64,000 nucleotides of DNA from Eledone cirrhosa (taxonomy: Eukaryota): positions 353,648,001-353,712,000 of the forward strand of contig OZ024742.1 of assembly GCA_964016885.1 (NCBI GenBank). The letters are read 5' to 3'. The stretch's first letter is position 1. Every line of letters begins with the position of its first letter. A program made the translations under genes and the position numbers. A model generated the notes under the pieces. The model was given only the letters and a program-made list of their open reading frames with translations. It did no database searches and was not told the origin of the DNA. Below are positions 1-64,000 of this stretch, in pieces.

Positions 1-57
1 GTTCTCCTACATGGATATAAAGTAGTGGCCGTACACGAAAATTAGTTGGCTGCCACC
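1..57 (+). mobile_element. 3' tail of an RTE-like LINE ending at (TA)n
   Basis: Reverse complement of the tails at 22346-22403 and 22832-22890, the first of which follows a C-terminal CxxC..H ORF. All three abut TA repeats. Confidence 0.55.
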
Positions 58-88
58 GTATATTTATGTATATATATATGTATGTATA

Positions 89-165
<77 letters not shown>

Positions 166-169
166 ATGT

Positions 170-240
<71 letters not shown>
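58..240. repeat. (TA)n/(GA)n microsatellite, representative of dozens of TA/CA tracts in the window
   Basis: Directly visible. These tracts produce the spurious YIYI, THTH and CVCV ORFs. Confidence 0.98.
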
Positions 241-241
<1 letters not shown>

Positions 242-546
242 CCGGTTGCGCATTTCTAAATGCTTTTCAAAAGTAATTTTGAGATAGAGTGTCCGTGTTG
301 TTTTCTCTGATCAGAGCAAACAACACGGGCACTCCATCTCAAAATTATTTTTGTAAAGCATTTAGAAATGCGCAACCGGTAAAAACTTAAAAACTTAAAA
401 CCACAACTGAATACTAACCCATACAATTACTAATACTCTTTTATTCCTAATTAAACCATTTTTCAACTGTGAACAATTTGCCAGCATTTTCTATTCCGTT
501 TACCCATATATAATAACTTGTGTGTTACACCTCTATTCTTTTAACT
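241..546 (+). mobile_element. Solo pLTR of Neptune-type family F with inverted (fold-back) 5' arm
   Basis: 311-546 matches the 3' end of the element at 47905-48138. 241-310 is the reverse complement of 311-380, centred on ctctgatcagag. Confidence 0.9.
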
Positions 547-569
547 ATATATATATATATATATATATA

Positions 570-3240
570 ACTTTGAGAGGTTTCGGCCAGTATTGGCCCT
601 GGCAAGGTCTAACTTAATAGCACCACCTGGCGAGGTTTTACAGATCACCGTTTGGGTATCATGGCCCACTCGAGCAGAGTTCTTGTTTACGGAGGCTTAT
701 CCGGGTGTAGGAGGCTTACCCGTGATTTATTGAAGGAATTTGTCCATAGACTTCTTGATGGGGTCTGTTTCTGTTTTGATGTCTTTGGGTGTAATGTTAA
801 AGAGTGCAGGGCCAATTGAAGTGAAATAATTGTGCCGTATCGTTGTTATCAGATGCGAGTGAGATTTTTGTCGTGGCCGGATAGCACGGGGCCGAAGCCT
901 TGGGGGTACATCAAACGTGATGCCAACATCATTTGGGCAAAGCTGATGGAGTATTTTCCAGATCATGCTGATAATGTAGCGCTCACGGTGACGTTGGAGA
1001 GAATAAAGGTTGAGCTTTACTAATCGACACCAATACTCAAGGACTGTCATGCCATCTATCATTTTTGTAATGGATATTTGGGGTGATTTAACTTTCATGA
1101 TACTTTGTTTCGTGTGGAGAGACCACAGTGGACAACATTATTCAAGATGGGGTCGGGCAAATGTGGAGAAGAGAAAAATAACAGTGTGTATATCTCTCGA
1201 CTGGAAACTTCTGAGAATCCAGGAACACATTGTGCGGGCCATGACAACTTTGCTTTTTATATAAGTGGCTCAGCTTATGTTGTTGTCCACACTTACTACC
1301 AGATCTCTGATGTTATTGGATGCCACTAGAGTTTCATGCGAAGGAATAGAGTATGATAGTTTCAGGCCATCAATTTTTCTAAAGTGGATTAATTTAAACT
1401 CATTCTCATTCAACATCATTTTATTATTTTCTGCCCATTGGATAACAGCCAGTAGGTCTGATTAAAGGCAAGTCCCGTCACCCCCCTTATTGATGAACCT
1501 TTGGAGCTTGGAATCATCTTCGAGCATTATGATGTTCCTGTGCTTGATGATGTCAGTAATGTTATTAATGTCGATGCTGAACAGAAGTGGGCCCAATACA
1601 GTTCGTTGTGGGACGACACAGCTGACTTTAGCAGGGCTTCATTTTACTCCTTCGACTAGAACATGTTGGTTTCTGTATGTCAGGAAACATTTGATCCACT
1701 GCAGTAACTTTCCAGAGACACCAATATTGGATAGTTCTTTCAATAGTATATTTTGATCAACCCTGTCAAAGACCTTGTTGAAATCAAGTTAGATGACATC
1801 AGTGTTGGAGCCCACTCACAAGGCTCTCAAAACATCGTCAAAGTGATGCAGGAGCTGCGTTAGGAAGTCCCTTCCATTACGGAACCCATGTTGATTGCAG
1901 TTCAGCAGGCTTCTGCTTTCAAGAAAGTGGGTTATTTGTGACCTCACCACCCTCTCAAATACCTTGATAATATGGTGAGTGAGATCGGACGGTAGTTCTC
2001 TACAAGGGACTTATTTTCATTTTTGAAGACTGGGACAACGGACCGGGACAAAAAGTTTCCAGGAATATAGCCAGTATCCAGTGAGTTCCACCGCAGATTA
2101 GCAATAGGAGATGTAAGTTGGTGTCGACACACCTACATGACACAAGCAGGAAACGTGTTGGAGCCTACTGCTGAATTGTGTTTAATTTCGTTTATTGACG
2201 CTAAGGCATTAGGGGCGCTAAACGTTATGTCTGATATAGTGTGTTGGGGATTAACATCACTGATACGGTCCAGATCGGCCATATCAGAATTGCTGAAAAC
2301 AGACCAGTATTGTTTCTGCAGTATCTCGCCCATGGTTTTGGCATTAACTTGGAGTGTGACATTTTCATCAACTAGAGGGCCAACAGTGGAGACAGTGACC
2401 TTGTGTTATTTACCAAATGAAAAGAACGCTTTGGGGTTGAGTTTGATTCTCTCAATGGTCCACCTGTCTTCAGCTGTTCACTGGTTATTGATGATGGTCA
2501 TCATTCTTTGTTGGAGGTTATATTTTTTTGAGTCAAGCAGGCCGATAGCCGTCGAATGTGTGTGTTGCTGTTGGCTGTATTTTAGTGTGTTAATTTTTTA
2601 TTTGTTCTTTTTTAATTTTTCTGACAATTGTTTTTCTGTTTTGGGGGGTACTGCACTTAGTTTTGTTCACAGGCTTTGGCGGGGTGTGTTTTGTACCTAT
2701 ATCTGTAACAGTGTCTACAAAGATCTGCCAAGATGTTTTGATGTTGGTGGAAATGTGTGCGTATGTATAAGACCAGTCAACATGTGATAGTTTGTTCATA
2801 ATTGCATCGCTGTTGGCATTGTAGAGATCCATGTTATCAAATGGGTGGCCTGGAAAGAGTTCCTAGGATTAGCTTTCAGCTGGTGGATTATCAGGTTACG
2901 AAGAACCATGTCATGGTCTGAGAGAAGGGTTTTTCTTCTGTAATATTATGTATAGTGTTAGTTTGGTTACTAAATACTAGATCCAGAATGTTCTTCTGAT
3001 GCCTTGTTGGTGCATGGACAAGTTCGGAGTAGAAAAACTAATTCATGAAGTCAAGAAGTGACTCGACTGCTTCTTTGCAAGTAGTTTGGGGCGCCAGGTT
3101 TCACACTGCTTGTAGAACAGTCGACACAGGGTAGATTACATTCTCCCATGAAATGTATGTTTCTAGAATGGCACTGTTTTATAAAGCATTTAATAGCAGA
3201 TTATGGGTGTTTGTTTTGGACTATAGAGCCCAACTAATGT
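570..3240 (-). mobile_element. Degenerate CR1/L2-group LINE (end of APE endonuclease plus RT)
   Basis: Minus-strand fragments: ILDLVFSN, SDHDMV, ENYRPISLT, QHGFRNGRDFLTQLL, LDFNKVFDRVD, TVLGPLLF, LNLYSLQRHRERY. Many stops and frameshifts. Confidence 0.85.
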
Positions 3241-3279
3241 TAAGTCATTGGCTTTGTTGTGCACAGTGACTGATTCACA

Positions 3280-3315
<36 letters not shown>

Positions 3316-3317
<2 letters not shown>

Positions 3318-5649
3318 CGTTTCTGAATTTGTTTAGCAAGATTGTTTATCTGAAAACTTGTGTTGAAACCGATATTGTTCTGCTTTGGGAGGGTCATGTT
3401 GCCAATAAGAAACACACGCATCATGCTTTCATTCCAATTTATTATAAATTAAATTTATAAATTTAAGAATCTATAAACTTCCGGTTGTTTCATTGGTTCC
3501 ATAACCGGACGCTTGTTCATATATTGTCAAGGTTATTTCGTCACTCATTATGTGATCTCTTCAGTGACTAGGTATTATTTTATTTGTTTTTTGCCTCTCC
3601 TTTTTTCTGTCATACGCCATCTTGTTTTTGTGTGTCTTGCGTCCTTGGTTTGCGCATGTGTAACATCCGGGTGTCTGTGTGTGTTTATATTTGTTTATTT
3701 ATTTGTTTATTTACATGTTACTGGTTGGTTGTTTGTTCTGTGTGTGTGTGTTTTCATTTTATCCTTAATTGTAAGTTGTGATGTTGCTGTTACATTCATG
3801 TTTTCTATTTAATTTTGGTTGGAGTTCATTTAGGTTTATTGCCCTGTGATTTGTCTAAACATCGCGTCTTTTCTGTGTGTAGATTCTAGTTTTATTTCTA
3901 TGTTCTCTAATTTGCTCTTATGTTCTATTTTAGCATGTTGGTGGTGTATTAATGATTCTTTTTTATCTTGAAGGTCTCGCCAGTGTTCATTTATCCGTTC
4001 CCCTATACTACGAGCTGTCTCACCTATGTACACTACATTATTATCTTTACATTGTCCTTCAGTACATCTTATGCTATATACTACTTTCAAGTTTTACAGT
4101 TAATATGGGTGCTTAGTTTACAGATTATGCATTTCTTATCTATACAGGGACGTCTTTGAAAAGGGTATGTATACCTAATAAGTGTTTTTATGGAGGTACC
4201 TGGTCTTTCTACTATCTTAATATTACGTTTATATTTATCTAGGGCCCATCTAAATTTGTAAGCTAATTCACCTCTAGGGATTGTATTGATGAGAATTACA
4301 CTCTGGTATTTATTGCTATCATACCATGAGTATTTTCTAGTAACCTTATTCCTAGTTCTTTCTATTATATTCCAAACTTTACTCCTATACAAGGGGCATG
4401 TCCCATTTGTATCATTATTTACCATTGTTTCCCATTTGATTCTGGCTCCTCTATATACTCTGATTTTATCTCTCTGATTGTAACCAGAGAACTGCATACG
4501 ATGGATGAAGTGTTGTATGTGTCTCTCTAGTTATTTGGGGTTGCACATGCGGATCACGTTTCTCATCACCCGTACCAAATCCGCAATCAGTATGTTGATT
4601 TTAGTGTGATCCGAAACAGCTGAGTTTCGGTGGATCAGATATTTGGAAGTCATGGGTTTTGCATAATGGGAATGGAGGATTTGTTTTTTGTTATTAATGG
4701 TTTCTAACCAGAGCTCTGTGTCTAGTACAGGTAATCGATGGTTTGGGTGTTTGCTTGGGTTGACTATAGTAACTCTAATACTCTAGTGGATGGAGTTAGC
4801 TATTCGCTGGATGCTTTCGATGGTGTTTTTCTCTCTAATTCCCGACTGTTCTTTAGTGGGGTGTTTTTACTACGATGTTTATATCATCAACGAAGCGGGA
4901 GTACATTATCATGGTTAAGAGGTTGCTGTCTTCTAATTGTTCTTTAAGTTTAAGTTTACGTTTATTGTCCCATCATACCATGAATAGGTTATCTATGTCA
5001 CCTGCAATGCTAACACCAATAGCTGCTCCCTCCTCTTGGGCATATGTTTTTCCATTAAATTCGAACGTATGTTCCTTAAGGGTTAATTTTATACTGGCCC
5101 CCACCGAATGTGCAATTATTTTATTTGGTTCATCGTGGTTTTCGGGTTTCATTATGGCCCTGGTCCACCCGTTCCATCTTTCTGTGTGGGTTTTATTGGC
5201 TATTGAGGTAATGGTAGGATGTCTGCCTCTTGCTGGTCTTGTAGGGCACAGGTTGCTAAGGTCATATGTATCTAGATAATCATCACTATAGGTAAGTTTA
5301 AGTAAGAGTCCCAGCTCACAGGTATCAATCCCACACAATTCAACATTGCTCTCACTGATCATTTATACGCATTTCTCCACTGCAAAATGCACCTCAATGG
5401 ATGGATATAGGGACACAACATCCATACTACCTATTATACAGTTTGTTACGTTCCTAGATCGGTTACTTTCGCTGATTCTGCTGAGGAGGTCCTCCATGGT
5501 GTCACATATATCTGGGGACATTTCAATGATGGGGCGTTTGATCAGGGAGAGGAAGTAGGAAAGTCTATAGTTACTTGCAATGTTAGCTCCACAGACTGGC
5601 CATGTTGGTGGTCCTGTGACAGGGTCACTGCTCGTTTTATGGTATTTTG

Positions 5650-5651
<2 letters not shown>
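3316..5651 (-). mobile_element. Penelope-like element family B (RT plus GIY-YIG), 5'-interrupted and degenerate
   Basis: WPVCGA, DVVSLYPS, EEGAAIGVSIAG, RFVDD, LPVLDTELW and VYSIRC..YIGETARS..ERINEH motifs. The pLTR carries an HHR. Confidence 0.85.
3526..3568 (-). ncRNA. Hammerhead ribozyme motif (family B), degenerate stem III
   Basis: Minus strand: gtca CTGAAGA gatcac-ataatga-gtgac GAAA taacct tgac. Confidence 0.65.
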
Positions 5652-5681
<30 letters not shown>

Positions 5682-5730
5682 AATCAGGAAAGAAGGTTGA
5701 CATGGTTTGCTATACAAAAAAGGTTTTTAA

Positions 5731-5849
5731 TCTCATAGCTGACAATTGTTTCTTTGAACTGGTAGGTCTAGAGATCGCTATTCGCTTATTTTCACGTTAC
5801 TCGATCGCCAATACAAAATTATAACCAGTCAGTTCTTCGGAGCATGCGA
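5731..5849 (-). ncRNA. Hammerhead with long stem II and CCGAAGA core (family A). Other copies at 9436-9556 (-) and 12866-12986 (+)
   Basis: gcatgct CCGAAGA ..actggt [long insert] accagt.. GAAA caattg TC agctatg. Stem III is the palindrome ACAATTGT. Confidence 0.7.
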
Positions 5850-6250
5850 TAATGAAGAGAATACACAGGCAGGAAAAGAATATACAGGCTACTATATGAA
5901 GTAGTAATGGCATTCAGTTAGAACAATAACAACAATTACAACAATGCTATTAATAAATTATTTGAGGAGACCCTGACATTACTTAGGTGTGTGTGTGTGG
6001 GGGGGGGTATAGTGTATCTAAGATTTCGGCGTGTAAAACTACTGTCATGAGGCAAAAGTAAAAGTTTGGCATGTACAGAGTATCGAAGTATGTATCAATT
6101 TTACATTATAAAGATAAGCCAGTGTTTACAGTCTTTCTTTTCATCTTCAATAAGATACATGAGTGGGACAACACTGTCAGAGCTAAATAGTTGCTGAGTT
6201 AATACAGAGGTTAAGGAGGTGATATACGCATATATTTATACACACACACA

Positions 6251-6359
<109 letters not shown>

Positions 6360-6671
6360 GCATGTGTACATAGACACATACATACACATCGATATACACT
6401 GGCACAAAATATACATACATGCAAAGAGATAAGCGTGCTAATTGTAATTATGGCAAAAGGAAGGTAAAGTTACATTGTAGTACTGATTTGAGAAAAACTA
6501 GGACTTAGGATCAAATGATGGCAGCAGCTGAGAAGGAATAAGTGTGTGTGTTGATGAGGTACTTACAGACATTTGTGTGGTATAGACTTGTGAAGGCTAG
6601 AGTATACTTAATGAATATATTCCTGTGGGTAGTAGGTATCCTAATTTAAAGCTATGTTATGTTGGTTCGAT

Positions 6672-9164
6672 TCACGGATGTTTGAATCTTATGAATTTAG
6701 TGGCAATTCTATGCCTGCAGAAGATAGATCTTTCTAACTTATTGTTAAGAAGCCTTTTTACATGTTTGAGGATATACAATAGCTCAAGATCACATAGCCC
6801 GCAGTGGGACATACCTGTACTATAGGTTTTAGCAGCCGACAACTTCGACCAGTTAATACTGTAGTTAGTGCTGTTGTCCTTCAGTTCCCATATTTTTTTG
6901 GCGAGGGTTGTGGCCACATAAGTGCACGGTTTTTCATTGAGTTCCTGTGCACATACCATCTTTTTTTAAAATAACCCGCGGTGGATCCTATGTAATTCCA
7001 GGTGGAGTTACCCGAGATGACCGTGCACATGTACACTAGGCTCGAATCGAGACATCTGTTCGCCAATGGGCACCTATCTGCTAGGTGACAGTTACAGTTT
7101 GAGGCGCTATTTTGTGCAGCTTTTGCATTCCTGTTTAGTACTCTGTTATAAGTGGGTTGTGATATATGTCCAATGGGGTTTTGCTGCTGCGCGTTTGTAT
7201 GCGCTTGTGGTTGTGATGTTGTGATGTGTTTGTGCTTATAATGTGGTGCTACGTTATGTATAGGTGCAGTTGATTTACTGGAGATATTTCTGTGGTTGAT
7301 CTTGCATATGTGTGATTCTATGTTTGCTGCTGTTGAGTATGAGAGTTTTATAGTAGATCTATTGAGTATGTTGTAATATCTATGCGAGATAGGGAAGTGT
7401 TTATCTATTAGTTTAAAGAATGTAGAGGGCAGTCTAGTTTTTATACAGGAGTTGAATATTGGGTTGAACCATAGGTATATTCTTTGTCTGTTTCTTCTAT
7501 TGTTTCTTGGGTTTACGTTATTAGTGTTTTAGCCGTTTACTCCAGGTGTTACGTTTCTAATCCTATATCTAGTCAAGCTATTCCTATTATTATGTGAGCG
7601 GTTGGAGTAGTAATTACTAGGATAGTTTACGTTGTCCTTAATCACTATATACTGCAGTTTATCGTTATGACCGGCCCTACTTAATGCTGCATTATAATAG
7701 TCAGCATGCTCGTTAAAGATTTCTAGGTTTGAGGATAAGCGGGATATTCGACGGGATATACTACGTGCTTTGGATCTAATCATGGATTTGGGGTGGTTTG
7801 AGTTGTAACTAATGTAGGCAAGATTTTCATTATTTTTGTGGAAAGGTTCTATTAATCCAGTATTTAGATTTAGAGTCACATCTAGAACATTTACCTTCTT
7901 ATGGTTCAGTTCATAGGTAACACTTAGGCCTAGTTTTTTTAAGAATATTCTAATATTTTTTCTTAGTCTTTCCATGCTCTGGTTGTTTAGGTGCCTAGCT
8001 ATAAGTAACGTGTCGTCCCTATAAATTCCTCCTTGGAGGTTACTGAATTCCTTATGTAGGTCGTGTACTATGAATAGCCCCACGATATCTGTGATTTGCA
8101 CAGAATCATTTGATCCCATTGTTATATCGAAGCTATTTATTCTATCCTTTCGTACCCAGTAGCTATTTTCAAATTTTATGATAGTCCTACTAGCCGCTAT
8201 TATTATTTCAATTTCATCATGGGTAAGATCAGAGTTATTTTGGGCAAATGTAAGCCCCTTATCTAGGGTAGCTGGGGATATGGATGCATAGAGTTGTATA
8301 TATCAAATTGTATGAAGTTACACGTCTCCCTATTTTGTATTTTATTGAACCATTTAATTGCCTCGTTAGATTAATATGCCCATCCAAGTCAGACATAGGT
8401 AAAATTAGCAAGAACCTTCTAGATAGGGTAATCGCAGAAATAAAGGGTAAACTAGAAATCAATTTATGGGGATAAATTGATTTCTAGTTTACACTTTATT
8501 TGTGCGATTACCCTATCTAGAAGGTTCTTGCTAATTTTTCCTATGTCTGACTTGGATGGGCATATTAATCTAATGGTGGTGTTAGTTTCAAAGTTATTTT
8601 TGTGATCCTTCAGGTTAAATGCTGGGTTGCACGGCGTTAGCGGTTCGGTCCTATCTGGAATTCCGTGTTTATTAACTATCTTGAGGCGCTCCACGTTAAT
8701 GCTGGTGAGTATAGATTCATTTGTTTTTTTATATTTGTTATGTAGTTCACGCTGGATAAAGCTATTGTATGTGTTAATGTCCATAGAGTATACGTTTGAT
8801 GTTTTGTCTGCTTTTACTATGATACCGTTAGTGTCTTTTAGTTTTTTTAGTAGTGTATTTAAGTCATTTTGCAATTTGTTGTGATTTGTTCCTTTTTTAA
8901 ATTTAGTTTTACTTATCATGTTCATAAGGTCCAGGTCAAAGGCATCGAGTGCGGGGATGTTTGGCGGGTTTTTGCAGGATTTAAACCCGTAATTCTCCTT
9001 AGAAAATTCCTTTGCGTTGGTATTCGGTCCCTCTCGAAATGGTAAGCTTTCCATCGGACCCTGCGGATGAAATCATTAGTCCGTCGTATCATGCCCAGTG
9101 TATAGTCCTTTTTTGTAGGTATAGGTATGTTTTTCAGTGACATACCTATACGGTGCTTCTCCAT
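6672..9164 (-). pseudogene. Naiad-type PLE ORF (RT plus GIY-YIG endonuclease), frameshifted
   Basis: MSLKNIP, KADKTSN, LKDHK, MGSNDSVQITDIVG, IYRDD, WFNP, CNC..CPL..C, YIGST..FKKR, CGLCDLE..CRH. Confidence 0.9.
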
Positions 9165-9929
9165 GTTGTTTCCATGCGTTAATGGTGTTGCTCGACCAGG
9201 TGGGAGCTAAATATACGGGGTAACAAATAATAGTTAAATGCAGTCCAATTAGGTATAGTCCAGTTATGGTATTCCAGGTAGTGGATGATATCAACGCTTG
9301 GCTTGGTTTGACTCAACAAGGTGTTTTCATAGTGATGCTGCGGGTATGCTGTAATTCCTATGTTGTAAACACTTGGAGTAATAATAAATCAGAAAAGAAG
9401 GTTGACATGGTTTGCTATACAAAAAAGGTTTTTAATCTCATAGCTGACAATTGTTTCTCTGAACTGGTAGGTCTAGAGATCGCTATTCGCTTATTTCCAC
9501 GTTACTCGATCGCCAATACAAAATTATAACCAGTAAGTTCTTCGGGACATGTGAGAATGAAGAGAATACAAAGGCAAGAAAAGAATATACAGGCTACTAT
9601 ATGAAGTAGTAATGGCATTCAGTTAGAACAATAACAACAATTAAAACAATGCTATTAATAAATTATTTGAGGAGACCCTGACATTACTTAGGTGGGGGGG
9701 TATAGTGTATCTAAGATTTCGGCGTGTAAACTAGCTGTCATGAAGCAAAAGTAAAAGTTTGGCATGTACAGAGTATCGAAGTGTATATCAATTTTACATT
9801 ATAAAGATAAGCCAGTGTTTACAGTCTTTCTTTTCATCTTCAATAACATACATGAGTGGGACAACACTGTCAAAGCTAAATAGTTGGTGAGTTAATACAG
9901 AGATTAAGGTGGTAATATAAGCATATATT

Positions 9930-10969
<1,040 letters not shown>

Positions 10970-11280
10970 GCATGTGTACATAGACACATACATACACATC
11001 AATATACACTCGTACAAAATATACATACACGCAAAGAGGTAAGCGTGCTAATTGTAATTATGGCAAAAGGAAGGTAAAGTTACATTGTAGTAGTGATTTG
11101 AGAAAAAACTAGGGTTAAGGATCAAATGATGGCAGCAGCTGAGAAGGAATAAGTTTGTGTGTTGATGAGGTACTTACAGACATTTGTGTGGTATAGACTT
11201 GTGAAGGCTAGAGTATACTTAATGAATATATTCCTGTGGGTAGTAGGTATCCTAATTTAAAGCTATGTTATGTTGGTTCG

Positions 11281-12668
11281 ATTCACTGAGGTTTGAATCT
11301 TATGAATTTAGTGGCAATTCTACGTCTGCAGAAGATAGATCAATCTAACTTATTGTTAAGTAGCCTTTTTACATTTTTGAGGATATACAATAGCTCAAGA
11401 TCACACAGCCGGCAGTGGGACATACCTGTACATAAGGTTTTAGCAGCCGACAACTTCGACCAGTTAATACTGTAGTTAGTGCTGCTGTCCTTCAGTTCCC
11501 ATATTTTTTGGCGAGGGTTGTGGAACCCATAAGTGCACGGTTTTTCATTCAGTGCCTGTGCACATACCATCTTTTTTTAAAAGAACCCGCGGTGGATCCT
11601 ATGTAATTCCAGGTGTAGTTGCCCGAGATGACCGTACACATGTACACTGGGCTTGAATCGAGACATCTGTTCGCCAATGGGCACCTATCTGGTAGGTGAC
11701 AGTTACAGTTTGAGGCGCTATTTTGTGCAGCTTTTATATTCCTGTTTAGTACTCTGTTATAAGTGGGTTGTGATATATGCCCAATGGGGTTTTGCTGCTG
11801 CGCGTTTGTATGCGCTTGTGGTTGTGATGTTGTGATGTGTTTGTGCTTATAATGTGGTGCTACGTTATGTATAGGTGCAGTTGATTTACTGGAGATATTT
11901 CTGTGGTTGATCTTGCGTATGTGTGATTCTATGTTTGCTGCTGTTGAGTATGAGAGTTTTATAGTAGATCTATTGAGTATTTTGTGATATCTATGCGAGA
12001 TAGGGAAGTGTTTATCTATTAGTTTAAAGAATGTAGAGGGCAGTCTAGTTTTTTATAGAGGAGTTGAATATTGGGTTGAACCATAGGTACTTTCTTTGTC
12101 TGTTTCTTCTATTGTTTCTTGGGTTTACGTTATTCGTGTTTTGGCCGTTTACTCCAGGTGTTACGTTTCTAATCCTATATCTAGTCAAGTTATTTCTATT
12201 ATTATGTGAGCGGTTGGAGTAGTAATTACTAGGAATGTTTACGTTGTCTTTATTCACTATATACTGTAGTTTATCTTTATGACCGGCCCTACGTAATGCT
12301 GCATTATACTAGTCAGCATGCTCGTTAAAGATTTCTAGGTTTGAGGATAAGCGGAATATTCGGAGGGATATACTACGTGCTATGGATTTAATTATGGATT
12401 TGGGGTGATTTGAGTTGTAACTAATGTAGGCAAGATTTTCATTATTTTTGTGGAAAGGTTCTATTAATCCAGTATTTAGATTTAGAGTCACATCTAGAAA
12501 ATTTACCTTCTTATGGTTCAGTTCGTAGGTAATACTTAGGCCTAGTTTTTTAAAGAATATTCTAATGTTTTTTCTTAGTCTTTCCATGCTCTGGTTGTTT
12601 AGGTTCCTAGCTATAAGTAACGTGTCGTCCCTATAAATTCCTCCTTGGGGGGTACTGAATTCCTTATG
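11281..12668 (-). pseudogene. 5'-truncated second copy of family A ORF
   Basis: Near-identical to 6672-8058 (YRDD through GIY-YIG), with stops. Confidence 0.9.
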
Positions 12669-13253
12669 CTAGTTTTACACACCGAAATCTTAGATTCACG
12701 CCGAAATCTTAGGTACACTATACCCCCCACCTAAGTAATGTCAGGGTCTCCTCAAATAATTTATTAATAGCATTGTTGTAATTGTTGTTATTGTTCTAAC
12801 TGAATGCCATTACTAGTTCATATAGTAGCCTGTATATTCTTTTCTTGCCTGTGTATTCTCTTCATTCTCGCATGCTCCGAAGAACTTACTGGTTATAATT
12901 TTGTATTGGCGATTGAGTAACGTGAAAATAAGCGAATAGCGATCTCTAGACCTACCAGTTCAGAGAGACAATTGTCAGCTATGAGATTAAAAACCTTTTT
13001 TGTATAGCAAACCATGTCAACCTTCTTTTCTGATTTACTATTACTCCAAGTGTTTACAAAATAGGAATTACAGCATACCCGCACCATCACTATGAAAACG
13101 CCTTGTTGAGTCAAACCAAGCCAAGCGTTGATATAATCCACTACCTGGAATACCATAACTGGACTATACCTAAGTGGACTGCATTTAACTATTATTTGTT
13201 ACCCCTTATATATATATATATATATACAAAAGACCATAAAACGAGCAGTCACC

Positions 13254-14935
13254 TAAGATTAATATGAAGGATCATAAAATAAACTTTGAAAATGATTTAC
13301 CAGTCAGATTAATTGCACCATCTAAATCTGACCTGGGCAGACTTATCAAAAATATTCTAGACAGAATAATACAACAAATTAAGAATTTACCTAATTTATC
13401 TTACTTAAAATTATGGAAAGGGACTAGTGAGGTATCGATTGGTTTAAAGAAATTAAATATAACTATAATAATAAGTTTATTCAGTTGGATATTGCTAACT
13501 ACTACTCATCTATCACTCCTAATCTACTGAATAAGGCACTAACTAACGCATTTAAACATACATACCTAACTAGCAATGAAATGCACATTATATTATCGGC
13601 ACGGAAAACATTAATAGAATTTAATAATCAACTCTGATATAGGGCAGATAGAAATAATAATTTCGACATAACTATGGGGTCTTCAGACTCAGCTCAGGTA
13701 ACGGACCTTGTAGGCCTATTTATAATTAATTCTCTACATAGAAAAATACCAGGTGTAACCGGAAGCTTATATCGTGACGACATGCTTTTACTTATAGAAA
13801 ATAATAGCTGTGAACTAAATAGAAAAAGAAAACAAATTATACAATTTTTTTAATTACCTTAATCTAAAAGTAGAAATAGAGAATAACCATAAAATAGTCA
13901 ATTTTCTAGATGTAACACTCCATCTCAACACATGTCTTCATTATCCATTTCACAAACGAAATGAGAACTTAAATTATGTCATTTTTAACTCTAATCATCC
14001 CCAGATCCGTTAAAAATAGTATAGTGAACTCTGTTCAAGAACGAATATCAAGAATGTCATCTAATAAGAATATATTTGATGAAAAAGCGCATTATTACAA
14101 CGAAGCGTTAGGTAGAGCTGGGTATAGAAATAAAATTAAATACATCGATAATAATAATAATATACAAACTAACCAAAATAATAACAACTTTAATTATGGT
14201 AACAATGTTAACAACTATAATAGAAAACATTACAATAATTCCGAAAGCCGAAAAAGAAATAGAACTAGAAATATATTATGGTTCGCTCCTCCTTTCTCAC
14301 TAAATATTAAAACCTCTATTGCTAAACTATTCTTTAAGGCTCTTGACAAACGCTTCCCTAGAACACATAAATATTACTCAATTTTTAATAGACATAATAT
14401 AAAATTAACTTACTCGTCCACCAAAAATTTAGCGCAAAATATTAATAGAATTAACAATAGAAATTTAAAACCTAAACAAAATACCAATAATAACCCAAGA
14501 AATATTCAATCAAATAACTGTAACTGTAGAAATAAATACAACTGTCCGTTAAATAACAACTGCTTAGCTAAAAATGTAGTTTATAATTGTAACGTTAACA
14601 CTAATTTAAATTCATTTAATTATGTCGGTTTTACCTCTGCAGAATTTAAATCCCGCTTCAATAATCATAAAAATTATTTTACAGATCCAAACAAAAAATC
14701 TTCCACTTCGCTATCTAGCCTATTATGGGACCTAAAACGAGATAATGTTGAATATTCGCTGATTTGGAATATTATTTCTTAAGCTACTCCTTTTAATTCC
14801 TCTTCAGAAAATTGTGATCTTTGTATAGAGGAAATATTCTTTATATTAATGACCAAAAATTCCCTTAATTTAAGCAATAATTTATTCAGTTGCTGCAGAC
14901 ATAGATTGAACTTAACGTTTAAATATGAATATAAA
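13254..14935 (+). pseudogene. Naiad-type PLE family E, 5'-truncated RT plus GIY-YIG
   Basis: MKDHK..VRLIAPSKSDLG, MGSSDSAQVTDLVG, YRDD, ILWFAPPFS, CNC..CPL..CL, YVGFT..FKSRF..H, CDLCIEE, CCRH. Confidence 0.88.
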
Positions 14936-16039
14936 TTTAAAAGGTAGTATAATTAATTAAGTAATTTGGTTAATATATGAAACATGTCGATAAATCATTA
15001 GATTCCTTCACCTTTTTTCATTTTCTTTGGTTAAGTACTGAAGTATAAATTTTCTTCCTAAATATAAATATAATAAACTATTCTAGAAAAGTTTATCCTT
15101 TCAATATCTTGAATAACATATACGTAAGATAAATTTCTATACTAAATATATTAAACATCTTATTTTAGCTTAAAATAGTCTATAATATTTTAAAATATTT
15201 TAATATTTTGATATTTGTAGAATTCGTTTGTCTTTTAAGTTATATTGATATAATTATATTTCCAAAATATAATCCTCTTGTATTGTATATACTCAATTGT
15301 AATATGTAATATATTGATGTTTACTTCTCTCTATACGACTATGTATCTATATATGTGTATTAACATACATATACATGTGTTATATGCTTTTTTATGATTA
15401 TATGTCTGTCTCTATATATGCATGAGTGACGCGTCTCTACCAATTGGGTGAAGATGCACACACATATTTATATATGTATAGCTAAGAATTGTGTGTGTAC
15501 ATGTACATGCTTACCCATGCAGTTTTGATTGCAGATATGCATAATGTAACAGCCATAAATGCACGAAAGTTAATCCTATATATTTATTTATATATATATA
15601 CTAAGGATTTTTATTTAATAACTCCAGGAATGTATAGCAGTAATAAACAAATCACTTATGATTTGTATGTATATATTATATGCGGGAGTAGATATAATGT
15701 GTATTTTATGAGTGTGTGTGTATATATATATATTTCTGTATCTTTGCATATATGTACGTGCTATACGATAGAAATTTCTCTAGCAATATATATATTTTGT
15801 GATGTTTAAATTCCAATTTTTAATATATTGATCTCAATTATTAAACTAAATATCTAATCATAATTAAACAATGATTAATTTCTCATGTTATATATTCATA
15901 TTCCATTCAGGAATATTAATATTTCTAATTTTATTTATTCATTTCATCTTAATTGTTAACTCAACTTAATATGACATGACATAAGGTTTTGGTTCTCTCC
16001 CCCTCTCTCTATCTCTATATTTCTCTCTTTGAGTTTTTT

Positions 16040-16495
16040 CTCTCTGTCTGGTGGTTTGATATATCTCTGTTGTTTTCCTCTGTTTTCTTTTATTCTTTTT
16101 TTTCTTTTTATTTCTTTTTTTTCTTTTTTTTTCTTTTTTTCTTTTTTTTTCTTTTTTTTCTTTTTTCTTTTTTCTTTAATCTTTATTCTTTTTTTCTTTT
16201 TTCTTTTTTCTTTTTTCTTTTTACTTTTTTTCTTTTTTTGTTTTTTTGTTTTTTTGTTTTTTCTTTTTTCTTTTTTCTTTTTTCTTTTTTCTTTTTTCTT
16301 TTTTCTTTTTTCTGTTTTCTTTTTTCCTTTTTTTTTCTTTTTTCTTTTTTCTTGTTTTCTTTTTTTCTTTTTCTTTTTTTCTATTTTTCTTTTTTCTTTT
16401 TTTCTTTTTTTCTTTTTTTTTCTTTTTTTCTTTTTTTTTCTTTTTTTCTTTTTTTCTTTTTTTCTTTTTTTCTTTTTTCTTTCCTCTTTTTCTTT
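16040..16495. repeat. Long polypyrimidine low-complexity tract (T4-8C)n
   Basis: Directly visible. Gives spurious poly-F and poly-K ORFs. Confidence 0.95.
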
Positions 16496-16819
16496 ATTTA
16501 TCTCTCCGTTTCTCTCTCTCTCCATCTTTTTACTTATCCTTAACAACACACACAACAACCATAACACACACGGAGACAACAACAACACACATCAACAACA
16601 GCACACATCAACAACAACAACACACACACATTCAATGCCTCTCCCCACCACCACAATCTTAACAAAAGACACAGAAAACGAGTAATGACAGTAGCACAGA
16701 AATCACAGAAATAAGGGAAAGTAATAGGATTAAAAAGAGAAGGGAGACTAAGGACACAGAGAATAATCAAGACGAACACACAGACACACAAAATAGGGTA
16801 GATAACAACAATGAGCCAG

Positions 16820-17425
16820 TGGAAAGAGACAGGAGTAATTGTGAGAGACATAGAAACAACCATGAGGCTGATGGTGGAAATAGAAATAGAAACAACACAA
16901 CTAACAATAACAATAGCACTAGTACACATAAAGCAGCAGCCTGGAACTCTACGTTTTATAATCCCTCCGATAAATCATTCGACCTGCGACGGGTCCACGC
17001 CACGACTTTACCTTTTAACAAACGCACGCAATTGCCGTCGCAGGTCGATGAACAAACAGCAGCACACTTTAGTATAGCTAGATCCGAACTTAGAAATATT
17101 ATAAACAGTATAGAAAGAAGCATACTAGAATGGAGGCCCAGCAACTGGGAGAAAAATCTGCAAATGGCTTGCGTAAGCTCAGGCAGCGCTCACGTAATGG
17201 AGAGATAGCATGCTTTCCAACAGACAAGTCTGGCAGAATGTCGGTTGACAGCCTGCCAAACTACATCCAGGCAACACGACCCCACATCAGTAACAAAAGA
17301 GAGGTAACACCACAGGAGCATGAGGATAGAGAAAAGCCCTCAATGCCCATATGGTGATGGGGACGAATATAATGCAGCGCAACAAAAGGTCTGCCAACAA
17401 CTTCCAGGCGTAGAACAATGACGTA
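16820..17425 (+). mobile_element. N-terminal fragment of a PLE ORF, probably family B-like
   Basis: FDLRRVHATTLPFNKRTQLP and FPTDKSGRMSVDS, a variant of the PLE DKG motif. Confidence 0.6.
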
Positions 17426-17426
17426 A

Positions 17427-18772
17427 TCTCTCTAATTGCAACTGCCCTATTAAAAATAAATGTCCTCTCAACAACCATTGTCTTGATAAAAACTTAATTT
17501 ATGAATGTAAAGTTATAACTAGCACCAATTCCTTCACCTATTTTGGCTCCACTTCCACCTCTTTTAAAGCTCGTCTCTATAATCATCATTCATATTTTAA
17601 ATACAAACTTAAACGAACCAACACGGCTCTCTCAGAACTCATATGGTCCTTGAAAGACAAAAACATTAAATATACCATCTTTTGGAAGAAGGTTTCTTCT
17701 GCGTCCTCATACTTGAACAGCTCTCTATCTAAAATCTGTAATCTCTGCCTAAACGAAAAATTTACCATTATCTCTAATCTAGATTCTATAATAAGTAGAC
17801 GTACAGATTTGTTTTCTATCTGCTTGCATAAATTCCATAAGACATTTCACAAAGTATACAGCTAATATTCAATTCTTTATCAATTTAGAATCTTTTCTCA
17901 AAGGCACATATACATACACCTCTTTTAAAATATACCCATCTTCCTACCTTACTTCAAAGGGTATTATACACTCTATAATACTTGTTTACTCATTACCCTC
18001 ACTCTATCTTCACCTTGTAAAATCCTTCGTAACATATACATTTGTTTTGACGCCAGATTATTCATCCTTAATTTATTATTTTTTCTCCCCATCATCTAAC
18101 TCATTCTTAATACATATTAACTCTTTGTTCGCACATATTATGAATTCCTTCATTATACAAACCTTAACTTCACATTATTTTTCTCAAATCCTTCAATACA
18201 CAAACCTTAATAATTTTTTCTCTTCGTTAATTTTCAAATTTCCATAAAACTTGTAAACATACACACATTTTTTTGACGTTAGAATATTCATCCGCAATCC
18301 ATTATTCTTTTCTCTCTATCATCAAACTTTTTAATCTCAATACATATTAACTCCCTCTCCTTCTTCGTACATATTTTTCCCTTCGTTAATTTTCAAATTC
18401 TTTTAATTTATACGTTATCTTCCAACGGTTTTCAACCTCTCTATGTAAAACAATATATCTTTTCTCAGTTATCTCTTTCTCTCTATCACCCATCTCTCCC
18501 TCTCCACCTTCACTCTCATCTCCTCCCCTTTTTTTCATCCTTTCCACCCCCCACTCTAAATAAAATATTTTTCCCAATATCACACATCAATCTAAAATTA
18601 CTTGTTATATGTCGATTTAAAACTGCACTATCCACAAGTGTTTTTTAGCCTTTATATCATGTCCTCCTGTTTTATCTGATGAAAACACAACTATTATTGC
18701 ATGATGATGTTTGTTTTTGAAATGCGCATAATAAAATACATGGAACTCCTTTAACCATCTTTTGATCTTATA
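17427..18772 (+). mobile_element. Naiad-type family C, GIY-YIG end plus pLTR (short copy)
   Basis: Near-identical to 57093-58635. CNC..CPL..CL, YFGST..FKARL..H, CNLCLNE. Confidence 0.9.
18670..18736 (+). ncRNA. Hammerhead (family C). Second copy at 58533-58598
   Basis: ttttat CTGATGA aaaca..tgtttt GAAA tgcgca TA ataaaa. Stem III is the palindrome ATGCGCAT. Confidence 0.85.
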
Positions 18773-18784
18773 TATATATATACG

Positions 18785-18872
18785 TACAGCGATAATGAGG
18801 GACAGAGACCGCTGGAGAGAACTCGTCCATGGATCTCGGGAATTTTACCCGCCTTAGATAGATAGATAGATA
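18785..18872 (+). mobile_element. 3' tip of an RTE-type LINE
   Basis: IMRDRDRWRELVHGSREFYPP-stop followed by a (ATAG)n tail. Confidence 0.5.
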
Positions 18873-20601
18873 TATACGTACATACACACACATACACACA
18901 CACATATACACTCAGACACACACCGAAATATACATTAATCCACACAGGAGTCAAGTGTACGTAAACTCGTGGCAGAAAATATGGAGTGTTCGTGCGCTCA
19001 TCCTGGACACCCGCACTGGCCCCACGCGCTCATGGACGCGTCGTACGTGTTGTAAGTACATTCGGCCGCATTAACCCATGTACATACCACACACCTGCTT
19101 GGGTCCCCGCATGTGTACACACCGATGAGATGAGGGTGTTCAGACTCTGGACACCCTTACTATAATAAGGCTGTACAAGGGTGCATTCACGCACGTATGG
19201 ACCCACATACATACACACTCACGTACTCCTCACACGCCTATATACACATCCGTACCTAAACATATAACTATTAATGCGTGTACACACGCGTGTGTGTACA
19301 TGGCGTATGTGCAGATGCACGCGCATCAACGTTGCATGTAGATATCATGTGGGGATAAAACTTGGTTCAAAGGATATAAGAAGTGATGTTCAATAATGGT
19401 GGTGAAATTATTGATACAAAATGGGGTGTTATAAACAGTTGTGGTGAAGTGAATGGTGCTAGTGGTACGTGTGTGTCTCAATAGAATGTGCTATGTGTTG
19501 GTGAATGTGATCGTGGTGGACGGATCGTGATGTGTTTGAGGTGGAGGTATGGTAATGAATGCGGGTTAGTAATGTATATATATATTCATTCACATTATCT
19601 AGAGATTGAATATATGAATATATGAATAAAACAATTGCCAAGCAAATCGTTATGTGAACCTCTCCGCACTAACTTCGTCTCAACGAAGTTTAACAGCCAT
19701 AATTCGAAAGGACATTCTCGAGTAATTGACCGCAACAAGACTAGTTACTATGAAAGTGTATTTAACTGGAATGTGGCTGAAGCAATCATAAAATCTTTAT
19801 GCCATGCAGGTTTGCTCTGAAATGGCTTGAAATCTAGCATCAATCTCGGAAACTTTCAACGCACACTTGAAACTCTAACCTTTATCAACCCTGCCTTTAA
19901 CTTGATCTGAAAATGTTAAAAACTGAAAGCATCGCAGAGGTTGCTTTGCTGCTATTTGTTTTGACACTAACTCCATATCAGGAATCTTCAGTATGAACCA
20001 GAAATACGATCAATACGCTTCTAAAATACTTTTCTATAATGATAAAATATCTTCAAATGTTGTCAAATCTTTTCCTTCTTTTCTACTATTTATTTACATT
20101 AGTTTTAGTGTAGCAAGTTTTCTGTTTCGATTGAGGAACTATTATTGCACACGTGTGTATATGTATATGAATATATATGTGTATGTGTATGACTAGGTTT
20201 GTATGTTTTTCGATAAATATTCATGACTATATGTCCTTAGCTCCATGGCTATGAGGATATTTCATTCGGAAGAACACTATATGTCAGAAGAATTAATAAA
20301 TGTATTCCTATTATATATTTCTTCCATCTTGTGACGGTTGCTACTTGCTATTGAAATAAGTAGTGTGAATCTTTTAGTATAACAAGAGCTTTGATTTATT
20401 GCAAGAGTTTTCACTCTATAATACAACATTGTTTATTTCATCTTAGCTATCATACTTTTTTTTCTCAGTTCACTAGATTGTTTTCGTTTAGCTTTGAAAT
20501 AAAATATCTTATTTCGTTATATGCAGAGATTGCAAGTGGTATTAAAAAATTACTCACATATTTGTATACACAAACACACACACACATACTCAAATACACA
20601 C

Positions 20602-20747
<146 letters not shown>

Positions 20748-20756
20748 ATGTATATA

Positions 20757-21233
<477 letters not shown>

Positions 21234-21276
21234 GAGATATATACATATACATATATATATATAGATAGATATATAT

Positions 21277-21688
21277 TGGTAAACGGAATAGGAAATGCTG
21301 ACAAATTGTTCACATTTGAAAAATGGTTTAATTAGGAATAAAAGAGTATTAGTGATTGTATGGGTTAGTATTCAGTTGTGGTTTTAAGTTTTTTAAGTTT
21401 TTACCGGTTGCGCATTTCTAAATGCTTTTCAAAAATAATTTTGAGATAGAGTTTCTGTGCTGCAAACAGCACGGACACTCTATCTCAAAATTATTTTTTG
21501 AAAAGCATTTAGAAATGCGCAACCGGTAAAAACTTAAAAACTTAAAACCACAGCTGAATACTAACCCATACAATCACTAATACTCTTTTATTCCTAATTA
21601 AACCATTTTTCAACTGTGAACAATTTGTCAGCATTTTCTATTCCGTTTACCAATATATAATAACTTGTGTGTTACACCTCTATTCTTT

Positions 21689-21693
<5 letters not shown>
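21277..21693 (+). mobile_element. Solo family F pLTR fold-back with an HHR on both strands
   Basis: 21277-21461 is the inverse of about 21467-21651. HHRs at 21494-21532 (+) and about 21398-21434 (-). Confidence 0.9.
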
Positions 21694-21764
<71 letters not shown>

Positions 21765-21970
21765 CATATATATATAATATATATATATATATAGTAATAA
21801 TAATAAATTTGAAGACTAAAATCCAAAGAAGGCTCGATAAGGATAAATATATGTCAAATATATAAGAACCGTAGAGCAAATATTTATTAAAATAACAGAT
21901 TAAAGTTTAAGCAAAGAATCGCTGCTTTCACCCTTAACAGGATGTTCTGAAACGAACCTATATATATATA

Positions 21971-22328
21971 TTAGAAAGTGACGTTTTTTTTTACAAAATG
22001 AAAAATAACCGAGGTGTCCTACACGAGTGAAAGTATAAAGAAAAACGGATGAAATCGAAAATGCAACTGGAGTCTTATTTTTAAAAAAATATATATATTT
22101 ATTTGATTCCTTTGCCGGTTTCGCAGTTCTTCTGCTTTTCAGAAGTAGAGTTGAGATGGAGGCTATGTGGTTTTTCTCACATCTGCGGAAAACCACAGAC
22201 CCTCCATCTCAACTCTACTTTTGAAAAGTAGAAGAACTGCGAAACCGGTAAAGGAACCAAATAAATATATATATATTTTTTTTAAATAAGACTCCAGGTG
22301 CATTTTCGATTTCATCTTTTTTCCTTTA
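21971..22328. mobile_element. Family G pLTR fold-back. Second copy at 42751-43113
   Basis: Inverted arms around about 22180, TA-flanked, with an HHR in each arm. Confidence 0.85.
22218..22253 (+). ncRNA. Minimal hammerhead with U3-A8 core (family G)
   Basis: ctt TTGAAAA gtag-aagaa-ctgc GAAA ccgg TA aag. Confidence 0.8.
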
Positions 22329-22345
22329 TATATATATATATATAT

Positions 22346-22600
22346 GGTGGCTGCCAACACGTTTTCGAGTACGGCCACTACTTTATATCCATGAAGGAGA
22401 ACCCTACCGATGCGTTGAACAAGTGTGACTATTTAGTCTAGCCAGTGACTTGAAAACTCTGGTACAAACACCACACTTGTGACAATTATTGACACATAGT
22501 GCTGGGTCCATGGAACCATGTGACGACAAGTGCAGAGAGATCTCCAGATATAAAGTAATGCCTGTGCCCTGAAGCTTTAATAGTGAGCAAAGGCACTGCA
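22346..22600 (-). mobile_element. RTE-like LINE 3' end with C-terminal zinc finger
   Basis: CHKCGVCTRVFKSLARLNSHTCSTHR-stop, then the shared tail. A shorter copy lies at 22832-22918. Confidence 0.55.
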
Positions 22601-22914
22601 CACAGCCAGTCCCACTCTCTTAACCAAGATGATATTTACCAAAAAGAAGAACAGGTCAACATATTGGATACCAGCAGGGTTGCAGGTGTTATATCAGAGT
22701 TTTCCTTCTCCTAGAAATCTGCCTTGACAAAGGCTAAGGGGTCATCTCTCCCGGTCATTTTGGATGACCATTGACTCTTAAGAGCTCCTTTGCCCTTTGA
22801 TATATATATACATACATACAATATATATACATGGTGGCTGCCACCTCATTTACGAGTACGGCCACTACTTTATATCCATGTAGGAGTACCCCTACTGATG
22901 CGCTCAACGAGTGT

Positions 22915-22958
<44 letters not shown>

Positions 22959-23079
22959 CACAGGAATGATGGTAAGGAACCAGATGGACCATAACGCACC
23001 AGAGTACTCAATACTTAGGGTAGTAGAGTGGCAAATATGACACCGACGGCAGAGCTCAAGCCGTTTCGATGGCTATTTC

Positions 23080-23610
<531 letters not shown>

Positions 23611-23611
23611 A

Positions 23612-24137
23612 TAATTGGATAAATGAGAGGGATGAACCCAGATGTAAGTATATATGTGTTCCAATTGCAAATGACCAAGTTAGCTAGGTTGAAAAGATAC
23701 TTATTTAAAATAATATGGTTTGCCTGACTCGATTTAAAGTAATAAATCAATAAAAATAACAAACCTATATCGGGCAGAAGAATTATTAAGTGAAAGCCAG
23801 AATTCCTGTGCCCATCTGCGTGTATCCTGAAAAATTCGTACCATTCACTTCAAAGGATCTAAGAGGACTGGATGAAGTGCTGATACAAACGTACCTGTCG
23901 CGATAGGATTGTTATTTTTATTGATATATTACTTTAAATCGACTCAGGCAAAGCATATTGCTTTAAATTAGTATGTTTTCAACCTAGCTAACTTGGTCAT
24001 TTGCAACTGGAATACATGTATACTTATATGTGTGTTCATCCCTCTCATTTAACCAATTATATTACACGGTTTAGAAAGATTCCCTTCTTTGAGCTACTTA
24101 ATTGTAAAATACTATTTTGAGTTTATAATTCAATCTA

Positions 24138-24140
<3 letters not shown>
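23612..24140. mobile_element. Family J pLTR fold-back with diverged arms
   Basis: 23612-23770 is the inverse of about 23903-24060. Confidence 0.75.
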
Positions 24141-24202
<62 letters not shown>

Positions 24203-24219
24203 AATTCATATATCTATGC

Positions 24220-24259
<40 letters not shown>

Positions 24260-24791
24260 TTTTACTGTTCCTGATGTTGCACAATCATCTAATCGAACTA
24301 TAAGACAACCAATAAAAGTCATTACTAGAACAGCAGGGGAAATACATTTGCTGACCATGTATAATAAGTTTAATAAAATTCACGTCCAGTGAAGGGAACT
24401 TGGAATCATAAGTGGGTCTGCATTCACATCAAAGCATACATCTATTACTGGCATTTATACCTAAGGCTAATACATGAAATAATACACCTAAGGCCACATA
24501 TTTATATTAGATTCTAATAGGAAACATTTCAATCTTGACAATATCTGCATGGCTAGCTGGTGAGACTGAATCTAATAAACAATTACCTGTAGTATTGCTG
24601 GGTGCGAATCGCAAACTATTGGAATGCAATGAATCGTATTCAAAGAAACACGATCCAACTTTAAGTTGCAACACTCGCAAATGATCCGTCATGATCTCAA
24701 ACAGAGTGGTATTACATAAACTTGTTCGCCCTCTAGTCAACCCTCTCTCACTCTCCCTCTATTTCTTTCTCCCTCTCTCTCTCTCTCTCTC

Positions 24792-24844
<53 letters not shown>

Positions 24845-24847
<3 letters not shown>

Positions 24848-25355
24848 GTTTTAATATAGAAGAGATTCTACAGGACTAGAACTGTTTCATTCATTAGAAA
24901 TCATCAGGAATCTGGGTATCAAAAAATAAATATGGTATTTATAGGTCTCTACAAGTGGTAGGAGAGGGTGGGGAGTGGGATGGGTGCAGGTCATTGGTTG
25001 ATAGAGAAGGGAATTCATTAAAGGCTAATTCTACATAGCTATAGTTAATTTATATTTATTTACTCTAAAAACATAAATAAATATAAATTAACTATAGCTA
25101 TGTAGAATTAGCCTTTAATGAATTCCCTTCTCTATCAACCAATGACCTGCACCCATCCCACTCCCCACCCTCTCCTACCACTTGTAGAGACCTATAAATA
25201 CCATATTTATTTTTTGATACCCAGATTCCTGATGATTTCTAATGAATGAAACAGTTCTAGTCCTGTAGAATCTCTTCTATATTAAAACTATTATACTCTG
25301 CTATGTATTGAGTACCTTACTTACTGTGGTTACCTCCGATTCAACCCGGAATAAC

Positions 25356-25356
<1 letters not shown>
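24845..25356 (+). mobile_element. ORF-less pLTR fold-back with about 218-bp arms
   Basis: 24845-25062 is the inverse of 25074-25291 with an 11-nt loop. A 65-nt unique terminus follows, then TA. Confidence 0.9.
25223..25273 (+). ncRNA. Canonical type I hammerhead. Antisense copy at 24863-24913 (-)
   Basis: agattc CTGATGA tttc-taat-gaat GAAA cag-ttctagtc-ctg TA gaatct. Confidence 0.9.
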
Positions 25357-25417
<61 letters not shown>

Positions 25418-25425
25418 GTGTGTGT

Positions 25426-25628
25426 GTGAATGCACGTCGTTGAGTCGTTAGAGAATTGGATTCCTAATCGTGAGGTTTTGCGTTTGGTTGTGCATTATTT
25501 CCTTGATAACCTTATTTCACGGTGCTCCCTCTACCCGGAGTAGCTACCGATAGATAGTATTAGCAATTGGAAAGACCAATGGAAACTTAGATTCCTCGGT
25601 CCGATTTGAAGAAAGTCGATCGTCTGTC
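25426..25628 (+). mobile_element. Degenerate tRNA-derived SINE
   Basis: Homologous, on the opposite strand, to the SINE at 32432-32649 (ggaaagaccaatggaaac..cctcggtccgatttga). Confidence 0.7.
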
Positions 25629-25632
25629 GATA

Positions 25633-25713
<81 letters not shown>

Positions 25714-25715
<2 letters not shown>

Positions 25716-26232
25716 GTATGGGTTATATCGAACATTAGAAATAACATTCAATAGGCTTGTAAACAAACGGCCCGATAAAGCTCTACCATACCGTTGACCA
25801 ATCGTTATCGGTTTGTTCATCGAAGAACAATCAATATGTTTGTGGGTCATTAACCTATATCGGGAGTGTGTACGTCTCTGCAAATCAGTTGCATATATGT
25901 GTGCACGTATGTATACTTACATTTATGTATCAGCTGTGCTAGGGTGAGAAATAAAATTATAAATTTATTTTCAATGGTTGTCAAGGCCAGCCATAACTCG
26001 GTCGGTATGCAACTGAGGCTAATCAGCCGATCTATACTTCAGAAAATAGTATATATTTCAACCTTTCAGCAGATTTCCTATGGCATACAGTCTTGATGAA
26101 GTGTAATGACCCAGAAACATGCTAATAATTCAACGGATGATCATTGATTATCTGTACGTCACAGCCTTATCTGGCCGTTTGTTTACAGACGAATCGAATA
26201 TTGCTATTAATGTTCCATATAACCCACACGTA
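25714..26232. repeat. TA-flanked element with diverged terminal inverted arms (old fold-back pLTR or MITE)
   Basis: gggttatat..gtaaacaaacggcc..gggtcatta on the left is the inverse of taatgaccc..ggccgtttgtttac..atataaccc on the right. Confidence 0.6.
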
Positions 26233-26288
26233 CATATGTATGTGTGTATATGTATGTGTATATCTATCTATCTATCTATCTATCTATA

Positions 26289-26357
<69 letters not shown>

Positions 26358-27049
26358 TTCGATTTTGAAATTGTTTTACAAGATTTCTCATCTGAAAACG
26401 TGAGTTATACTTTGGGATGGTAATGCTTCGATTAACAACATACGCAAACCTGATGGTTCTCACTTACATTTTCCTAATTAGTATAACATACCCATTTCAA
26501 ATATCCCCCTGTATTAATAGGAAATGCATAGCCTGCAAGCTAAGTCAGCAAACTAACTGTAAAACTAGGAATTTAGTATATAGCATGAGATATTCCGAGG
26601 AACAGTTTAGGAATAATAACATAACATACACAGGTGAAACCGCCCGTAAAATAGGAGAAAGAATGGGAAAAACACATCAGTACTCCACCAACACACACAC
26701 TGAAAAGATGCAATGCTCAGACAAATCACAGAAGCAACAAATATAAACAAACTCCAAGCAAAATTAAACAGAAATCATGACTGAAATAGCAACATCACAA
26801 CTAGTAATTAAGGATAAAATGAAGACATACAGACACACACAAACAAGATGGTATAAGACAGAACAAAGGAGATACTCAAAATAAAAACCTAGTCACTCAA
26901 GAGATCACAGAATGTGTGACGAAAGAGCTTTGACAATATACACATAACCATCCGGTTATCGAACCAGTCAACCGATTGGGAATTTATAATACATTGAAGT
27001 TGAACCCACCGGTGAGTGTTATTGTTTTGGCAGCCTGACCCTCCCCAAG

Positions 27050-27053
<4 letters not shown>
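26358..27053 (+). mobile_element. Family B-like PLE remnant (GIY-YIG plus pLTR with degenerate HHR at 26892-26934)
   Basis: CIACKL..NCKTRNLVYSM..YTGETAR. gtca CTCAAGA gatcac..gtgac GAAA gagc TT tgac. Terminus tgaccctccccaagtata. Confidence 0.75.
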
Positions 27054-27130
<77 letters not shown>

Positions 27131-27134
<4 letters not shown>

Positions 27135-28395
27135 TAGTATATCTACCAACATATATATGCAGATGCATAACTATGTTAGCAAATATATAGGTTTTGCCTT
27201 AGTAACTTTGTGTTTCAATGCAAGGGGATGCAGAACAATTATATAAAAGACGTAAAATAGGAAAATTATAAAAATTAACTTATTTACTAAAATTTCACTC
27301 CAACTAATTAATTTCTGAAAGGGAATAAACATGGTTGCCGATGGAACGCATTGAAAAAGCCTTTCGTCATCAGGAAGTCTATTCTCAGCTAAGTTCCCAG
27401 GCGATGCGTGGACACAGGGAACTTATACAAAAATAATTCAGTGGATGCAAAAAAGCAAGCGTGGACTAAATTCCAAGAGATTGAAAACATCACTGCCTAC
27501 TTAGTCGGTGGCAAATTCAAAAGAAGCAATCACGTGACATCGAGGTTAATCAGTGAGGAGTGGGCTGTTAAGAAGACAGTAGCCGAACTATTACTATGAA
27601 CTATAGTAGCAGTTTTGTCCAATTTTTGCTCAAGAAAATAATTTTGTGATAATTATAAAGAATTAGTATATCTACCAACATATATATATATACAGATGCA
27701 TACCTATGCTAGAAAATATATAGGTTTTGTCTTAGTAAATTTGTGGTTCAATGCAAGAGGATGCAGAACAATCATATGAAAGAGGTAAAATAAGAAAATT
27801 ATAAAAATTAACTTATTTACTAAAAGTTCACTCCAACTAATTAGTTTCTGAAATGGAATAAACATGGTTTCCGAATGGAACGCATGGAGAAAGCCTTTCG
27901 TCATCAGTAGGCAGTGATGTTTTCAATGTCTTGGAATTTAATCCACGCTTGCTTTTTTGCATCCACTGAATTATTTTTTATATAAGTTCCGTGTGTCCAC
28001 GCATCGCGTGGGACTTAGCTGAGAATAAACTTCCTGATGACGAAAGGCTTTCTCCATGCGTTCCATACGGAAACCATGTTTATTCCCTTTCAGAAACTAA
28101 TTAGTTGGAGTGAAATTTTAGTAAGTTAATTTTTATAATTTTCTTATTTTACGTCTTTCATATATATATATATATACATACATATATATAGGAACCAGTA
28201 AGACCCCGGCAGCTGAGCTCAAGCCGTTTCGACGGCTAATTCTGGACTAGTGATAATTATAAAGAATTAGTATATCTACCAACATATATATATATACAGA
28301 TGCATACCTATGCTAGAAAATATATAGGTTTTGTCTTAGTAAATTTGTGGTTCAATGCAAGAGGATGCAGAACAATCATATGAAAGAGGTAAAAT
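27131..28395. mobile_element. ORF-less pLTR cluster: two tandem copies, an inverted copy and a partial third copy
   Basis: 27131-27372 matches 27660-27907. 27908-28160 is inverted. 28250-28395 is partial. HHR-like core CTGATGA cgaa..ttcg GAAA, with stem I unresolved. Confidence 0.8.
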
Positions 28396-28835
<440 letters not shown>

Positions 28836-31470
28836 TAGATATATATATATATAAATATTCGTATAAGAATTTCGAAGGAATAATCATTTCACCAGGGCCA
28901 TAAGATATACTAGAATAGAAACAGGAATATTGAAAATGTACGATTAACTTCATATAACACTATTTCTTTAATGTTTATATTTAAATTTATTTTGAGCAAT
29001 GTAGTATTTAGAATAGGTGTCATTTATATGAATTGGTAAATGGTTAAAATATTTCTTTAACGTTTGAATCGACATCTCATGTAATCCTTTTAATTATTTT
29101 CTATATATAAAGCAGTGCATTACAAATTATTACTACTTCCTCTAATCGATAGTAATCAGATTACGCTGACTTAATTAGCACATTGTAAGGCTAATCTTAC
29201 TCTGTAGATTGTAGTAATATATATCTTTATAGCAATTCAATTGAATAGTTGCTTCATGACGTATGTTTCGCTTTTTCATCTTATCTTAATGGACCATGTA
29301 ATTATCATGTTTATTTCTGCTTATGCTGTACTTTCACAAATTGATTTCTGATGGGTTTTTTTTAGCTTTTTAATTCACATTTCTGACTGTAAACGTATGA
29401 TATTCATCTTATTTTTTTTTATATTATAACGTATGTCTAGTTAAATTACGGACAATTTAAATATATTGAATCGAAAATCAATAGTTCGAGCCATTGTGGA
29501 AAGCAAAGTGGAACACGAGTCTAAACTCTGAAAAAAATCGAGATGATAATCGCACACAGCTAAGAGCTAAATCAATGATTGTTATCGTAATATCAAATCC
29601 ACTAAAACCTGAAAGAAGCTGAGCGTTTAAATATTCTAAACATTTCAATTAAATCTTTAATTTCTCCTCCGCTATTGTCCTTCGTATGTAGTAATCTATA
29701 TACAGAACATTTAACTTAATCTATATGTAACTTGCATTTATCTTATCTGCAATCTGATAATTATATATGAAGTATGCTATATAAAATATGAAGAAACGCC
29801 ACAAAACGACCCAAGTCGATGAAAATAGGTTCTTATTATGAGACTATCTAGGTTCGAGGCTCTCATTTAATCGGTATATGACCGCTGGCAAATATTGTTC
29901 TTATAAAGACATACAACTTTAAATACTATATATGTCCGTGGCAGAACGGGTTAGCTCGCATTGGAAAGCCTGCCATAAAATATTTGCTGAAATTAATATG
30001 AAGCGATAATGAATATTTACCATATGAAAGGTTATAATGTTTTAGATATCAAAATATATTTTAGTTTCCATTCATATCGATTATATAAATATATAACACA
30101 TTCAAAATGCGCTATTTCGTTGACGGAATGCAGTGTTTAAGTGTTCCTCGCTCCATTTAATCCATAACTACACATATTCCACAATTTTGCATGGAATATT
30201 ACTTTGCAACTCTAAGAAATACATCATTATCCACAACATCATCATGTATCAGCCCTAACTTCAGGAATGCAAATCAACGTTGTAAAAACCGTTGTTAAGT
30301 GATGTGAATCAGTGTGAGTGTGTGTCTGTCAAACATATATATACAGCAGTTCCAAACTCAAATGAATAAAACTCCCACTGTCAGTGCCTCCACCTCTGCC
30401 GTTCTCCTCATGTCACACATAGATATAATATAATACCAAAACAAAATAAAACGTCCCCAGTAATATAATATATGAAAATACGTATGTATTTAGAGCTCGA
30501 TTCCAGGCAAAGAAATGATTTAATCACTATACATAGCAATACACAGTTACAAATAGACACACACATACACGTAGGACTGTATATTTGAATAGATGTACAC
30601 ACACATTGTGAGTTTATGAATGTGTTTGCGAGTGTGAGTAGCAAATATTTCAATTCAAACATATTTCTCAGGTTCCTAAAGGGAGAATTGACATCATTGT
30701 AATTATCGGTATGGAAGAGTCTGCGAATGCCTAGGTATGTGTCTCATTCAAGCGTCACATTTTATAATAAATCTTGTGTGCTTAAGTCATTAGTGAAGTA
30801 TATTTTCTACGAAACGTAAAAAAGAAAACCTTGCAAGGCATATTTACGTGTAATTTTGGAATTTCTATTTATGGTACATGACGAAGTTTGCTGATTCAAT
30901 ATTTTATATATAGTTATGTTTTCTATAACCCTTGCTAAGCACGTAAATTCATGATGAATACATATACTCTGAGACGTTCTGTCGTGTGTAGGTAATATTT
31001 GTCAGACTCTAATTTTGCCCTGCTCAATCTTCTTGGCTGCCATCTGCAATAATGATGGATAACCAAAATATTAACCCTATTATATTTGAATACTAGATTT
31101 TGCCTGATATAAGGCATAAAGAGCAACGGGGACAGATACTTCATAGACATACACACAATACACTCACACACACATGTACACATACACACAAACAAACACA
31201 CACACGAACATATATATGTATGTATATATACATAAATATACGTTATTATAGAAAAACAGGTCCAAACAATCCATTCTGCTGTATTGGTTTGGTGCCAGGC
31301 ACAACATTTAATGATGACATTAAATGTATAATGCCTTGGTTTGGCAATGTCCCTTAAGGGAAACAGAGTTAGATATGTGTACGTTACGAAAACCACATAC
31401 ATTATTATTTTATTATTATTATTAATGTTTTTATTATTATTTTTAACAATATTATTATTATTATTGCAAA

Positions 31471-32385
31471 CTAGCAGTGGTACACGTCGTTGCACGGGAT
31501 AAGGTATTTTGGAACGCCGGCCGCCAACAGACCTAATCGTGGAAAAACTGCATGCCTTGACAATATGTAAAGAAAATAAACCGAATACTCTGATGATTGG
31601 ACAATCTTTAAGATGTTCCTCGATGAAACAGGAAAAATGCAGGTTGCGGGCCTAGGGGATCCAGAAAATAATTTCTTTTTATGTGCATAATATGCCTTGA
31701 AATTTCGGGAAAAGTGGTTAGACGTAACACCTCCAAAAAGCCCTAAAAAGCTGAACAAAGGAATGTTTTCACCTAATGCGGGCCGTAGGCCAAACAAATA
31801 TGAATTTTCTTTGCTCACGGTATGAGGAAGAGACTGACTAATACAGAGTTACAATTTCAAGGAAATCGGTCTGACGTAACGCCTCAAATAACCCCTAAAA
31901 ACCTGAAAAAACGCAGTTTTTCACGTAATGAGATCAAAACATTTTTCACCAAGGAGATAAAAAAATTGAATTGTTTTTATGCATAACACTCCCTGAAACA
32001 CAAGTAATGCACATCTAAAGCTTGAAAAGAATCAGTTGGGTACTTCTCGAGTTTTAGGGATTCAAACTCTCACACACCGACACACACACACACAGACATA
32101 CTCAGGGAAGTGATGTAATGCAGACAGATATTATAAGGGGGCGACGTTATATGTATGTATCTATCTAAAAAGAGAAATACTAAGAATTATAGAGAGAAAT
32201 CGTTAAATCACGTAATCCGGTCCCTAGGACAAAGAAAATTTGAATTTTATTTTGCTCAGAACATTCCCTGAAACATAAGTATTACATGTGTAAAATTTGA
32301 AAACAGTTGGTTGGGTGCTTCTCTAGTTTTAGTGATTCAAACTCACACACACACAGACATACATCCTCAGTTTTATATATATAGA
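31471..32385 (-). mobile_element. Non-autonomous Helitron
   Basis: Minus strand starts TC(tatatatataaaa) and ends CTAG, inserted between A and T. Subterminal GC hairpin remnant cccgtgcaacgacgtg. Internal duplications. Confidence 0.75.
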
Positions 32386-32431
32386 TGATTGGAAATATTG
32401 GTAGATAATATAAGTACCAGTAATATCTATA

Positions 32432-32649
32432 TCAGTCGATTGACTTTCGTCAAATCGGACCGAGGAAACAATGTTTCCATTGGTCTTTCCAGTTGTTAAT
32501 ATTATTTATGGATCGCAACTCCAGGTTGAAGGAGCAACCTGAAATAATGTGTTTTGCTCAAGGACAACGCATGGCCCGGATCGGGAATCGAACTCACAAC
32601 CTCACGATTGAAAATACAATCATCTAACCACTCAGCCACGTGCCTTCAC
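32432..32649 (-). mobile_element. tRNA-derived SINE
   Basis: Minus strand: A box TGGCTGAGTGG, B box GTTCGATTCCC, then gtccttgagcaaaacac core. Confidence 0.85.
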
Positions 32650-32704
32650 CAGTAATGTACTGAACTAATATCTGGCTTTTGGCCAAAGGTGAAACAATTA
32701 CTAT

Positions 32705-32925
32705 CGTGAATTGGCAGTATCTGTATTGTGTCGGATAACAAGCTATATAGCATAGGGTTACGGCCATATATATTCTGGCTTCAAATCCTACCGCGTTTAG
32801 AGTGGCCTTTTATCCTTTCAGATCGATAAAATATAATACCACCCATGCACTGCGGTCGATTTAATCGACTTTCCCTCATCCCAAAATGATTAGCCTTCTG
32901 CCAAAATAAGAAACCATTATTGTTT
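32705..32925 (+). mobile_element. Degenerate SINE, same family as 34051-34460
   Basis: gtgaattggcag..ttcaaatcc..gccttttatcctttcagatcgataaa..gaaaccattatt. Confidence 0.7.
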
Positions 32926-33573
32926 TCCTATTGTTGTTGTTGTTTTTGTTTGTTTTATAAGTATGTTCGACGTGAAACATGTTTCGTATTTTTCATTCTT
33001 ACGACACAAACATTAAAATCGTATTATATTCCTTTAAATATAGACTCCCTCAATATTTCGCAAAATAAATTCCCTTTAATATTTGAAGTGGAATAATCTC
33101 TATTCTAATACTAAAACATTCCTGTTTGTTGTAAAAGGGATATGAATGAACTTACCCAATTGCAACGCTGTATGGAGTAGCCCAGATCCTTCTCTCGATG
33201 AAAGAAACAACCCTCAGGAAGACCACAAATATAATTAAATGTATTAATATGTACATTTAAGAAAAACTGGAATTAGCAGCAGCAGCAGCAACAGAAACTG
33301 CGATGTCACCTTAGGAAACAACTAGAATAGTACGTCATCAAAATCTATATCTATACCAAGATCACCCTCTGTACAGGGACGAATTCTTATACAAAATTAC
33401 AACAGCAATTCATGCTGCAACCCATATATATATATATATATATATAATTTCAGCGAGATCGTATTTCGGCCGAGGTCGAAAACAAAGCAAAATGGAATTT
33501 TCGATATTACGGCAAGCGCTCAATGGGCTAGAAGAAGACCAGAGCAATTAACATACGTTATAGAGGCATATAT

Positions 33574-33696
<123 letters not shown>

Positions 33697-33827
33697 GATA
33701 TATATATATATTTATTATATATATATATATATAGATATGCCTTTACATTAATTTATATTCCTTTTGAAGTTCCGATGAACTGCTCAAAATTTGCCTAAGT
33801 TAATTGTCTTCAACTGAACCAGATCAA

Positions 33828-33928
33828 TAATTGTTTCTACTTTTGGCATAAGGCCATTAATTATCCCAGTGTATTACTGGTACTTTATTTTATCGACCCC
33901 GTAAGGATGAAAGGCAAATTTAACCTCA
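33828..33928 (-). mobile_element. Partial SINE, inverted relative to 34051-34460
   Basis: Reverse complement of gaggtta..gcctttcatccttacggggtcgataaaataaagtaccag..gtagaaacaatt. Confidence 0.8.
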
Positions 33929-34050
33929 GATCAATAATGATCTATAATCATTTGATCCAGAAACATTATATGAAGTGCGAAGCAATTGTAAACGGACATT
34001 ATTAGTATTATTATTATTTTTCTTTATCGAATTATTATTGTTCTTCATCG

Positions 34051-34460
34051 AAGGCGGTGAATTGGCAGTATTGGTAGAGGGTCAGACATGCTTTCCAGAG
34101 TAGTTACGTCCCTTTACGATCTGAGTTCAAATCCCGCCGAGGTTAACTTTGCCTTTCATCCTTACGGGGTGAGATAAAATAAAGTACCAGTAATACACTG
34201 GGTAATTTACTGGCCTTGTGCTAAAAGTATAAACAATTATTATTATTCTTTATATTATATAAAGGGCCGTTGATTGGCAGTATCGGTAGAGGGTCGGACG
34301 TCATGCTTTGACGCATAGAGTTACGGCCCTTGCCATTCTGAGTTCAAATCCCGCCGAGGTTAACTTTGCCTTTCATTCTTACGGGGTCGATAAAATAAAG
34401 TACCAGTAATGTACTGGTTAATTGCTGGCCTTGTGTCAAAAGTAGAAACAATTATTATCA
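34051..34460 (+). mobile_element. Two tandem SINEs with a Nin/Deu-like central domain (octopus-type)
   Basis: B box gagttcaaatcc, then gcctttcatccttacggggtcgataaaataaagtaccag, and (ATT)n tails. Confidence 0.85.
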
Positions 34461-34584
34461 TTCTATACATTCCTTACATTAAAATAAAACTATGTTGACA
34501 ATCTTTTAATAATATCTTCCTTGTGAAATTTGTGGTTTTGTTATGCTTAATTAATAAATAAATATATATATGTGTGTGTGTGTA

Positions 34585-34639
<55 letters not shown>

Positions 34640-36006
34640 ATGTGTGTGTGTGCATCGCAAACTGCAAGGCTATCAGCAGGAACAATAAAAAAAACAGAAT
34701 GCAGGTGTCCGCTCCAACATATCTGTATACATATAAGTATGTAAAGTTTGTATATCGAATTATACACGTTATGTTTAGAGATAAATTATTTACACCATTA
34801 AGGTATAAGAGATTAAATGTTATGTACATGGCACCTACCCAGTTCCATCGGAAATAAAGTGGTTTGAAGTTGTCGACTGCTGGTTCTGAATATTTGGCCG
34901 TCGTCTTGAACATACTGGAACACAAATAAACCGAAAACATATATCTTTAAAGCTTATATGCCTATGAGCATTATGATGGCCCGACTTGCACAAGATATAA
35001 AATCAAGTTGATCGATACGACATAATTGTATAAATACTTGTATGTAATGTTTGTATATCGGATAATATATCATATGTTTACTAATACATATTTAAAAACA
35101 TTTGACGATGAATGTTTTCACGACATACATCACCACGTACAACCGTGCAACATAACTTCATCCAACCAAGAAATACCTTTCCATCACACATTACTAAACA
35201 AACAAAACAAGGCACGTAAAACATCCCTAATTGAAGCCGTGGCTTTAGAAGAATAAGCAACAACAAAATCTACTGTGATTTGCTCCTGAAATATCCACTA
35301 ATAGCTGAAAGGATGAATCAGTTGATCATTCAAAAAAATAAAATAATGATTTCTTCTCGATTCTCTTCTATTTATCTAGCATGGCGTTAATCAACATAAG
35401 CAGGATGAATATATGTATCTTGAAAGAAACACCATCACTCAAAAACATCACATCACTAAATAGAGATCTGGGAGCCATCGGCCAGAATATAATTTGTGGT
35501 TACCAATTATACAGTTGTGTTGTGGGTTCGGGGGCAAGAATCCTCTGTTGCTTTGGTCAAGTTTTGAACTCAGGATACGGATAATTTACCTCTAAAATAT
35601 GTAGAAGGTTGGTAATGGATCTACATAGTAGCAAAATACATTCTTTCAATCAGTAGACGTGCAGTCAACCGGAAATGTGCCTCAAGGACTCTAGAACCCT
35701 TCTTATGCAACTCCTATATTTTAGCGTTTGAAGGACATTGCAGCGATATCCTAGATGCACGGTAGAAATGCTGAGTTGGAGTTCTTCATTTTCTCTTGGT
35801 TGCTAGTAAATTGTGGTCTCTGCCATTTAGTGATGTTGTGTGATAGCAATTATTTTTATGGGATACAGGACAGCATTTATCCCCTACAATGGAGCCAACC
35901 CATGTCTCAGTTTCTCTGCTTCTGTATGTAAGCGTATCAGTTTATATATATACATTGATTATCCAGGTAAAACAACGCATATATTTTTAGAGGACATATA
36001 TATCTA

Positions 36007-36144
<138 letters not shown>

Positions 36145-36690
36145 GTTTGTATATGTATAGTAAAGCCAAAACAATTCAGGTATGGACATAGAATAAAGAA
36201 TGCAAATGCAAAATATATTCTACACAATTAGTCTTTTACCATATATATATATATATATATGTATGATAAACATAGCTACTATTGCTATCCTCACTACTAC
36301 CCCTCTATTGACAAGAACACATTCGCCCCATTTTGAGCCTAATTTTGAGCACGATGGGAAAATAACTTACCGCAACATTTGATTTTAATTTTAAACCTTT
36401 AATTTTTAGTTTTTCACTCCTATTAATTCTTTTCAATTTTTTATTTCAATACTCAGCATTTCATGAGATGAATTTTAATAGTACATCGAAACCGTATATT
36501 TTATATAATTTGTATATATTATATACCTTATAATACTTTGTTTAAATAATTGTCCCTATCATTTTCTCAATAATATCACTTTGACGAATCAAAGAAAGGA
36601 TAAAAAAAAAAACTAGACACTTAAATATATTTTCGTGCTATTTCCAACTTTCTCTATATCCACTGTTTTGTATAGAACCTTACCTCTCTT

Positions 36691-37167
<477 letters not shown>

Positions 37168-38782
37168 TATGAAGAGAGAAGAAACATTTAGATAAAATTA
37201 GTAATAAAATGTATCATACCTAAACTGCTCCTAGATTCCTCGACTACGTAGTTTCGTGGCATAAACAAAAACAATACATCATAAAGATGTAGAGTCCCTG
37301 CGAGGTCTGCCGACTTATCAAGAGGGAACCTCATTTTAGTAGTCTCAAGAACGCGCCCATACGACGTGAGAAAGAATCCCAAAAGGCGGAGGGGGAGATA
37401 GTCACGCGATACAACGGTCGAGAAACAGAGCTAAGCCTCTTATAACCCCGAAGAAAATACCACAGAGGCGGAGGGGGTATTTATCTCGAAGCCGTAGAAG
37501 AGGTGGTGAAGGAGGAGAGAAGTATGAGTAATGGCAGTTTCCAGCAGTCACCACACTTCAAAGATTACTCAACCAGAGGGAGTTATTAACAATATATTTA
37601 GAAACACACAGATACATGCGGACACACACATATCCATGAATGCATCCACACCAACCGTGAGTTAAGGGTGCCAACCTCACCGATGTCACTCAATGAATGA
37701 CTGGGACAGACCAATTCGGTTGAACCAGACTGAACCAGTATCAGAGTTAAATTACATTTTGAAGAGAGAAGAAACATTTAGATATAATTAGTAATAAAAT
37801 GTATCATACCTAAACTGCTCCTAGATTCCTCGACTACGTAGTTTCGTGGCATAAACAAAAACAATACATCATAAAGATATAGAGTCCCTGCGAGGTATGC
37901 CGACTTATCAATAGGATACCTCATTTTACTAGTCTCAAGAACGCGTCCGTACGACGTGAGAAAGAATCCCAAATGGCGGAGGGGGAGATAGTCACGCGAT
38001 ACAACGGTCGAGAAACAGAGCTAAGCCTCTTATAACCCCGAAGAAAATACCACAGAGGCGGAGGGGGTATTTATATCGAAGCCGTAGAAAAGGTGGTGAA
38101 GGAGGCGAAAAGTATGAGTAATGGCAGCTTTCCAGCAGTCACCACACTTCAAAGATTACTCAACCAGAGGGAGTTATTAACAATATATTTAGAAACACAC
38201 AGATACATGCGGACACACACATATACATGAATGCATCCACACCCAACCGTGAGTTAAGGGTGCCAACCTCACCGATGTTGCTCAATGAATGACTGGGACA
38301 GACCAATTCGGTTGAACCAGACTGAACCAGTATCACAGTTAAAATTACATTATGAAGAGAGAAGAAACATTTAGATATAATTAGTAATAAAATGTATCAT
38401 GGGATTCTTTCTCACGTCGTATCGACGCGTTCTTGAGACTAGTAAAATGAGGTATCCTCTTGATAAGTCGGCAGACCTCGCAGGGACTCTATATCTTTAT
38501 GATGTATTGTTTTTGTTTATGCCACGAAACTACGTAGTCGAGGAATCTAGGAGCAGTTTAGGTATGATACATTTTATTACTAATTATATCTAAATGTGTC
38601 TTCTCTCTTCATAATGTAATTTTAACTCTGATACAGGTTCAGTCTGGTTCAACCGAATTGGTCTGTCCCAGTCATTCATTGAGAAACATCGGTGAGGTTG
38701 GCACCCTTAACTCACGGTTGGGTGTGGATGCATTCTTGTATATGTGTGTGTCCGCATGTATCTGTGTGTTTCTAAATATATT
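37168..38782. mobile_element. Retrozyme-like tandem array: two 590-bp units, a partial third and an inverted segment
   Basis: 37168-37757 matches 37758-38349. 38350-38400 is partial. 38401-38782 is inverted. One HHR per unit. Confidence 0.88.
38455..38544 (+). ncRNA. Hammerhead with U3-A8 core and long stem II. Other copies at 37237-37326 (-) and 37827-37916 (-)
   Basis: tcctc TTGATAA gtcggca..tgccac GAAA ctacgtag TC gagga. Stem III is the palindrome ACTACGTAGT. Confidence 0.85.
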
Positions 38783-38827
38783 ATATATATATATATATAT
38801 ATTACTATATATATATTGTATATATAT

Positions 38828-38887
<60 letters not shown>

Positions 38888-38931
38888 AGAAAAAAATTAC
38901 GAAATGGAAATGCGGGTATATAGAATTTATT

Positions 38932-39048
38932 AGGTAACAATTGTTTCTATAGTGTATGAGTTACCTATACCTCGCTATTTGAATAATACACAAATATTAT
39001 CAAAAACCGAAAGTACACTGTAAGTCAACACACCATGTCATCAGACCT
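38932..39048 (-). ncRNA. Hammerhead with about 95-nt stem II. Second copy at 41948-42064
   Basis: Minus strand: aggt CTGATGA catggtgtgttga..tcatacactata GAAA caattg TT acct. Confidence 0.8.
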
Positions 39049-39458
39049 TTGTATTAGAATGATATGAAAATATTTTATACACTAGATAAAAGATAAAGAA
39101 GGAGGTAGGAAGAGAAGGGGAAGAGGGAAGTGAGTAAGGTGGAGGGAGTCTTAGGGTTTAAGACTGTCAGACTAGTAGAGATTGTGAAGAGAGAATGTTT
39201 TGGCAGCAGTTAGCTTAATGGGGCGTGCTAAGGTTGGCTGGGAAGTAGATACTTCTAGTGGTGTTGTTCGGACAAAATTTAGTTAGAGGGGTCAAAGTGG
39301 TACAATGTCACAGACAAGTTATTAGGGCTATTATAGTAGCAGGTTATTTCTAAAGGGGTCCAGAAAAACAGTGTTTAGTACTATTATTATAGAAAGCCAT
39401 ATCTAGTGTATAAACATATAAGACAGAAATTTGCAAACGTTGGTGTAAAAAGGTAACA

Positions 39459-41740
39459 TTATATGCATTTAAAAAAAGAAAAAGTCGTTTTCAAACGATG
39501 GTTACAGTATAGAGAACGTTCAATTTTGCTGTTCAAAAGTTTGTTTACCGACGTTAAAATGCAGTATATCTCTAAATTGCATAACTTGCAGAATCGATGA
39601 TTTTGCTGATATGCAGGCGCAGCTGCAATAATTTGCCAATCAAGGGAGAACGCTTGATTGTTCTTCCGAAGCTTCCAGGCTTTATCGGCGAGGGTTGTTA
39701 CGGAGCGCATTTTCTCGTGCCTGATCGAAGATCGATGTTGGTATAGGCGAGCCTTGAAAGAAGTTGCGGTACATCCGACGTAATACCATTTGTTGGTCCC
39801 GGAATTAATTGTACACCGGTAGACAATATTGCGTGCTAGGCACTGGTTATTCAGTGGGCACGTACCTGGTTTGGTGCAGTTACAACTATTTTTATGTTTT
39901 GCAGTAGAATCCTGGATAGTTTGGTGGGGTTGTGGTTGCGTGTTAGTGCGTTGCATGTTGCTATGCTGGTGCGCTGAGTCATTAGGGATGTACTTATTCA
40001 GTATTGCTGAGTTGAGTTTTCTAATTAGTTGTTCTATGTTAGGTGCAGTGGAGTATGAGAGTCTAATGGTGCGCGAGTTAAAGATTTTATAGTATTTATG
40101 TAAAGTTGTAAAGTGTTTATTGATTAGTGTATAGAATTGTGAGATAATCTTAGTGCTAATAGAACAATTGTATACGGGGTTATACCATATGTACTCTCTA
40201 CGTCTGACTCTATTTGCTGGTTTGCACCTGTTAGTATGCCTATTGATGTGTGTGTGTGGTGCAATACTAGTTCGACTTAGATGTGTTTTATTCCTAGTAC
40301 TTATGTGGTTATCGTCTAGATATTCAATTTTCTCGAAGTAACCAGCTTTTCTAAGTGCGTCATTATAATATTCAGCATGCTCGTTGAAGGTCTGCAAATT
40401 AGACGCCAGTCGGGAGATCCATATGGATATATTTTTAGGGATAGATTTAATAATGGAATGAGGATGGTTCGATTTTACATTAACGTACTTAAGATTTCAT
40501 TAAGTTTGTGAAATGGCTCTATATTACCGTTATTAAGGTTGAAGGTAACATCCAAGAAGTTGACCACCTTAAGATTGTGTTCAAAGGTAATATTAAGCCC
40601 TAGTTCTAAGAAAAGTTTCCTAATGTTTTTACGTCGCCTTTCTAGGTTTTGTTTGTTCATATTCTTGACTAATAGAAGTGTATCGTCGCGGTATATTCCG
40701 CCGTGGAGGTCCGTAAATTCGCTCTCGAGTCTATGGGCTATATAGATCCCAACCAAATCCGTGACCTCCGCCGAATCATTAGAACCCATCGTAATGTCGA
40801 ATTCCGAGGGTCTATCCCTGCGGACCCAATAACTATTTTCAAAGTGCACTACTGTGCGTCTAGCTTCAAGTATAATATTAATTTCCACGTTTGTGAGGTC
40901 CGAGTTAGTCTTAGCAAAAGAGAGGGCCTTATGCAGGGTTTCGGGTGAAATAGAGGAATAGTATTCATCTATATCGAATTCTATAAAAGAAGATTTGTTT
41001 TTGTCCCTAATGTTATTGAACCATCTTATTGCCTGATGAGTATTACCCCATAATTTAATATCTACCTTAGCCTTAACTTGGGGGATAATACGATCTAATA
41101 TGTACTTACTAATCTTACCTATATCGGACTTTGAAGGACATATTAATCTAATTTTAGGGTTAGTATCGAAGTTATCCTAATGGTCCTTCAGATTAAAAGT
41201 CGGTGTAGCTGGGGATAGGGGTACCGTTCTGTCGTCAATTTTCAGTTTCCTAACAATATCACATGCTGCGTTATTAATGTTGGTTAGTGTAGTTGCGTTT
41301 GTTTTTTTGTATTTCCTATGTAATTCCTTACGTATAAAATTGTTATATGTTTCTACATCCAGGGTGTATAGATTCGAAGTTTTGTCTGCCTTTATGATAA
41401 TTCCTTTGGTATTCCTTAGGTTGTCGAGTAGAGATTTAATATCTAGTTGCAGTTCGTTTTTCCTTCCGTTTGTAAATTTGATTCCGGTTATCATTTTCAT
41501 TAAGTCCTGTTCGAAAGAATCCAAAAGAGGGTTAGAGGGTGGGTTTTTGTAGGATTTGAAACCAAACTTCTCGTTGTTGGTGTCCGAAGTTTGTGTAATC
41601 CTTTTCCGATCGAAGTGGAAGGCCTTCCATCTAATCCGCCGAATAAATTCGTTGGTCCTTTGTATCATACCAAGAATGTAATCCTTTTTACCCTGAATGG
41701 GTATGTTTTTTAAGGACATACCACAATGATGTTTTTCCAT
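39459..41740 (-). pseudogene. Naiad-type RT plus GIY-YIG ORF with few lesions (stop near 41177, frameshift near 40480)
   Basis: MSLKNIP, KADKTSNLY, LKDH, MGSNDSAEVTDLVG, IYRDD, IWYNP, CNC..CPL..CL, YYVGCT..FKARL..H, CKLCNLE..CNH. Confidence 0.92.
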
Positions 41741-42419
41741 TTCAAAGACGCGGGTTGATAGGTTGCTCGACTGTAAAGGAGTGTGAAGAATTAGATAATT
41801 TGTATTCCAATGTTACTAAGTAGTTGCATTGGATGGAGTCAACTGACGTCAGAGATTGCTCAACGTATAATAAAGTGTGTTTTAAAATCCGGAGAAAATA
41901 TAGAGAAAAAATTTACGAAATGGAAATGCGGGTATATAGAATTTATTAGATAACAATTGTTTCTATAGTGTATGAGTTACCTATACCTCGCTATTTGAAT
42001 AATACACAAATATTATCAAAAACCGAAAGTACACTGTAAGTCAACACACCATGTCATCAGACCTTTGTATTAGAATGATATGAAAATATTTTATACACTA
42101 GATAAAAGATAAAGAAGGAGGTAGGAAGAGAAGAGGAAGAGGGAAGTGAGTAAGGTGGAGGGAGTCTTAGGGTTTAAGACTGTCAGACTAGTAGAGATTG
42201 TGAAGAAAGAATGTTTTGGCAGCAGTTAGGTTAATGAGGCGTGCTAAGGTTGGCTGGGAAGTAGATACTTCTAGTGGTGTTGTTCGGACAAAATTTAGTT
42301 AGAGGGGTCAAAGTGGTACAATGTCACAGACAAGTTATTAGGGCTATTATAGTAGCAGGTTATTTCTAAAGGGGTCCAGAAAAACAGTGTTTAGTACTAT
42401 TATTATAGTACTATTATTG

Positions 42420-42605
42420 TAGCATACACAGAGTACGAGAATAGACCTAGAAGAAATAGATCCCGACGCATTATATGGTATAACCCAGCATATAATATGG
42501 AGGTGGCCACACTATTAGCTAAGATCTTTCTCTCCCTTATTATGAAGCATTTTCTCCCTACACATAAATATAGTAACATTTTTAATAGAAATACTATTAA
42601 AAATG
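42420..42605 (+). mobile_element. Short fragment of another Naiad-type ORF
   Basis: [48 protein letters not shown]. Confidence 0.75.
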
Positions 42606-42628
42606 TTACTATATATATATATATATAT

Positions 42629-42680
<52 letters not shown>

Positions 42681-42720
42681 CTATATATATATATACATAT
42701 GTATATATATATATATATAC

Positions 42721-42758
<38 letters not shown>

Positions 42759-43007
42759 GTGAGGTTTTTTTTACAAAATGAAAAATAACCGAGGTGTCCT
42801 ACACGAGTGGAAGTATAAAGAAAAAGGGATGAAATCGAAAATGCAACTGAAGTCTTATTTTTTTTTAAAATATATATATTTATTTGGTTCCTTTACCGGT
42901 TTCGCAGTTCTTCTGCTTTTCAAAAGGTGAGTTGAGATGGAGGGTCTGTGGTTTTTCATACCCTCCATCTCAACCCTGTGGTTTTTCAGACCCTCCATCT
43001 AAACTCA

Positions 43008-43045
43008 CCTTTTGAAAAGCAGAAAAACTGCGAAACCGGTAAAGG
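43008..43045 (+). ncRNA. Minimal hammerhead with U3-A8 core (family G). Antisense copy at 42890-42927
   Basis: cctt TTGAAAA gcag-aaaaa-ctgc GAAA ccgg TA aagg. Confidence 0.85.
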
Positions 43046-43109
43046 AACCAAATAAATATATATATTTTTTAAAAATATAAGACTTCAGTTGCATTTTCGA
43101 TTTCATCCC

Positions 43110-43205
<96 letters not shown>

Positions 43206-44559
43206 GTAATATATATATATATATATATATATCTATATATATATAGTAATATAGGAACCAGTAAGACCCCGACAGCTGAGCTCAATCCGTTTCGACGGCT
43301 AATTCTGAATTAGCCGTCGAAACGGCTTGAGCTCAGCTGTCGGGGTCTTACTGGTTCCTATTACCCACTCTACTACCTCAAGTATTGAGTACTTTGGTGC
43401 GTTATGGTCCACCTGGTTCCTTACCACATTTCCTTCGTTATAGTAATATATATATATATAAATATATATATATTGGTAAACGGAATAGAAAATGCTGACA
43501 AATGGTTCACAGTTGAAAAATGGTTTAATTAGGAATAAAAGAGTATTATTGATTGTATGGGTTAGTATTCAGTTGTGCCTTTAAGTTTTTAGGTTTTTAC
43601 CGGTTGCGCATTTCTAAATGCTTTTCAAAAATAATTTTGAGATAGAGTGTCCGTGTTGTTTGCTCTGATCTGATTAGTTTTGGGAACTCTACCTGTTTTT
43701 ATGTTGAAAAAGTGGTTCCAGCGATAATTTGGTTTTGCAAAAATTCTTGTGGTCAAAACAATTTTGATTGGTCGGTAGAGGTCATGTGAATGTAAAAAAT
43801 AGATTTTGCGCCAAGACTGTTTTTGAAGGCCCCAAGGTAGAGAAGATCTCCAAACTATGGAAAGGTGACTGCAACAGAGAAGAAGTGAAATCCCTTCAAC
43901 GCTGGGAAAAAAGTGCCGTTTGGTTCCTACACTATGAATCGACTTTTCAAACGGATTACACCTCCAATAACCCGTTCATAACAATAGGAAAACCCATAAC
44001 TGAACCGCACAACAACTTCTCAAACCCCCAAGCCTCTATCAAACGAAGAAGGAAGCACCACACCGAAGATGAACTTCCCAACTTCGCTACCATAAGAAGG
44101 AACAAAAACCCAAGAAATCATCTCCCCCAGAATGACATTTACAACTTTCCCCCTTCAAGCAGACACCATACCAAATCACTCAACTACTACGCGGATGCCT
44201 CATCGTCAAACATAGGGAAAAGATACGACTGCCATGATAGATATAACAACTTCCCCGCTTCAAGGGTACAGCAAGGTAATTACCATTTTCTCAACTCTCG
44301 CTTCCACAATACACAACAAACCCACACCACACGATACAACCAACAACGTAGGCCACTTATAACACCACAATACAACATGGCACATAGAAACACACACCCA
44401 TACTCGCAGTACAGGAACACCCCATTCAATCTACAACCACCAACCCGAACCACATTTTACAACAACAAGGAATATAACAAACACAGGAGAGCACTTAACA
44501 TCAGCAGACAACCCCTCTACCCCAACCATTTTTTAGACACAACACACAGATACAGGCAA

Positions 44560-46850
44560 ACAAAATAACACAAGACAGGGAGGAGAGACCGATAGTAATA
44601 AAAATTATCAATCTTACTAGTGCAGAACCAACACCCAACCTTATCAACTTACTCTCCAAAGGTCTTAAATTCACACCGACCCCACTACGTCCTAACTACT
44701 ATGAAATGAAGGAAGACATCACAGACTTCTGTAGAAAGTTACGACTTAGTGAACAACTATTCGACCAGTACAATGAGGATGAATCATTAGCCAGAAATAG
44801 AAGCAATTACACCCCTTTAAAAGGTAGAAATAAAATCCTGGACGAATTCTGTGAACACATCACAAACTTCCCTTACCAACACTTGCACAGACAAAAACAC
44901 AAGCCAAACCTCAACAAGAAAGAATGGGAAGAATTAAATAGATTAAAAACCAACATAACCATTACAATTAAAGAGGCTGATAAAGGGAGTACAGTAGTCC
45001 TAATGGAGACAGAATTCTATATCAACTTAGCGCTCTCCACTCTGGAAAACGAAACATACTACGAAAAGGCTGAACACTACAATCAACAGAAAATTATGAG
45101 AAACCTAAAAACTCTAATCAACCAATACAAAGGACTCACTAACAAGGAATTCAGCTTCATCACAGACTTCACAAGTAAATCCAGGCTCTTCTACGGTATC
45201 CCTAAAGTATATAAAAGCGAATCGATAAGTAAGGCATGCAAGGAAGCCACAGACATAGTCATCAATGTCCCTCACCCAATGATCTCAAATTAAGACCTAT
45301 AATAGCAGGCCCCGCTTGCGAAACGCACCGTCTTAGTAACTTCATTGATACCCTTCTCAAATCCTTCCTCAAACACATCAAAAGCTATATAAGGGACGAC
45401 CTAGAATTGCTCAATCACCTCCCTAATATGCCACTTTCTGAACAAACCCTACTAGTGACGTTCGATGTAGTCAACCCATACTCCAACATCCCCCACAACC
45501 TAGGAATAGAAGCTATCCAATTCTGGCTGGATAATTTCCACAATGAACACCCACAACGCATCAAAAAAGAATTCGTGATAGAGGGACTCCAATTTATCTT
45601 GGAGAACAATTACTTCGTTTTCAATAACAAACCCTACAGGCAGAAATCTGGGACCGCTATGGGAACGAAAACAGCCCCCACTTATGCCAACCTAGTCATG
45701 GGATACCTGGAAATCACCCTCTACACTAAAGTCCTAAACAAATTTGGAAACACCCTCCACTTAAACATTGAAAGGAACTGGAAGCGATATCTAGATGACT
45801 GCTTCATCCTTTGGCATGAAAACGTCGAAAAACTTAGAGAATTTCACACCCTTATAAATGGGCTCAACACAAATATTAACTTCACAATGGAATACAGCCA
45901 TCAACAACTCCCCTTCCTCGACATCCTCATTAAGATCCATAACAAAAAAATAGAAACAGACATATACTACAAGCCCACAGACTCCAAGCAAAATCTCCCC
46001 TTCAACTGTTGCCACCCTAGACACGTTAAAATTAATATTCCCTACAACTTAGCCAAGAGAATCTGTACTATAGTCTCCAATAAAAACATCTGCTACTTAC
46101 GGCTACAAGAACTAAAGGACACACTCATAGGCAGGGACTACCATGCATCACTAATTGACCATGGAATCCAACCTGCCCTAAAACTCAGTACCCAGGACCT
46201 TAGACACCCTAAAGTAAATCAACGGAAACTAAAAGCTCTTCCATACATCTCCACACACAACCCTCTCAACAATGAAGCCTTTGACACCATCCTCCAGAAC
46301 ATCCCTGTGTTGAAAAAGGACCATAGAATGAACCAAATTCTACGAACACACGATATCATAAAGAGCAAAAGACAATCCAAGTCAATGAAAAACATCTTAA
46401 CACATGCCGAAGTACTGCCAACCACAACAACGAAACCCACAGTAAAAAAATGCGATAGACCCAACTGTGGCATTTGCATCAACCTAATAGAGGGTTCGGA
46501 ATTCTATTTCAAAGACGTACAACTTTTTTATAGTAAAACACAAGTTCACATGTGCATCGGAAAATCTAATATATGTATTAACTTGCTCAGGTTGTCGAGA
46601 ACTATACATAGGCCAGACCAAAAGCAGCCTCCGCCAACGCATGCCTGTCCATAGATCCCAAATTAAAATACAGGAATACAAGAAAATACCACTGAGTGAA
46701 CACATTGATACCTGTGACGCCCAAAATCATCCCAACTTCAGAATCTTTCCCCTCTACAAATTTAAAGATAATGCCACCCACACCCAGCGCATCAGCAAGG
46801 AATCTTACTTCATTAACAAATACGGACCCCGTCTAAACACTTCTCCCTAA
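44560..46850 (+). pseudogene. Neptune-type RT, Cys linker and GIY-YIG ORF, frameshifted
   Basis: LLSKGLKFTPTP, KEADKGS, LRPIIAG, GTAMGTKTAPTYANLVMG, RYLDD, LPFLD, CDRPNCGIC, LIYVLTCSGC..YIGQT. Confidence 0.92.
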
Positions 46851-46968
46851 GACGAACCCACAACATACACACGTTAACATACATACCTACATCAGCACAC
46901 ATCTCCACCCACATATAAACACAATGACATACGTAAACACACATGCTCTATGGTGCAACACAAAAAAA

Positions 46969-47048
<80 letters not shown>

Positions 47049-47523
47049 GATATATAGTGAATATATGTGTGTGTATATATGTGTAGTGAATATCATTTCC
47101 CACCTTTTATTGTTAAGATTTTTTATGTTCTATTAAGAAAACCGATTTTACTGAAAAAATCGAATAATGTACACCATTTTACCAGGGGAAAAAAATACTG
47201 GTCCACCCACACACACACACACACACACACATATAAACACACAAATACACACGCGTACATTGGCATACAAAGAGACTTATACACACACACACACACACGC
47301 CCCTCTCCGTAAGCTGAAAAATATCTTTTACATGCTAAAACACACCCCATTGCTTTCAAACACATTCTTACTGACCATCCCTGCTACCACGAATTACTCT
47401 GCTATACACACACACACAATATCTTCTCCAAAAGCTGAAAAATATCTTTTACATGCTAAAATACCCCCCATTGCTTTCAGACACATTCTTACTGACCATC
47501 CCTGCTACCACGAATTACTCTGC

Positions 47524-47628
<105 letters not shown>

Positions 47629-47940
47629 CCACACACACACTTATCTTAATAGCCATTTGACACACGTCCCTGCTGACCATTGTCGCAACATCGAACACCT
47701 CACTACTACTGCACACATACACACACACACATATTTGTTGTGAAAGAGTCATTTCTCAATCTTGGCGCAAAACCAATTTTTTATTCACATGACCTCTACC
47801 GACCAATCAAAATTGTTTTGACCACAAGAATTTTTGCAACACCAGAGTAACGCTGGAGCCACTTTTTTAACATAAAAACAGGTAGAATTCCCAAAACTAA
47901 TCAGATCAGAGCAAACAACACGGACACTATCTCAAAATTA

Positions 47941-47978
47941 TTTTTGAAAAGCATTTAGAAATGCGCAACCGGTAAAAA
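47941..47978 (+). ncRNA. Non-canonical hammerhead-like motif (TTGAAAA..GCAA) of family F
   Basis: ttt TTGAAAA gcatt-taga-aatgc GCAA ccgg TA aaa. Same architecture as the family G HHR. Nine copies in the window. Confidence 0.7.
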
Positions 47979-48134
47979 CCTAAAAACTTAAAACCACAAC
48001 TGAATATTAACCCATACAATCATTACTACTCTTTTCTTCCTAATTAAACCATTTTTCAACTGTGAACAATTTGTCAGCATTATCTATTCCGTTTACCAAT
48101 ATATAATAACTTGTGTGTTACACCTCTATTCTTT

Positions 48135-48512
<378 letters not shown>

Positions 48513-48514
48513 TA

Positions 48515-48546
<32 letters not shown>

Positions 48547-48588
48547 TGCTATATATATATATATTTTACTATATATATATATATATTT

Positions 48589-48680
<92 letters not shown>

Positions 48681-48715
48681 ATATATAGCAAAAAATATAT
48701 ATAGATATATATATT

Positions 48716-52101
<3,386 letters not shown>

Positions 52102-52127
52102 TATATATATATATATATATATATTAT

Positions 52128-52939
52128 TATTATGTAATAAACAATATAAGGCAATTATTCCATTTACCAGTGGTTTCTTAAAACCAAAAGGTTTTGCTTT
52201 CAATCCTCAAAATGAAAAATCCTGGTTTGTTTATTGAATATGGATTCTAAAAAAAAAAATGCAATCTATATGAAAGTGAGGCTGGAAAAGGGAGAAGGAA
52301 AGGAAAAATAAAATAAAACTACACATGCAAACTCACACACAAAAAAAAACCAAAAGCATACTTACACACACATACATATATACATATGTATAAATGTACG
52401 CATACATATATACATATACACATATATATATATAAAACGTACACCTACACACACATACACATATATACACACATATACACATACATACATTCATACATAC
52501 ACACACACACACATACACACACATTTACACACACACACACACACCCACACATACATAAAAATAAATAAATACACACGCACACATATACACACATACATAT
52601 ATATATATACACACATACATATATATATATATATACACACATACACGTACACATACACGCATGCATACACACACACACACACATATACATGTGTGTATGT
52701 GTAAAGTTCAGTATTAGATAAGACAAATTAACCTTACATAAACGTATATATAGTAGTAAAGTAATAAAGCAACACAAGGAAATTAATCCATTCACCAGAG
52801 GTTTCTTAAAAGCAAAAAAAGTTTCCTTCAAACTTCAGAATGAAAAAAAGCCTGGTTTATCCACATATACATACATATACACACACAAATATACAATTAT
52901 ATACACACATACACACACGCACACACACACACATATATA

Positions 52940-52999
<60 letters not shown>

Positions 53000-55173
53000 A
53001 ATATATACATACATATATACATATATATATACATACACATATATATATACACACAAAAATACATACACATACACATAGGTATGTGAAGGGCAAAACAAAA
53101 AGAATATATGGGGGGGGCATAAGAGAAGGTAAAATATAAGGGGAGGTAAGGGAGAAAAAATGTTTTAAATATACAAGAGTACAGAAGGTAGAGTCAGCAA
53201 AATAAAAACCGTAGCAAAAGTAAAGAGCAGAGAAGGAGTTCAAGGCGGTTGATTTCTCATAGGAGTGTCAATCCAGTTACAGATCAGATGCGATTTCATA
53301 TGAGGACAGCATCTGAATATCTCAGTCTTTGAGTTAATGCAAGCGGAAGTGGCTCTCAAGTTTAGCAAAATCCTATACTTTTCTGTGGTGCACAAAGAAC
53401 AATTCTTTGTGCCCCTTTGGTACTCACTCGAATGGTCTAATATAGACCAATCAATAGAGTACGGGATATTACTATCCTTGAGATCCCATACCTTACTTGC
53501 GAGGGCCGTTGATGTTCGTTTATCAGAGTGCTTAAAAGAAGCGACATGTTAGTAAAATTTGGTTTTAAACCTGTCCTGGGTAATACCGACATATCGCTCA
53601 CTCCTCGCTGGCTGGTTGCTGATAACTGGCGTTATCTTAGCCTCATAAACGACAGATTTTGTGTTGCATTTACACTGCAATGGGCATTCATCCGGCTTCC
53701 TGCAACTGCATCCTGGATTTATCCTCGTACGGTTTGAACTGGTGATTTTGGACTTCATGGATGGGCAACAAGGGTAGCTGATCTTAACTGCATTCCTATT
53801 AAAAATCTTATAATATCTATGAATAGGAGGAAAATGTTTGTCTAATAGTTCAAGGAATTTCCTACCTACATTAGTTTTGACAGTTAGAGAGAAGGGGGGT
53901 GTGAACCAAATAATCTTCCTTCTCCTGTTATTATGGTTAGTTTTAGGGAGGGGGAGTAGATAAATAATAATTTTTTTCCGTAAAACCGCTGTTCTTAAGG
54001 GCTTTATTATAATAAGGGGCGGCTTTATTAAAAATGTCTATAGACGAAGATAAGGTAGAAATCCTACGGCTAATGTTAGGAATAAGATTATTAAAAACTA
54101 TAGGGGGATGGCAAGACTCTTTGTGTATATACCTAAGATTTTCATTAGGTTTATGATAGGGTTTAAAAGAGGCAGTAAGTAGATCAAGATTAATATCAAG
54201 AAAGTTAGCATTAGTAAGGTTCGTCTCTATAGTAATTTTAAGGTTAAGATTAGCAAAAGTATTAATTAAATCTTTACGGAATTTATCAAGATTATGGCCG
54301 TTGGTGGTATGAGAAACTGCTAATCCGTCATCACGGTATAAACCGATATTATGGGACGGAAATTTCTCTTTGAGTGTGTGGAGAAGGAATAATCCTACTA
54401 AGTCACACACATCCGCACTGTCATATGAACCCATTGCAACATCAAAAGAGCTTTCAGGGTTTGACTTTTTAACCCAAATATTATCATTAGTAAAAAGTAA
54501 AGTTTTTCTAGCATGAAAGATAATGTCCTCTTCTAATTTAGAGATATTAATGAAGGGTCTTGCAAAATCTAAGGCATTGGTTAATAAGGAAACACTAATA
54601 GAAGGGTAAAAATCGACAATATCAAATTGGCTAAATCTACACTTATTTTTACCTTGTATATTATTGAACCAAGAAATAACAGAGGAAGTATTTAGCCACT
54701 GTGAAAGGTCAGTGTTAGTTCTAATTTGGAGAATTATTTTTCTTAAGATTTTCTTACTAGCAAGGCCAACCTCGGATTTAGCCGGGTTAATCAGTCTACA
54801 ACTAGGTCGATTAGTAAAATCCAGTTTATGGTCTTTAAGGGTAATATATATTCTATACTCTTAGCTAAGCTTTCAATCCGGTTATCTATTTGTAAAGAAC
54901 TAGCTAGTTCTTTAGCTTCTTTATTGATAGTATTGTAGCTATTATTATTAGTCAATTGATATTTATTGGTAATACTATTAGTTAAAAGTTGGTTATACAA
55001 ATTACTATTAACTTCAAACAGGTTTTTAGTTTTATCAGAAAGAACGAAAGTGTTTGTAGAATTTCTAAAATTAGAGATATCGTTAGAAAGTTTAGTTTGA
55101 AAGTTATTATTGTACTTACGAAATTTGATATCACTAATTAGATTGACGAGGTCTAATTCGAAGTTGGCCATAT
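52128..55173 (-). mobile_element. Naiad-type PLE family D, 5'-truncated
   Basis: SDKTKNLF, MGSYDSADVCDLVG, LYRDD, IWFTPPFS, CSC..CPL..C, YVGIT..FKTKF. Two HHR motifs in the pLTR, at 52159-52216 and 52787-52844. Confidence 0.9.
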
Positions 55174-55641
55174 CCCGTACTCTATTGATTGGTCTATATT
55201 AGACCATTCGAGGGAGTACCAAAGGGGCACAAAGAATTGTTCTTTGTGCACCACAGAAAAGTATAGGATTTTGCTAAGCTTGAGAGCCACTTCCGCTTGC
55301 CTTAACTCAAAGACTGAGATCTTCAGATGCTGTCCTCATCTGAAATCGCATCTGATCTGTAACTGGATTGACACTCCTATGAGAAATCAACCGCCTTGAA
55401 CTCCTTCTCTGCTCTATACTTTTGCTACGGTTTTTATTTTGCTGACTCTACCTTCTGTACTCTTGTATATTTAAAAAAAAATGTTCTCCCATACCTCCCC
55501 GTATATTTTACCTTCTCTTATGGCTCCCCCCAATATATTCTTTTTATTTTGCCCTTCACATACCTATGTGTATGTGTATGTATTTTTGTGTGTAATATAT
55601 ATGTGTATATATATATATATGTATATATGTATGTATATATT

Positions 55642-55711
<70 letters not shown>

Positions 55712-55986
55712 CGTGTGTGTGTGTGTGTATATAATTGTATATTTGTGTGTGTATATGTATGTATATGTGGATAAACCAGGCTTTTTTTCATTCTGAAGAT
55801 TGAAGGAAACTTTTTTTGCTTTTAAGAAACCTCTGGTGAATGGATTAATTGCCTTGTGTAGCTTTATTACTTTACTACTATATATACGTTTATGTAAGGT
55901 TCATTTGTCTTATCTAATACTGAGCTTTACACATACACACATGTATATGTGTGTGTGTATGTGTATGCATGTGTGTATGTGTACGT

Positions 55987-56027
<41 letters not shown>

Positions 56028-56112
56028 GGAGGTGAGTTTTATTGTAGTACAATAAAGCAATGCAGATATCGGATAAGAAGCACTCTACAGTTTGTAGGAC
56101 TGGAGTATATAT

Positions 56113-58631
56113 AATATAAGATCAAAAGATGGTTAAAGGAGTCCATGTATTTTATTATGCGCATTTCGGAAAATTCCTCAACTTCGCGGTGGAATTTATC
56201 GTGACGACGGACTCTTTACTATCCTAAATTGCAATATAGTTAACCTTAATATTATTAAGAACAATATACGTAATCTCTTTAACCAACATAACCTAAAAAT
56301 TGAATTTGATAATAGTATCAAACTAGCTAATTTCTTGGATGTATCTCTTAATCTTGATACTGGCCTATATTACCCTTACCATAAAAACAATGAGAACCTA
56401 AATTATGTTAACTTTAAATCTAACCATCCTACCAATATCAAGAATGCTATAGTTAGTAATATTGGAAAAAGAATATCTAACATATCCTCTAATAAACACA
56501 TCTTTGATGCTAACGCCAATTACTATAATAACGCACTTTCTAAAGCCGGCTATCCAGATAAAATCAAACATAGTAAAGAAACAAATTCTAGAAAAACTTA
56601 CAGTAGAATAATTAATCATGATCATTCCAATAATTTTAATAAAAGACCTAGATACAAAAACATAATCTGGTATAATGCTCCTTTCTCCATCTCTATTAAT
56701 AACAATATTCCTAAATTATTTTTTAGTGCCTTAAATAAATGCTTCCCTCCCTCACATATCTATAGTAAAATATTTAACAAACACACCATCAAATTTTCTT
56801 ATTCTACATCCTCCAATATTTCCAACATCATCTCTAAACACAACAATAAAATACTAAATACTAAATCTCTTCCTTCCAACATTGAATTTCATAATAACAG
56901 TAATAGTACTCCCGACGTCATTGTAAACCCTAGGCTAACTTCTGTAAACACAAATACAACGTCAAACACAACTTCGCTAAATGTTCATAATCCAACTCTA
57001 AATCAAGAAACTATTATTCCTATTATTCCTATCGCAAACAACTTCTCCAATCCAATTCCTTCTATAGATAACACTAGGTCACTCATTAATAATCTCTCTA
57101 ATTGCAACTGCCGCATTAAAAATAAATGTCCTCTCAACAACCATTGTCTCGATAAAAACTTAATTTATGAATGTAAAATTATAACTAGCACCAATTCCTT
57201 CACCTATTTTGGCTCCACTTCCACCTCTTTTAAAGCTCGTCTCTATAATCATCATTCATCTTTCAAATACAAACTTAAAAGAACCAACACTGCTCTCTCA
57301 GAACTCATATGGTCCTTAAAAGACAAAAACATTAAATATACCATCTTTTGGAAGAAGGTTTCTTCTGCATCCTCATACTTGAACAGCTCTCTATCTATAA
57401 TCTGTAATCTCTGCCTAAATGAAAAATGTACCATTATCTCTAACCTAGATTCTATAATAAATAGACGTACCGATTTATTTTCTATCTGCCTCCATAAATT
57501 CCATAGGACTTTTCACAAAGTATACAGTTAATATTCAATTCTTTATCAATTTAGAATCTTTTCTCAAAGGCAAATATACATACACCTCTTTAAAATATAC
57601 CCATCTTCCCACCTTACTTTAAGGGGCATTATACACTCTATAATACTTGTTTACTCATTACCCTCATTCTATCTTCACCTTGTAAAATCCTTCATAACAT
57701 ATACATTTATTTTTTTGACGTTAGAATATTCATCCGCAATCATTATTATTATTTTTTCTCTCTATCATAAATCTTTTTAATCTCAATTTCATCCTTAATT
57801 TATTATTATTTTTTCTCCCCATCAACGAACTCATTCTTAATACACATTAACTCTTTATTCGCATATATTATCAATTCCTTCAATATACAAACTTTAACTT
57901 CACATTATTTTTCTCAAATCCTTCTACACACAAACCTTAATAATTTTTCTCTTCGTTAATTTCGAAATTGCCACAATACTTATCAACACACACTTTTTTT
58001 TTACGTTAGAATATTCATCCACAATTATTATTTTTTATCTCTATCTTCATACATAAATTCCCTTCGTTAATTTTCAAATTCCTTTAATTTATGTAAAACA
58101 ATATATCTTTCTCTCAGTTATAAAAACTATCTCTTTCTCTCTATCACCCATCTCTCCCTCTCCACCTTCACTCTCATCTCCTCCCCCTTTTTTAATCCTC
58201 CCCCCCCCCCTCCATAAATAAAATATTCTTTCCTCGCACATATCCTCCCTTCGTTAATTTCAAATTTTTAATTTATACATTATCTTCCAACGGTTTTCAA
58301 CCTCTCTATGTAAAACAATATATCTCCTCTCAGTTATAAAAACTATCTCTTTCTTTCTCTCTATCACCCATCTCTCCCTCTCATCTCCTCCCCTTTTTCA
58401 TCCTTCCCCCCCCCCTCTCTAAATAAAATATTTTTCCCAATATCACACATCAATCTAAAACCACTTTTCATATGTTGATTTAAAACTGCACTATCCACAA
58501 GTGTTTTTTAGCCTTCATATCATGTTCTCCTGTTTTATCTGATGAAAACACAAATATTATTGCATGATGATGTTTGTTTTTGAAATGCGCATAATAAAGT
58601 ACATGGAAGTCCTTTAACCATCTTTTGATCT

Positions 58632-58638
<7 letters not shown>
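56113..58638 (+). mobile_element. Naiad-type family C, 5'-truncated, with inverted pLTR tip at 56113-56168
   Basis: GGIYRDDG, then an open frame to 57531 (IIWYNAPFS, CNC..CPL, YFGST, CNLCLNE, CLH). The pLTR carries an HHR. Confidence 0.92.
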
Positions 58639-58697
<59 letters not shown>

Positions 58698-58906
58698 ATA
58701 TATATATGTATGTGTGTATATGTGTGCGTGTGTATTTATTTATTGTTATGTATGTGTGTGTGTGTGTGTGTGTTTGTATTTGGTTGTGCGCGGTTTGATA
58801 TATACGTATTTGCATGTGTATAATTGTTTAGCTATGTATGTATATGTGTGTTTACGTATTTATATGTGTGTGTGTGTGTGTGTGCGTTTATATTTTTATA
58901 TTTTTG

Positions 58907-58947
<41 letters not shown>

Positions 58948-59361
58948 ATATAATTACATATACATGTGTGTGTTTATATTATATACGTGTACGTGTTTGT
59001 GTATGTATGTGTATGTACGTGTTTATGTATTTGTATATGTATATTTATGTGTGAGAGTGTGTGTATGTGTTTTACTATTTCGTACGTATGTATATGTGCG
59101 TTTGTGTGTATTACTTACCACGCGTGTCTGTCCTGTTAGCTGGGGCATGTATCTCTGTCAAAAATGTTTAATATATATTTATATATTTTTTTCTTATATT
59201 TATTTGCGTGTGTGAATATGTAGAGGAGTGCATTCATGTATGTGTATGTATGTACGTTGTATGTTTGTGTGAATGTATGTATGTGTATATATATATGTGT
59301 GTGTGTATGGCTATGTTTGTGTATGTGTATGCTTGTACACACATAAGTGTGTGTGTGTGTA

Positions 59362-59410
<49 letters not shown>

Positions 59411-59770
59411 TTGTATATACATATGTACATGTATATATATGTGTGTGTGTATGTGTGTGTGTGTGTAAATGTGTGTGTGTGTGTGTGTATGTATGAATGT
59501 ATGTATGTGTATATGTGTGTATATATGTGTATGTGTGTGTAGGTGTATGTTTTATATATATATATATGTGTATATGTATATATGTATGCGTACATTTATA
59601 TATATGTATATACGTATGTGTGTGTAAGTATGCTTTTGGGGGTTTTTTGTGTGTGTTTGCATGTGTAGTTTTATTTTATTTTTCCTTTCCTTCTCCCTTT
59701 TCCAGCCTCACTTTCATATAGATTGCATTTTTGTTTTTAGAATCCATATTCAATAAACAAACCAGAATTT

Positions 59771-59828
59771 TTCATTCTGAGGATTGAAAGCAAAACCTTT
59801 TGCTTTTAAGAAACCACTGGTAAATGGA
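59771..59828 (+). ncRNA. Canonical hammerhead (family D). Degenerate paralog at 55787-55844
   Basis: ttcatt CTGAGGA ttgaaagcaaaa-cc-ttttgcttttaa GAAA cca-c-tgg TA aatgga. Confidence 0.88.
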
Positions 59829-59936
59829 ATAATTGCCTTATGTTGTTTATTACATAATAATAATAATTAAGCTCTGTTGCCTACATAGAGCACTCTTTTT
59901 TCCTGGACTTTTCCGATGGAATTACTTCATTCATAC

Positions 59937-60027
<91 letters not shown>

Positions 60028-62519
60028 TGTGTGTGTGTGTATGTGTGTGTATGAGTATGTGTGTGTGTGTGTGTCTGTAATATGGTCAGTAGTACGGTAT
60101 ATCTGCAACAGTTTACAAAGAAACACCAGTAGGAAATGTGAGTTGATCGCATGTGTTCACCTTCTACTTTGAACCTTGTGAACATCACTGTCTACATCCA
60201 ATCTTTATTGACTAATATAATTAACTTTGCATTTCACTGAACTCTATTGCTGACTCTTATGAAATAACAAATAACTGTCTCTATTATCATGAATGTGTGA
60301 TTCCGGAAAGTAGTTGTATTCTCAACTTCAGAACGACTAGCCAAAAAACTGACAAACGTTAAATACGTTTCCTTCGCTGTTACTCTTTGGAGCCTCATAC
60401 TCCTTATTGCTCGTGGACTATTTATATTTATAAACTGCTATATCAATGCAACATTGACTTTTTTTATGTTAATAAACCGTATATATGCGTTATTTTCCGA
60501 GGGTATCTTCTCTTCCACGTATAGATTTATTGAATGTTATTCGACATTCCCGCTTTGGTAAAGCAATTTCGCAAATTAGAAACTATATTCTTACACGCAA
60601 ATGTTATATACTTAGGTGTACGTTTCATCGGCGAACGTCGTTCAAACTTGAATGTTCTGATATGTGAATGCATCACCACGCTAACTACAGCGACATGGAT
60701 TTAAAATCAATGTATTTATGATATTTGTTCTCAACTTAGCTTTAGTATATTCCTATTGTTACATATCTAACAGAAAATATCAAATTTGGCAACTGAATAA
60801 ATTGGAAGAATTCAATTTTTTTATTGCATTTGTACTTAATGTTAGAATAATGACTTGATTCCAGCTGTCACAAAACATAATTATGCTAAATATCAATACA
60901 ATTCAGATTTAAACTCACTCACGTATTCCATAATTAGAAAATTACAAAAATGTTAGATATTGTTGTATTTTTTCTACTAAATACCATAATATTTCAATTT
61001 AATGCAACCGGATTTACAAGTTAATATGACATCTAATCTCAGGTGTTCCCGTCAGATTACAGCCGATGATGTTCTCGTTAGTATATCATGCAATTATTGA
61101 TTATTCCCTTAATATATATGCACTGCAGTATAAAACTATGTGTCAATCATATGCTATGTTAAACTAAATGTTTCTATTATGGTTATAATATCAACAAAAT
61201 ATTTCCTATTTCACTTAAATACATCGACATTCATGTTCAAATCATAATAACAATGATGCAATCATTTCATTTTTGAAATGAAATTCATCATGAGAATATA
61301 TTCTTTACATATTATACAACATTAGTACACATATACATTTGTGTTGCATTGTTTTCTTTTTACTATATCACTTCAAATATATACGAAACCTTCTTGTCGT
61401 CTATACTTAAGAAACTATATAACGGCATTTCATAAGATTTGAATCGAAAGACCGCACAATAATGTATTATACGATTATAAATAGACTTGTTTCAAACTAA
61501 AATAGTAGTAACCCACTACACTGCCACCTATTGTATTTGAGTCCGCTTGTAGTGGCGGGATAGGTTGAGCCAGCTCCATCATAGGAATTTATGGTGTATT
61601 TTCAATTCAATGGTGTTTCTTTTGGGGATTTATTTCACAAGCGGTGTCCATTTGCATATATATTTATTTAGGATAGTTCAATAAAAACATTGCATCGGTT
61701 ATAAGGCCCAAGATTCGCTTTCACACCCAACTGAATTTAGTGGAGTCACTACCGCCGCAGAGGCGCATGGGAGGTTGTTTGGCCGGCAGAGGTGATAAGC
61801 ACACATATTTGAGCCAATTTGTAGGCCAGTAGAAGCTTACTCTATTGCCCAGCACTCTGCATAGAAACAAATCCCGAAGGCTGCATGTCTCTTTGAGCTT
61901 TCAGAATGAATATTTTGGGTATAATATCAAGTTGACTTTTCAAGAAACAAACGTTTTATCAGCTGTGGTTTTCCATAATAAAACGTTTTATACCTCATCG
62001 TCTTGGCTAACAAATAGAAATTTGCAGGGAATTGTGTTCTATGTGTTAATGTTAACCCAAGTAAACCATCGTACGATGGGAAATATTACATTGTGACTCC
62101 ACAATTGTGTACATGCATGACTACCATGGTTTGATCGAAACAAGAAAGTTTATGGAAAGAAGAAGAAGAAGAAGAAGAAGAAGAAGAAGAAGAAGAAGAA
62201 ATCAATATATTTCGGAGAGATTGTAAACATATATTACGGCGAAACGTTAAATAAGCTGAAAGACATTTCCTTTTCAAATTAATTTCATAATATATTCATA
62301 TGTTTGTCTGATTTTCAATTATTGCCTAAGAGCGCATTCACTTTCATTAGTACGATGTAGTGAAACTCTTAGTATCAAATATAGACATTTCTCATTCTAC
62401 ATTACTATCATTGTACCGTGTCTCACTGGCCATCATCTGCGGAAATTCCATTGAGTTTTATCCGAGGATGTCATCGAAGCCCCGCTTCGACTTAAGAACT
62501 GAGTAAGTAACCCTCTCTA

Positions 62520-62569
<50 letters not shown>

Positions 62570-62670
62570 AACATTTCTCTCTCTCAATATATATCTCTCT
62601 CTATGCCGCTGTCATTCTATTTCCTTCCTTTTCTTCACATTTATGGCATTTTATAGTCTTTTCCAATTCC

Positions 62671-62995
62671 GTGAAGGTGTGAGGCTTTCTGGTTAGGCAA
62701 TTCGCCTCACAATCGTAAGGTCGTGAGTTCCATTCCCGGCTACGCGTTAGGTCCGTGAGCAAGATTATGTATTTAATGTTGCTTTAGTCCACTCAACTGG
62801 CAAAACATGATGTGCAGTTGAAGGGCCAGCCTTGTCATATCCTCTGTCCCGCAGAACCTACCTGAGAACTAAGTTAAGCATATGCGTTTCTATGGATTGC
62901 ACCCGTCCACCTGTACGCTAATTTCACAAGCAGGCCCTTCCTTTGATAATATCAATTGGAGCGCTCATCGTCCTAACCGACGGAGTGTCAGTTTT
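62671..62995 (+). mobile_element. tRNA-derived SINE
   Basis: gtgaagg..tggttagg..gagttccattcccgg head, then gtccgtgagcaag and agtccactcaactg core. Confidence 0.75.
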
Positions 62996-63639
62996 TAGTC
63001 CGCTCATATACAGCCAGATCTACCATTCTTTACTATTTTCCGCTAATTTTCCGTTACTTAAATTCGTTTTTATATGTTTATATATTTCCACCAGTGTATA
63101 ATATATGTTTGTAAAATATAGTTGACTTATTAAAACCATAGCTAAATATATATGCGTTCCAATATGTTAGACATTGAAATAACCTAAAATTCACATTATC
63201 TTCCAATATAATATGTTACAATATATATAAAACTGCTTTCCCAAGAAACAGTTTTAAAACTTTTGTTTTAGCCGTAAGCAGCATAATTACTCTTTAACTA
63301 ACTGATCGTATATCAGGATCATTTTTACATATTCATTTAATTGTAAACATATTATTACTCCTCTCTAGTTAGGTGGTGCCAACACTGCCATTGGTCAAAT
63401 CCATTAATCTATTTAGGTGAATACATTACTGATGGGGCCTCATTATATATATAATTATATTACACATTCAGAAACTAATATAATGATATGGTGCAACATC
63501 TGTATAGTATTATTATTACTTTCGGCATAAACAACAATTTTGCAATTTAATTCTTAGAAGAATATTATCTCTTTAACACAAAATTTATTCGCTATTTCCA
63601 TCTCTTTTAATGGAGTACGGTATCGGTAAACGTTTCCAA

Positions 63640-64000
63640 AAGGCTTAGTTCCCGCCTTATATGCTGAGAATTGCAATTTGATCTAGAAGGCAGAACATTG
63701 GGTTCAATACACGCCTGTTTGTGATTTACAATATATATCTCTTGCATACTAATCTGGTGTATAGAAATATGTAATGAAAATCGCACACGTTACTTATGTT
63801 AAATAGACTGGTTTACCAATCTGTTTTATTGAGTTCGTTAGTGAACTGCTGGAGATTCCTATGTAATTCGTTACAGTACGGTTTGAGTTTAATATTCATT
63901 GTCAGAGAGAAGAGCTCCGCTTCAAATTTAGCCAGAAGTGGATTGATCGGTGGAGTTGATGTGGATTTTTAATCCATGGAACTCTCTTTGTTTGGGGTTT
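63640..64000 (-). mobile_element. Old Naiad-type PLE N-terminal remnant
   Basis: Minus strand EFHGLKSTSTPPINPLLAKFEAELFSL aligns by eye with KFGFKSYKNPPSNPLLDSFEQDLMKM of family I. Confidence 0.6.

Follow-up and report, generated by a model that had tools for sequence, protein, structure and literature searches.

Hammerhead motifs with a long, structured stem II in Hydra-clade Penelope-like elements of Eledone cirrhosa

What kind of RNA is encoded by a hammerhead core whose two halves lie 90 nt apart, and what might the intervening segment do? The question is raised by a motif at positions 38932–39048 of the window, by which we mean the whole 64-kb (64,000-nt) stretch of Eledone cirrhosa DNA that was analyzed. 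The motif is present where an earlier note had placed it, but on the minus strand, where it reads AGGU-CUGAUGA-[90 nt]-GAAACAAUUGUU-ACCU. It is a type I hammerhead motif, with stem I formed by AGGU and ACCU, the core half CUGAUGA at 39044–39038, GAAACAAUUGUU at 38947–38936 and the predicted cut at 38936/38935. The stem II insert (38948–39037, minus) is predicted to fold into a single bulged rod of about 36 pairs, with a C-A mismatch at 10.1-11.1. AATAAA at 38926–38931 (minus), 4 nt past the predicted cut, is a candidate poly(A) signal. This copy lies in the 3′ pseudo-LTR (pLTR) of an element of family I (38882–39392, minus), at the end of which is a (TA)n tract. The 5′ pLTR (41898–42408, minus) lies 3,016 nt away, has the same length of 511 nt and is 98.6% identical; it carries a second motif (41948–42064, minus) with an identical 90-nt insert (41964–42053), and an ATG follows the predicted cut of this copy at 211 nt.

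Four further motifs of this kind are found in the window. Family A contributes one in a 3′ pLTR (5738–5843, minus; CCGAAGA core, 81-nt insert at 5753–5833, GUC cut site), one in a 5′ pLTR (9443–9548, minus; 81-nt insert at 9458–9538) and one in an inverted piece (12874–12979, plus; 81-nt insert at 12884–12964). An A-like motif (23335–23441, plus) has the CUGAUGA core and an 82-nt insert (23345–23426) homologous to that of family A (E 2e-16). All six motifs consist of a 5′ core half, an insert of 81–90 nt whose ends pair, and GA(A/G)ACAATTGT-H, which bears out the proposal of core halves some 80–95 nt apart with a pairable insert at six sites and of a stem III octamer kept throughout (6/6). The octamer ACAATTGT occurs 10 times in the window against an expectation of 3.07 ± 1.96, a count reached by 0 of 100 shuffles; one occurrence belongs to a degenerate relative (36902–36937, plus; core CTGAAAA) with an 11-nt stem II, that is, to the octamer without a long arm. 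We compared the cores with the consensus C3 U4 G5 A6 N7 G8 A9, G12 A13 A14 A15.1, U16.1 H17 (taken from the part of PMC3088659 available). Three of the six copies match it exactly. The three family A copies read CCGAAGA (U4C) and not CTGANGA, and the inverted copy, which the earlier note had placed at 12866, also has GAGAC for GAAAC. The pairing of stem I that had been claimed for all copies is seen in 5/6 (3–4 bp); in the 5′ pLTR copy of family A, listed there at 9436, the first pair is a C-A mismatch. Stem III amounts to 2 bp in a monomer and to 8 bp in a dimer. The G10.1-C11.1 pair is not kept: U-U (43) and A-A (41) predominate, alongside other mismatches, among 104 A-superfamily motifs, and family I has C-A. 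A canonical loop 2 is absent, and no partner for a loop 1-loop 2 contact was found by eye in the subfamily majority lines.

The elements that carry these motifs had been named Naiads. The name matters because Naiads have been described without canonical hammerheads, whereas Hydra-clade elements are known to have them. In family I, an ORF at 39459–41740 (minus) encodes a reverse transcriptase followed by a GIY-YIG endonuclease, with RWK at 41632, DKT at 41386, YRDD at 40693 and CNCx5C at 39884; in the window copy the frame is interrupted by a single in-frame stop and a single frameshift. The family A ORF (6672–9164, minus; DKT at 8808) is broken by several frameshifts. In translations of both families the reverse transcriptase precedes the GIY-YIG endonuclease, which is C-terminal in a single ORF of less than 3 kb, and both RWK and DKT are present. 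Near the endonuclease end are the cysteine motifs CNCTKPGTC, CKLC and CNH in one and CNCHLADRC, CGLC and CRH in the other, which correspond to the CxCx5C linker, CxxC and CxH, and the insertion target is (TA)n. The Hydra clade is characterized by this domain order, RWK, DKT and these cysteine motifs, and Naiads by a leading endonuclease, a CxC domain, DKA replacing DKG and the lack of a canonical hammerhead (Craig et al. 2021, PMC8557442, in the sections available). The present elements share with Naiads a Penelope-like nature, pLTRs and (TA)n targets, and none of those distinguishing features (same sections of PMC8557442). The order of domains, DKT instead of DKA and the absence of CxC, which was not found between the ATG and DKT in either translation, rule out a Naiad identity, and together with RWK and CxCx5C they identify the elements as Hydra-clade Penelope-like elements (PLEs). 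In a comparison by eye, the N-terminal half of the ORFs resembles the Hydra proteins printed in the supplement of PMC8557442. Pfam and protein searches returned no match for the ORF pieces of families I and A.

The same association holds in the fetched loci. The motifs lie approximately 400–1,100 nt downstream of Hydra-like coding pieces in family I, family A, the A-like group, related subfamilies and a 98-nt family; the remaining fetched copies are mostly truncated, with no ORF within 1,500 nt. A tree of the endonucleases groups family I with the A superfamily as its sister (91/95; 44–45% identity), at a node that is unstarred and subject to long-branch warnings, and with one row (L169) that probably belongs to a neighbouring element. 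A shared origin of their arms is thus possible, though short of demonstrated. The window also contains Hydra-type ORF pieces at 53549–54860 (minus) and 56137–57531 (plus), which adjoin motifs with 26-nt and 36-nt arms. A different PLE occupies 43768–46654 (plus) and 50874–51770 (minus); it has GLKF, DKG and a C-terminal endonuclease with extra cysteines, is Neptune-like by motif, and matches Pfam RVT_1 below the cut-off.

Is the insert a folded RNA, and has its fold been under selection? The insert of family I is more stable than its shuffled versions (z = −4.72, 0/200), and the A-like copy also stands out (z −2.82). In contrast, the whole motifs of the three family A copies were no better than shuffled sequence (z −0.58, +0.54 and +0.40). 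More broadly, z was below −2 for 7/10 inserts of family I, 13/13 of family F2 and 13/43 of the A superfamily. The ends of the insert pair with a median probability of 0.93–1.00 in five groups and 0.67 in a sixth, compared with 0.06–0.22 in shuffles. Stem I changes its sequence from family to family with pairing kept (AGGU/ACCU, GCU/AGC, AGUCU/AGACU, GUAUU/AAUAC, UCCA/UGGA).

For covariation we used a sequence-only alignment of 104 A-superfamily motifs, filtered for a length of 76–84 and a short motif; part of this set was collected with a pattern that fixes TAGAC and TCA, both of which lie outside the helix tested. The central helix of the A insert ranked first among all possible 6-bp helices (1.93 versus a null maximum of −0.26 ± 0.35; 0/120, tree-based). 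It was 85% paired, against 60 ± 7% in tree-based nulls (0/150), and in a cell count 89% paired, against 29–43% for slid partners. The pairs switched between G-C and A-U, among A-U, G-C and U-A, and between C-G and U-A, with G-U intermediates frequent. Changes that keep a pair outnumbered those that break one on internal branches (16.8 versus 6.5) and were outnumbered on terminal branches (32 versus 46.6), and double changes came to about 2 per reconstruction on internal branches, hence few independent events. The basal helix of the 58–62 nt group was likewise beyond its null (0/120). The compensatory changes looked for are present in the central helix, but no single pair was significant in an all-versus-all covariation test (best E approximately 1.9–2.6 for A and 0.75–1.0 for B), pair types in the apical helix of the A insert were not in excess (nulls reached the value in 76/150), and RNAalifold on a 43-row alignment gave 6 pairs only. 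In this 43-row set the unpaired and mismatched columns in GUAU/UAGAC and AG/UAG, whose letters were not fixed in the search, are at least 90% constant. Between the A or A-like and the D or E subfamilies, four-fold sites are 37–43% identical and whole inserts 54–60%. Among the 24 distinct inserts of family I, a single pair has changes in both of its bases, and shared variants at bulge edges disrupt three pairs; this variation is consistent with maintained pairing and does not prove it, the family being too young. On the strength of these comparisons, the motif is very probably a real hammerhead-shaped RNA under selection.

The long arms are not all of one kind. A single core is combined with stem II spacers of 11–12, 20, 58–62, 75–83, 90 and 93–105 nt, with rods and three-way junctions among the architectures. 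A search with a covariance model built on the A insert alone found the four window relatives and also family J, whose stem III differs (E 5e-4 and 9e-4), and gave no match to the inserts of family I or of families F2, F5, G, H and B. Pairwise scores of the family I insert against other families stayed at z ≤2.4. The distinct hammerhead subclass that the earlier note had postulated is on these grounds not supported as a single homologous group: inserts show no detectable relation between families and their lengths spread from 11 to about 105 nt. Nor does ACAATTGT mark a long arm, since it also occurs in 8,120 matches with short spacers, and other long-arm families use other palindromes. The variants of the octamer remain palindromic (ACGATCGT, ACTCGAGT, ACGTACGT and ACTGCAGT), family F2 carries both ACAATTGT and ACGATCGT, and an octamer that is palindromic was present in 31/34 motifs with stem I and 6/16 without, 12 of the 34 having been picked for ACAATTGT. 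An octamer that varies yet mostly stays palindromic agrees with the dimer model that Cervera and de la Pena proposed (PMC4209133, as far as available). Further long-arm families (83–100 nt) with other palindromic octamers were seen at L283–L312 and L320–L327, where family J has the A-superfamily motif. Other motifs with a palindromic stem III and spacers of 14, 12, 26, 36 and 51–52 nt were noted in the window, which holds a hammerhead-like pair at 10232–10276 (minus) and 10486–10530 (plus), scored by Rfam as HH9 at 38.6 bits (sub-threshold), and hammerhead-like motifs at 24863–24913 (minus), 25223–25273 (plus), 59770–59829 (plus), 18668–18738 (plus), 58531–58601 (plus), 27297–27378 (minus) and 28029–28111 (plus).

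Across the genome such motifs are abundant. These counts are of pattern matches, not of curated copies, in spacer bins of 2–32, 39–69, 70–100 and 101–131 nt, with 33–38 nt outside them. CTGANGA followed by ACAATTGT gave 5,986 matches at a spacer of 70–100 nt, compared with 6 for a reversed-pattern control; the respective numbers were 8,120 and 4 at 2–32 nt, 1,738 and 5 at 39–69 nt, and 209 and 5 at 101–131 nt. With the U4C core (CCGANGA) and a 70–100 nt spacer there were 4,287 matches against 3 in the control, so that U4C makes up 4,287/10,273 of the long ACAATTGT matches. Other loop III sequences gave 6,332 matches against 922. Among the matches listed, H17 was present in 30/30 from the genome, and the combination of H17 with a closed insert and a stem I of 3 bp or more was found in 20/30 from the genome and 0/79 from metagenomes. 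Pattern matches in metagenomes look like chance, and neither protein searches nor the metagenome scan returned relatives beyond this genome. A family with an 11–12 nt stem II predominates among the short matches, and a long arm is thus not required for success. The suggestion that length-limited searches miss the long arms was confirmed: Rfam hammerhead models gave no match at the six window sites (E ≤1) and none at gathering score in 8 further loci, although in the vicinity of the window sites they do pick up two short motifs with scores under the threshold; Craig et al. used a core-only descriptor with a spacer of no more than 17 nt (PMC8557442, available sections).

Our best reading of these sequence patterns is that the motifs are dimer-type, type I hammerheads in the pLTRs of Hydra-clade PLEs, and that their stem II is a selected RNA domain of 75–100 nt. 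It draws on the core letters, a covarying stem I of 3–5 bp, the paired insert ends, the palindromic octamer, the occurrence in both pLTRs and the central helix of the A superfamily. The predicted active fold of a monomer lies 2.7–6.5 kcal/mol above the minimum free energy, and the octamer duplex is predicted at −6.4 kcal/mol. As to function, we propose, with a probability of about one half, that the arm is where the reverse transcriptase-endonuclease encoded by the element docks. The arm would fold first and clamp the two core halves, as suggested by the predicted fold of a single copy, in which the arm forms and stems I and III do not. Two copies carried in tandem on one transcript, at a distance of 3,016 nt in family I, would then pair through the octamer and cut after GUU or GUC. 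Cutting in a tandem dimer would make the arm the last ~110 nt of the unit-length RNA; in uncut RNA some 50 nt would separate the arm from the downstream end of the element, the presumed start of copying. The conserved internal loops, namely the A-G mismatch in GUAU/UAGAC and the AG/UAG loop, may be the contact for the protein, and the bound reverse transcriptase-endonuclease would switch on cutting and stay near the start of copying. We favor docking because the hammerhead of the Anolis Poseidon element PAc cuts only with the element's protein present and its reverse transcription initiates internally, downstream of the hammerhead (PMC11167929, available part). In the same source, cleavage is not needed for insertion. 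Counting against docking, the 5′ junctions have no unique peak at the predicted cut site.

In family I, 0/8 junctions with (TA)n fell at the predicted cut site. In family F2, among matches with a non-T before the cut site, 19/23 were junctions (18 events), compared with 3/9 at +1 and 2/5 at −1; at −2 there were 26 matches, 14 with A, and sites of TATA microhomology were junction-rich among the matches listed. Family F2 has a three-way-junction arm of 93–97 nt in a unit of ~1.0 kb without a long ORF (L234–L245, e.g. L236 and L242–L245). It is often tandem, with motifs 1,000–1,013 nt apart in 6/12 loci, is retrozyme-like, and had 2,006 search candidates. One F2 insertion (L237:1422–2424) has both of its ends precisely at predicted cut sites, the start being a fold-back junction; it resembles a monomer of unit length that was copied. 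Tandem non-coding relatives are treated in PMC7229834 and in a 2026 retrozyme preprint (both available in part). Many copies are back-to-back inverted pairs with the junction 0–130 nt upstream of the core (L034/L035, L043/L044, L073/L074, L125, L126), where a truncation bias is possible.

The alternatives to a docking arm differ in what they leave for stem II to do. The foremost of them, although less likely than not, is that stem II binds nothing, merely closes the core and is free to grow, its fold being kept only to spare the ribozyme. Engineered insertions into stem II are tolerated, and free growth would fit the range of spacers and architectures on one core, the lack of relation between inserts of different families and the great success of short-arm families. 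It is harder to reconcile with a length held at 75–83 nt, with unpaired letters nearly fixed across subfamilies that are near synonymous saturation, and with the recurrence of the A-superfamily motif in family J on a different stem III. We consider it unlikely that the arm is a built-in control of cutting, either by docking of its first internal loop on stem I or the flank in place of the loop 2 contact, or as a slow switch that decides whether the RNA stays uncut as a polyadenylated message or is cut to serve as template. The switch is suggested by the position of the cut just before AATAAA, which occurs within 22 nt past the cut in 8/10 family I, 35/43 A and 11/15 B motifs (family A itself uses ATTAAA); CLEC2 hammerheads likewise cut between stop codon and poly(A) signal (PMC6765202, available part). 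Against this, AATAAA is missing in 13/13 F2 and 14/14 short-arm motifs, and the sequence is AT-rich. The loop that might dock would be the large asymmetric one after the first 7–8 bp of stem II in the A superfamily, yet this is the most variable part of the insert, and no pairing partner was seen by eye in the subfamily majority lines.

Less probable still is a motif that has ceased to cut and is retained for another purpose: its fold would be recognized, either as RNA or as single-stranded DNA, or it would belong to the pLTR promoter. U4C in 4,287 long matches, the mismatched 10.1-11.1 position, a stem I of just 3–4 bp and the lack of family I junctions at the cut site would all agree with it. 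U4C has considerably lower activity in vitro and yet supports viroid infectivity (PMC3088659, available part), and the published Hydra hammerheads too have mismatched or extra bases at 10.1-11.1 (PMC8557442, available sections). Cutting is favored by the conservation, in families unrelated to one another, of the core letters, H17, stem I covariation and an octamer that is palindromic; the frequent G-U intermediates favor RNA. That the insert is a spliceosomal intron is very improbable. In family I the insert carries GT shortly after its beginning and AG at its end, so that its removal would yield a minimal core with a 3-nt stem II, and introns of Drosophila Penelope overlap the hammerhead (PMC4209133, available part). 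The GT position is not conserved across the A superfamily, covarying helices are unexpected in introns, and the genome search found no family I copy with a 0–30 nt spacer or joined to a candidate 3′ splice site; these genomic negatives weigh little because PLEs tend to retain introns. With neither insert-less nor spliced copies found in the genome search and the ends not conserved, we disfavor the intron reading. Four runs of contigs, in which depth tracked copy truncation, contained no joint within the motif and speak neither for nor against expression. A strong-looking 3′ splice site (pyrimidine tract and CAG) was noted at 41771 (minus), 31 nt ahead of the ATG of family I; a 5′ UTR intron ending there could overlap or contain the hammerhead, and no spliced copy from two candidate donors was found.

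How do these motifs compare with known hammerheads? The presence of a ribozyme in Hydra-clade elements was already known, and the 75–100 nt arm is what appears to be new: the literature searched does not describe a stem II of this length in PLE hammerheads. The motifs resemble published Hydra-clade hammerheads in clade, 3′ UTR/pLTR position, type I topology and (TA)n targets (PMC8557442 File S2, available part), as well as in a short stem III that tends to a palindrome. They differ in the long stem II and the common U4C, the published motifs having 3–7 bp in stem II and loops of 3–10 nt (PMC8557442, available sections). The octamer occurs at 10 places in the supplement of Craig et al., as available, preceded by GAA in none. 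The closest in length are PLE-X1_sMoe and PLE-X1_sTam of spike-moss, marked there as deviating, whose stem II region of ~50 nt is about half as long; they belong to another clade, are two families, and no covariation analysis of them was seen in the available sections of PMC8557442. With the minimal, dimer-type PLE hammerheads of Cervera and de la Pena (2014, PMC4209133, available part) the motifs share the pLTR site, the short stem I, the palindromic helix III, the predicted activity as dimers and the low intrinsic activity; there, a "large" helix II has 6–8 bp, without a structured internal domain. Viral type I motifs with a "long" helix II also have 6–8 bp (PMC13725137, available part). The model of a weak PLE hammerhead activated by its own protein has its parallel in Anolis PAc, although PAc belongs to another clade and has a short stem II that overlaps the start codon, unlike the ATG set well behind the cut here (PMC11167929, available part). 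The discontinuous CLEC2 hammerhead also combines a long insert with a cut before a poly(A) signal, but it is of type III, has its insert of 150–1500 nt in helix I and resides in a single host gene and not in a transposon repeat (PMC6155905, PMC6765202, available parts).

A wider scenario, which we regard as improbable though worth stating, is that each Hydra lineage grew its own protein-binding domain on stem II. The reverse transcriptase, the closest retroelement relative of telomerase, would grip this domain near the template start in a telomerase-like manner; the arm would be a family-specific key that couples cutting to retrotransposition and that non-coding 1-kb parasites have borrowed, and long arms may hide ribozymes in "ribozyme-less" clades. 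The role that hammerheads play in Penelope-like elements could be probed by swaps along the natural range of arm lengths, 11 to ~105 nt on a common core, and among related reverse transcriptase-endonuclease proteins, with regard to protein-assisted cleavage and template recognition. A single genome yields over 10,000 pattern matches with an arm invisible to current models; ribozymes of animal genomes are therefore likely undercounted, and claims of ribozyme-free clades depend on short spacer limits.
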